Source of the DNA: Ranitomeya imitator
Taxonomy: Eukaryota
Assembly (NCBI RefSeq): GCF_032444005.1
Contig: NC_091289.1
Span: 171,554,001-171,618,000, forward strand
Length of the DNA stretch: 64,000 nucleotides
Direction of reading: 5' to 3'
Positions 1-64,000 of this stretch are shown piece after piece. Position 1 is the stretch's first letter, and every line of letters begins with the position of its first letter. The position numbers and the translations under genes are program-made. Under the pieces are notes generated by a model. The model had not been told where the DNA came from, ran no database searches, and saw only the letters and a list, made by a program, of their open reading frames with translations.

Positions 1-1044
1 TTTTAAGTAATAAAATTTCTCTTTTCTCTACCCCACCCCGGAAGGTGTCCACGTCCTATAAATTCCTAATATTCTTGATGATCTTTAATAAAACTTGTGG
101 CTCCACAAGAACATTTCTGCAAGAACTATGCAAACCATAAAAGTAGATTGACATAAAGTACAACCATCCAGTTGTAATAGTGTGCAGGTACTGAGTGTGT
201 CACCATGGAACAGACAGACCAACAGTTGAGGGCTTTAATAACAGGAATCAGGTTCTCCTCGCAGGGAGGAAGCAGTAGAATATAACTAACAATGAAACAG
301 TGTAAAAATATGGGAGTCAAAAAGTGTAACAGAATAAAGCAGGATTTCTTGAGAAAAAGAACACTTATCAGTCCGATGAGGACTTGCTTGAAGGGTCGTC
401 TTCTCCAACATAGGCGCCGAGAAACAGCGGCACTTGTCGTCCCTCTGTTGTCCGTGGGCTGAGTAGTCTCTAGGAGCCTGCTGCCTGGGGTTTCGGGAGT
501 TAATGTGATATGCACAGGCTCTGAGTCTTTAGCTTTTACAGCACAGCCTATCCCGGGAAAACGATGGTCTATTATTAAGTCTCCCACCAGGAATCAGGGG
601 TTCTGCACTGATACCGTGGGTACCAGGGGGTCACAATCTCTGCATGGGTACCAGGGGGGTCACAGTCTCTGCACGGGTCAATGTCTCTGTACGGGTCTCA
701 AAGTGCCCCTCCCCAGTCACAGCAGAGTCCGCTTTCAAGTACTCACAAGATGCAGTCTTTCTGGGCAATCTCCCTGTATTTGCCCTCTGACCGGGAGCTC
801 TCTCTCACTCCCCCGGAGCGCAGCTGCGTCCTACTCTGACTGCTGCTCACGCTGCTCTGCTCTGCTCCTTGCGCACTCGCCTTTCCCGCTCTCTGCCCGG
901 CTTCCTTCCTGTCCCAGTCTCTAAGTCTGCCCCCTGGGGAATCTGTAGCACAGCTCAATGGTTCCAGGCATAGAGCCGAGAAGGTAACCGCCCCCGGACT
1001 CTTCTTGTGCTTCACCTCCTTACACAGTCTTCTCCTCCACACAG

Positions 1045-1178
1045 GTTCAGCTGTACACACTGGAGGATGGCAAATTTTTATCCTTTAAGGTAGAAATAAT
1101 AGTATCCACTGATGCAAGACAAACCTTCAACCTGCTTTCTGATCTGAGCCGTCGCACAGAATGGGACGGATACTATAA
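1045..1178 (+). CDS. ACOT11: Acyl-CoA thioesterase 11, START-domain exon (gene continues upstream of the window)
   Basis: cacag|...|gtaag boundaries. Encodes [45 protein letters not shown], resembling human LYTLEDDKFLSF...LLSDLRQRPEWD. Confidence 0.92.
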
Positions 1179-1256
1179 GTAAGAGTAGGAGCACAACAAT
1201 AACAACATTTGCTGTATTCCTCTTCTGCATCTTTATACGCTGTCTGTTGCCTGCAG

Positions 1257-1388
1257 AGAATGTCAGCTGTTGCAACAAGTGAATGAAGATGATGCTATTT
1301 ACCATGTAGTCTGCACCGTGAGCAGCACAGATGGCAAATTACAAGATTTTATCATCCTGGCTTCTCGACGACCACCCTGTGATGTTGG
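1257..1388 (+). CDS. ACOT11: ACOT11 START-domain exon
   Basis: ctgcag|...|gtgag. Encodes [19 protein letters not shown]...[16 protein letters not shown]; phase matches both neighbours. Confidence 0.93.
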
Positions 1389-1464
1389 GTGAGTTCTGAC
1401 CCTAAACTAGCTGTCTATTTTGATCATGAACTATAGTATACTGATTGCATGTTTTCTTTCCCAG

Positions 1465-1588
1465 AGACCCCTACGTTGTAGCGTTTCGCTCCGTTTCCCT
1501 TCCCGCACATCCTCCCTGTGATGAGTACACCCGGGGAGAGACTCTCTGTTCTGGATTCTGCATATGGTCACAAGGACCTATGACAAAG
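1465..1588 (+). CDS. ACOT11: ACOT11 START-domain exon
   Basis: tcccag|...|gtatt. Encodes [41 protein letters not shown]. Confidence 0.93.
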
Positions 1589-2039
1589 GTATTGTTTTTT
1601 TATCATTTGGCCTACATGATCAAGCAGGGAGCACCAGTTAGGTAGGATTTTGATATGTGCTTAATTATAAGGGTTGTAAAAGTCACAGCTCTACCAGGGT
1701 CCGTCCTACCATTGGTGCAACCTACGTCGCCACTCAGCAACCCAGTAGGTGAGGGGGACCATGTCTACCTCCAATGGGATAGTGGATTAGGGTAAGTTAT
1801 TGGGCTACAAAGGGCCCATATATTGTTCTTGCTCAGGGGCCCATCTCTGTCTGTGTCTGCTCCTGAGCTGCACCTTCCTATGGCTTCCCTACCACCTGGG
1901 GGGGACCGTAGTGCTAGAAGAGACAGGTGACCCATGTATAAATTAGGATCCAAGGGGAAAAGTTTCCTCTTGCGAAGAGTGACATGTCAAGCCAGCATGC
2001 CAAGGTGAGGAGACTTTTAAGCCTTGCAATGCTCCTCTG

Positions 2040-2610
2040 GGAAAAATGCAAATTGTTTCTTCAGAGAGGAAGAAGACTAGAACTCTAGTGCCACCTATTA
2101 GAAGTAGCAATGCTAAAAGTCAATATGGACTCTCTAACGAACCTTGTCACATGACTTATGATAAAAGCCAAAACCAAAATCTCAGTTTGCAGACACTGTG
2201 TTTCGGGGTACTGCCTCATATCAGTGCAATGTGTGAGATCTGGTTTGGCTGGGTGAGAGGCGTCTGACCGAGATCCAAGAGGTAACGTTTCTCCTTAGGG
2301 AGAGTGACATGCTAAGGTGAGGAGACTTTTAAGCCTTGCAATGCTCCTCTGTGAAATATACAAATTATCTCTTCAGAGAGATCCCGGTCAGACGCCTCCC
2401 ACACAGCCAGACCAGATCTCACGTTTTGCACTGATGAGTGGCAGTACCCCGAAGCACTGTGTCTGCAAACTGAGATTTTGGTTTGGCTTTTATCCTAAGT
2501 CATGTGATTAGGCTCAGAGGGTAGATGTTGATTTTTAGTGTTGCTACTTCCAATAGGCGGCAGCAGAGTTCTAGCCCTCTTCCTCTCTGAAGAGACAATT
2601 TAGTTATAAA
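2040..2610. mobile_element. Palindromic non-autonomous DNA element remnant
   Basis: Long imperfect inverted arms (cttcagagaggaag...ctagaactct / agagttctag...cctctctgaag). A ~90-nt direct duplication spans 1978-2068 and 2303-2378. Confidence 0.5.
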
Positions 2611-3115
2611 TTATGCACTGGCACTTAACATTATGCCTTTGTTAACTTAAAAGTCTCCTCAAACTCTGTTTCCAACTTTTTAAATGCATAACGCGTGCCA
2701 TATATTTGGCCAAAGAATCAAATTGTATACGGGCAAATAAATAATATACCATAACAAGAAGCAAATTGTGCTTACATGGGGTTTTTGGAGAAAAAGAGCT
2801 CAAACTAGGATGGTCCCATTCCCTATTGTGTGAGAATCTATTCAGAATGTCCCTTACCAGACTGGGAATTGGACAAGGGGTAATGGACAGGGTCGAGAAG
2901 TCTTTGAAACTCTTCCAAATACCACAGTATGTTTATCTATAACTTTGGAAACGAAAAGGAAGCAATGATTTAAAAAATGTGGTCTCTAAAGTTTTTTTGC
3001 ACTTGCCAGGGGAAACATGTTCACACACAGTTTTACTGTCAAATTAAATGCAAAGAGCAGGGAGCCGCTTTCCTTGCCCGATAATGGCTGCTTTGCCTGC
3101 TGCAGCTGCCGTGAC

Positions 3116-3292
3116 CAGGGCTGGACTGGCCCACCAGAGAACCGGAGAATCCTCCGGTGGGCTCTGGCTTCTTCTTCAGGAGAGTTCATAGTGCAAACCT
3201 TGCAGCTGCGATGGGTCTGTTGAATGGGGGAGAAAGGTGGGCCCTCCGAACCAAATCCTCTGGTGGGCCCAATGTTCTTCAGTCTGACACTG
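3116..3292. mobile_element. Small hAT-type MITE
   Basis: cagggctggactg...cagtctgacactg termini; 8-bp flanks gccgtgac/gtagtgac (6/8). Confidence 0.5.
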
Positions 3293-3591
3293 GTAGTGAC
3301 GCTCACATCCATGGTTCTAGTTGATGACTTGCTGCACATTTTAGTACATGGCTACACAACGGTTTCTGCGCCAATATTTTTTGGCAAGGCCAAGAAGGAC
3401 ATCTTCCCAACACAGCTGTTTATTGGCTTCAATTATAACAACGGTGCAGGACACTTTGATATCAGCAAGGGTGGCTGTTGGAGACATTTTGGCCTAATAT
3501 CGTTAAATGGCCTCTGTCTCTTCTATGGGAGTTTTCTATATGCAAAATATTCTGTTGTAAATTAATATTTACTTTCCATTTTCCTTTTCAG

Positions 3592-3735
3592 ATTTCCTAT
3601 TACAACCAGTTTACTCCAGGAATTGTCTCACAAGTAACAACCAATATTTCTGGACTGTCTACAGATTTTGCCAACACTTACCAAGCCTGTGAAGAGTTTC
3701 TTCTTGCCAATACAAAGGACTCTAACCAGCCATAA
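3592..3735 (+). CDS. ACOT11: ACOT11 terminal coding exon
   Basis: ttttcag| acceptor. Encodes ISYYNQFTPGIVSQVTTNISGLSTDFANTYQACEEFLLANTKDSNQP*, like human [26 protein letters not shown]. Adjacency to FAM151A favours ACOT11 over ACOT12. Confidence 0.9.
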   Translation: MSYYNQFTPGIVSQVTTNISGLSTDFANTYQACEEFLLANTKDSNQP

Positions 3736-4359
3736 AGCTCACATAATGTATCAGTAGACCTATTCTTAAGACCCCCATGCACAATACATCAAAGACAAAG
3801 GACCCCGGTAATTTTGCCGTAGCCTCTGACTCTTCCTGATGAAAAATGTTGGGAGAAAGAAGAATCTTGAATGTGGTATTTCAACGCCTGACTCTTTTGT
3901 TCTACCAGTAGACAAGCCACCAGTAGACAATGGTTTGTCCTCTGATCTTTGAAAACACATGTATGATCAGCTAAACTGAGTGTGCATATGTATGGGGACG
4001 TCAGAGGGAAAAACTGTTGGAGGAACAGCCATCTAAGTTGTATGGGGACCCTTAGATTGGGTATATAACATGTCCATCATCCATCAGACACAAGTCATAA
4101 ACCACCACTGGTGTTGGGTGAGGAGGAACGCAGCCTAAGAACAGATGGGAAGCCAAAGTTGGTCACAGCTGACATGACGTGCCGTCCTCAGTTCCAGGAG
4201 TTTTAGGACATTTTGCACATAAAGCACTTTTCGTTTGTTTTTTTATGTCATTAGTGGGATTTTGACTGTTTTTGAGATGTTGCACAAAATAGAATGAATT
4301 TTGCAATCTGTTAATGTTTGAGCATGCAGCGTGTGGTTTTTCGTATACACGTATATTAA

Positions 4360-5589
4360 CCCCTTTCTGACCTCGGACGGGATAGTACGTCCGAGGTCAG
4401 AACCCCCGCTTTGATGCGGGCTCCAACGGTGAGCCCGCATCAAAGTCAGGACGTGTCAGCTGTTTTGTACAGCTGACATGTGCCCGCAATAGCGGCGGGT
4501 GAAATCGCGATTCACCCGCCGCTATTAACTAGTTAAATGCCGCTGTCAAACGCTGACAGCGGCACTTAACCGGCGCTTCCGGCCGGAAATGAGCGTATCG
4601 CTGACCTCCGTCACATGATCGGGGGTCGGCGATGCTTCTGCAGAGTAACCATAGAAATCCTTGAGACCTCTATGGTTACTGATCCCCGGCTAGCTGTGAG
4701 CGCCACCCTGTGGTCGGGGCTCATAGCACACCTGCAATTCTGCTGCATAGCAGCGATCTGATGATCGCTGCTATGTAGCAGAGCCGATCGCGTAGTGCCA
4801 GCTTCTAGCATGGCAAAAGTTAAAAAAAAAAAAAAAAAAAAGTGAAAAAATTAAAAAAATATATAAAAGTTTAAATCACCCCCCTTTCGCCCCATTCAAA
4901 ATAAATCAATTAAAAAAAATCAAACCTACACATATTTGGTATTGCCGCGTTCAGAATCGCCCGATCTAGCAATAAAAAAAAGCATTAACCTGAAAAAAAA
5001 TCGAAACGCCAGAATTACGTTTTTTTGGTCGCCGCAACATTGCATTAAAATGCAATAACGGGCGATCAAAAGAACGTATCTGCACCAAAATGGTATCATT
5101 AAAAACGCCAGCTCGGCACGCAAAAAATAAGCCCTCACCCGACCCCAGATCATGAAAAGTGGAGACGCTACGGGTATCGGGAAATGGCGCGATTTTTTTT
5201 TTTTTTTAGTAAAGTTTGGATTTTTTTTTTTACCACTTAGATAAAAAATAACCTAGTCATGTTTAGTGTCTATGAACTCGTAATGAATTGGAGAATCCAA
5301 ATGGCAGGTCAGTTTTAGCATTTAGTGAACCTGGCAAAAAGCCAAACAAAAAACAAGTGTGGGATTGCACTTTTTTTTGCAATTTCACCGCACTTGGAAT
5401 TTTTTTCCCGTTTTCTAGTACACGACATGCTAAAACCAATGATGTTGTTCAAAAGTACAACTTGTTTAGCAAAAAATAAGCCCTCACATGGCCATATTGA
5501 TGGAAAAATAAAAAGTTACGTCTCTGGGAAGGAGGGGAGCGAAAAACTAACACGGAAAAAAAACGGAAAATCCCAAGGTCATGAAGGGG
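4360..5589. mobile_element. Non-autonomous piggyBac-like DNA transposon
   Basis: TTAA at 4356-4359 and 5590-5593; TIRs cccctttctgacctcgg / ccccttcatgaccttgg; no transposase ORF. Confidence 0.8.
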
Positions 5590-6510
5590 TTAAAAGAAGT
5601 GACCTGGAACATACTGCATATCTCTTTCCTGAATTACGGTGGCTAAATTATCGTAGCGAAAGAGACTAATGACTATTCTCGTATGAAAAGAAGAAAAGCT
5701 GCACTTGCCACGTTCTTGCTTTAAAAGTCCTTTATTATGCCTCTGATGATAATGAGCCTTCTGAAAAGTCTCATGTAAAGAACAGGATTTATAAAGTTTA
5801 TTATTAGGCCTAGTGTCCAGTATGAAAATTGCAACACTTCTGATTCTTTTTTTTTTTTATGTAACTTTTTTTTAGATAAATAATAGATATAAACAATAGG
5901 TACATTTGACGTCACAATAAATTGCAGATAACAACCGAGCAAGAGATGTTCTTCCTGAACAAAATTTGTAAATTCACTAAATATTTAAAAAAAAATGATT
6001 TTTTTTTTTTTTGCAAAACATGACATTGCCTTTCAAGGGGATTTAAAAAAAAAAAATTAGATAATTAGATGATTCTTTTTATGCATCGTACGTCGTTTCA
6101 TAATGACTGACTTTGTAGGAGAATACAATGATCTAAAAACAGAATATTGTTGAGTCAATCATTTTAGGACACAATTGATTTTTAGCATATTTATTTCTAA
6201 GTCAATGTGTTAAGAGGATATTTTTACATACTTTACATTACGTCTGGTCACACCGGACCTACTACTTAAATTACCTTATCCTTTGACTAACCCAACCAGG
6301 GGCTCCGTGAATGCCTGCTCCAGCCGCCTGTCATACCACCGTTGTTCTTAGTCCAGAACTTTTACGAAGAGTTGTTGGGGAACAGTATATAAATAATACA
6401 CACTATGTACCCTTATCTTACACTACTGTATTTTGGAAACTTTTTTTTTTATGATGAAAATAACCCAAAAAGTTTTCATTATTCAAGTGAGGTTCCTTAG
6501 TGACTTCACT

Positions 6511-7178
6511 CTAGGTGCTGTAGATACTTGTCATGAGCGTATACCGATACTCTGGTGGTAGTTTGTAATAGACCCCATTTTCCGTGTGGGTTCTGATGGC
6601 CATCAGTCCATGATACCCATCCAGGAACGCTCCTTGTTCAGTAGTGTGTTCTACGGTAAGAGTATACATTGGGGAGACCTTCAGCAGATTTATTGCACTC
6701 AGCCAGGCTTTCCCCAAGGCAACTGCCTGTAGCTGAAATGAGACCTCCTGCATGACTCCATTGCAAAGTTTCAGCATATCCTGCACCATTATCTCTGTGT
6801 AACCCTTATCCAACCGTTCTTTGGGCCAACTAGGCACAACCGTAACTGCTGAAAAGATGGCATTGATGCTACCAATGAAGTCTTCTCCTTGGATATACCC
6901 TGGTGTGCTAAAAGTTTCATAAGCCACATCCATGCCAACCCACACTGGAAGATATAGATGTTTCTGGTCATCAAGTTTCTTCAGGACATTGAGGGTCTCG
7001 TTGAGTGAGATGTGGTCTTTTGGTTTAAGGAAAATTCCCCATGGATTATTGCTGTTGGTAACCAACTTGAGAAGGTCTTCCAGTGGAAATATTGATGATG
7101 ACTTAGCAAAGATTACCATTGGGGTAAGAGAACTATTTGTTTGGACTTCTACCTGGAGCGTGAGCATTCCAAGATTAC
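6511..7178 (-). CDS. FAM151A: FAM151A exon 8 (terminal; second DUF2181-like domain)
   Basis: ctatag| acceptor in frame with ORF 6511-7167 (PWGIFLK, PVWVG, VTVVPSWP, VSFQLQA, VYYKLP). The 8 exons sum to 1740 nt = 579 aa + stop. Confidence 0.95.
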
Positions 7179-7615
7179 CTATAGTGGAAAGACGGAAGAT
7201 TCTATAAATATTATAACACTTTAATGCATCAATCTAATGATCTCATTAACCAGTCTTCATATAAACTCCAGTATGTGGAGAATCTAGTTATACATATTTG
7301 GTAGCCCAAAATATAGCTTCCTATCTACTATAGAAAAGCCTTGAAAACCCTGAATTTCATTAAGTCAAGTTTCTCAAGCAAGCTTTTAGCTAGCCTTAAA
7401 GGGTTTCTCCTCTGTACTCACTTCCACATTGAGAAGAAAGCAGGATAAATGTCATCATTACGTCCTGTGTTACCTGCCGGCCACGTTTTCAATCTGCGGA
7501 TATTGGGCACCTGTCTCATTTAATAGTTGCCGTGTAACTGTTTTATTCTATCATGCCCATTTCGAGATTAGTAGGCATCAGAGAACGTGATCACACCTGC
7601 CCTGCTCTCTTCTCA

Positions 7616-7882
7616 ATTTATTTATTTTACTCACTTATATAGCGCGAATAATTCCACAGCGCTTTAGACGTTATCACCACTGTCCCCATTGGGGCTCACA
7701 ATCTAGATTCCCCATCAGTATGTCTTTGGAGTGTGGGAGGAAACCGGAGAACCGGGAGGAAACCCACGCAAACACGGGGAGAACATACAAACTCCTTGTA
7801 GACGTTGTCCTTGGTGGGATTTGAACCTAGGACCCCAGCACTGCAAGGCTGCAATGTTAACCCCTGAGCCACCGTGGTGCCC
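7616..7882 (-). mobile_element. tRNA-derived V-SINE with L2-type 3' tail
   Basis: A-box tggctcagggg, B-box ggttcaaatccc, V-core gtttgtatgttctccccgtgtttgcgtgggtttcctcc, tail aaagcgctgtggaa...aaataaat. Confidence 0.8.
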
Positions 7883-8126
7883 ATTTGAATAGAAAGTGTA
7901 TGCAAATAATCCTGGAACTTCATTAGGGGTGAGCCAGCTAGAACAGCTAGTGTATTAGCCCACCATCAATGCACTTACAAGCTCATTTTCATAAACATTC
8001 TAACCGAATTTTCTCTGTACTGGCACAAAACTTTGTGGTTATACACGTATATCTGTATTCTTAATTTGATCACCTACACAACCATGTTCTCGGTTTACGT
8101 ACATTAAACAATGTTGTTGTCATTGT

Positions 8127-8162
8127 CTCGACGTGTTTCCCCAACTAAGGGTTCATCAGGAG
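8127..8162 (-). ncRNA. Minimal type I hammerhead ribozyme motif (Penelope/retrozyme-like)
   Basis: Minus strand reads CUC-CUGAUGA-a-CCC(uuaguu)GGG-GAAAC-ac-GUC-GAG: catalytic core, stem II, short stem III, GUC site and 3-bp stem I. Confidence 0.6.
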
Positions 8163-8378
8163 GTTGATAAGAATGACATCTGGTAGGATCACAAGCCCAC
8201 GTTTTGGGAAACGTGTCAAGGCCATGACAATACCATTATAGCGAATAGTACCATTACTTTGTTTTTGAGCCCCTTCTGCCTTCCTTAAGCAATATCATTT
8301 CTACTTCAATCATTGGTAGGCCGTCTAAGGGTTTCCTAGAGTCAGACGTCGAGGAGCGTGGCGCCACTGTCACCATTA

Positions 8379-8573
8379 GGCCGGGATCACACATGCGAGA
8401 AATACGTCCGAGTCTCGCATGGTAACACCCGGCATTCCCGCCATCACTCAGGAGCGGAGCGTGCGGCTCCATGTATTGCTATGCGGCCGAAGCTCCACTC
8501 CAGAGAGACGGCGGCAATGCCGGGTATTACCATGCGAGACTCGGACGTATTTCTCGCATGTGTGAACCCGGCC
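8379..8573. mobile_element. Harbinger/PIF-type palindromic MITE
   Basis: TTA/TAA flanks; near-perfect arms ggccgg..cacacatgcgagaaatacgtccgagtctcgcatgg. Confidence 0.7.
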
Positions 8574-8891
8574 TAACCCTAAAGTCCAACCTCTGCGGGT
8601 AGGCAGGACTGTATCAATAAGGACGATCTGATTAGGGTTAATTATTGCCCCTTGGTTTATCAGCCTGGTATTGTATTTTTATCTATTATTGTGCCCATTC
8701 ATTTGTATATCGGGCTATTTTCGTTTGTGTTGTCTGTGTTTTTCTTGGATATTTTTTTAACACATATCAAATAAAAATTGGTTTTAAATGTTTTTTTTTT
8801 TACACTTTTATGGTCTCTGAGCATTAAGCCATTTTTGTCAAACATTGTTCTGGATGTTGTATTTCTCCATAATTGGAGATACTTTTCTTAC

Positions 8892-9029
8892 TTGACAATA
8901 GATTCTGTACAGTGGAGACATTTTCCTCAGCATCAAACCATTTCACTGAAATTCCATCGTCATCATCGGGGTGAAAGTACATCTGAAGGCTGACCCCGGA
9001 ATAGAACAGCTTCTTCCGGTTGGAATTCA
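8892..9029 (-). CDS. FAM151A: FAM151A exon 7
   Basis: ccaaag|...|gtaag. Encodes LNSNRKKLFYSGVSLQMYFHPDDDDGISVKWFDAEENVSTVQNLLS. Confidence 0.88.
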
Positions 9030-9404
9030 CTTTGGAAATAAACACAAGTAAAAATAGTATCACTATATTGATTGTCTATTTTCTCCAGGAGCCCACTGCT
9101 CCCAGCCTCACAGCTTCATGCAAACACATAAGTGTCGCAATTAATAAGGTTTGGGGATTTTTAGACTAGATCAGGAACAGATACTTCATCTGAATCAGGG
9201 ATCAATTTGAATTTCAGCCTCTCAATGTAAGACTATGTTCACATTGTGTTTTACCCTACGTTCAGTGGCTCCATCAGGGCTTACATCTGAAGCCCTGGAA
9301 AAAGGCCATTTACCTTAATGAGGCAGATGAAGTCACTGTGTGCTCTGTTGGACCATCATCTTTGGACCTATTTTGCAGATGTTTGGACCCATCATGCAGA
9401 TTTT

Positions 9405-9480
9405 GTCCTTGGTGGGATTTTAACCCAGGACCCCAGCACTGCAAGGCTGCAGTTCTAACCACTGAGCCACCATGCTGCCC
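9405..9480 (-). mobile_element. 5' tRNA-like head of the same V-SINE family
   Basis: Similar to 7808-7882. Confidence 0.65.
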
Positions 9481-9768
9481 ATGTTCAACCAAAAAGACAC
9501 CCTGGTGTAAATCTGTATATCTTTAATTTTGCCTCTTCATTGCAGATATCTTAACAAAAAAAGTATTTCGCACCTAATGTGCTATTTTTTTTTTAAGTCC
9601 AACTTTTTGTTATTACATACTTTTCATTGGGGGTGCACACTTCTCCCTGTATGACTTATCTGATGAAAAATTTGATGAAAAGATCTTTTCAACCTCAAAT
9701 GTACACTTCCACCATATAAACAAGCATTATTTTAAAAAATTACTTTTATTAAGGTGTTTTTTTTAAAT

Positions 9769-9861
9769 GTTTCGCCGCTTATCCGGCTTCATCAGGGGTA
9801 CAGAGGCTTATAACTCTGTACCCCTGAAGAAGCCAGGTTATTAGTGAAACCTGTAAAGGGG
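9769..9861. ncRNA. Inverted pair of degenerate hammerhead cores (Penelope pLTR-like)
   Basis: Minus: CUGAUGA-a-GCCG(gauaag)CGGC-GAAAC with no GUC. Plus: CUGAAGA...GAAAC-cu-GUA. Joined by hairpin ggggtacagag-N8-ctctgtacccc. Confidence 0.45.
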
Positions 9862-10152
9862 CTTGTGTTTTTGGCTTTAACAATTGTGGGTGCTGTCCAT
9901 CACATAACTATTGCAGCAGTAGAACAGTAGAGGAATAGTGCTCTGAATTGACAGCAATATTGACACCTGTTTCATTTTAGTTAGGGTTGAATATATTACA
10001 TTATTAATATTAAATGAAATGTTTTAATGATGCTAGATGGAAGAGGGGTAATGCTTTTTCTGTTCTTTTAGTCAATTATAAATGTATTTTGTATACTCAG
10101 CCACGATTCCTGTGTGGAACTCTGTTGTTATTGTAAGTGGTTCATCTTCTCA

Positions 10153-10347
<195 letters not shown>

Positions 10348-10930
10348 TTATCACTGATATGTTGTGTAACCCACCTACAGTGCAAAGTGTTCACATCACT
10401 GCTCGCTCAGAACAAATTTTACACAATCATACAAAATAAAAATAAAAAATATGCTAAATAAATTGCTAAATAAATTATTTTTGGGAACAAAATTCTGTTC
10501 TTAAAATTAAAATGAAATTATGAGCCATGTTAACGTTATATGATTTCATGATTTGGTCTCTGTTTCAATTAATCAATGATTTTCAAGATCTCTGCTTGCA
10601 GAGCCCACTCAACACGCTACAGTTGCTCTGATCGCTGCTGTTTAACTATTTAGATGCCGCTGTCAATCACTGACAGCGGAATTTTAAATGATGCGATCGC
10701 TGATTCGATGGGTTTCCGCCGACACAGTGGGCTTTATAGTAGACCATCATTTACGCAGTGTACTGCAACAACTTAGTATTGCAGTATAGAGAGCAAGCAA
10801 TCAAACGATCAGTGTCAAATTGCCTAAAGGCACAAAGGAATAAGAAAAAAAAAAAAATATAAAGAATACAAAATTCAAATGACCATGCTTTTCTCAGTTC
10901 AAAGATGAAGAATTAAAAAAAATACATATA

Positions 10931-12510
10931 CACTGCTCAAAAAGCTTAAGGGAACACTTAAACAACACAATGTAACTCCACGTCAATCACACTTCATTGG
11001 AATTAACTTGTCCAGTTAGGAAGCAACACTGATTGTGATTCAATTACTACTGCTGTTGTGCAAATGGAACAGACAACAGGTAGAAATGATGGGCAATTAG
11101 CAAGGCAACCCCTATAAAGGAGTTAGGATCAGGGGGTGACCACAGACCATTTCTGTGATCTCATCCTTTTTGGTTGTTGTTTTGGTCAATTTTCCATTTT
11201 TTCATTGTTTTCACCCCAAGAGGTACAGTAGCATAGGGCGGTGTCTACAACCCACAGAAGTTGCCGAGGTAGTGTAGCTCATCCAGGATGGCACATCAAT
11301 GCGAGCTGTAGCAAGAAGGGCAGCTGTGTCTGTCAGCAAAGTGTCCAGTGCATGGAGCAGATACCAGGAGACAGGCCAGTACACCAGGAGACATTAAGGG
11401 GGCCATAGAAGGGCAACAACCCAGCAGCAGGACTGGTACCGCCTTTGTGCAAGGAGGAACAGGAGGAGCAGTGCCAGAGCTCTGCAAAATGACCTCCAGC
11501 AGGCCACTAACATCCATGTGTCTGCTCAAACTGTCAGAAACAGACTCCATGAGGGTGGTATGAGGGCCCGACGTCCACAAGTGGGTGTTGTATTAACAGC
11601 CCAACACCGTGCAGAGTGATTGGCATTTGCCAGAGAACACCAAGATTGGCAGATTGGACATTAGTGCCCTGTGCTTTTCACAGATGAGAGCAGGTTCACA
11701 CTGAGCACATGTCAGACGTGACAGAGTCTGGAGACACCATGGAGAATGTTCTGCTGCCTGTAACATCCTCCAGCATGACAGATATGGCAGTGGGTCAGTA
11801 ATGGTGTGGGGAGGCATTTATTTGGAGGGCCGCACAGCTCTCCATGTGCTCGCCAGAGGTACACTGACTGCTTTTAGGTACCGAGATGAGATCCTCAGAC
11901 CCCTTGTGAGACCATATGCTGGTGCGGTTGGCCCTGGGTTTCTTCTGATGCAGGACAAGGCCAGACCTCATGTGGCTGGAGTGTGTCAGCAGTTCCTGCA
12001 TGATATAGGCATTGATACTATGGACTGGCCCGCCCATTCCCAAGACCTTAATCCAATCTAGAACATCTGGGACATCATGTCTGGTTCCATCCACCAACGC
12101 CACGTTGTACCACAGACTGTCCAGGAGTTGACTGATGCTTTAATCCAGGTCTGGGAAAAGATCCCTCAGGAAAATATCAGCTGTCTCATGAGGACCATGC
12201 CCAGGCATTGTAGGGAGGTCATACAGGCACGTGGAGGCAACACACACTACTGAGCATAATTTCCTTGCCTTGAAGCATTTCCACTGAAGTTGGATCAGCC
12301 TGTAATTTGATATTCCACTTTGATTTTGAGTATCTTTCCAAATCCAGGCCTCCATGTGATATTAATTTTGATTTACCTCGACCATTTTTATGTTTTATTG
12401 TTCTCAACGCATTCCACTATGAAATGAATAAAGATTTGCAACTGGAATATTTCCTGCATTGATATTTAGGATGTGGGATTTTAGTGTTCCCTATAATTTT
12501 TTTAGTAGTG
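10931..12510 (+). mobile_element. Full-length degenerate Tc1/mariner transposon
   Basis: TA flanks; TIR cactgctcaaaaa...agggaacact; disrupted transposase (VWGGI...RYRDEILRPLVRPYAGAVGPGFLLMQD...WPAHSQDLNPI). Confidence 0.9.
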
Positions 12511-13691
12511 TATATTTGGTATTGTCGCTGTAAAAGTACAGCTTATCAAACCAGAAAAGTAATTAATTAACTCATATGGTAAATAATGAAAAGAGAAAAA
12601 TAATGGCGACAATAGAATTTTAAGTTTTTCTGGAGCCGCCTCTGTCTAAAGAAAAATGCAATTAAAAGCCATCAAAATGTGTAATGTACCCCAGAATGTT
12701 ATCAATGAAAGCGCCATTTCAACATGCAAAAAAAGTAAGCCATCACACAGCTTCATCAATGAAAAAAAAAAGTTTCACGTTTTGGGGATAGGATGACAAC
12801 AAATTTTTGTTTTGAATTTTCTATCCACTAAAATGATTAGACAAGAATATATACAAAGTTTGATACCATCGTATTTAGACTGACCTGTAGAATCATATTG
12901 CCATATAATTGTTTGCCATACAATGAATGCCATAAAAGTGAAACAAAAAAAAACACGGTGGACTTACATTTTTTTACTAATTCAACTCACTTGGACCTTA
13001 TTTTCACATTTTTAGTGCATTATATGGTAAAATGAATGGTGTTGTGATACCAAGACACTACTTACGGACAAGCCGTGAGAAAGGGTAGTCAGAAAGTCTG
13101 AGGTAAGATACCAGGAGGGCTTGTAGTACAGAGGGGCAAGACGAAGGCATGATCAGGTTACAGTCTGGGGTCTAATACCAGGAGGCTGTGTCAAGATAAA
13201 GGGATAAGAGAAACGGATAGTCAGAGGCCAAGTCTGGGGTCAGGTACCTTAGGAAATCAGACGCAGAGGGAAGCACACACATCACTGAGCAAAGCTCTGT
13301 GTCTGATTTCCTGATCATGTTGCCGAACCTTGGATTTGTTTTGACCAATTGTCTTTGTGTTATCCCTTTTGCTCTTGTCCCTCTCTGACCTCAGGTACCT
13401 GACCGCGGACTTGGTCTCTGACTATCCGTTGAGGGGCCGAATGTTGTACACGGAGGTCTGAATGTTGCACACTGGGCGGAAATGGGACCAGATGTTAAAC
13501 ATGAATTCAATGATTAAGGTATGTGTCCCTATACTTTTCTCTGTTCAGTATAGCGTCTGTATACTCATATGTTATGATTTATGTCTGGCTTTAGGTGTGT
13601 AATACCTGGGACTTGTCTCTCTCGTAGTTTACATATTGATCTTTAGTATACTTTATATATGCACATCTGTGGCCTCAGTATATCAGTTTAC

Positions 13692-13919
13692 CGGTCAGAT
13701 TGCTTCAGGAGCCAGTAGAAATTCTGCCAAGCCGAGCGAGTGAGAACAGCGCGAGCCGGGAAAGTGATTCTTTGGGGCAGATCTTTTACTAGATTGTACA
13801 TCTTCTCAATCATTTCTTTTGAGTAAGTTCTATTAGAGATGATGGGTGGCAAGTATAAAGTGATCCAGCCAGGAGAGATGGTGATGTCAGGGTACCTCTC
13901 TTGGATGAGTTTTAGAAAC
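13692..13919 (-). CDS. FAM151A: FAM151A exon 5
   Basis: tacag|...|gtaaac. Encodes FLKLIQERYPDITISPGWITLY...RITFPARAVLTRSAWQNFYWLLKQSDR. Confidence 0.95.
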
Positions 13920-14143
13920 CTGTAATTATAAATTATAAGGGCTGTATAGGATTAGAAAAGTTTGTTTTCTTCAAGAAACAGCGCCACTCTTGTCCATAGG
14001 CTGTGGCTGGTATTGCAGCTCAGGTCAAATAAAAAAAAAAAGCCAAGCTGCAATACAACACAACGTCGATGGGCCAACGTGGCGCTGTGCAAGTATCAGA
14101 TTTGTATTCAAATTCTAATAAATATACATCACCAGATACTGAC

Positions 14144-14303
14144 TGTGTCGCATTTACTCCTATTTCATGATAGACATTGGGACCAGGCACGATATCGGCA
14201 TTTAGCCATACAGGACGGTTTATAGGAGTTTTGGAGGACTTGGCAAGTAATATGTCTAGTGATGGGCCAACAGCTTTGATATTCTTGAAATCCAACTTGA
14301 TAC
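14144..14303 (-). CDS. FAM151A: FAM151A exon 4
   Basis: tctag|...|gtcagt. Encodes GIKLDFKNIKAVGPSLDILL...RPVWLNADIVPGPNV...GVNATQ. Confidence 0.95.
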
Positions 14304-15249
14304 CTAGACGGGATAAACCAAAAACATGGATATGAATTACTCATAGATAAATATGTTAAAAAAAACTCTTCATTTGGACTCTGCGGACACTTTCATTGCA
14401 TTTATTAATGGCTGCATTTTATTACATTAGATTATATATCAGACACATAACACACGGCTACTTTGTTCCTGAACCAGCACCACTTTTGTTCATGGGCTGC
14501 TCATGATATTGCAGTTCTGCCCCATGTATAGAAATACCAAGAAAAGCCCGAATCATTTTTTTATGCTATAAAAAAGTCACAATTTGGTAAAAAATTTGGT
14601 GCAATAGTTGCATTATTTTCATTAAAAAAAATTGCTACATTTTTATCTTTTGCGACAGTCTAGATACTTACCTAAAAAAGTAAATTGGTCCTGGCATAAA
14701 AGGGTGAAGACAACTGCTGTCCAAATAGTTTACTATGACACATGCTATAAAGGGAATAGCTGGCCCATATTTCACCATCTGGTGCACAGATAGCCAAAGG
14801 ACACCACAAATGTATTAGTAGATTTGACGCACCTTTCACCAGCGGGCTTCTGACTCAAGACTGGTGGATGAAACATGAGTCGAGGTTAATTCCTCCAAAG
14901 ACCGAACTTTTAGGCTGTCATATGGGACTTCTATTAAGTGCAGCAACATCAATGCCTCAACAAATGTATTAGGTGCTGTGTAGTGATAACGAACCATTTT
15001 CCCTTGTGGCGGAGCTTTTATCCAGTGTTTTTTTTTTTACAGATTAGAGAGCTAATTATTAAGTGTTCCAGCAGAAGAGTAACTAGGGTCCAGTGGGCCA
15101 GATGCAAAATTTGGACCTGTACAACCCCATGAAGACACACATTAGCCCCGTCCTCCCCCCATGTTGGTCAGATGTATCTGCCCTTGTAGCGTTCTAAGTC
15201 CTACAAGGACATATTAGTTGACCCTCCTCCCCCATTGCGAAGTGATGTC

Positions 15250-15600
15250 CCACATCCTTCCTGGTATATATGTCCCCTCCATCCTGTGCCCATTCTAGTA
15301 TATGTGTCCCCCATTCTGATATGTCACTTATCCTGGGCTGCATCCTGGTATATATGTGCCCCATCCTGGTATATATGGTCCCCCTGCTGCGCCTCATCCT
15401 TGTATATATGTCCCTCATCCTGGTATATATGTTCCTCCTGCTGGGCCTCATCCTTGTATATATGTCCCCCATCCTGGCATGTATGTACCATTCTGTTATA
15501 TAGGTCCCTTATCCCAGACCGCATCCTGGTATATATGTCCCCCATCCTGGTATATATCCCCATCCTGGTATATATGTCCCCATCCTGGTATATATGTCCA
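15250..15600. repeat. Degenerate ~21-bp minisatellite (ccccatcctggtatatatgtc)
   Basis: Tandem units are visible; they produce low-complexity ORFs on both strands. Confidence 0.85.
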
Positions 15601-16531
15601 CCATTCTGTCTTTGTTCTTCAATGCATAGAAAAAAATAAATTATGCTACTCACCTTCCCTCCGCTCCCCCGAAGTACAGCATCCTCTTCTGAAGCTGACA
15701 GCCGACTTCAGCGTGCAAGCAATGGAAGCGCATGACATGACTGACATGCAACCCCAGCACGTGCACGCTGATGTCCGCTGCTGGCCTTTGATTGGCCGGC
15801 AGTGTGTATTGCAGCGCACAGGATCCATTTAAGTAATGAATCAAAATTATCTATACAAGTATATGGACACGTGAAAATCATGGGGGGCACATGGAATGAC
15901 ATCCATGTGCTGACCTTTTTTAACATTGGATTGTAAGAGAAGTTACGTTTTTAAATAATTTAGTCAGGTGCAAAAAATAGCGACATTAAAAACTAACGTA
16001 CCGTAATAACAAAACACTGCTGGAAATCTGTCCATTTTTTTCATACACAAGAAATAAAAAAAAAATACTTAAGGAACAATTTATTTGGTATGCTATTTTG
16101 TGTAGTGGACCCAGGGATTAAGAGGACCTACCAGCAGGTTTTGCTCTTATTTTATTACCATTGTCCTTCAGTTTGTTTGTTTGTTTTTTATTTTCCACCA
16201 TACGGTTCCAGAGATATGGTCCTTTTTACTTTGTGCTATTTTTTATGGTCTTTATATAGGGGACTTGTCTCACAGGATCCTCTGGGGCGTGTCTTTAGGC
16301 TGCAATGCATTATTATCTAATTAGCCATGCCCTTTAGGTAAAGACCATCAAATATCACTTAAGTAAAAAGCCCCATGGAGCCGTGTGTCGAATTAAAGGA
16401 AGAAAAAATGGAAAACTCAGGAAAGCAGCGGAAATTTAAATAAGAGCAACAACTGGTCAATTTTGATCTGGTGATTGGTCCTCTTTTTCTTTCCAAGCTT
16501 TTTTGATTTGTTCTTTGACCAGACAGAATTA

Positions 16532-16744
<213 letters not shown>

Positions 16745-16842
16745 TCACATAAAACGACTGCAGACGTGAGCTCCAAGGCCGGACAACCCCTTTAATTGGT
16801 CATTGGCATCTCAACAAATGTGGCACAATTCAGTAGTACAAG

Positions 16843-16845
<3 letters not shown>

Positions 16846-16902
<57 letters not shown>

Positions 16903-16918
16903 CACACACACACACACA
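16846..16918. repeat. (TA)n(CA)n compound microsatellite
   Basis: Read directly. Confidence 0.95.
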
Positions 16919-17875
16919 AATTAAATCTATTTTTATCAGAGAACTCTGCTTCTAAAATCTATCTTGCTCAGAAACTACTTAATGCCCGCTCACTGAGGCG
17001 TCAGATTACAGCTGCTTATTGAAGTATAAGGAGTGGGATCCGGGAAGCTCAGAGTGAAAGAGAAATGTATACACACACAGACCCATTCTGAAGCTTTCTA
17101 GTGAGTGTTATATCACTAGCGCTGGATTCACAGCTGCACTGCTCAGTACTGTTCTATAATGTCCTCCATGTTGCTGCTGATACTGGACACGTGCTATTAA
17201 CTGGATAAACAGGAGAGCAGGAATCCCTCAGGTCTGTGTGTGCGGTGTATGGGATATATAATAGCAGCTAATCTTCACCCAGTCACTCAGAGACAACTGA
17301 AAATTAGAGACGAAGTCAGCAAAGGTGAAATGGTGAATATTTCTAGGGGTGAATGGGATAGATTGCAACAAGTAAATTTGCTTTATAGTACAGAGCTAAC
17401 GTATTGATATTTGGAAGGATTATAGAGGACAGTTACACCCACTGTACTCTTGCTGGGTCTTTTATATGACTACAGCACCTGAAGGGTTAAAATTAATAGA
17501 AAGGCAAAACCAGGTCGCTGGATAGTGATCCATAGCAGAATCACTATACAGCATATCACATCCCAATTCTGAGCTTTCCTCGATCACCCTTTCTCATTGA
17601 TATTCGGTTACAGTGAATAAAAGATACAGAGGAAAGGATTAAACTGCACAATGTTCATGGCACGCTCTGTCCTCCCATGTGAGCCTTTAGTACATAGAAC
17701 ATAACTTAAAAATTAGTAACTGGTGCAAATATTAAGCTTTTTAACTGTTTCCAGAGCCCCCCATCTTCCATTCACCATTTAAAATATATTAAAATACAAG
17801 TTTGTGGCAGAATGTCCTTTGGGGTCCCTGATGTCTTTGCTACCTCTGTATCTCCATAGCTACTCTCACATTTAA

Positions 17876-18309
17876 AGGGAATATGTCAGAAGACTTTTGC
17901 TATGTAATATGAGAGCAGCATCATGTAAGAGCAAAGACCCCGATTCGAGCAACGTGTCACTTTTTGGGATGTATGTTGTTGTTTCAATAAAATCAGTGTT
18001 TTATCAGCAGGAGATTATCACTGCAGGACTAGGTGCCCCCTGCCAACTAGTCCTTCTGTTCTGTGTAACCCCGCCCCCCACCACTGATTGGCAGCATTCT
18101 TTTGACAGAAAGCTGCCAATCAGTGATGTAGGCGGGGTTACATAAGGCTCAGCATGCAAGCACTGCTAGATCTGCAGAAGAGAAAATTGTAATCGTACCA
18201 AAATAACAGCAGGCAGACCAGTAAGTGACACATTGCTGGAATCAGTGTCTCTGCCCCTATGTCATACTGCTCTTAGATTACATAGAAAACCCCTGCTGAT
18301 AGATTCAAT
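17876..18309. mobile_element. TTAA-flanked T2/Kolobok-type MITE
   Basis: ttaa-agggaatatgtcag start, degenerate gatagattcaat-ttaa end, internal inverted symmetry. Confidence 0.55.
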
Positions 18310-19537
18310 TTAATATATTTGTGGGAAAGAATTAGATTCTTAGTCTTGCTAAGGACAGAAACTAATCCAGTATCCTATTTTCAAGAAAGTCTTACATTCT
18401 AACATGAGGATATGCATCATACTGGTCAGCTCTCCTGGGGAGTCTGTGAGGCTCCTAAAGAAAGGGGAGCTCCACTGGACATTTCCAGGAGGTTTCTGAG
18501 ACACCCCAGAAAATTAGTCAACGCTTATGGATAGTCTATCATCAGACACAGTTTTCGTCCCTGATTCATTATGGCATATATGCCTTTTTTCTAGTTTTTA
18601 GCCTGTTTTTGATTTGCATCAAATTCTTTTCATTTGTGTTTTTTTTTTTACATCTATTTTACATGAGTTTGTTTTATAGGTTTGCCATTGTGGGCATATT
18701 TTTTTTTTTCTCTATACATTCATTGCGACTTTTTAAAAAAGTGGCAATGGTTTTGCACTAGTTTACTCCAGTCCCTTCCCGGAGCGATGTTACGTCCACT
18801 TGAAATTTTTTTGCGACATCTTAGCCGTACGTACAACTTTCTGCTCTAAAAAAAAAAAAAGTGCAAAAGAGGTAAAAGATAAAAGTAAAGTGCATTTTTG
18901 CTTTTGCTCAAAATTAATGAACCAGGAGAATCAATTTGAAAAATTGGGCACAAAACATGTCAACATCAACAATACTGGAAGACAAAAACAAAGAAAAAAA
19001 GACTTAATTAAAAAAAAAAAAAAAAAAGCTAATGATGAATGGAAGCGTGGTGTCCAAATTAATTTTCAGGAATTTTCAGAGCGTGGGAAAAGGGTGTAGT
19101 CTATAAAAGAGGAGTGGTGACGCAAAGTCCTACTCTGGAGGCTCCCAAAATTGAAGAGCTGGATTAATATATATAAACATATATATATGATTAATTTTCA
19201 TGAGAGTCTCCTAAACTTTTCATATTAGTTAGCAATAAGCGGAGTGGAGAGTCGATTGCCGTGTTCATGGTTATTTCCACATCTGGAATGAGACAAACCT
19301 AAACTAAGACGATCCCTGAAAATATTGAAGTTTGAAAACTCTAGTCAATTTTTTTTGTGGAGCCCAACTTTAACATACGAAAGATCAGATCTGATTATCG
19401 TAATCGAGCCTGGTACGATTGGATTTGTTGCTTATAGTATAACTCTGGAAATAAAAGGAATATGGAACTTGATTTCCGACCGGTTGATATGAGGAACAAA
19501 GCCATTTTCACTGCAGAACCATTTTTTTATATTTTCA

Positions 19538-19795
<258 letters not shown>

Positions 19796-20659
19796 TTATT
19801 GATTCGCAAGAGGACCGCCGGAGATAACCGTGGACGGCGCTTGGCTGCTCTTTGGAGCTCCCATCATGAATGGTGCGGAGGTGCGCATGCTCAACCACTG
19901 CCCCATTCAGAACGGGGCTCTTTACATCCTCGTTCTCAGTACTCGAGACGTCCCAGCGGTCGGACCCCCAGTGATCGGGAAGTTATCTCCTATTCAGCGG
20001 ATCAGAGCAGTTTTCTCTCCATCTAAGAAAAAGAATCCGATTATTCTGATCAGAGTGGCGTGAGTATTTCTCAAAGGAGGACAAAAAAGAAAAAAAAAAA
20101 ACATTTCTCCACCTTCTCCATTCTGTCAGTCCGTGAAAATTGGACCGCACATGGATGTCATCCCAGTGTGGTCCAATATTTCTCAAGGGCCCATAGATTT
20201 GTATAGCCAATTTTTGATCTGACACTTGGATCAAAATTGGACATATCTCTGAATTTTTTGCCCGAAGAAAAAAATCAGACAAATGCACAACCTCATAAAA
20301 TATCACAGGTACCAGTGCCATCAGCGAAAAACACAGCCAGCTCTCGTCTGATATAAACACTGGTGTGTACGAGTCCTTAAGAATAGCTTCCAAACTTGGT
20401 ACACAGCAGTAGCGTAGCTACCGGGGGGCAGAGGGTGCGGGTGCCCCAGGCCCGATGCTCTGAAGGGGCCTACCCGGAGCTACGCTACTGTAACTGTATC
20501 AGCACGTGCAGCGCGCCAATACAGTTACATTCTGCGGCAGAGCAGGAAGAATCAATCTCCCTGCTCTGCCACCTGGCCGCTACAGGGCCCCTGAGCAGGC
20601 GGGGGCCCGGAGCCAGCAGTTGGCCCCCTGCCATCATCGGAAGATCAGCTGTACCGGCA

Positions 20660-20965
20660 TTATTACAGGGTTTGCCTATGGGGGGCTGCCTTATTACAGG
20701 GTTTGACTATGGGGGTGCTGCCTTATTACAGGGTGTGACTATGGGGGTGCTGCCTTATTACAGGGTCTGCCTATAGGGGTGCTGCCTTATTGCAGGGTCT
20801 GACTATGGAGGTGCTGCCTTATTACAGGGTCTGACTATGGGGGTGCTGCCTTATACTACAGAGTCTGCCTATGGGGGTACTGCCTTATTACAGGGTCTGC
20901 ATTAAAGGGGGTGCTGCCTTATTACAGTGTCTGCCTATGGGGGCTGCCTTATGCTATAGAGTCTG
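20660..20965. repeat. ~32-bp minisatellite (tattacagggtctgactatgggggtgctgcct)
   Basis: About 9 degenerate tandem units. Confidence 0.8.
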
Positions 20966-21362
20966 CCTATGGGGAGTGCATTATACTATATTGTGGACTA
21001 TTTGGTGCATTATGCTACTGTATATGGAGGCTATCTAGGGGGCCATCATACAGTATGGAGATTACATTGTGGGGGTCATTATACATTGTTGGAGCCATCA
21101 AACAGTTTGGAGGCTACTAAGGGGCCAGTATACTGTGTGGGTGGTACTATACAGTGAGGGGGCATTATACTGTGTATAAGAGATCATCATACTGTGTATA
21201 GGGGAGCTGTACAGGGGGTGACTCGGGACATTATTAAATGTAAAGTGGGCACTTATTGTTATAGGGGCTAGAGGGAAAAATATGGGCACTGTTTTCTAGG
21301 GCACTTGCACCCGGCACTACAATATTATAGAGGGGTGCTTTAGAATTAAGAGAACCACACAG

Positions 21363-23188
21363 CAGGTGCAGTAATAGGGACACATACGGCAGCAGCGGCT
21401 CAGTATTGGGGTATCAGGTGTAGTAATAGAAACACATACGGCAGCAGCGGCTCAGTATTGGGGTATCAGGGGCAGTAATAGGGACACATACGGCAGCAGC
21501 AGCTCAGTATTGGGGTATCAGGTGTAATAATAGGGACACATACGGCAGCAGGGGCTCAGTATTGGGGTATCAGGTGCAGTAATAGGGACACATACGGCAG
21601 CAGTGGCTCAGTATTGTGGTATCAGGTGTAGTAATAGGGACACATACGGCAGCAGCGGCTCAGTATTGGGGTATCAGGTGCAGTAATAAGGACACATACG
21701 GCAGCAGCGGCTCAGTATTGGGGTATCAGGGGCAGTAATAGGGACACATACGGCAGCAGCGGCTCAGTATTGGGGTATCAGGTGCAGTAATAAGGACACA
21801 TACGGCAGCAGCGGCTCAGTATTGTGGTATCAGGTGTAGTAATAGGGACACATACGGCAGCAGCAGCTCAGTATTGGGGTATCAGGTGTAATAATAGGGA
21901 CACATACGGCAGCAGGGGCTCAGTATTGGGGTATCAGGTGCAGTAATAGGGACACATACGGCAGCAGCGGCTCAGTATTGGGGTATCAGGTGCAGTAATA
22001 AGGACACATACGGCAGCAGCGGCTCAGTATTGGGGTATCAGGGGCAGTAATAAGGACACATACGGCAGCAGCGGCTCAGTATTGGGGTATCAGGGGCAGT
22101 AATAGGGACACATACGGCAGCAGCGGCTCAGTATTGGGGTATCAGGGGCAGTAATAGGGACACATACGGCAGCAGGGGCTCAGTATTGGGGTATCAGGTG
22201 TAGTAATAGGGACACATACGGCAGCAGTGGCTCAGTATTGGGGTATCAGGTGTAGTAATAGGGACACATACGGCAGCAGAGGCTCAGTATTGGGGTATCA
22301 GGTGCAGTAATAGAGACACATACGGCAGCAGTGGCTCAGTATTGGGGTATCAGGTGCAGTAATAGGAACACCTTACGGCAGCAGGGGCTCAGTATTGGGG
22401 TATCAGGTGGAGTAATAGGGTCACATACGGCAGCAGCGGCTCAGTATTGAGGTATCAGGGGCAGTAATAGAGACACATACGGCAGCAGTGGCTCAGTATT
22501 GGGGTATCAGGTGTAGTAATAGGAACACCTTACGGCAGCAGGGGCTCAGTATTGGGGTATCAGGTGGAGTAATAGGGTCACATACGGCAGCAGCGGCTCA
22601 GTATTGAGGTATCAGGGGCAGTAATAGGGACACATACGGCAGCAGCGGCTCAGTATTGGGGTATCAGGTGCAGTAATAGAGACACATACGGCAGCAGTGG
22701 CTCAGTATTGGGGTATCAGGTGCAGTAATAGGAACACCTTACGGCAGCAGGGGCTCAGTATTGGGGTATCAGGTGGAGTAATAGGGTCACATACGGCAGC
22801 AGCGGCTCAGTATTGAGGTATCAGGGGCAGTAATAGAGACACATACGGCAGCAGTGGCTCAGTATTGGGGTATCAGGTGTAGTAATAGGAACACCTTACG
22901 GCAGCAGGGGCTCAGTATTGGGGTATCAGGTGGAGTAATAGGGTCACATACGGCAGCAGCGGCTCAGTATTGAGGTATCAGGGGCAGTAATAGGGACACA
23001 TACGGCAGCAGCGGCTCAGTATTGGGGTATCAGGTGCAGTAATAGGGACACATACGGCAGCAGCGGTTCAGTATTGGGGTATTAGGGGCAGTAATAGGGA
23101 CACATACGGCAGCAGCGGCTCAATATTGGGGCATCAGGGGCAGTAATAAGGACACATACGGCAGCAGCGGCTCAGTATTGGGGTATCA
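21363..23188. repeat. 52-bp minisatellite, about 35 copies
   Basis: Unit cagtaatagggacacatacggcagcagcggctcagtattggggtatcaggtg. Confidence 0.95.
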
Positions 23189-24369
23189 GTAGGATGAGGA
23201 GTTTGTGCAGGTTGGGAATAGATGGTGATGGGGCTGGAATATGAGAAGTTAAACGTGTCTTTGTTGTATTCTCTGGCTGGAAGAAGTTGTCATGTCGGTC
23301 TGGGCCAGATGGAAAAAATGAACAATTCCATCGGAAGGACGTCAGTGGTAAGACATTATCTGTAACTGTATTGTGTGTGATCACTTATATGTTCTGTAGG
23401 ACTGGTATCTACTACTGACCATATGGCGGTAATATCCATGTTGGTCTTTATATAGAAATTATCTTCAGTAACAGAGCGGTCATTTGCTGAAGTTTTCCTC
23501 CAGTATTAGAGTGCGTCACCGAGTTGTAATCAAGGTTACCTGGTTAGGGGCCCACTCAGAGGTTTTGCCCCCCTGAACCAAAACCCCAGCTACGTCTCTG
23601 GTACAAACCCTTTAACACCCATATCAGAATGGCTCCATTTATTATTGGATGTAGTCAATGAGAAATTTAGGAATTTTTTTAATGTGGATTTTGAAGTGGA
23701 CCCATTTCAAAATCTTTGCAGAAAAAACCCCCCGTGTAGATATACTTCCATTTTTACACATTTATTTTTACATGAATTTTGGTGAGGATCTTGTTCTTAT
23801 ACACTTCTACTGATTAATATGGGAATACACGTCTACAGTGCAAACGCTGCTTTTTTCTTACACTTAGAAAAAGAAACAACAGGTCAATTTCTGCTTGAAA
23901 AAAAAGCTCCAAATTTGATTATTTAATTGATTGAAGTAGATACAAAAAGTGTCCTGTACACAAAAACAGTGTCATAATATGGCATGAGATGAAAAAAAAA
24001 GATTCAAATTCTAATAACCCAAAATATGGTCACGTGACTGCACAATGCAACCAATATTGGACAAGAAGAGGGGAAAAAAAGGAAAATAGAAAAAATATAC
24101 AAGATGCTTTATTAAAATTTTCAGTACAAGTAAATCTTAAAACTGTTTGGTTGGATTTTTTTTTCTAGTTGGCCAAACATTTTCCATAAAGGGGCAACGT
24201 GAATTTCCAGTTCTACTGACTTCAGAATCTGTCATATCAGAAAATATTCTGAGAATACATCATTTAGCTGTATTAATACATTTCTACAAGGTGATGGGCT
24301 TCGGCTTAGATTTTATAAGATTTTTTGGTGATGGCGTCTGATACTATAAAGGTGAAGGTTATTCCGTAC

Positions 24370-24484
24370 CTTTTTGACGAGGTTTTCCCAGTGTCAGACA
24401 GAGTGCAGCAATGGTGACGCACACCCCCAAAAATACACAGACGCCCGCTACCGTCCTCAGGTTGGACCAGGTGCAGTGCTTCAT
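24370..24484 (-). CDS. FAM151A: FAM151A exon 1 (start codon, N-terminal transmembrane anchor)
   Basis: ATG at 24484. Encodes MKHCTWSNLRTVAGVCVFLGVCVTIAALCLTLGKPRQK; donor AAG|gtacgg; phase 1 joins exon 2. Confidence 0.85.
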
Positions 24485-25250
24485 TCCGTCCCCTTCCCAA
24501 AGTTTTCTTCCAACAAGAAGATGTTAGATGGCCCCAAATCCTATGAGAATGGCCAGTCTTTCTGCTCCCTCTCGTAGGAAATGGCCTCTTCTCAGCTACA
24601 CATACTCTACCGGAGTCCACAAATACGTTTTTTTTTTTTGCCTTTTTTTTCCTTTTCCAGCTAGAAGACGTCTTCTCACGTTACTGAGAAGGCCCCACTA
24701 CCCCTTTGTTCTGGGTGGAATTACAGGATGCACTGCTAGAACTCTGCACTTGGACCTTGTGCCATTGAAATTCTTTCACGCAAGAGGAAAGGAATCCTCA
24801 GTGATTACTGACAATAGCTGGAGACGCGGTCGAATCTCGGATCATATCTACTAAGGGAGTTTCAATAAGTATCATTACACCTAACCCTGGGACGCCCAAC
24901 AGTTGGGTCCCTTTCTCTACACTCAAGATCCAGTTACGGAGGTCTCTGACTAAGCAAAAATCACAGCTCAGTAACTCTGCTCAATCTCTTATTAACAGAC
25001 CTAGGAATCATTACAGCTTGTACCAGCGCAAAATATTATTATTATTAATAATATTAATTTAAAAAAATTATATTCTGAATCACATGAGGTTTTTTTTTTA
25101 GGATGGGAGGGTGATTAATTTTTGCAATAGGGTTTTAATACAAGTTTTGCACCATTTGGCTTTTTTTTTTTCTGCATGTCGCTGGCTGCTGATTGAGTTA
25201 ACTGATTATATATCAGTGAGCTCTTTTTGGAAAGTTAGTATCTCTTTTAA

Positions 25251-28200
25251 CCCCTTAACCCCCAAAGGTGGTTTGCACGTTAATGACCGGGCCAATTTTT
25301 TTACAATTCTGACCACTGTCCCTTTATGAGGTTATAACTCTGGAACGCTTCAACAGATCCCGGTGATTCTGACACTGTTTTCTCGTGACATATTGTACTT
25401 CGTGATAGTCATAAAATTTCTTTGATATTACTTGCGTTTATTTGTGAAATAAACAAATTTGGCGCAAATTTTGAAAATTTCGCAATTTTCCAACTTTGAA
25501 TTTTTATGCCCTTAAATCACAGAGATGTGTCACACAAAATACTTAATAAGTAACATTTCCCACATGTCTACTTTACATCAGCACAATTTTGGAACCAACA
25601 TTTTTTTTTGTTAGGGAGTTATAAGGGTTAAAAATTGACCAGCAATTTCTCATTTTTACAACACCATTTTTTGTAGGGACCACATCACATTTGAAGTCAT
25701 TTTGAGGGGTCTATATGATAGAAAATAACCAAGTGTGGCACCATTCTAAAAACTACACCCCTCACGGTGCTCAAAACCACATTCAAGAAGTTTATTAACT
25801 CTTCAGGTGTTTCACAGGAATTTTTGGAATGTTTAAAAAAAAAAAATGAACATTTAACTTTTTTTCACAAAAAAATTACTTCAGATCCAATTTGTTTTAT
25901 TTTACCAAGGGTAACAGGAGAAATTGGCCCCCAAACGTTGTTGTGCAATTTATCCTGAGTACGCCGATACCCCATATGTGGGGGTAAACCACTGTTTGGG
26001 CGCATGGCAGAGCTCGGAAGGGAAGGAGCGCCATTTGACTTTTCAATGGAAAATTGACTGGAATTGAGATGGAACGCCATGTCGCGTTTGGAGAGCCCCT
26101 GATGAGCCAAAACATTGAAACCCCCCACGAGTGACACCATTTTGGAAAGTAGACCCCCTAAGGAACTTATCTAGATGTGTTGTGAGAACTGTGAACCCCC
26201 AAGTGTTTCACTAGTTTATAACGCAGAGCGGTGAAAATAGAAAATCTTTTTTTTTTCCACAAAAATTATTTTTTTAGTCCCGTTTTGTATTTTCCCAAGG
26301 GTAACAGGAGAAATTGGACCCCAAAGATTGTTGTCCAATTTGCCCTGAGTACGCTGATATCCCATATGTGGGGGGAGGAACCACCATTTGGGCGCATGGC
26401 AGAGCTCGGAAGGGAAGGAGCGCCATTTGGAATGCAGACTTAGATGGATTGGTCTGCAGGCGTCACATTGCATTTGCAGAGCCCTTGATGTACCTAAACA
26501 GTAGAAACCCCCCACAAGTGACCCCATATTGGAAACTAGACACCCAAGGAACTTATCTAGATGTGTTGCGAGAACTTTGAACCCCCAAGTGTTTCACTAT
26601 AGTTTATAACGCAGAGCCGTGAAAATAAAAAATCTTTTTTTTTCCCAAAAATTATTTTTTAGCTCCCGGTTTTGTATTTTCCCAAGGGTAACGGGATAAA
26701 TTGGACCCCAAAAGTTGTTGTCCAATTTGTCCTGAGTACGCTGATACCCCATATGTTGGGGTAAACCCCTGTTTGGGCACACGGGAGAGCTCGGAAGGGA
26801 AGGAGCACTGTTTTACTTTTTCAACGCAGAATTGGCTGGAATTGAGATCGGACGCCATGTCGCGTTTGGAGAGCCCCTGATGTGCCTAAACAGTGGAAAC
26901 CCCCAATTATAACTGAAACAATAATCCAAACACATCCCTAACCCTAATCCCAACCCTATCCATAACCCTAACTACACCCCTAACCCGAACATGCCCCTAG
27001 CCCTAATCTCAACCACACCCCTAACCCCAACACACCCTAACCCTAATCCCAACCATAACCCTAACCACACCCCTAACCCTAATTCCAACCGTAAATGTAA
27101 TCCAAACCCTAACTTTAGCCCCAACCCTAACCCTAACTTTAGCCACAACCCTAACCCTAATGGGAAAATGGAAATATATATTTTTTTATTTTATTATTTT
27201 TCCCTAACTAAGGGGGTGATGAAGGGGGGTTTGATTTACTTTTATAGTGGGTTTTTTAGGGGATTTTTATGTTTGGCAGCCGTCCCACACTAAAAGACGC
27301 TTTTTATTGAAAAAAATAGTTTTTGCGTCTCCACATTTTGAGAGCTATAATTTTTCCGTATTTTGGTCCACACAGTCATGTGAGGTCTTGTCTTTTGCGG
27401 GACGAGTTGACGTTTTTAGTGGTACCATTTTCGGGCACGTGACATTTTTTAATCGCTTTTTATTCCGATTTTTGTGAGGCAGAACGACCAAAAAAAGCTA
27501 TTTATGTTTTTTTTTTTTTTAGGGGGAGAAGGAAGGGTGCGGGGGGGCTGGGGGGGCGTTTATACCGCTCCACGTTTGGTAAAATTGACAAAGCAGTTTT
27601 ATTCTTCGGGTCAGTACGATTACAGCGATACCTCATTTACATAATTTTTTTATGTTTTGGTGCTTTTATACGATAAAAACTATTTTATATAAAAAAATTA
27701 TTGTTTTTGCATCGCTTTATTCTGAGGACTATAACTTTTATATGTTTTAGCTGATGATGCTGTATGGCGGCTCGTTTTTTGCGGGACAAGATTACATTCT
27801 CAGCAGTACCATGATTATTTATATCTGTATTTTTGATCGCGTGTTATTCCACTTTTTGTTCGGTGGTATGATAATAAAGCGTTGTTTTTTGGCTTTTTTT
27901 TTTTTTACGGTGTTCACTGAAGGGGTTAGCTAGTGGGACAGTTTTACAGGTCGGGTCGTTACGGACGCGGCCATACTAAATATGTGTTTATTGTTTTGTT
28001 TTTTTAAATTTAGATAAAGAAATGTATTTATTGGAACAATATTTTTTTTTCTTTATTTAGGAATTTTTTTTACACATCTAAATATTTTTTTTCTTCAATT
28101 TTTTACTTTGTTCCGGGGTGGGGGGGGGGGGAAGGTATGGGGACATGACTATATAGGGTCAGGTTGCTGAGATGACACTTTGCTTGCAAGCCTCCTCCCT

Positions 28201-28529
28201 GCAGGGCCCGGAAGGCCCCCCCGTGGCCATTTTGGATCCAGGCCTGCAGGGATCACATTGCGTTGCTCCGAGGGTCTCAGGGAAGCACGTAGGGAGCCCC
28301 CTCCCTGCGCGATGCTTCCCTGTGCCGCTGCGATCATGTTTGATCACAGTGTTCCGGGTGTTAATGTGCCGGGAGTGGTCCGTGACCGCTCCTGGCACAT
28401 AGTGCTGGATGTCAGCTGTAATAATCAGCTGACACCCGATGGCTGATCGCGCTGGACGTACTATCCCGTCACTGGGAATAAAGTCCCAGGTCACCTCCAT
28501 GGGATAGTACGTCCAATGGGATTAAGGGG
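25251..28529. mobile_element. 3.3-kb non-autonomous piggyBac-like element with internal ~390-bp triplication and a telomere-like tract
   Basis: TTAA-ccccttaa left end, ttaaggggt-tga right end; subterminal gggatagtacgtcc shared with the 4.36-kb element. Confidence 0.7.
26930..27160. repeat. Degenerate (CCCTAA)n telomere-like tract
   Basis: Many ccctaa/cctaac units with variants. Confidence 0.85.
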
Positions 28530-28534
28530 TTGAA

Positions 28535-28745
28535 GAGTTTTAATTTTTAGCTGACTTTGACCACAAGTGTTCAGTTCATCAATAGAAGTATCATCACTTT
28601 ATACAAATATTGATCACAATTTAGGTTTTGAATATGTAGGCCATTATTTTAATCAGGACGAAAAGATTACAGAAATTCACAAAACCTTTCTACTTGGAGG
28701 ATTATATTTCATCCTCACCAATAATGTCATTTTTGATAATTGTAC
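28535..28745 (+). mobile_element. Penelope-like reverse transcriptase fragment
   Basis: IEVSSLYTNIDHNLG...FLLGGLYFILTNNVIFD resembles the PLE RT motif DVxSLYTNI..H..G...L..N.F.F. Confidence 0.7.
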
Positions 28746-28746
28746 A

Positions 28747-29709
28747 TAGTTATGCTCAAAAGTTTACATACCCCAGCATAATGTTTGCTTTCTTGGCCTT
28801 TTGTCAGAGAATATGAATGATAACACCAAAACTTTTTCTCCACTCATACTTAGGCCCCTTTCACAAATCAGTTTTTTGCCATCAGTCACAATCGGATCCG
28901 TCGCAGATTGTGAAGGATCCGTTTTTTCGCCGGATCCGACTAGAAGATCTGGCTAATTGGATCCTAAAAAAAAATCGGAGTATGCTTAGTTTAAAAAAAC
29001 GGAATCCATTGCCGGATTTTGTCATTTGATGGATCTGGCGCCCATAGGCTTCCATTTGAGCAAATGATGGACGGCGACGCATCTGTCGCTGTCCGTTTTT
29101 TTTTCAACGTACACAAAAAACGGTACTTTGTCTGTCTCCCGCCGCCGGATAAACAATTTTCAACGGATCCGGCGAACGACGGATGAAACGTGAGGCCATC
29201 CGTCGCTAATACAAGTCTATGAGAAAAAAAAACAGATCCAGTGGCATCTGTCACTAGATCCATTTTTTTAAAAATTCGACAAATTGCGACGGATAGCAAA
29301 AAACTGATGTGTGAAAGGGGCCTTAGTGGCTGGGTGAAGCCATTTATTGTCAAACTACTGTGTTTTCTCTTTTTAAATCATAAAGACAACCCAAAACATC
29401 CAAATGACCCTGATGAAAAGTTCACATACCCTGGTGATTTTGGCCTGATAACATGCACAGAAGTTGACACAAATGGGTTTTAATGGCTACGAAAGGTAAC
29501 ATCCTCACCTGTGACCTGTTTGCTTGTAATCATTGTGTGCATAAAAGCTGAGTGACTTTCTGGGATCCAGACAGACTCTTGCATCTTTCATCCAGCCACT
29601 GAGGTTTCTGGATTGTGAGTCATGGGAAAAGCAAAAGAATTGTCAACGGATCTCCGGGAAAAGGTAGTTGAATTGTATAAAAAAGGAAAGGGATACAAAA
29701 AAAGATATC
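28747..29709 (+). mobile_element. 5' part of a Tc1 element (truncated transposase from ATG 29622)
   Basis: agttatgctcaaaagtttacatacccc terminus; MGKAKELSTDLREKVVELYKKGKGYKK paired-like HTH start. Confidence 0.8.
28853..29322. mobile_element. Harbinger-type MITE nested in the Tc1
   Basis: TTA TSD on both sides; TIR ggcccctttcaca / tgtgaaaggggcc. Confidence 0.8.
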
Positions 29710-30515
29710 GGTAGCCAAGATCCTGCAGATTTTCCAATGCTGGGGAGGCGCTATACCCTTATTTCTCAGCACTGTTAAAAAGCGGCGCTGAGGAATAAGT
29801 ACCCTTAACCGTTAAAAGGCATATCGGCGGTCGTTAAGGGGTTAATGCAAGAGTATCATATTTTGAAAACAAATAAACAAAAAAGAGAAAGCCCAATGGA
29901 TTTTAATAATGTTCTGTTTCAGTACGTGAGAAGGATCCCCTAAGCCTGGGGGTGCAGCAGAAAGATCCAGATGGAATAATGGAAGCTGTAGGTGCAAAAA
30001 GGCAAGAGGAGCAAAAGGGAATCACGGGATCTGATGAGATAGAGGTGAGCAAACGGCAGCAGGCGTGACAAGGAAGCCAAGGAGACTTGGGGTACCGTCA
30101 CACTATACGATTTACCTATGATCACGACCAGCGATATGACCTGGCCGTGATCATAGGTAAATCGTAGTGTGGTCGCTGGAGAGCTGTCACACAGCCGAAG
30201 TCCCCGGGTAACCAGGGTAAACATCGGGTTACTAAGCGCAGGACCGCGCTTAGTAGCCCTATGTTTACCCTGGTTACCAGCGTAAAAACAAACAAACAGC
30301 ACATACTTACATTCCGGTGTCTGTCCCTTGCCGTCTGTTTCCCGCACTCACTGACTGCCGGCCGTAAAGTGAAAGCACAGCACAGCGGTGACGTCACCGC
30401 TGTGCTCTGCTTTCACTTTACGGCCGGCAGTCACTGAGTGCGGGAAGCAGACTGCAAGGGACCTGACGGACACCAGAATGTAAGTATGTGCTGTTTTTTT
30501 TTTTTTAGTTTTACG

Positions 30516-31128
30516 CTTATTCATCAATGATCTGGTAGAAGGTTTACACAGTAAAATATCGATATTTGCAGATGATACAAAACTATGTAAAGCAGTTAAT
30601 ACAAGAGAAGATAGTATTCTGCTACAGATGGATCTGGATAAGTTGGAAACTTGGGCTGAAAGGTGGCAGATGAGGTTTAACAATGATAAATGTAAGGTTA
30701 TACACATGGGAAGAAGGAATCAATATCACCATTACACACTGAACGGGAAACCACTGGGTAAATCTGACAGGGAGAAGGACTTGGGGATCCTAGTTAATGA
30801 TAAACTTACCTGGAGCAGCCAGTGCCAGGCAGCAGCTGCCAAGGCAAACAGGATCATGGGGTGCATTAAAAGAGGTCTGGATACACATGATGAGAGCATT
30901 ATACTGCCTCTGTACAAATCCCTAGTTAGACCGCACATGGAGTACTGTGTCCAGTTTTGGGCACCGGTGCTCAGGAAGGATATAATGGAACTAGAGAGAG
31001 TACAAAGGAGGGCAACAAAATTAATAAAGGGGATGGGAGAACTACAATACCCAGATAGATTAGCAAAATTAGGATTATTTAGTCTAGAAAAAAAAAAGAC
31101 GACTGAGGGGCGATCTAATAACCATGTA
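30516..31128 (+). mobile_element. CR1 LINE ORF2 3' fragment (RT C-terminus), interrupted by a Helitron
   Basis: FINDL...FADDTKL...WQMRFNNDKCKVIHMG...LYKSLVRPHMEYCVQFW...LERVQRRATK...LGLFSLEK.RRLRGDLITMY. Confidence 0.92.
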
Positions 31129-31655
31129 TCTATATATATAATTGTCTAAGGGTTTTTCCGTCTGTCTGTCTGTCTTTCTGTCTGTCTGTCTGTCCTGGAA
31201 ATCCCGGCTCTCTGATTGGTCGAGGCCGCCAGGCCTCAACCAATCAGAGACCGGCACAGCATCGACGTAGAAATCCCGCGTCTCTGATTGTTCGAGGCCG
31301 CCAGGCCTCGACCAATCAGCAACGGGCACAGCGACGATGATGTCATAAAGGACGTAGAAATCCCGTGTCTGATTGGTCGAGGCCGCCAGGCCTCGACCAA
31401 TCAGCAACGGGCACAGCGATGATGATGTCATAAAGGACATAGACATCTCACGTTTCTGATTCAGCGACGGGCACAGTATCGACGTAGATGTCATAATGGT
31501 TGCCATGGCGACGATGATGTCATAAAGGTTGCCTCGACCAATCAGCGATGGGCACAGTGTGCCGTGAATTCTGGAATCATCATTGTCCACATACTACGGG
31601 GACATGCATATTCTAGAATACCCGATGCGTTAGAATCGGGCCACAAGACTTCTAG
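31129..31655 (+). mobile_element. Non-autonomous Helitron with altered 3' end
   Basis: A|TC 5' junction; 3' hairpin cccgat-N8-atcggg (31621-31640), then CTAG at 31652; internal CCAAT palindromes. Confidence 0.8.
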
Positions 31656-31730
31656 CTAGCTTGGACCGCGCTATACAGCCGCGGCGGCTAGCCGCTATAC
31701 AGGCCGCTTTACTAGACTGGCCGGGGCGCA

Positions 31731-31858
31731 TCAATATAGAAGTGTCAGGAGGACTGATCAATATAGAAGTGTCAGGAGGACTGATCAATATAGAAGTGTC
31801 AGGAGGACTGATCAATATAGAAGTGTCAGGAGGACTGATCAATATAGAAGTGTCAGGA
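31731..31858 (+). repeat. 27-bp tandem array (atcaatatagaagtgtcaggaggactg); further copies at 32177-32237 (+) and 32630-32690 (-)
   Basis: Read directly. Confidence 0.92.
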
Positions 31859-31906
31859 GCCGCGCCCCGCCCGCCGGCGGGGCCTAGCTTCTGGACTTTT
31901 TTGCAG

Positions 31907-31989
31907 ATCTTCTTTGAGGATGAAATGTCTCAGTCCTTTTACCAGGTAGATCCGGACAAGACATTACTCCAGGTCCTGCAGCACAGCAG
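31907..31989 (+). pseudogene. Inverted duplicate of TTC4 exon 9 with acceptor and donor
   Basis: Matches the reverse complement of 36762-36844, flanked by ttttttgcag and gtgagg. Confidence 0.93.
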
Positions 31990-32245
31990 GTGAGGACTAC
32001 AGCATACTTAGGAATGAATGATGTGTGTTGTCAGCCGGCGTCCGCCGGCGTGTATTATTAGGTTCTGTAGAAGGACGTAGATCTGGGGATTTATTATGAT
32101 GGAATATAGGCTGAACTGGATGGAAAAAAAAGCTAGCCGCTATACAGGCCGCTTTACTAGACTGGCCGGGGCGCATCAATATAGAAGTGTCAGGAGGACT
32201 GATCAATATAGAAGTGTCAGGAGGACTGATCAATATAAGGCCGCC

Positions 32246-32567
32246 GCCCCATTGCCTTCCTCTGAATCAATATGTTACGACATAGGCCTTCAGTCTAAAA
32301 AGCAAAAAAAGAATTCCAGCTCGACGAGGCAGTGAAAAGTAAAAATTCAGTCTAAAAAACATAAAACTTTTCAAGCTCGACAAAATTATTTAAAAAAAAA
32401 AAAAGTTTGATTACTCTGTAACTTAGGAAAAAACAACACACATCATTCATTCCTAAGTATGCTGTAGTCCTCACCTGCTGTGCTGCAGGACCTGGAGTAA
32501 TGTCTTGTCCGGATCTACCTGGTAAAAGGACTGAGACATTTCATCCTCAAAGAAGATCTGCAAAAAA
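32246..32567 (-). pseudogene. Direct duplicate of TTC4 exon 9 (32475-32557) plus about 230 nt of intron 9
   Basis: Matches 36532-36854; the only difference I saw is one base in an A-run (13 vs 14). Confidence 0.93.
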
Positions 32568-32738
32568 GTCCAGAAGCTAGGCCTAGCGCGGCGCGGCTCC
32601 GCCCGGCGCCCCCGGGCTGCGGCGTTGCATTCTATATTGATCAGTCCTCCTGACACTTCTATATTGATCAGTCCTCCTGACACTTCAATATTCTATGCGT
32701 AGAAGTAGAAGTGACCCGCATAGGCGGGTACGGCCGTG

Positions 32739-32846
32739 GCAATTCCAGATTCTCACTGCCCTAACAGTAAAGAATCCTCTTCTATGTTGGTGGAAAAACC
32801 TTCTCTCCTCCAGACGCAAAGAATGCCCCCTTGTGCCCGTCACCTT
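32739..32846 (-). mobile_element. Inverted CR1 ORF2 C-terminal fragment
   Basis: VTGTRGHSLRLEERRFFHQHRRGFFTVRAVRIWN is the typical CR1 ORF2 terminus. Confidence 0.85.
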
Positions 32847-34129
32847 AGCGAAATACTTTGCAGCTGTAATGCACATTACAACCACTAGATGGCACATGCA
32901 ACAAACCACATCGAAAAATAAATCACTTCGACCAAGGTGTATGGTAAGGAAGAATGCACCAATATAGGTTTATAAAATAAGCTTTAAAAAAGGAGTAATG
33001 AAAAACAATATAAATATCTTTATTATTACATAGTTAAAAATAATAAAAACAAGTTATTTGGTAAAAGAACGTTCGTTCCTAAATGTCAGCGCCGAGCTAA
33101 GCAGTGCAACAAAAAAGAAAAGGTGGATGTCAATAATTGGGGTGTGCAAACCACAGAAAATGAGACTCTGGACAACTCCCAGATGGAGTCTATCATACAT
33201 GAATCTGAAGAAAAACAGATATCAAGGATTGATTAGAGCAGCGCAACAGATCTACAATTGTTCTGAATAGCTGGGGTAGATTCCTAATTCTGGTGCCCAT
33301 ACTTTAGTTACATTCAATCTTTACATATGTAGCTAAACTATTTGGTACTTCTATAAAGAATTACTTGGGAGTATCATTAATCTATGCAGAGCACTATCTC
33401 TGTTATTTTATATAACTTATTTTTTTGGACCATTAGACGGGGGAAAATAGGAAAAACATTTATCCTATTAATACTTCCCTGGAGGTGTAAAGTGGAAGGG
33501 CCATTATCACTAATTTTAATGTACTAGAGTAGAATAGAGAGGTAATAAATCAGTTGTTGGTGTTTCTCTGCAGTGTGTATTATACACACATAGCTCTACT
33601 ACATGTAAATCTACAGACATACACAGCTCTGCTACATGTACAATTACACACACACAGCTCTGTTACATGCACATTTGCATACACACACACACACATACAC
33701 ACAACTTAACTCGTGCCCTGGCTGGTTGACTCGAGCAAGGATTGTGGCCCCACTGTACCACGAACCAGACTACCCTGGAAGGGCGTGACTAAGCAGCTAC
33801 CTTGGTATTCACTGGAGCCTCTAGTGGTGAGGTCAGGCTTGTGCGGCAGGTACCACTCCAGGGCGGTGTCTGGCTGTGGCTGCTGATCCCACTGGGGGAC
33901 GGAACACTGGTGACAGGTGCGGGCAAGTACAGACGAGCACAACTTGTACTTCTGGCATGCAGGCGGGCGGGCACGGCTGGCGAGCCTGTAACTGGTTCGG
34001 GTAGGACAGGAACATAGGCAGGTACGAGTGGGAAAAGGGAACAGGTACGAACTAGTTCAGACTGAAGGGACAGGAACCAGTAGGATCCAGCACAGACTAA
34101 AGGGACAGGAACCGCAGGGATCAGAGCAG

Positions 34130-34568
34130 AACCGCACGGTGAGCGGCAGAGGCACAACCGCACGGTGAGCGGCAGAGGCACAACCGCACGGTGAGCGGCA
34201 GAGGCACAACCGCACGGTGAGCGGCAGAGGCACAACCGCACGGTGAGCGGCAGAGGCACAACCGCACGGTGAGCGGCAGAGGCACAACCGCACGGTGAGC
34301 GGCAGAGGCACAACCGCACGGTGAGCGGCAGAGGCACAACCGCACGGTGAGCGGCAGAGGCACAACCGCACGGTGAGCGGCAGAGGCACAACCGCACGGT
34401 GAGCGGCAGAGGCACAACCGCACGGTGAGCGGCAGAGGCACAACCGCACGGTGAGCGGCAGAGGCACAACCGCACGGTGAGGGGCAGAGGCACAACCGCA
34501 CGGTGAGCGGCAGAGGCACAACCGCACGGTGAGCGGCAGAGGCACAACCGCACGGTGAGCGGCAGAGG
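34130..34568. repeat. 26-bp minisatellite, about 17 near-identical copies, inside an LTR-like insert in a cacacagctctgctacatg array
   Basis: Unit accgcacggtgagcggcagaggcaca. Confidence 0.95.
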
Positions 34569-35773
34569 ACAGAGCTCACAGCATGGCCAGGAGTGGTGAG
34601 TAAAAGGGGAGATAGGAAGCCATGCAGTGATGGTACATAACTGCATGTACATTTACTCAGATACAGCTCTGCTACATACACATTTCTATACACAAAGCTT
34701 TGCTACATGCACACAGCCCTGCTACATGCACACTTGCACACACAGCTCTGCTACAGGCACACACACAGCTCTGCTACATGCACACACACAGCTCTGCTAC
34801 ATGCACACACACAGCTCTGCTACATGCACACTTGCATACACACAGCTCTGCTACATGTACTTTTACTCAGACATCTTGCAGTTCCTGACGGGGTCTAAAT
34901 GGTAGTTTCACAAGCAGAGCAGCTGAAGGACCTTCTACTCAATTACCTGAAGGAGATCTTTATATTTTTTCTAACTATATTATTTTAACTCACCCATTTG
35001 AAGCCTAACATTTTTTCTGTCTGATGTTGTATGTTTTTGATATTTTTAACTATGTAATAATAAAGATTATATAGATTTTTTTTACATTTAATTATTGGGC
35101 TCTGCACTCCTTTTTGATTTTTTTGTTCAAATAGAAGTATATATTTTAGGGACATCGCTTCATGTTGGTCTAATATATGTTTATATTTAAAACCCTTTTA
35201 TAGGTTTGTGTAATCACAAGACAGCCTTCCGATTACCGAATATCTGTAATAAAAGTAAGGCCATGTTTTTGGCTGGTGATTAAAGATGTTTCCCCTCTTT
35301 CTACACCATATTAGATAATATGGACATTACAGAGGGGGGTTCGCTGCTAAACCCAAGGGGAATCACTCTGGTTGACCCAATCATCATAAAATACCACAAA
35401 CTATTAGAGGTATTGCACAAGATTAGAGAAATATGGCTGCTGTCTTCCAAAGTTCAACCACACTTGTAAATTGGTTGTGTTTGGTAACACAAACCCCATA
35501 TGACCTGTGGACAGGTGCAGCACCGCTTTTGGAAGAAATCAGCCATGTTTTTGTGATCCTGGAATACCCCTTTAACCTCAAGGCTAAGAGAGGCCAAAGC
35601 AATAGGCAATATCACTGCTGTGGTTTAGTGGTGCACACTTCCACGGTGGTGATTCTTCTGCAAACTGCAACAATAATGAAAATAGCGCTGAACCCTCCTA
35701 AAACAATAGAGGCAGAGATTACAGCCGTCAGGTCGACAGGACATTATGTCAGAGTTCATAAAACCTTTATGTA

Positions 35774-35876
35774 TCAGCGTATCCTGTGAAGTTTTTTGTC
35801 ACAAAAATATTTATTACAGAAAGGGGATTGCTTAGCAAAAATGAGGAATGATGGCGTCCCGGATTTCACACAAAAC
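35774..35876 (-). CDS. TTC4: TTC4 terminal coding exon
   Basis: tcctag| acceptor. Encodes FCVKSGTPSFLIFAKQSPFCNKYFCDKKLHRIR*. The 10 exons sum to 1158 nt = 385 aa + stop. Confidence 0.93.
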
Positions 35877-36761
35877 CTAGGAAAAGACAAGACAGCAATA
35901 AGTATAGTACAGCAATGATCAACTTATTCATTCGACACAAACACAATATTAAAAGAGTAACTACATTTTTTTTGTTGAATTTTTTTATGAATCTTTCTAC
36001 TCACTTTACTAGAGAATCTGTCTTCATGCTTCTAAAAAAAAGTGCATGTAATTGACTTCCAGGCTCCTGCTTTTCCCTTCTTTTTGGCTGCCTTCAGCTG
36101 CATGAATATCAGAGCATATTCATTTGGAGTACAGATGATGGCAGTGAAAGGATCAGCAACGATCTCCTCTGCTGAGTGTTGTGCTTCCAGAACTCTCTCC
36201 TGCAGCAGCTTACTTCCAGAGTTAGTGAAACACAAGCACTGGGCCGACACATCACTGCCATCATCTGTACTCCAAACGAGAATGGTCTGATATCACTGCA
36301 GCTGAAGGCAGACAAACAAACTGGGGAACATCACGTGATTGGAAGTCACTTCCATGCGATTTGGTTTTTTTTTTTGTTTTTTTTTTTTTACAGGCATGAA
36401 GACAAATCTCCAGAAAAAGTGATTTACAAAATGTTATAACTGTGATAGGACATTGATCCAGGAAGCTAGTCTGAATACTGTATGTGGAGTTGGGACGGAA
36501 GTTTTCCCTTAATATGGGGCAATTAGCATCTGCCCCATTGCCTTCCTCTGAATCAATATGTTACGACATAGGCCTTCAGTCTAAAAAGCAAAAAAAGAAT
36601 TCCAGCTCGACGAGGCAGTGAAAAGTAAAAATTCAGTCTAAAAAACATAAAACTTTTCAAGCTCGACAAAATTATTTAAAAAAAAAAAAAAGTTTGATTA
36701 CTCTGTAACTTAGGAAAAAACAACACACATCATTCATTCCTAAGTATGCTGTAGTCCTCAC

Positions 36762-36844
36762 CTGCTGTGCTGCAGGACCTGGAGTAATGTCTTGTCCGGA
36801 TCTACCTGGTAAAAGGACTGAGACATTTCATCCTCAAAGAAGAT
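36762..36844 (-). CDS. TTC4: TTC4 coding exon 9 (source of the duplicated copies at 31.9 and 32.5 kb)
   Basis: Poly-T gcag|...|gtgagg. Encodes IFFEDEMSQSFYQVDPDKTLLQVLQHSR. Confidence 0.93.
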
Positions 36845-37612
36845 CTGCAAAAAAAAAAAAAGATGAGATTGTAGACATTCTCCCTGCACTAGTGCATAAA
36901 TCAAGCAGACGAAGCACTAGGTATACATGTTGTTCCCATGTGATGGATACAGCTATTTGATTTTAATAATGGAGAACTATGTCTCTATTAAATTGTTGAC
37001 CACCTTATCATGTGTCATGTTGCTGGACTTATAGTTATGAGCTGTAATTTGTGGGGGAACCTAAAAAGTGTTCAGCTCCATGGGGAAAATTAAAGGGTTT
37101 GTCCACTTTATTCTATCAGATGTGTTGGGAGGACATGATTTTGTGGTCCTTACTGGGGATGGTGCTGTCCAGCAGCCACGTCATTATGTTGTCTTCTGAC
37201 AGGAGCCTCGCAAACCGCCTGCTACCCAACTGCACCCTGATTCCTCTTTTGATTAGTCAGCCTGATGTGATGTCATCGTTGAGGTGTGATGTCATACCAG
37301 GCAGGCTACTCACAAGAGAAGCTGTGGATGCCGGCAGATGGCAGGGCTCCGTTCTGGCAGTCGTAGATTACTAACGTGGTCCTGTGAATCGATTTTCACC
37401 ATCTCTAGTACGCACTAACATTAGGTGATACAATTTAGTCAGTGACCCCTCTTTTGAGAGGCCTGTTACTGCAGCCTTCATCACAGGACTTCATCAACAT
37501 GGCCGCTGACGAAGGAGCCTGTTATGGGACCTGTCCGTCCGCCTCCAACTGAAACCACTGCACATGAAAACTAAAGACGTGACTACTTTGCAGAACGACT
37601 GTCTGTGCTGAC

Positions 37613-37697
37613 CTCTAGGTTATGAGCCACGTATTTTCTCTCTGTATCCCACGGTGGCAAATCCTGTGAGAACATTTCATTCAGATGATCTATAAAT
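37613..37697 (-). CDS. TTC4: TTC4 coding exon 8
   Basis: ttttag|...|gtcagc. Encodes FIDHLNEMFSQDLPPWDTERKYVAHNLE. Confidence 0.93.
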
Positions 37698-37793
37698 CTA
37701 AAAATAATAATTAAATGATGAACTGCAGAAACATGATGGAGTCACCAGAAACCCCATCTAACTATAGGGTGCAGTGAGAAATTCCCAGCCTAC

Positions 37794-38005
37794 CTGGAGT
37801 CTTCCTGAAATGCAGAGATGAAGTCCGTCTGACTGTGTTCGGGGTAGAAGAACAGCACCGGCCAATGAAGGCGGCCATTCTCATCTAAAAACACTTGTGC
37901 CCCAGTCACATTTTCAGAACTGGAGATGCCATTATGTACCGTTCCTACCGTCTCTTCCTCGTCATCTTCCTTGCTGCTTTGTTCTAGTAATTTTATTCCT
38001 CGTTC
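37794..38005 (-). CDS. TTC4: TTC4 coding exon 7
   Basis: ctatag|...|gtaggc. Encodes ERGIKLLEQ...GAQVFLDENGRLHWPVLFFYPEHSQTDFISAFQEDSR. Confidence 0.94.
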
Positions 38006-38917
38006 CTATAGTAAAAGTAAAATAATCATGATAATTACTTGTTCAGGTAAGTGCATCCTCCCACCCATCAACGGTTTACTCATCTAGGGATATTTAGAGG
38101 GTCGTCCTATCAGAGGAAGAATTCTCCACGTCTCCAGCTGCACTGTAACTGGGCCACTCACATCCGCAAACTGGGAGTATGCGCTCATCCGGACGAATGC
38201 AGGCGCTGACTGCCATTTACATGCACTAGTTTGATCAGAACAGTGCATTCTGTGATTTTTATTCCCACGCAGACCAATGGTCCGTGTGGAAAATCGGCCA
38301 CATGCACTGGCTGTAATGGGTACGTATAAATACACTAGTTTGATAGTCATACTCCGAACCAAGCCAGATGTCAACACGCCCCAGAACCGTTTGACCCCAT
38401 CCTGCACAGAGATGCGCACGCTCCAAGAACAGATTTAGTGAGAAGAAATACCCATAAATATATAATGTGTATATATTATTCAGGCAGCAGCAACATGTTT
38501 AAGCCACGTTCACAAGTTCAATATTTGGCCAGTATTTTTCAGTGAAAACCAGGAGTGGTGACATGTTTCTATTATACTTTTCCACTGATTGTTCAACTCC
38601 TGGTTTTGGCTTACAAATACTGAAGGAAAATACTGACCAAATACTGAATGTGTGAACGTGGCCTTAACTGATATCTGTGCGTTTACTTTCACAGTCTCCA
38701 GCCTTCTTTTCTCCAATTAAAAAATATGAACAATTAAATAGACATATTTGGACCTTTATGGACGCAGCGTTACCAAACTATGAAAGTAAAAAGTAAAATG
38801 GTCCTGTACTCAAGGGGTTAGCACAGTTTTGGGAAGTGGGACAGCGAGCGAGCTTCGGTGCCGTCCTCACTGCGCATTTTCATTTATTATTATGTTAAAC
38901 ATGTCTAATACTCTTGC

Positions 38918-39004
38918 CTTAATTGCACGCAGAAGAGAGTCGCTTTGGGCCTGCTTCTTCTTTTCTGTCTGTCTCAACTTCCTGGCATCTCGCTCTGCAG
39001 CCCT
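38918..39004 (-). CDS. TTC4: TTC4 coding exon 6 (followed by a GC donor)
   Basis: gtacag| acceptor. Encodes RAAERDARKLRQTEKKKQAQSDSLLRAIK; donor AAG|gcaaga. Confidence 0.88.
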
Positions 39005-40046
39005 CTGTACATGGAGAAAGAATTTTATTTCATATCATCCATTAAAAAAAAATAAAATAGCAAAAAAAATAACTCCATAAAGTCAAAGAACTTGACTATG
39101 TGCAGTCTGCCCACGACCAGCACACATGCCTGCACTGAGGTCCTTGTTATTACGGTATGTGATTTGCACACTTCTGATCACATTCCGACTAGACGTGTCC
39201 ACCCTAGCTCAATTCCCTTGTACTGAGCGAAGCTGCGGACGTCTGGTCGGCACGTGACCAAATGGACACAAATCACATACTTACAGTCACGTGACTGACT
39301 GCATCCGACACAGGAGAATCCCGTTCAGCGCATCCAATTAGTGCTGTAAAGCAGACGGAAAGTCCTAAGAAGTGCAATACACATTGAGAAGTGTCCAGCA
39401 TCCAACGGTCTAAACTTTCAAACTTGCAGCTTTTATAAAAGTTTCCATGCAGTCCATCATACGGTCAAAGCAAACATTACTAACGCATTTCAGGCACTCG
39501 ATCATGGCAGCCAATGCTTGGCCAGAAATGCGCATGCAATGTGTTTTACTCACATGATAAATGTTATCAATACCTTTAAAGTGTAGCTATACTTGGTAAT
39601 TGTTTTTGGCAAGTTGTATCCCAGCACTGCTGATTGGATATAGTCCGAGTCCTGAGACCTCCACCGATTACTCGATCCAAGGAGCAGAATACTCAGCCTA
39701 TGCATGAGCAGGATGGTGTACAGACTTTCTAATGAGCCAAACACCGCTGTGCTCGAGACCCCACTGAACATGAGAATGGGAATCACAAAGTCCCCTTTGT
39801 GAATGAAGTGTTAAAGAGCCTGACAAGTGCTTACCAATGCTTCATTCACCCAGGAGGAACAGTGGAGTCTCAGCAGATGGACCCACACCAATCATTCATT
39901 TATCGCTGATTATTTATGGGCCAACCCCTTTAACATTTCCAAAATTCGATGACTATATATCAAACAAGGTCTTATTTTTATATGTAACTGATAACCATAT
40001 ACACATCGGCCCTGCGGTAAGGACCAGCTATTCTTTTTTTACTTAC

Positions 40047-40171
40047 AAGAAGTTTATCCGCTTTCGTCCTTATTTCCAAAAGTTTCTTCTCCGTTGGACT
40101 GATCTGTAAGCCTTCATCGCACCATTTCAACGTTTCAGAGTAATTCTTTATTTCCATGTAGCACAGAGCAC
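40047..40171 (-). CDS. TTC4: TTC4 coding exon 5 (TPR3)
   Basis: ttttag|...|gtaagt. Encodes GALCYMEIKNYSETLKWCDEGLQISPTEKKLLEIRTKADKLL. Confidence 0.94.
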
Positions 40172-40583
40172 CTAAAACAGGACACATGGAGTATCCGGCA
40201 TCAACTTATAACATTAAATCGGATGAGGCACCAAACATATGCTTTTATTTTTATTCCCTCAAAACAGGTAGAAAAAAAGTAAAATAAACAGTCCTATATT
40301 CAACCTATAAAACCAAACATCTGGAACTGGCTCTGGCTGCGAGGCCCCTAAGAGTTGCAGGTCGGCCCCACTGTCCTGGCTTCAGTAAAACATCATGGAG
40401 CAATCCGTACATGCGCTGGCTGATAATAGTTAGGACTGTGCTTGGTGGGGTGGGGGTCGGTAAGAAAATAATTTTTGGAACTGCCAAAAACTAAACAAAC
40501 ATTAACATCCCTCACAAAAAAAATTAAAAGAAAAACAAACAAACAAATGATGATTAAGATGATGTTTAGTTTGGACTAATTAC

Positions 40584-40661
40584 CTCGAATCACTGCCTTT
40601 AAATGGTCTGACTTCTGCTTTCTTGCAGCAATTGCATCATTAAGAGAGGAGCGGTAATTGC
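40584..40661 (-). CDS. TTC4: TTC4 coding exon 4
   Basis: ctccag|...|gtaatt. Encodes GNYRSSLNDAIAARKQKSDHLKAVIR. Confidence 0.94.
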
Positions 40662-40911
40662 CTGGAGAGAACAGAACAACTTGGTTTATTTTTACATAAA
40701 TAAAAAATTGAATGAACGTGTTCAGATAAGGTGTTATCTGAGCATGCTCGTGTGCTAACAAATGTGTCTTCAGCATGCTCAAATAATATATTCGAGTCCC
40801 CGCAGCTGCATGTTGCCCAACCCTAATATCTGCATCTTATGAAAAATATGTATGCAATATGTTTTATGATCAGATCATCTTTTTTTAATTGTGGTCATCA
40901 CACACACTCAC

Positions 40912-41073
40912 CTAGATAAAACTGAGCCGCTGCCCGGTTGGTGTACAGCACCGCATTCAGCTCTGCATCCTTACAACTCTTTTTGATGCCCTCTGTGTAA
41001 GCGATGATGGCTTTCTTGTAATTCTTTTCTTTGAAGTAGTCATTTCCCTCTTCTTTATAGCATTTGGCTTGTT
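40912..41073 (-). CDS. TTC4: TTC4 coding exon 3 (TPR1-2)
   Basis: gcgcag|...|gtgagt. Encodes EQAKCYKEEGNDYFKEKNYKKAIIAYTEGIKK...LNAVLYTNRAAAQFYL. Confidence 0.95.
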
Positions 41074-41165
41074 CTGCGCAATCAAGATTAAAGGGATTGT
41101 ATGACATCACAAAAAAAATTGCTCTCCTCCATCAACTGGATCTGGCATTACAGCTCTTGACGAAC

Positions 41166-42570
41166 CAGAGCCCTGCAAACCACATCCTACCTGGGCCAGG
41201 GTCCTGCAAACCACATCCGACCTGGGCCAGAGCCCTGCAAACCACATCCGACCTGGGCCAGAGCCCTGCAAACCACATCCGACCTGGGCCAGAGCCCTGC
41301 AAACCACATCCGACCTGGGCCAGAGCCCTGCAAACCACATCCGACCTGGGCCAGAGCCCTGCAAACCACATCCGACCTGGGCCAGAGCCCTGCAAACCAC
41401 ATCCGACCTGGGCCAGAGCCCTGCAAACCACATCCGACCTGGGCCAGAGCCCTGCAAACCACATCCGACCTGGGCCAGAGCCCTGCAAACCACATCCGAC
41501 CTGGGCCAGAGCCCTGCAAACCACATCCGACCTGGGCCAGAGCCCTGCAAACCACATCCGACCTGGGCCAGAGCCCTGCAAACCACATCCGACCTGGGCC
41601 AGAGCCCTGCAAACCACATCCGACCTGGGCCAGGGTCCTGCAAACCACATCCGACCTGGGCCAGAGCCCTGCAAACCACATCCGACCTGGGCCAGGGTCC
41701 TGCAAACCACATCCGACCTGGGCCAGGGTCCTGCAAACCACATCCGACCTGGGCCAGGGTCCTGCAAACCACATCCGACCTGGGCCAGGGTCCTGCAAAC
41801 CACATCCGACCTGGGCCAGGGTCCTGCAAACCACATCCGACCTGGGCCAGGGTCCTGCAAACCACATCCGACCTGGGCCAGGGTCCTGCAAACCACATCC
41901 GACCTGGGCCAGGGTCCTGCAAACCACATCCGACCTGGGCCAGAGCCCTGCAAACCACATCCGACCTGGGCCAGAGCCCTGCAAACCACATCCGACCTGG
42001 GCCAGAGCCCTGCAAACCACATCCGACCTGGGCCAGGGTCCTGCAAACCACATCCGACCTGGGCCAGGGTCCTGCAAACCACATCCGACCTGGGCCAGGG
42101 TCCTGCAAACCACATCCGACCTGGGCCAGGGTCCTGCAAACCACATCCGACCTGGGCCAGGGTCCTGCAAACCACATCCGACCTGGGCCAGGGTCCTGCA
42201 AACCACATCCGACCTGGGCCAGGGTCCTGCAAACCACATCCGACCTGGGCCAGGGTCCTGCAAACCACATCCGACCTGGGCCAGGGTCCTGCAAACCACA
42301 TCCGACCTGGGCCAGGGTCCTGCAAACCACATCCGACCTGGGCCAGGGTCCTGCAAACCACATCCGACCTGGGCCAGGGTCCTGCAAACCACATCCGACC
42401 TGGGCCAGGGTCCTGCAAACCACATCCGACCTGGGCCAGGGTCCTGCAAACCACATCCGACCTGGGCCAGGGTCCTGCAAACCACATCCGACCTGGGCCA
42501 GGGTCCTGCAAACCACATCCGACCTGGGCCAGGGTCCTGCAAACCACATCCGACCTGGGCCAGGGTCCTG
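41166..42570. repeat. 31-bp minisatellite, about 45 copies, in TTC4 intron 2
   Basis: Unit cca[gagccc/gggtcc]tgcaaaccacatccgacctggg. Confidence 0.97.
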
Positions 42571-43145
42571 CGAATCGATTCGTTCATCTCTAGCATATAA
42601 GTATTCCAGGTTCTCCTCCTGCACCATCCTTACAGCCTGCACAGATCTTCTGTCCAGCAAACGGCTGCTGATGGAGGAGCCTGTGTCCCGACCTCTCCAT
42701 CAACCTCCTTCAATTTAAAGAGACCGCACACAGGAAACCATTTATTTTTTATCGGAGGTGGTTGATGGACAGGTGGGGTCACATGCTTCTCCGCAGGCAG
42801 TATAGAAAGCTTTTAAGAACCTTTAATAGTTATATATTATTAGGTGTCATAAAATCCTGTCCCCCAAACACTTATATATATAAAAAAAAAAAAGTAGACC
42901 ACCCCTTTAAGTAACTTGCCAGCCTGTGTTGCCAACGTAAGCCAGGCATGTCAACATCGACAGTATACTGGAAAATGATGAACTATTAAATGGCCGGACT
43001 GGGATAGTAAGGAAAAAAATCCATATTCACTGCCAGCAATTAGAGATCTTAAATATTGTAGGACAATAAGACAGTATAGTAAAAACTTGCACAGAATTAT
43101 GTGCCAAATAATTACACCTTATGCACATGCCGCTGCACACAATAC

Positions 43146-43263
43146 CTTCAGGGGATCGATCATTGTCAAAGAGCATAGACTGGAGGCAGGCCAGGTCCGG
43201 GGCTTTCTCTGGGTCAATTTCATCCGGAGCTGTCTTCATAAACATAGGAATCTTCTCAAACTC
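43146..43263 (-). CDS. TTC4: TTC4 coding exon 2
   Basis: ctgtag|...|gtattg. Encodes EFEKIPMFMKTAPDEIDPEKAPDLACLQSMLFDNDRSPE. Confidence 0.94.
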
Positions 43264-43483
43264 CTACAGTGGATGTAGAAAATGAACGTTACATCTTGGG
43301 ATATCACACACCAGGCCATATAACATCTGCTGTACTCTCCCAGTAAGTATGGGATGGATTGTGTAGGTAAAGGTATGCAGTCCACCCGATGTGTACGATG
43401 CAGAGCTCTACAGCCTATAGGTTATATCGCCCGGACTACCATGATTAAAAAATACACTCATCACCTAATAAGTCAGGACTCAC

Positions 43484-43588
43484 CTCCTGCCAGTTGTCCT
43501 CATTGAACGCCCCCTTGTATTTCTGCTTTCGGAATTTATCCATAAACTGGTCCATGACTTCATCTTCCTCCGGCTGCTTCGGATCCAT
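43484..43588 (-). CDS. TTC4: TTC4 first coding exon (exon begins at acceptor 43604, so a 5'UTR exon lies upstream)
   Basis: Encodes MDPKQPEEDEVMDQFMDKFRKQKYKGAFNEDNWQE; |gtgagt donor; ttttacag acceptor 16 nt before the ATG. Confidence 0.9.
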
Positions 43589-44006
43589 GACAGCGCAGGA
43601 TTTCCTGTAAAATACAGACATCCAAGTGATTCCATATATATTTTTTAATTAATTTTGCTTACAAGATACAACGAAGATTTGAGAAAGTTTGGATGTGCGA
43701 GGGCCTGTACGATTACTGACTGCAACATAAGGGAAGGCAAAAGGGTCTGCAATCACTTTTATAGTGGTCCCAGCTGATCAGACTCATGGCCACCTCTGCA
43801 TTCATCCTCCTACTAGACAGGGCAGGGGTCAGGGACACATATCCTGGTGCTCTGATTCCATATTTATGAAGGGGGGGACCTAACATCAAAAGCACATCAT
43901 AAGCCACATATCAAACAGTTTGCACTCCCATCTACTATATAATACTGCAATACACTGCATCTTCTATGCAGGGAGCTGCAATAGGGCAAGAGAAGCCCAC
44001 ACCATA

Positions 44007-45907
44007 TAGTACAGACCTAAAGTTTGGACACACCTCATTTAAAGATTTTTCTGTATTTTCCTGACTATGAAAATTGTACATTCACACTGAAAGCATCAAA
44101 ACTATGAATTAACACATGTGGAATTATATACTTAACAAAAAAGTGTGAAACAACTGAAATTATGTCTTATATTCTAGGTTCTTCAAAGTAGCCACCTTTT
44201 GCTTTGATGACTGCTTTGCACACTCTTGGCATTCTCTTGATGAGCTTCAAGAGGTAGTCACCGGGAATAATCTTCCAACAATCTTGAAGGAGTTCCCAGA
44301 GATGCTTAGCACTTGTTGGCCCTTTTGCCTTCACTCTGCGGTCCAGCTCACCCCAAACCATCTCGATTGGGTTCAGGTCTGGTGACTGTGGAGGCCAGGT
44401 CATCTGGGGTAGCACCCCATCACTCTCCCTCTTGGTCAAATAGCCCTTACACAGCCTGGAGGTGTGTTTGGGGTCATTGTCCTGTTGAAAAATAAATGAT
44501 GGTCAAACTAAACGCAAACCAGATGGAATAGCATGTCGCTGCAAGATGCTGTGGTAGCCATGCAGGTTCAGTATGCCTTCAATTTTGAATAAATCTCCAA
44601 CAGTATCACCAGCAAAGCACCCCCACACCATCACACCTCCTCCTCCATGCTTCACGGTGGGAACCAGGCATGTAGAGTCCATCCGTTCACCTTTTCTGCG
44701 TCGCATCAAGACACGGTGGTTGGAACCAAAGATTTCAAATTTGGACTCATCAGACCAAAGCACAGATTTCCACTGGTCCAATGTCCATTCCTTGTGTTCT
44801 TTAGCCCAAACAAGTCTCTTCTGCTTGTTGCCTGTCCTTAGCAGTGGTTTCCTAGCAGCTATTTTACCATAAAGGCCTTGACCTGGTCTCTAATCTGAGC
44901 TGCTGTTAACCTGTGATTTCTGATGCTGGTGACTCGGATAAACTTGTCCTCAGAAGCAGAGGTGACTCTTGGTCTTCCTTTCCTGGGGCGGTCCTCATGT
45001 GAGCCAGTTTCTTTGTAGCGCTTGATGGTTTTTACAACTGCACTTGAGGACACTTTCAAAGTTTTCACAATTTTTCGGACTGACTGACCTTCATTTCTTA
45101 AAGTAATGATGGCCACTCATTTTTCTTTACTTAGAATTTGTATTATGGCAAGAAAAAAGCAGCTAACAGTCTATTGAGTAGGACTATCAGCTGTGTATCC
45201 ACCAGACTTCTGCTCAACACAATTGATGGTCCCAACACCATTTATAAGGCAAGAAATCCCACTTATTAAACCTGACAGGGCACACCTTTGAAGTGAAAAC
45301 TAGGGGCGACTTACTTTTTTAGGGTCGAGTCGGGTTTCGCGAAACCAGACTATCTCTAAAGTCGAGTCGAGTGAAATCGGCCGATTATGGCGAAAAGTCA
45401 ATGCCTTCTCCTTCTTCATAGGTGTCCACGCCCCTAAGACCCATGTCATCACTCTGCCCACGCTCCTTCATTGGCTGAAAAAATGGCGCCAAGCGCATCA
45501 TATGAAATGCGACTTTGGCGCGAAAGTCGCGTACCGCATGGCCGACCCCAAACAGGGATCGGGTTTCATGAAACCTGACTTTGCCAAAAGTCAGCGACTT
45601 TTGAAAATGAACGATCCGTTTCGCTCAACCCTAGTGAAAACCATTTCCGGTGACTACCTCTTGAAGCTCATCAAGAGAATGCCAAGAGTGTGCAAAGCAG
45701 TCATCAAAGCAAAAGGTGGCTACTTTGAAGAACCTAGAATATAAGACATAATTTCAGTTGTTTCACACTTTTTTGTTAAATATATAATTCCACATGTGTT
45801 AATTCATAATTTTGATGACTTCAGTGTGAATGTACAATTTTCATAGTCATGAAAAAACAGAAAAATCTTTAAATGAGAAGGTGTGTCCAAACTTTTGGTC
45901 TGTACTG
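44007..45907 (-). mobile_element. Degenerate Tc1 transposon with ~260-bp TIRs
   Basis: Termini agtacagacc.aaagtttggacacacc; frameshifted transposase (WKSVLWSDESKF, VKHGGGGVMVWGCF, WPPQSPDLNPIE). Confidence 0.92.
45301..45633. mobile_element. hAT MITE nested in the Tc1
   Basis: Perfect 8-bp TSD gtgaaaac (45293-45300 and 45634-45641). Confidence 0.8.
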
Positions 45908-46387
45908 TATATTGGCTCATTGTTAAAGGGGAAAACAAAAGATGCCATTGGACATCCCCTTTTAAAACCAGATAGGCACAATATAAACCAGGGGAGACAT
46001 ATTCCCAGGGACCATAGTACTCGGACCAGCAGTCTCATTTTGCAGGCTCTTAAATTGCTCATTACGTGGCGAGCGCATACACGCAAAAGTCACTACTGAA
46101 AGTTGAGGAGCATGCAATGAAGGATTACTGTGTCAAGATGTACTATGTAGGCACAGTCAGCGAGCTTTGCATTCCCGTCCTACCAATAAAGACAACAGTC
46201 TCGGCGTCTCCTATGTGATGTATACACAGCAGTCTCGGCGTCTCCTATGTGATATACAGAAGAAACGAATGGCTGGCACACGACTTATGTTTGGATGTGT
46301 GGTGCTAGTGAACGGAGTCAAAGATCCCATAGATAAGTAAAGTTAATAATCACTGCACTCATACCAGCATACCACCATACACAGCAG

Positions 46388-47449
46388 CAGGGCCGGCTCC
46401 AGGTTTTTGAGGGCCCCGGGCGAACGAGTCTCAGTGGGCCCCCCCAACCCCCCCCTTTAACACATAAAAGCTGCATTTTGCATGCGTTGTGCGTTGCGTC
46501 GCCGACGCAGCACCGCACAACGCAAATGTGAACGTAGCCTAATAAAGTCGCCGGGTCTGCAAAGGGTTAAGAAAGGGGGGGTGCCCCGGAATCCCCCTGA
46601 GATCACGTCACAGCGGCCCCAGAGCCCCAAAAACCATGTCCAGCACATTACACCCGGCCTGGGGGCAGTGCAGCACCCACATAATCACTGGCACTGCACG
46701 CAGCTTTCTGACCATCTTGCTCCTGAATGAGCTTTATTAATTTGAGGGCAGACCTGACCCACTGACCAGCCAGGCTCAGCAGCAGCCAGCCAGGCTGCAT
46801 CCCATATAATTCCACTCCCCCGGTCCCCCCCCCTTTTCCCTGCAAAGTGCAGCGTTGGGAGTTGGGACAGACCCTCACCCCCCTCACCGAAGACGAGTCA
46901 CTGACTCACACTCACTGCGTCGCCGGCCCCCTCGTTGTGGACAGCAGGAGAGGGTGCACCGTCCTCACTGCAGGCTGCAGCTGCTGCTCGTCTTCTCCTC
47001 CCGCTTGGCGCTGCCGGACCTGTCCTCTCCTCATGTCCTGGATGGTGGACGCTGGACCGGAGTGGGAAGGCTTCAGCGGCGCCAGCGAACGGTGCGGTCC
47101 GACTCCGAACGGCTCTCTCTCTGTCCTCTCCTTGCTCTAGGATGACGAGCCCGCCGACCGGATGTAACAGAATAGATGACCCAGCGACCCGGAAGTGTCT
47201 TCTGTATCCATGGTGAGGGCCGGCAGAGGTGAGTATTGCTGCTATTGCAGCTGCGCAGCGCCAGGCGCCAGCGAAATGGCCTCAGACATAGCTGACTGCG
47301 CCCCCTGCAGCCAAGGCGCTGCCGGGCGACGTGTGGATGTAGTGAATGACGCGCGCTGGCGGCTGACGTGTACTACCATAAATGGGCCCCCCCGTCTTGC
47401 CAGGGCCCCGGCATTTGCCCGGGTGCGCCGGGTGCTGACGCCGGCCCTG
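46388..47449. mobile_element. hAT-type non-autonomous element
   Basis: TIR cagggccggc / gccggccctg; perfect 8-bp TSD cacagcag. Confidence 0.85.
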
Positions 47450-48090
47450 CACAGCAGTCTCGGCGTCTCCTATGCGACGTCTACACAGCAGTCTCGGTGT
47501 CTCCTATGCGACGTCTACACAGCAGTCTCGGCGTCTCCTATGCGACGTCTACACAGCAGTCTCGGCGTCTCCTATGCGACGTCTACACAGCAGTCTCGGC
47601 GTCTCCCATGCGACGTCTACACAGCAGTCTCGGCGTCTCCCATGCGACGTCTACACAGCAGTCTCGGCGTCTCCCATGTGACGTCTACACAGCAGTCTCG
47701 GCGTCTCCCATGTGATCTATAAACAGCAGTCTCGGTGTCTCCAATGTGATCTATATACAGCAGTATGTGATACATACAGCAGTCTCGGAGTCTCCTATGT
47801 GATACATGTACAGTAGTCTCTGAGTCTCCTATGTGATACATGTACAGCAGTCTCTGAGTCTCCTATGTGATACATATACAGCAGTCTCTGAGTCTCCTAT
47901 GTGATACATATACAGCAGTCTCTGAGTCTCCTATGTGATACATATACAGCAGTCTCTGATGTGATCTATATACAGCAGTATGTGATACATACAGCAGTCT
48001 CGGAGTCTCCTATGTGATACATATACAGCAGTCTCTGAGTCTCCTATGTGATACATATACAGCAGTCTCGGAGTCTCTTATGTGATGTAT
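47450..48090. repeat. ~34-bp minisatellite (cacagcagtctcggcgtctcctatgcgacgtcta and variants); more units at 46190-46260
   Basis: Tandem units; the array is split by the hAT insertion. Confidence 0.9.
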
Positions 48091-48091
48091 A

Positions 48092-48905
48092 TGTAACGTG
48101 GCGGTAGCTGTGAGCGAGGTACTTATCCCTTACGCCCTGGCACATTACATGAAGGGGGGGTCCAGGCAGGGTGTGTGGATTTGTGCTGTGAGGGAGCTAC
48201 GCCCATGCAGGCCGCATGAAACCAGTGCAAAACAAACCTTTTACTGAACATTAACGTGGGGAGGGATATATACATATATACAGTAGATAGCGGGCACATA
48301 GCTTTACAAACATTTCCCTGATAATGCGTAACATTTTCCTCACACAAATTCAATCCCTTTCGCTTCTCTTTACTTGTTCTCAGTCTTCACAGTACAGTAC
48401 AGATAGCAAGAGTCCTTTACTCGACCCGCGGTTCTGCGTATTCTTTCCCCTTAGGGGAACTATGGTGCCAGTATGGCCGGTACGTATCTTCTCTTCTGAT
48501 GCTCCGGAACACCTGCCCAGGGCACTCCTCCATCTTGTGTACTCTGTCCTGTCTAGCCCCGACCGTTACCTTTCGGCGTTATAAACTCTGAGCCTTACTG
48601 CTCAGCATCCTCTTCCAGGACCCGTCTCCAAAAAACTCACTCTGTCACTAGTCTTCGTTTCCGCTCTGGATCACACTCTCTCTTTTTCCTGGTCTCCTCT
48701 CACTTCTAGGGACACCCACAAAATGCAGCACTGCTCACACTAGACCTTAGGTCCCTTTTCTCTACACTCTGGTCCCTATCTCTTTCCCTTCAGCTTAGCC
48801 TCTCCCACTCTGGGCTAGTCCCAAAGTTAACTCTATCTGTCCCTGTTACCTATCTGCTGCTGGGCAGAATACAGCCTAGTCACCAACAACACAGATCACT
48901 ACACA
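48092..48905. mobile_element. LTR-like remnant
   Basis: tgtaac start and CA-ending candidate; no clear TSD. Confidence 0.4.
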
Positions 48906-49099
48906 TCTGTTCCCACGGCCCCTGCTGTACACCAGTGCAATGACAGTACTGACTCAGAGTAGAGCTACTGCAAACGAGAGGGCCTACAAGTCAGAAAGAG
49001 CTACCACATGGATGCCATGCTGGTACATGTACTTCTTCTAACAGGGCAGCGCAATGCCCATGTATGAGACAAATAAGAGCCTACCTGGAGAAATTAACC

Positions 49100-49313
49100 G
49101 TTGCACTAGGTCTTCAGTCCTCCAGCACGCTCTCAGGTGTCGCTCTTCTGTCACACACTTCCGGTCTTCTCCATGGTTCCACGTGTGCCTCGCAGTGCAC
49201 CGCGCTTTCCGTTCCCCCATGTGTTTCTTCCGGTGTACGTCTTCCGGTTTCTTTTACCCTTGGATTTTGGGTGTTGACAGCCCGGTGTCTGATAAAGGTG
49301 AGCAGTGCTGGGA
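49100..49313. promoter_or_regulatory. Putative bidirectional TTC4/PARS2 promoter with PARS2 5'UTR exon donor
   Basis: Lies between the divergent genes; locally CpG-enriched. CTTCCGG (ETS/GABP) at 49158, 49227 and 49241; CACGTG at 49180; + strand donor AAG|GTGAGC at 49307/49308. The TSS is inferred. Confidence 0.65.
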
Positions 49314-49744
49314 ACATGGGACAAGGTTCCCTGTGTGATGTGTGCGCAGTTGCCCTGCAGGGTGTCATGGCTGCCGTGTCTCAGGCATTAGCCGTCTTGG
49401 ATTCTTTTGTGTTAACCCTTTCAAGTCCTCCCTGCTTTTGTTGTCACTGCAGTGTATTCTAGCAGAAATTGTGCAAATAAATGCACCCATATCATCCATG
49501 GAAGGGCCGGGTGTAAGTGGCCCCTCTGGTGACCCAGTCCGGGTGAGCCCGTCTTCACTTACAGTTTTCTTCTCCTCTTCTTTCAAGAGCTGTAACTTTA
49601 TCTTTGTCGTTTCATAGCTACGTGGCAGGTCTTGTTTTTTTGCGGTACAGGCTATAATTTTCCTCATTACCACTTTGGGGTGCACATAACTTTCTGGTCA
49701 CTTTTTCATCTTTTTTTTTGTGGGAGTCGAAGTGAGGAAAAGCA

Positions 49745-50140
49745 AGTTTCTCTGTCGCCTCATTGGGGGACACGGGACCATAGTTAATTTGCTTAGTGTC
49801 GCATAGGAGGCACACCTAAAATTTCGTACGACGGGATTACAGATGAAGAAAAGTCGGTCTCCTGCGAGACTCCCGGCATGGCTCCTTCCTCAGCCCCCTA
49901 TTATAGGGTGCCCGGGCATGGGGAATAGCCATCTCGACTTCAACCGGGCACCCTATAATAGGAAGGAAGGAGCCATGCCGGGAGTCTCGCAGGAGACCGA
50001 CTTTTCTTCATCTGTAATCCCGTTGTATGAAATTTTAGGTGTGCCTCCTATGCGACACTAAGCAAAAACTATGGTCCTGTGTCCCCCAATTAGAGGCTAA
50101 GAGAAAGAGATTTTACGGTGAGTACACAAAAATCTCCTTT
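49745..50140. mobile_element. Palindromic DIRS-like non-autonomous element
   Basis: Arms of about 150 bp (49762-49914 and 49944-50090); end motif gattttacggtgagtacacaaaaatc recurs at 57825-57851. The DIRS assignment is from recall. Confidence 0.55.
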
Positions 50141-51168
50141 TTCTGCAATTTGCTTTACATTTTCAGCGTTCACCGTGTGGGGTAAATATTACGATACTGT
50201 ATTAGTTCAGACACGCAGCAATGCCACTTTTTGTTTTACATTCTGGGAAAAGGGAGTGATATGAATATATATAATTTTTTTTTTTTTACACATTTTGTGT
50301 GGGATCTTCTAGGGGTCTTAAATGAGGGATCTCTACAATACACTGCAATACTGTAATATTATAATATTGTAAAATTACAGATCCATGAGTAGAAACATGC
50401 ACGCCACACTCCTTCCCGCTATTCCCCCCATTCTTCCCATCCCTCCCCCAGACACACCCATGGATAAGAATGGCTCTGTTCCATATTTTTAAAAAAATCC
50501 TTGTGTTTTAAACTTGTACACTCTTTTTAAATGCAGCCACATACTGCTTGGGCATAGGGTAGTGTGCCAAATGTCCCCCTCTGCTATGCTGAAAAGAGGA
50601 GTGGGCTCATTCAGAGATGGGGGCGTATATTTTTCAGGCATGTCTTGAGCTTGTTTTATCGAATTAATGAAGAAAGAGTGCACTACTGTCCAGAATATTT
50701 AGAACAGAGTGCAGTACCTAGTTTGTGCAACAATAATGTATGAAAACAGAAAAAAAAGACTGCACTAATAATAGTATGCACATCCTCATAGTAAAATTGG
50801 AAAACCTTTATTTCACCTTAAACACAATAACTATAAAAAACTTTAAAATACAGATTACAACCCAATAACCCTCACCCCTAGAGCTTGTTTTATCGGGTGC
50901 AGTTTGCGTTAAGTCGCCCTGTGTTTGGTCCCCTTCACACAAAGTGCGGCAGATACAATTGTTTTAGATGGAATTTAGGATCACATTCTGGAGATTTGAA
51001 AAATATCCTAAAGGAAAAATTAGGAAATGTTTCCTCTCTACCTGCAATCCCTCTTTTTTTTTTTTTTTAATTTAAAATAATGTGCAAAAGAACAGATCTC
51101 CCTTATGCGGTGTGAAAGCAAAATTATTAGGACAGCTAGAAGTTGCTTTAAGGGGAAGCTATCAGCAT

Positions 51169-51452
51169 TAGTGATGAGGAAAGTGCTCGGATAAGGTGTA
51201 ATCTGAGCATGCTCATGTGCTAATAACGTATCTTCGGCATACTTAAAAAAGTATGTTTGAGTCCCCACACTTGCATGTCTCGCGGTTGTTCAACAATCGT
51301 GACACATGCAGGGATCGCCTGTTTGTTAGGTATCCCTGCATGTGTTGTGGCTGTTGAACAGCCGTGAGATTTGCAGCTGCGGGGACTTGAACACAGTATT
51401 CAAGCATGCTGAAGATACTCTTTTAGCACATGAGCATGCTCGCACATCACTA
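51169..51452. mobile_element. hAT MITE
   Basis: tagtgatg / catcacta termini; flanks atcagcat/atcagcac; related fragment at about 40715-40825. Confidence 0.7.
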
Positions 51453-52058
51453 ATCAGCACGTCTTTACATATGACAGTAGTGGTATGGCTGTATAGGCGC
51501 TTGTCCCCTAATAAAAGTGATACCTGTTTTGCAGAGATCCCATGTCTAAGTCATGACATATCTACTGTAGCAACCATATGCAAATCAGGCTGGAAGTGCA
51601 CTAGGGGCATGTCAGTACACGCCAAATAAGCAGTCTATGTACACTGATGCCCCCAGTGAATTTGCAGCCTGGTATGCAAATGTTTACTACACTAGATATC
51701 TCATGACTGGCACTTAGGATCTCTACAAACAAGGTATTGTTTTCATTGGGAGACAACCACGTACACAGCCATACCACTACTGATCTATGTAAAAATGTGC
51801 TGACAAGTTCCATTTAATGCAGTGTGCACTGTGAAATGTTTTCCTACATTTTGCAACAGTGGTGCAAGTGAAGCCTTCCATTGAGAGCACCAAATCTAAA
51901 AGCTCTTCTTGGGTAAAAGTCTTTGGAAAAATGTTTGTGACTGAGGTGCGAGACCTATAGACAGGTGTGTATCTAATGGGGAAAGGGAAAAAAATTTTTT
52001 TGTATATTTGTGATCAATGTGATGGATTATTGACTTTTTGTATTTTTCAGAGTTTGTG

Positions 52059-53447
52059 ATGAGTAGGCTGCTGAGGTCATCACTACCCCATCTAGTGGCC
52101 ATCAGAGCGTATGGCAATGACTCATCCAAAGTTAGGCGCCACCTGCTGTCCAGGATTTACCAGCCAGGAAATCTGTGGGCAGAAAACCCGTCTGAAATTG
52201 AAGACAAATCAAACATGCTCTCCAATAAGAGTCAGAGATTTATGTTCAAAGCAGGATTAATCCGACCCACCAGTCCCGGATGTTTCCACTATTTGCCCCC
52301 TACTGTACGCTCAATGGAGAAACTCATTAGGCTGATAGATCGGGCAATGCAGGAGATCGGAGGGCAGAAGATTGACATGGCGACTCTTTGCTCAGCAACT
52401 CTGTGGAAGCAAAGTGGACGCTGGGATCTGGTGGGAAAAGAGTTGCTGTGTTTGATGGACAGACACAATCAGGAATACTGCTTAGGGCCCACACATGAAG
52501 AGTCCGTCACCAATTTGGTCGCCGCAGAGGGCGGCATCAGCCACAAGAAGCTTCCTCTTCTGCTGTACCAGATCACCCGGAAATTCAGAGATGAAATGAG
52601 GCCGTGCTTTGGTTTGCTGCGCGGCAGGGAGTTTTACATGAAGGACATGTACACGTTTGATCTAACAGAGGAAGCCGCCTACGAGACGTATAACAACGTG
52701 TGTGATGCCTACTCTAATATATTCCACACCCTTGGCATGAAACATGTGAAAGTCCAAGCAGACACGGGAAATATAGGGGGCAAGATGTCGCATGAGTTTC
52801 ACCTCCCTGCCGGTATCGGTGAGGACAGGCTGATGGTCTGCGGCAGCTGTGATTTTGCCGCCAACATAGAGACATTGCATCCAGATGAGAGGAATTGTCC
52901 TAGTTGTGGAGGCGAGCTGGCAGAAAGTAAGGGCATTGAGATCGGGCACACCTTCTACCTCGGGACCAAGTACTCGCAGGTTTTCAATGCCGTATGTCAC
53001 GATGCCCAGAACAAACCCGTTGTGGCCGAAATGGGCTGCTATGGCATTGGCGTATCACGGCTGTTGGCGGCATCTATAGAAGTTCTTTCTACCGAGGAGG
53101 AGATTCACTGGCCAAGTCTGATTGCCCCATACCAGATTTGTCTCATTCCCCCTAAAAAGGGAAGCAAGGAGACGGCGGCATCATTGGTCGCAGAGGAACT
53201 GTACGACTCTATATGCGCCATTCCTCACATGAGAAATGAGGCCGTTTTAGATGATAGAGATCATTTAACTATTGGAAAAAGGGTAAAGGAAGCTCACATG
53301 ATGGGTTACCCCCATGTTATTGTCATAGGCAAAAAGGCTTTAGAGAGCCCTTCGCTGTTTGAAGTGCGCAATCACAGGACTGGTGAAGTGCAGTTTCTTT
53401 CTAAAGACGAATTGTTAGGCTTTATACAGTCAATTCATGTCATCTAG
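52059..53447 (+). CDS. PARS2: Mitochondrial prolyl-tRNA synthetase, single coding exon, 462 aa
   Basis: Acceptor tttttcag|52051, then ATG at 52059. Arg/Ser/Leu-rich N-terminus suggests a mitochondrial presequence. Class II aaRS motif 2 (QITRKFRDEMRPCFGLLRGREFYMKD), motif 3 (MGCYGIGVSRL), C-terminal anticodon-binding domain. Confidence 0.97.
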   Translation: MSRLLRSSLPHLVAIRAYGNDSSKVRRHLLSRIYQPGNLWAENPSEIEDKSNMLSNKSQRFMFKAGLIRPTSPGCFHYLPPTVRSMEKLIRLIDRAMQEIGGQKIDMATLCSATLWKQSGRWDLVGKELLCLMDRHNQEYCLGPTHEESVTNLVAAEGGISHKKLPLLLYQITRKFRDEMRPCFGLLRGREFYMKDMYTFDLTEEAAYETYNNVCDAYSNIFHTLGMKHVKVQADTGNIGGKMSHEFHLPAGIGEDRLMVCGSCDFAANIETLHPDERNCPSCGGELAESKGIEIGHTFYLGTKYSQVFNAVCHDAQNKPVVAEMGCYGIGVSRLLAASIEVLSTEEEIHWPSLIAPYQICLIPPKKGSKETAASLVAEELYDSICAIPHMRNEAVLDDRDHLTIGKRVKEAHMMGYPHVIVIGKKALESPSLFEVRNHRTGEVQFLSKDELLGFIQSIHVI

Positions 53448-53485
53448 AATATTTTGTAAGTAAACTTATAAAATGATTGTATAAT

Positions 53486-53491
53486 AATAAA
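53486..53491 (+). terminator. Candidate PARS2 polyadenylation signal
   Basis: AATAAA about 40 nt after the stop codon; use is not verified. Confidence 0.5.
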
Positions 53492-54116
53492 AAAATCAGG
53501 GTTTTTCCTACCTTGCTCAAACCCTTGTTTGAAGTTTAATGGTGGAGACCACCGGTGTTATGGAAATTTGGTTTGGATAAATCTATCCCTGTGTGTGCTG
53601 CAGCCGTTCCCAATAAGACTGAGTATTTTGAGCGCTCATCAAGAATGGACTGTACACCATTGTGACAAAAAAACATTCCATCAATACTGATGATTTATTG
53701 TACATACATAGTTTTATAATTGCATATAGAAAGGGTGGTTAGGGGTGGTTAGTTAATTACCATATTGTCTAGCTCCTCTGTTATTGGTTGTTTAAATATA
53801 TATGGAATATTGTGATTAATGCACATATGGATGCTGATTAAGCAACTAAAATGTAGCTCTCTGCATCTAGGACAAAGTTGAGACATCTCATCAGCACTTA
53901 ATACATCTGGTGCTGTTCCGCTTTTCGGGGTGTCTGGAAAGTACCGAGGACCCATCTGGCCTAGCTCATGTGGTCAAATCGAGCAATTGATTATAAACTA
54001 GCTGAGTATATATTAGCTGTGGATATGAGTATATATGATTATAGAGGAGTATACATGCAAGTGAGATCTACATGATATATATATTTCTATCACACCGGAG
54101 CCGCAGGGGAGTGTAG

Positions 54117-54420
54117 TAATAATAATAATAATAATAATTTTTATTTATACAGCGCCAACATATTCTGCAGCGCTTTACAGTTATAGAGGGGATTTGTACA
54201 GACAATAGACATTACAGCATAACAATAATCACAGTTCAAAACAGATACCAAGAGGAGTGAGGGCCCTGCTGCTCGCAAGCTTACAATCTATAGGAAAAAG
54301 GGGAGACACGAAAGGTGGATGGTAACAATTGCTTTCGTTGTTCGGACCAGCCATAGTGTAAGGCTCGGGTGTTCATGTAAAGCTGCATGAACCAGTGTAA
54401 GGGTAAGTAACACTTCATTC
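54117..54420 (-). mobile_element. L2-type LINE/SINE 3' end with (AAT)n tail
   Basis: tttatttatacagcgccaacatattctgcagcgctttaca terminal motif; similar fragment at about 57590-57780. Confidence 0.55.
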
Positions 54421-55049
54421 TCTCTTGAGAACTGTTAGAAAACCCCTTTAAAGATTTATTTCCATTGTAGCATGCTATCACCTATCCTATCGTGTTAGGG
54501 AATAACCTCTTAAATGTCAAACTAGGGTTTCTCCTTAAAGGTGAACCTGTCATGCAAAAAAATATTAACATGCTGATAAGAGGTTCATCTGCAGGTTAAT
54601 AGCATTCTAAAGCTGCTCGGCTGCTGCACTGAAAGCCCAGCTAATTGGAGGAAATGAACTTTATTTTTCGCGGCAGCCTCTGGCTTCCAGTTATAGAGGC
54701 GCAGCTTCAGTCACCGCTCATTAAGTAGTTAGCTGCGGCTGTAACTGCGCCCCGACACTGACTGACTGACGCATCTGCCGGTTGCGGGGATATGGGACGT
54801 CGGACACCGGTTCTGTGGTTTCCGGCTCACGGCCTCACCACTGGAAGTGCCGCATAGCCGCAAACTTACATGGGTGAGTAATGATGCCCCCTTTTCATAC
54901 ACCGCCTCAAAGAAGCTAACGATAAACGCGCATTGGGGTAATTTCTCCCATCAGTATCAGGCTGTTTAATGGATAGATGTTCATCTCTCTACTTATTGTG
55001 GCATTATATTTTTGGGATCTGGATTTTCTACCATGTGTTTTATAGCTTA

Positions 55050-55699
55050 CTAGATGGCAGCCCGATTCTAAAGAATCGGGAGTCTAGAATCCATATATAC
55101 TTTATTTATTCAAATGTAAGAATAATACAATTAATAAATAATAGTAAGAAAGAACAAAAATAATAGGCAGTATATGGAGAAAACACCAAACAAAAGTTCA
55201 AAATTGGTGTGAAAATGTCACTGAACCACTTCACAACTAAATATATATAGTTTTGGTAAATGGTATTATCATTTTTTTGACGAAATTCGGCAGGAGCTTG
55301 AAGAGCAACGTCACTGGGCCCGCCTCCACGCAGTAGAAACTTGCTGTGAGGTAAAAATTCAAAAATCACACCAAAATGGCGGGCGGAGTGTGTCACAGTA
55401 CGGCACGTTTCTGATTGGTCGCTCGCAGCAGGCGGCAACCAATCAGACACTGGACACTGTTGACGTCACTTATCTCCGGACATTATCTCCGCACATTAGC
55501 TCCGCACATTAGCTCCGGACATTACCTCCGGACATTAGCTCCGGACAAAGCCACGGAAGTTGGCACAAATTGCAGGAAGTAGTATTCTAGGCAATTAATC
55601 TCCGGACATTAGCTCCGGACATTAGCTCCGGACATTAGCTCCGGACAGGAAGTTGGCACAAATTGCAGGAAGTAGTATTCTAGGCAATTATATATTAGA
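55050..55699 (-). mobile_element. Complete non-autonomous Helitron
   Basis: Minus strand A|TC...cccgattct-tt-agaatcggg-ctgccat-CTAG|T, with canonical A/T target; internal 13-bp repeats. Confidence 0.85.
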
Positions 55700-58600
55700 T
55701 TGACCCTGTATGGGAATTATCGTTAATTAGGGTACTATTTCGCCTGGTTCTACCACGAATATATAATGTACCATTATCCTGCAGGTATTTAGAATTGTAT
55801 AGTTGGGCCTACATGCTTCACCCGGCCTATGTGTTGTACAGTACACTTTGGATCATTACCACTACAATACAATTTCTGACCATCTGGAATCATATCTTTC
55901 ACCCTATTTGGTGGTTATGAGTTTTTTTTTAATTATATTTCTGGATCTGTCTGTGGTGCATACATTGTTACTTTTACCTTGGACTTTGTGTCCCAGTGTG
56001 TTTCACTGTGACATTTTGACTACCCGTACACTGGGGTCCATTCGTGGCTATGTATATATTTTTTGGTATACCTTTCACCTTTATGCTTCCTGCAGTGATT
56101 TTTTTTTTTTTTTGCTCTTTGACACTTTCCCCTTCTTATACCTCTTAAGATTTTTTATGTGATTATTTTTTCAATAAAATTCATTTTTACGTTTAGTCGC
56201 CTTGGCTTCCATTTCTTTTTGGTTTTCTATTTGTTTGGAACAATGATTTTCATAGGACCAGTTCTTTCTTGGGTACTTTTTTTTTCACGATGCATGGATC
56301 TTAACTTTTTCGCCATTTTTATATTCCTCTTTTTATTATATCCAGTGAAAATATAAGAAAAGTAGGAAATGCGTGGATATTTTTCACATATTATTTTATA
56401 TACTCTGCTTTGCCCTCCCCATAAGGTCTTAAAAGACCATTAGGAGGAGGCATTTTAACATATTAATACATTATTTTTGTTGATCATTTCTACTGGTACT
56501 AGAGCTAGTTTATTGGGCCCAGTTACAGTGGAAATTCATCCACTCAGCAGCTCCTGCTCCCTCCCTGCACCCAACAATCACATAATCACTGGGTCAGGCG
56601 GAGGAAGCAGGGTAAGTGTTTCCTTCTCTATATACACAGCACAAGTTCAGTGCTGTATATAGAGAGATCGAGTAGGTAAGCATGTTAATAAACCATGTTT
56701 CTTCTCTGGGAACTGACTGTGTCTGTCGGCTTCCTACCTGTACAGCTGCACGATCTCATGCAGACTGATTACTAGGCATTGACGTTTTAGACACTTTTGC
56801 AGAGTAAAGTATAGATTGCCTGGACAATTGTAGTCTATGCACAGTCTAGTTGTACTTAAAGGGAATGTATCATTAGACAAAAATATTTTTTTTTTAAATG
56901 AAAAAGTAATAAATTAGAAATCTTGCAAATGTCATATTGGTCACTGCAGCTATTCTAGACGCTCACTTCCTATTCTTTCAGAAAATCCACATGTACATTA
57001 GCCGCAACTAACACTCTGACCCTATATTTTATATTGATGCATTTAATGGGCATTGTGAAGGAGGTTGGGGGAAGCAGGGTCAGCTGAGACATCGCCTGTT
57101 GTGGTTGTTGGATCCTGTGTGTTTACTTGTCATTGCACTCCGACGTTTGATAATAATGAGACTTATGAAAGAACAGGAAGTTTGAGTGTAAAAAAACCTC
57201 AATGTCCCAGTTTGAGAATTGAACGATTGCCCATTTTGTTTAATACAAATTGTGATGTGAATAAAACACACGCACATTGACCCATGTCATCTAATGATGG
57301 CTTCCCTTTACTGTTGGCATAACCTTACTGCCTCCTGTATGTTCTTAATTTTCCTACAACAAAAAAAAAAGTTGAGTGCCTACTTTTTATTGCGCAGTAA
57401 ACATACGGTCAGGTATTTTAATTTCAGTGTGTCCGGGCTTCTTTTTATTCCAGATTTTAATCACAGCTTTAAAACCAAAGATAAATTTGCCACGATTCTT
57501 CATGTCAGAGAAGGACAATCGTGTCGATTGACGTGTTTCTGGTCAGTGACTGATCTGTACATTTCTTGGCAATGTCGGTAGATATTATATACATTTTTAT
57601 AGCGCCATTTATTCCATGGCGCTGTACACGTGAGAGTACAATAGATATGAGCAAAAAACAAGGCACACAGGTACATAAGGAGGGTGGACCCTGCCCGCGA
57701 GGGCTCAGTCTGCAGGGGATGGGTGAGGATACACTAGGAGAGGGTAGAGCTGGTTGTGCGGCGGTTCAGCAGGTAGATGATGTAGGACAATGCTGTGTCC
57801 CCCAATGAGTGGCTTGGAGAAAAGGATTTTACGGTGAGTACACAAAAATCCCTCAAGCATAATGTGCTATTGCAAGTTCCATATGTGTGAACCAAACAAC
57901 GCGACTACAGCTGTCGGCTGGACTTTTAGCCAGTGCAGGTGACATTTGGTTATTCAGAAGGTCTCCAAAATCTAAGAACTAGCTCCCTTCCATTCCTATC
58001 CTTATTTTTCACTCATTTTATTGAATGTTTGGCTGTACAGTGTGTCCAAATTGAACTGCACCTTTAATAAAAAAATTAAAAAAAAGAAGTCGGTTCTTGT
58101 AGTAGGTGCCAGGGAGGTGGTCCCAATTTCGAGGCTTCAGAGCAAAGGAGGAGTCCAAAGGTGGTGAACTGACAACTGTTTTGCCATAGTTTGGTTTTAC
58201 CATCATGGTTTATAAGGAATGTTTTGAATTCAGGATTTTGCTTGTTTTCTGCTTTTTAGATTTTAGCTTCTGCAATAACTCACAAGTGCATTAACAGATC
58301 TGACATCCCGCCCCCCCCCCCCCCCATACAATAAAAGGGCCTGTTTTCCCTCCAAATTTCAGGGCTGCATTTCGGTCCCAGTCCGGGCACAATGTGAATA
58401 CTCGGTGTCTGTATAATGCAATTAAGATACATTGAAATGACAAAGACAAACATCGGCTTATTCATTTTTATTTTTTATGAAATCACATTACTTTCTGCTT
58501 ATTTACACAAAAATGTTTAAAAAAAAAAAATTACCATGGAGATTCAGCAATTATACATTATATAAGAAGGATTAGTCGGTCAATGATAACACGTATGGCC

Positions 58601-59692
58601 TCATTAATAAAACCAGAATAATTGACAATACACAGTGGATGTCATAGAAGGTCACAATGAATCACTGGTTGTGTGGCCTTTTATTATGTCACCACCGTGT
58701 TAATCAGGACAAGCATGTTAATGTTGGCCGAACACCTCAATATACTCATGAGTGGCCAACTATCTGTCGTGCATTAGATGTTCTGCCAGGAAAAAAAAGG
58801 ATCACGCATGTTGAACTTCAGCATGCCCGATCTTTTATTTTTTAAAGAGTTGCCACCAAAGATATCTGACAGCAGCCTACTCCCCTTTCTCCATAGATGA
58901 AACATGAACACTGCAAAACTGTGTGTGTATAGGGAGGTCCGGAGGAATAACTGCATTCGGCACTAGTGGTGTTGCCACCTTTAGGTTTCGACCTCCTGTT
59001 CATTGAGTCCCAAGGCTCCGTATAGAGCAGTAGGGTCTCCTTGTGCCACCATGAGTTGTATTCTGAAAAAGTTTACGATTCCTGACTCCGTCACCGAACA
59101 CACGGTCTTTATGCAAGCACAACTAATAATCATTTTCTTATTAGTCCTTTTGTGCATTGTTGGACAATTCTTGGGCTTTTTATTCCAAAACTAGTGATAA
59201 CTGACCAGCATAAACTTCCCTTTGGGCACCCAAAACATAAAAATTGCCATGTACGATTGATTGTTTGATTTTTTTTTTTCAGTTTCTTTTACTTACACGG
59301 ATATTGCTATTTTTCTATTTCGTTGAGACTATCGTTTTGTCCAAAGTGACAACAGGAAGCGCTGCCGTATTGGTTGTCACCTTTGATTCTTTAAACGTTT
59401 CCAATATTCATACCAAGGACCGCAGCAGATCTACATGACCATATAGCGGGTATATTGTCTCCTCCATTTTACGTCAGTAAGTCTAAACCTGTCCGTGGGT
59501 TTTGTGGCCCGAACTAACAGCATCTTTGGCACATACGCGCTTGGTTCAGTAGGTCCGAGATTGGGCAAGACCTTCCAGCTGTAAATACAGTTGCGTGTCA
59601 ACCCAAGCACGTTTTCGAGGCTTGAGACATGAGAAGAACCTACAAGCCTCTTTATAGATATAGTTGGAAAAGTCTGTTTTTTCCTAATGTGG

Positions 59693-60229
59693 TTAGATGG
59701 TAGATGAGCGGCTGCTCAGTTTTAGTCTGGGTTTCTTGCCATTGACCATCATAGACTGGAACAAAAGCCTGACCAAGTCCATTTTACCAGTCGCGATCAT
59801 CACCTTAGAAAGGCTGACCACCTCCGTGGTGTTATTTCTGCAGACAGCCTGCAGCTCTTGACTTACACTTTCTTCTCCATACTTCTCTTGAGCTTCTTTT
59901 ACCCAGGACTCAACCTCCTTGATCAGCGTCTCGGCAGCGATTTTACTTTGACCATAGAGGCTAAGTAATGCTTCCATTAAATATCTGAAGGTCTCTGTGG
60001 CTGGAGAGCCTTTGCTGTCCAAGGTTATGGCTTTCTTGAAACACTCGATTGCGTTCTGTTCCTCGCCTTTAACGAGCAGACATTTACCCTTCAGTAGCTG
60101 CAATTCTGGGAGGGTGTCGCCCAGGTCGTACTCCGTGGCTTTGGCAATGCAAACTAAAGCCTGATTTATGGAATCTTCATCCGTTAACATGAGCTCCTGC
60201 ACCGCATCCACACCCATGTAATAACACAC
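59693..60229 (-). CDS. TTC22: TTC22 terminal exon (upstream exons not found in the window)
   Basis: tatttcag| acceptor. Encodes VCYYMGVDAVQELM...NQALVCIAKATEYDLGDTLPELQLLKGKCL...LVRLLFQSM, matching the human TTC22 C-terminus; synteny with PARS2. Confidence 0.92.
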   Translation of the reverse strand: MCYYMGVDAVQELMLTDEDSINQALVCIAKATEYDLGDTLPELQLLKGKCLLVKGEEQNAIECFKKAITLDSKGSPATETFRYLMEALLSLYGQSKIAAETLIKEVESWVKEAQEKYGEESVSQELQAVCRNNTTEVVSLSKVMIATGKMDLVRLLFQSMMVNGKKPRLKLSSRSSTI

Positions 60230-61174
60230 CTGAAATAGAGATAGACGGCAGCTGTAAGAAGAATGGCCGGCACTATTAAGTATTAGGGTACAGTCATAGG
60301 GGCCATCAGGGGCGCGGCATCATAAACACTGCACATGAAAGTTTTGCTTCATTTTATTTGTAAGGAAAAATAATATGGAAATGATGTAGAACTGATTCTA
60401 TGGACGCTGCGGCTCCGTATTTGCATGCTTTTTGTCTAGGCAGGAAAAAAGCTTAAAGAAAAGGCTTAAAAGCTTTATGTAAACCTTCGCATTATTATTT
60501 TTTTTATTATTGTTCATTTGCTTCCTAAATGGAAAATTAAACAACTTTTAACATAGTCTTTATTAAAATAATGTCCTTCACCTAGCTAGCATGTCTGCAA
60601 AACCGTGACAAATCCAACAGATCTCCGCTCCCGGCTCTGACAGCTCTTTCTGCGCTCCCTTTTCTTAGTGTTAGGCTACATGATTCACACATCTGTGTGA
60701 CACTTCCGTTTTGTTATTCCCTGACACCACATGGACCTATAAAATGTCATTAATCAATACACCTATCAGTTTTAAGAACAGATCCTTGTCAGACCTATGA
60801 GACTCCGAGCATGTCATATGCTCATCCATTTTGCAGCTCAGATTAACCATTATAATCTATGGGAAGCTGTCAAAAATGGATAAAAAAACAGAAGACAGCC
60901 TGTTAACTTTAATGTTCCATATATGTTTTATCTGTTTTTCACTGATCTATTGTTAGGAGTTAATGGATTAAAAAAAATGTTCAGACAGTCTACCTGTTCC
61001 GCGGAAAAACCGGTGACACATGAAAAACGGTCTGGTTTACAAATATATAAAAATAGACATGGATGTGTGACTGTGATCTTAGAGAGTAAGTTATACTTAG
61101 ATCCAACTGTGGACAGGAGGCAAAGTATCTGTATTCTGAGGGCAGAGACAGCAGGCTGTGGATAGGGAGGAAAG

Positions 61175-61978
61175 TGTTATGACCTGGTGGTCAGGACAAT
61201 AATGGACCTGGTGGTTTAGAGCACACGGAATGACCTGATAGTTACTGATAATAAAGGACGAGCTCTGGGACGTGGGAACTCTGCTGACCGCAATCCCTAA
61301 TCCTATCAAACACACTAGAAATAGCCGTGGATTGCGTCTAACGCTCCCTATGCAACTCGGCACAGCCTAAGGAACTAGCTAGCCCTAAAGATAGAAAAAT
61401 AAAGCCTACCTTGCCTCAGAGAAATTCCCCAAAGGAAAAGGCAGCCCCCCACATATGACTGTGAGTAAAGATGAAAATACAAACACAGAGATGAAATAGA
61501 TTTAGCAAAGTGAGGCCAGACTTACTGAACAGACCGAGGATAGGAAAGGTTACTTTGCTGTCAGCACAAAAACCTACAAAAAGACCACGCAGAGGGCGCA
61601 AAAAGACCCTCCGCACCGACTCACGGTGCGGAGGCGCTCCCTCTGCGTCCCAGAGCTTCCAGCAAGCAAGAAAACAATAAAAATAGCAAGCTGGACAGAA
61701 AAATAGCAAACCAAAGAAATACAAGCTGGAACTTAGCTTCTGCTGGGAAGACAGGTCACAAGAACGATCCAGGAGTGAACTAGACCAATACTGGAACATT
61801 GACATGTGGCATGGAGCAAAGATCTAAGTGGAGTTAAATAGAGCAGCCAGCTAACGAATTAACCTCGTCACCTGTGGAAGGAAACTCAGAAACACCCACC
61901 AGAGGAAGTCCATGGACAGAACCAGCCGAAGTACCATTCATGACCACAGGAGGGAGCCCGACAACAGAATTCACAACA
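61175..61978. mobile_element. Solo LTR (804 bp)
   Basis: TGTT...AACA termini; GGAAAG duplicated on both sides. Confidence 0.8.
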
Positions 61979-62169
61979 GGAAAGCACATGAAGGGAAATT
62001 GTTTGAGGAATGTACGCATCAGTGGGTGTGAGAATGAATGAAGGATGGAGACTGAAACTTTTATTTTAACTACAGGTGACCATTAACATATGTAAAAAGC
62101 AATTTTTTTCAAAGTTGAAGGCGGTGGGACGGAGGATTACCTCTATATGAACTAGAGTCATGTCTGAAA

Positions 62170-63320
62170 GTGGTGGCACCTTTAAATTCTCCCAAGCAAT
62201 TATTGCACTTACACATGTTTTGTTATACACATGTTTATTTCCTTTGTGTATTAGAACAACACAAAAAAATCAGAAAAAAGGAAAATTGGACATAATTTCA
62301 CACACAACCCCCAAAATGGGCCGGACAAAATTGTTGGTACCCTCAATTTAATATTTTGTTGCACCCTTTGGAATAAATAACTGCAATCAATCGCTTCTTA
62401 TAACCATCAGCAAGCTTCTCAACTGGTATTTTTGACCACTCTTCTTTTGCAAACTGCTCCCGGTCTCTTATATGTGAAGGTGTTTTCTCCCAACAGCAAT
62501 TTTAAGATCTCTCCACGGGTGTTTAATGGGATTTTAGATCCGGACTCATTGCTGCCACTTCAGACATCCCCAGCGCTTTGTTTCCATCCATTTCTGGGGG
62601 TTTCTTAAAGTATTTGTGTGTTCATTATCCAGCTGGAAGACCCATGACCTAAGACGCAAACCCAGCCTTCTCACACTGGGCACTACATTGCAACCCAAAA
62701 TCCTTTGGTAGTCTTCAAATTCCATGGTGCCTTGTACACAGTCAAGGCACCCAGTGCCAGAAGCAGCAAAACAGCCCCAAAACATCGTTCAACCTCCACC
62801 ATATTTGGTTGTAGGTACTATGTTCTTGTATGCTTCGTTCCGTTTTTGGTAAACAATGATGTGCTTCACCAAAAAGCTCTATCTTGGTCTCATCTGTCCA
62901 CAAGACACTTCCCCTGAAGGATTTTGGCTTTCTGACATACATTTTGGTAAACTGCAGTCTATCTTTTCTTTTTATGACTCTGTATCAGCAGTGGAGTCCT
63001 CCTGGGTCTCCTGCCATTGCGTTTCAACTTCTCCCCTTTTTATCTGGTTTCAGGTTACTTGCCACGGGTGAATTTGAATGCGCATCTCATACTTGAAACA
63101 AAGTTGTTTACCCACAATTTTGAAAAGGTGGCAACTATTTTGTTGAGCCTATTTTTTGGACTTCTGTGTGAAATTATGTCCCATTTGCCTTTTTTTCCTC
63201 TAGCTTTTTTTGTGTTGTTCCAATACACACACTAAAAATAAAAATGTTTATAACAAAACGTGTAATTGCAATAATTTTCTGGGAGAAATACAGGGGTGTC
63301 AACACTTTTGGCCATGACTG
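62170..63320 (-). mobile_element. Internally deleted Tc1 transposon
   Basis: TA-cagtcatggccaaaagtgttgacacc terminus at 63320; long TIRs; transposase fragments (LWTDETKIELFG, MFWGCFAASG). Confidence 0.85.
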
Positions 63321-64000
63321 TAATAGTTTTATGGACATGTGTTGACCCTTAAAATCCATTTACAGTAGATTGATTAGTCTAAAATCATCACAGGCAATGT
63401 CCCTCTTCCCATGTTCTCTGGAAATCTGGTGAGGCATTCTACCAGGTGACAGCACCAACAAAAGCTCTCAGGTTTACAGACGGGATGGAAATTTATGTGA
63501 TGGGACAGGCAGAACAGTCAGGAATCAGAGCCACACTACAGTACAGATTACGCTGCTCAAAGTTTCTTTACGGGCTCCCTCAGCTGTCCGTTCCTTGCGT
63601 ACGAGTGCAATGCAAGTTCTATTGGTCCATGAAAAAAAAAATCAGGCAACATTCAGATGCCATCCGAGTGCAGTCCTATTTTCACATAATGTTGGAAAAA
63701 AGGTGGAGAACCTTTTTTTTATTTTCATGTATGAGAAAAACTGATGAAACTCGGTCGTAACTTTGACCAAAATCACTCATGAAACTTAGTTGTCCTCGTA
63801 TGTGAAAAAAACTTGCATATGAATGGAGAAGAATGGGAAGAATGGAGATAAGGTTCCTCAAAAAGTGTAGATAATTTTTTTTAGTAAAAAGGTTATGAAT
63901 TACTTATATAATATATATATGAGGGCACCTTGCTGTTGGCTTTTGGAAAATTTTGCGTCTATAAATATAAAGGATGAAGACCGCCGGCATAGTGCCATTG

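What the first reader, a model, noticed from the sequence alone, without database searches (positions are those of the whole stretch)
31129..32850. Helitron 3' end replaced by a scrambled cassette with two copies of TTC4 exon 9: possible exon capture in progress
Seen: the Helitron sits in a CR1 at an A|T site (ATM-Y codons) with a clean TC 5' junction. The intact Helitron at 55050 has hairpin + 7 nt + CTAG|T. Here the expected flank is missing. Instead come GC-rich filler, 27-bp arrays, an inverted exon 9 copy (31897-32031), a repeated block (31688-31780 = 32133-32237), a 322-bp direct copy of exon 9 plus intron (32246-32567), and the downstream part of the CR1 in inverted orientation (32739-32846). 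The donor exon is only 4.3 kb away and the copies are essentially identical, so the event is very recent. Established: Helitrons capture gene fragments, and template switching or Pol-theta end joining creates templated inserts with filler. Inference: aberrant resolution of the Helitron 3' junction copied neighbouring gene DNA, giving a rare snapshot of how capture starts in a vertebrate.
Basis: partly seen in the sequence, partly recalled or inferred. Interest (0 to 1): 0.85.

Follow-up and report, generated by a model that had tools for sequence, protein, structure and literature searches.

The report
Scrambled DNA patch beside a Helitron
Next to a small Helitron transposon in a frog-type genome sits a real, very young 1.2-kb patchwork holding two mirror-image copies of a TTC4 exon. 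It looks like a scar of error-prone DNA repair, and nothing shows that the Helitron has captured or moved the exon.

Summary
These are a CR1 LINE cut at ATGTA|T by a Helitron 5' end, three 27-bp arrays, a 135-bp inverted copy (100%) and a 322-bp direct copy (322/323) of the penultimate TTC4 exon region 4.3 kb away, a 106-bp repeated block, and an inverted CR1 piece.

Contigs from runs of one deeply sequenced sample support key junctions. The exon piece sits at about 3.8 times single-copy depth and branches exactly at both ends. An assembly artefact is therefore unlikely.

New points:
- The arrays and their flanks are not filler. They belong to a very high-copy repeat (U), and the GC-rich "filler" looks like U motifs.
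- A third CR1 piece (3'UTR) lies inside the cassette.
- The cassette lies about 3 kb downstream of the TTC4 stop codon, not in an intron.
- Both exon copies share one novel 16-nt junction inside a perfect 151-nt inverted repeat.
- No usable Helitron 3' end follows the exon copies, and the exon copy number shows no amplification.

Best reading: repair synthesis with template switching and fold-back at a break at or within 11 nt of the Helitron's 3' end. Helitron causation is possible but unproven. The scan had also noted this same stretch once (s1-295444).

The parts
30530..31129 (+). CR1 LINE fragment A (end of the RT domain to ...LITMY), cut at ATGTA|T
   Evidence: RVT_1 hit. Translation. The family runs on as AAGTATATAAGG after 31129.
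31129..31655 (+). Non-autonomous Helitron: 5' TC end, internal 72-85-bp repeats, terminator hairpin 31622-31640. It is family-like to 31644, then reads AAGACT+TCTAG. That is either a variant terminus ending at 31655, or a truncation at 31644 followed by filler.
   Evidence: 5' end matches the copy at 55699 minus. Hairpin fold. Family 3' end is CCAC+CATCTAG|T in 469-490 contigs. TRF.
31656..31896 (+). U1, about 1.05 units of the high-copy repeat U. It holds x motifs (31656-31729), the 27-bp array x4.8 (31730-31859), GC-rich x-like stretch G1 with an 8-bp hairpin directly before CTAG (31860-31887), and the start of the next unit, CTTCTGGAC (31888-31896).
   Evidence: Depth 7e5-9e5 in X1/X2 against 8-10 for unique flank. 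TRF. Motif alignments. Fold.
31897..32031 (+). E1: copy of the TTC4 penultimate exon with 10 nt of upstream intron and 42 nt of downstream intron, inverted relative to the donor
   Evidence: 135/135 to 36854-36720. X2 unitig covers exactly this span at depth 36.9 against 9.7 for single copy. X1 contig runs from 31897 to 32082 with 0 mismatches.
32032..32053 (.). GC-rich 22-nt joint f1. It is a 10-nt unit x2.2 and shares 12 nt (one mismatch) with G1.
32054..32128 (+).
   Evidence: Family continuations on both sides in the loose ends, and depth 2e5-6e5.
32132..32237 (+). U2: exact second copy of U1 31687-31792 (x2 motif, spacer, 2.3 array units)
   Evidence: 106/106.
32238..32245 (.). 8-nt joint f2 (AGGCCGCC), resembling the x2 motif
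   Evidence: p about 0.03 with flanks included.
32246..32567 (+). E2: direct copy of the donor, 187 nt of intron 9 plus the same 135 nt as E1
   Evidence: 322/323 to 36532-36854.
32568..32692 (-). Right arm: same U-to-exon junction as the left arm, then GC-rich G2, then 2.3 inverted array units. G2 differs from G1 only by indel blocks.
   Evidence: One X2 contig crosses G2 with a 10-nt insertion after 32626, at depth 15.7.
32693..32737 (.). Y: 45 nt of unplaced sequence with a 6-bp GC hairpin, weakly U-like
32738..32846 (-). B: internal CR1 fragment (VTGTRGH...VRIWN), inverted relative to A. About 50 nt of CR1 between A and B is missing.
32847..32894 (-). 37 nt of unrecognised sequence with a 7-bp palindrome, then CCATCTAG+T on the minus strand (32892-32884). 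The latter equals the Helitron terminus missing at 31645 plus the target T. It may be a displaced relic or a chance CTCF-like motif.
   Evidence: The 8-mer occurs 3 times in the window, which is chance level.
36532..36854 (-). Donor: TTC4 penultimate exon (83 nt, 36762-36844) with flanking intron. No Helitron or U repeat lies beside it.
55046..55699 (-). Second Helitron of the same family with both ends intact, used as reference

Best explanation
The block 31645-32894 is the scar of one or a few very recent DNA-level rearrangements. It is not a transposition product.

Proposed mechanism (inferred): a break arose at the boundary between the Helitron's 3' end and the downstream CR1. It was repaired by error-prone synthesis that switched template repeatedly. 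The templates were:
- the abundant U repeat (x motifs plus 27-bp arrays), used three times and also supplying most of the GC-rich joints;
- the TTC4 exon region 4.3 kb away;
- the broken CR1 itself (pieces C and B).

One fold-back step copied the already-formed U-to-exon junction onto the opposite strand. That gave the perfect 151-nt inverted repeat.

Shown: the segment map, the identities, the high copy number of U, read support for junctions, and the absence of amplification. Inferred: the break, the order of steps and the enzymes involved.

The Helitron is either a bystander or, at most, the site of the initial lesion (its terminator hairpin or its nick site).
For: - Segment map and identities.
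- Both exon copies share one novel 16-nt junction but have different far ends (135 nt and 322 nt). One arm was therefore copied from the other, or both from one intermediate.
- The copies include intron sequence and no poly(A) tail, so they are DNA-level copies.
- U is high-copy. Other genomic contigs also join array units head-to-head (joint 31780->32650), so the family is prone to fold-back.
- G1, G2, f1 and f2 resemble U motifs.
- Three non-contiguous pieces of a CR1 in mixed orientation lie around the cassette, with about 50 nt lost after the Helitron site. This fits a processed break.
- Junctions show 0-4 nt of microhomology or short inserts.
- Read support: an X1 contig crosses E1|f1|C with 0 mismatches. 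An X2 135-nt unitig ends exactly at both exon-copy boundaries at about 3.8 times single-copy depth. An X2 contig crosses the exon|U junction into G2. The flank unitig 32818-33531 is identical to the window.
- Literature: at yeast breaks, complex templated insertions are often two fragments of one locus in inverted orientation, made by microhomology-mediated template switching (PMC11724301). Break-induced replication prone to template switching gives ultra-complex events (PMC13065848).
Against: - The left edge coincides with the Helitron's last 11 nt, possibly exactly with its CTAG. By chance this is roughly a 1% event, although the scan selects for such coincidences.
- Most junctions lack clear microhomology, and several joints cannot be assigned to a template.
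- The 100-300-nt patches are longer than typical polymerase-theta inserts.
- Only one deeply sequenced sample exists, and it may be the individual that was assembled.
- No ancestral or intermediate allele was seen.
- In the second run search, X1 and X2 held only 0.29-0.37 of the sampled words of 32200-32760. Full-length support is therefore not shown.
Confidence: 0.5

Rival explanations
1. One reading: Helitron chemistry made the lesion. Either the 3' strand transfer failed at insertion, or RepHel later nicked the resident 3' end. The free end then primed copying of other DNA. This would be the first step of a filler-DNA-type gene capture.
For: - The scramble begins at or within 11 nt of the Helitron terminus. 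If AAGACT+TCTAG is a variant terminus, U is joined exactly at CTAG (31655|31656) with CTAG microhomology.
- The 5' junction is clean, while the target DNA to the right is deleted or rearranged.
- Non-canonical truncated and read-through 3' ends occur in Helraiser transposition (PMC4778049).
- The filler-DNA model of capture is established in the literature (PMC6544945).
Against: - No new hairpin+CTAG|T lies downstream of the exon copies.
- The G1 hairpin+CTAG lies upstream of the exon copies.
- No amplification: about 3.8 copies against 3 in the window.
- A possible relic of the normal terminus plus target T lies inverted at 32884-32892. If real, the insertion had been completed normally.
- Inverted paired inserts arise without any transposase (PMC11724301).
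Confidence: 0.22
2. U is itself a mobile element, either foldback-like or Helitron-derived, with a hairpin+CTAG end. It once sat in the T-run upstream of the TTC4 exon and carried the exon along by read-through. The two arms would then be two products with different stop points.
For: - A shared junction with different far ends (135 nt and 322 nt) is the classic mark of 3' transduction.
- G1 forms an 8-bp GC hairpin directly before CTAG.
- U is high-copy and also occurs head-to-head elsewhere.
- The junction falls inside the donor's T-run.
Against: - The donor locus holds no U.
- The outer ends of the two arms do not match, so there are no terminal repeats.
- G2 lacks the hairpin.
- After CTAG comes C, not T.
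- Two such insertions 400 nt apart, facing each other, is less economical than one fold-back.
- No further copies are indicated by depth.
Confidence: 0.12
3. Assembly or library artefact, for example a chimeric or fold-back long read.
For: - Another palindrome in this assembly was reported absent from the deep sample (note s1-292469, not re-tested here).
- G2 differs by 10 nt between the assembly and an X2 contig.
- The word share for the right half is low.
Against: - Contigs built from many reads (depth 14-37) support the E1|C junction, the exon|U junction and both boundaries of the 135-nt piece, and show about 3-4 copies of it.
- The arms are asymmetric, unlike missed-adapter palindromes.
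Confidence: 0.05

Closest known systems
Complex templated insertions at DNA breaks, with two fragments of one locus in inverted orientation (yeast Break-Ins study, PMC11724301); MMBIR and chromoanasynthesis-like template switching (PMC13065848, PMC8421209)
   Same: - Several short patches copied from near and distant templates.
- Two inverted copies from a single locus.
- Short or absent microhomology at the outer joints.
- A fold-back step.
   Different: - This is a germline-fixed or inherited structure in a vertebrate.
- The patches are longer (75-322 nt).
- One repeat family was used three times as template.
- It is anchored at a transposon end.
- The enzymes are untested.
Fold-back inverted duplications with a spacer (PMC3907307)
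   Same: Inverted arms separated by a unique spacer, and a novel junction present in both arms.
   Different: The scale is 151-nt arms against kilobases to megabases. The spacer here is itself a patchwork. There is no terminal deletion.
Helitron gene capture by 3'-end bypass or read-through (Helraiser, PMC4778049; bat Helitrons, PMC4224331)
   Same: Foreign gene DNA lies directly 3' of a Helitron whose normal 3' junction is lost.
   Different: - The captured DNA is not the Helitron's own flank.
- The donor has no Helitron.
- There is no de novo terminator after the exon copies.
- There are no extra copies.
Filler-DNA model of Helitron sequence acquisition (PMC6544945, citing Gorbunova and Levy 1997)
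   Same: Patches of host DNA laid in during repair of a break in or at the element.
   Different: The model predicts patches inside an element that keeps both ends and then amplifies. Here the 3' end is lost or bypassed, and no amplification is seen.

Membership tests
Helitron (canonical, the element at 31129-31655) | 5' TC end inserted after a host A | tested here: met
   a|TCTATATATATAATTG matches the 5' end of the copy at 55699 minus. The CR1 consensus is interrupted at ATGTA|T.
Helitron (canonical, the element at 31129-31655) | Subterminal hairpin about 10 nt before the 3' end | tested here: met
   cccgatgc/gaatcggg at 31622-31640. It is homologous to the hairpin of the second copy and folds.
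Helitron (canonical, the element at 31129-31655) | 3' CTAG followed by host T | tested here: inconclusive
   The family ends CCAC+CATCTAG|T. This copy reads CCAC+AAGACT+TCTAG and is followed by CTAGC, not T. It is either a variant terminus or a truncation at 31644.
Helitron end-bypass capture | Captured DNA was the 3' flank of a source Helitron | tested here: not met
   The donor at 36532-36854 and its flanks hold no Helitron or U repeat.
Helitron end-bypass capture | New terminator (hairpin + CTAG|T) downstream of the captured DNA | tested here: not met
   The only + strand hairpin+CTAG with a GC-rich stem after 31645 is G1 at 31884, upstream of both exon copies. The only other hit (32885) is a 6-bp AT-rich stem inside the unrecognised 37 nt, not followed by T.
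Helitron end-bypass capture | Chimeric element present at further loci | tested here: not met
   The exon unitig has depth 36.9 against 9.72 for single copy in X2, about 3.8 copies. The window itself holds 3. A whole-genome alignment was not possible.
Templated-insertion / template-switch repair scar | Inserted patches have identifiable templates elsewhere, in either orientation | tested here: met
   E1, E2, U2, the right arm, B and C all have templates. Y, the 37-nt stretch and parts of the GC joints do not.
Templated-insertion / template-switch repair scar | Microhomology at the switch points | tested here: inconclusive
   0-4 nt where both parents are known (CTAG at H|U, none at U|exon). 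Several junctions carry short inserts instead.
Templated-insertion / template-switch repair scar | Ancestral allele without the scar exists | not testable with these tools
   There is only one deep sample of the species. The related species' contigs do not cover the unique flank.
Foldback-type transposon | Matching terminal inverted arms made of subrepeats, with defined ends and a target duplication | tested here: not met
   The inner parts of the arms match (arrays, junction). The outer ends (31656-31729 against 32693-32737) do not, and there is no duplication.

The most novel reading that the evidence does not exclude
The lesion was made by Helitron transposition chemistry at the CTAG end, through failed 3' strand transfer or a RepHel nick. 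The locus would then be a natural, not yet mobilised intermediate of filler-DNA-type exon acquisition by a vertebrate Helitron, caught within about 1 Myr of the event.
Probability: 0.2. Interest if true: 0.7.

Novelty: new member of a known kind. Interest (0 to 1): 0.35.

Why it matters
It is a clean, base-resolved germline example of a micro-scale complex rearrangement, with at least 10 joints in 1.2 kb. Such events are mostly known from cancer cells and yeast assays.

If population data showed that the break came from the Helitron's 3' end, the locus would give a rare natural intermediate for the debated filler-DNA route of Helitron gene capture.

It also places a 151-bp perfect inverted repeat of a TTC4 exon about 0.4 to 1.1 kb beyond a probable poly(A) site on the TTC4 strand. 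Read-through transcripts could therefore form double-stranded RNA against TTC4. This is untested.

As it stands it is one locus without evidence of function or mobility.

Tried and rejected
- The second run search (32200-32760) gave shares of 0.29-0.37. These cannot be read cleanly, because even donor words are incompletely held.
- A protein-database search with the 110-aa ORF across the array, meant to fish out other U copies, found nothing.
- Rfam found nothing in 30400-33200.
- A paper search for the 27-bp unit found nothing.
- Searches of the scan's notes by sequence or words for U or similar cassettes gave nothing usable.
- I first read the minus-strand TGCCATCTAG+T at 32884-32894 as a perfect partition of the Helitron end. 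Re-indexing showed this copy has CCAC, not CTGC, so only 8-9 nt correspond. The 8-mer occurs at chance frequency in the window, twice inside a CCACTAGATGG motif. I downgraded this to 'suggestive'.
- The 37 nt between that motif and CR1 piece B do not align to the CR1 consensus (p = 0.76).
- No templates for Y, f1, f2 or the 37 nt were found within 24-40 kb at k >= 9 beyond chance.
- A retrocopy origin is rejected, because introns are present and there is no poly(A) tail.
- A missed-adapter palindrome is rejected, because the arms are asymmetric and reads support the structure.
Full report
**What is there**

- A CR1-type LINE runs on the + strand from about 30530 to 31129. It gives an RVT_1 hit and its ORF ends ...RLRGDLITMY.
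- In laid contigs the family continues AAGTATATAAGG after 31129. The LINE is therefore interrupted exactly at ATGTA|T.
- The interrupting sequence begins TCTATATATATAATTG. A second element on the minus strand (55699-55046) begins a|TCTAATATATAATTG. It ends with an 8-bp hairpin, then CTGCCAT, then CTAG|T. Both are small non-autonomous Helitrons of one family.
- Hundreds of contigs give the family 3' end as hairpin + CCAC + CATCTAG|T.
- The copy under study follows the family up to 31644 (hairpin 31622-31640, then CCAC). It then reads AAGACT-TCTAG-CTAG-CTTGGAC. The expected T plus CR1 continuation is absent.

**The cassette, segment by segment**

1. 31656-31896, U1. It holds two related GC-rich x motifs, a spacer, a perfect 27-bp array of 4.8 units, and a GC-rich stretch G1 that folds into an 8-bp hairpin directly before CTAG. 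It ends with CTTCTGGAC, which looks like the start of the next U unit: compare CTAG-CTAG-CTTGGAC at 31652-31666.
2. 31897-32031, E1, 135/135 identical to the reverse complement of 36720-36854.
3. 32032-32053, a 22-nt GC-rich joint.
4. The family continues on both sides.
5. 32132-32237, U2, 106/106 identical to 31687-31792.
6. 32238-32245, an 8-nt joint.
7. 32246-32567, E2, 322/323 identical to 36532-36854. The one difference is a homopolymer A.
8. 32568-32692, the same U-to-exon junction, a GC-rich stretch G2 and 2.3 array units, all inverted.
9. 32693-32737, 45 unplaced nt.
10. 32738-32846, an internal CR1 fragment, inverted.
11. From 32847 onward, single-copy flank.

The two arms form a perfect 151-nt inverted repeat, 31881-32031 against 32433-32583. 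It includes a 16-nt novel junction (GGCCTAGCTTCTGGAC) and has a 401-nt spacer.

**Gene context**

- The copied exon encodes IFFEDEMSQSFYQVDPDKTLLQVLQHS(R). This aligns with residues 111-138 of the human TTC4 C-terminal domain (6hfo_A, E = 0.003).
- TTC4 lies on the minus strand. Its last exon, ending ...KKLHRIR*, is at about 35878-35775.
- The cassette is therefore about 3 kb downstream of the stop codon, not in an intron.
- A cDNA-type run (X19, which carries SMART oligo ends) has a contig that stops at 32996 with 18 unlaid letters. This is 25 nt past an AATAAA on the minus strand. A poly(A) site probably lies about 100 nt from the cassette's right edge.

**Is it real?**

Only the one read-laying run used Logan contigs. 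In the one deep sample of the species (S1; runs X1 and X2) the unique right flank 32818-33531 is one unitig, identical to the window, at depth 7.8 and 9.7. Four results bear on the cassette:

- An X1 contig covers 31897-32082 without a mismatch, so it crosses the E1|joint|C junction.
- In X2 the 135-nt exon piece is a separate unitig covering exactly 31897-32031 at depth 36.9, about 3.8 times single copy. The graph branches at exactly both assembled boundaries. About 3-4 copies exist, and the window holds 3.
- One X2 contig (depth 15.7) crosses G2 with a 10-nt insertion after 32626. From the bin depth (5.95 over 32459-32585) I infer that it starts near 32538, one k-mer before the exon|U junction. 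This is an inference, not a listed piece.
They are best explained as donor intron 8, joined through after short dead-end branches were clipped. This too is inference.

An assembly artefact is therefore unlikely (about 5%). Full-length support is not shown, and S1 may be the assembled individual. A second run search on 32200-32760 gave shares of only 0.29-0.37, too low to interpret. The related species (X3) does not cover the unique flank, so no ancestral allele could be sought.

**What changes the reading**

- The arrays and their flanks are not event-specific filler. Summed depth over 31697-31823, 32078-32204 and 32586-32712 is 4e5-9e5 in S1, against 8-10 for single-copy flank. It is also high in the cDNA run and about 100-fold lower in the related species. 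U is thus a very abundant, lineage-enriched repeat.
- Other contigs join array units head-to-head (joint 31780->32650, depth 58-239), so U forms inverted arrangements elsewhere too.
- G1 aligns with the x1 motif. G1 and G2 are homologous and differ only by indel blocks. The small joints f1 and f2 resemble x motifs, though each is individually weak (p 0.03-0.15).
- Most of what looked like filler is therefore U sequence.
- Neither the donor nor its flanks carry a Helitron or U.
- On the + strand no GC-rich hairpin+CTAG follows the exon copies.

**Mechanism**

- The shared novel junction with different far ends (135 nt and 322 nt) means one arm was copied from the other or both from one intermediate.
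- The copies carry intron sequence and no poly(A) tail, so copying was at the DNA level.
- Three non-contiguous CR1 pieces in mixed orientation, with about 50 nt lost right after the Helitron site, point to a processed break in the CR1 3' part.
- Junctions have 0-4 nt of microhomology or short inserts.

I therefore favour repair synthesis with serial template switching plus one fold-back step, using U repeatedly as template (confidence 0.5).

This matches a known kind. At yeast breaks, complex templated insertions are typically two fragments of one locus in inverted orientation, made by microhomology-mediated template switching and captured by end joining (PMC11724301, section 'Distant inverted repeats'). 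Template-switch-prone break-induced replication gives ultra-complex events in human cells (PMC13065848). Fold-back gives inverted duplications with spacers (PMC3907307).

**Role of the Helitron**

The left edge of the scramble lies at 31644|31645, or exactly at CTAG (31655|31656) if AAGACT+TCTAG is a variant terminus. In the second case U is joined with CTAG microhomology. That coincidence is about 1% by chance, but the scan selects for such cases. Non-canonical 3' ends do occur with Helraiser (PMC4778049), and a filler-DNA route of capture has been proposed (PMC6544945).

Against a completed or ongoing capture:
- no terminator lies after the exon copies;
- the exon piece has not been amplified;
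- the end-bypass criterion is not met.

A 9-mer equal to the missing terminus plus target T (CCATCTAG+T) lies inverted at 32892-32884, 37 nt from the inverted CR1 piece. If it is a relic, the insertion had been completed normally and the scramble came later. However, the 8-mer occurs at chance frequency in the window, and here it sits in a CCACTAGATGGCA motif. The 37 nt are not CR1-like. I rate the relic reading at about 35-40%.

A third option is that U is itself mobile and transduced the exon. This is less economical: the donor holds no U, the outer ends of the arms do not match, and G2 lacks the hairpin.

**Age**

There are no substitutions in 135 + 322 + 106 nt of duplicated sequence, which implies a very recent origin. 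Gene conversion between the arms and the donor could also keep them identical. G1 and G2 differ by indels, and the S1 contig differs from the assembly by 10 nt there. This region is hypervariable, error-prone in copying, or imperfectly assembled.

**Verdict**

This is a new instance of a known kind of repair scar, and the Helitron link is open and testable.

Noticed in passing
window 31661-31993 (+) and 32471-32683 (-): Both arms are open reading frames running from the 27-bp array, read as (INIEVSGGL)n, through the GC-rich stretch and the splice acceptor into the native TTC4 exon frame (110 aa and 70 aa). This is probably coincidence. The 10-nt insertion seen in the S1 contig would break the right-arm frame.
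   Followed up: partly
window 32996-33725 (minus strand): The cDNA-type run X19 has contigs here at depth about 270-375. One ends at 32996, 25 nt after an AATAAA, with 18 unlaid letters. This is a likely poly(A) site, perhaps of a long TTC4 3'UTR. The contig is about 3% diverged from the window.
   Followed up: partly
window 31644 -> 31129 (joints in X19): cDNA-run contigs join the Helitron 3' end (…CCAC CATCTAG) directly to the 5' end (TCTATAT…). These are head-to-tail junctions, as in tandem Helitrons or circular intermediates.
   Followed up: no
window 32881-32893 (+), 52088-52098 (+), 55047-55060 (+): CCACTAGATGGCA reads like a CTCF-type core motif (my own knowledge of the consensus). The Helitron 3' terminus plus flank gives a near-match (TTACTAGATGGCAG), so this Helitron family might seed CTCF-like sites.
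   Followed up: no
window 41150-42560: A long, regular tandem array with a 31-bp period, about 45 units containing CAAACCACATC, in a GC-rich, strongly skewed stretch.
   Followed up: no
Composition there is 56% GC with strong AT skew.
   Followed up: no
window 30090-30500: Two nested near-perfect palindromes directly upstream of the CR1, with centres near 30140 and 30390. They look MITE- or foldback-like.
   Followed up: no
window 55440-55690 (minus strand): The intact reference Helitron carries its own internal short tandem array (GTCCGGAGCTAAT-type units) and a duplicated 100-nt block. This fits the scan's earlier notes of Helitrons with internal satellites in this genome.
   Followed up: no
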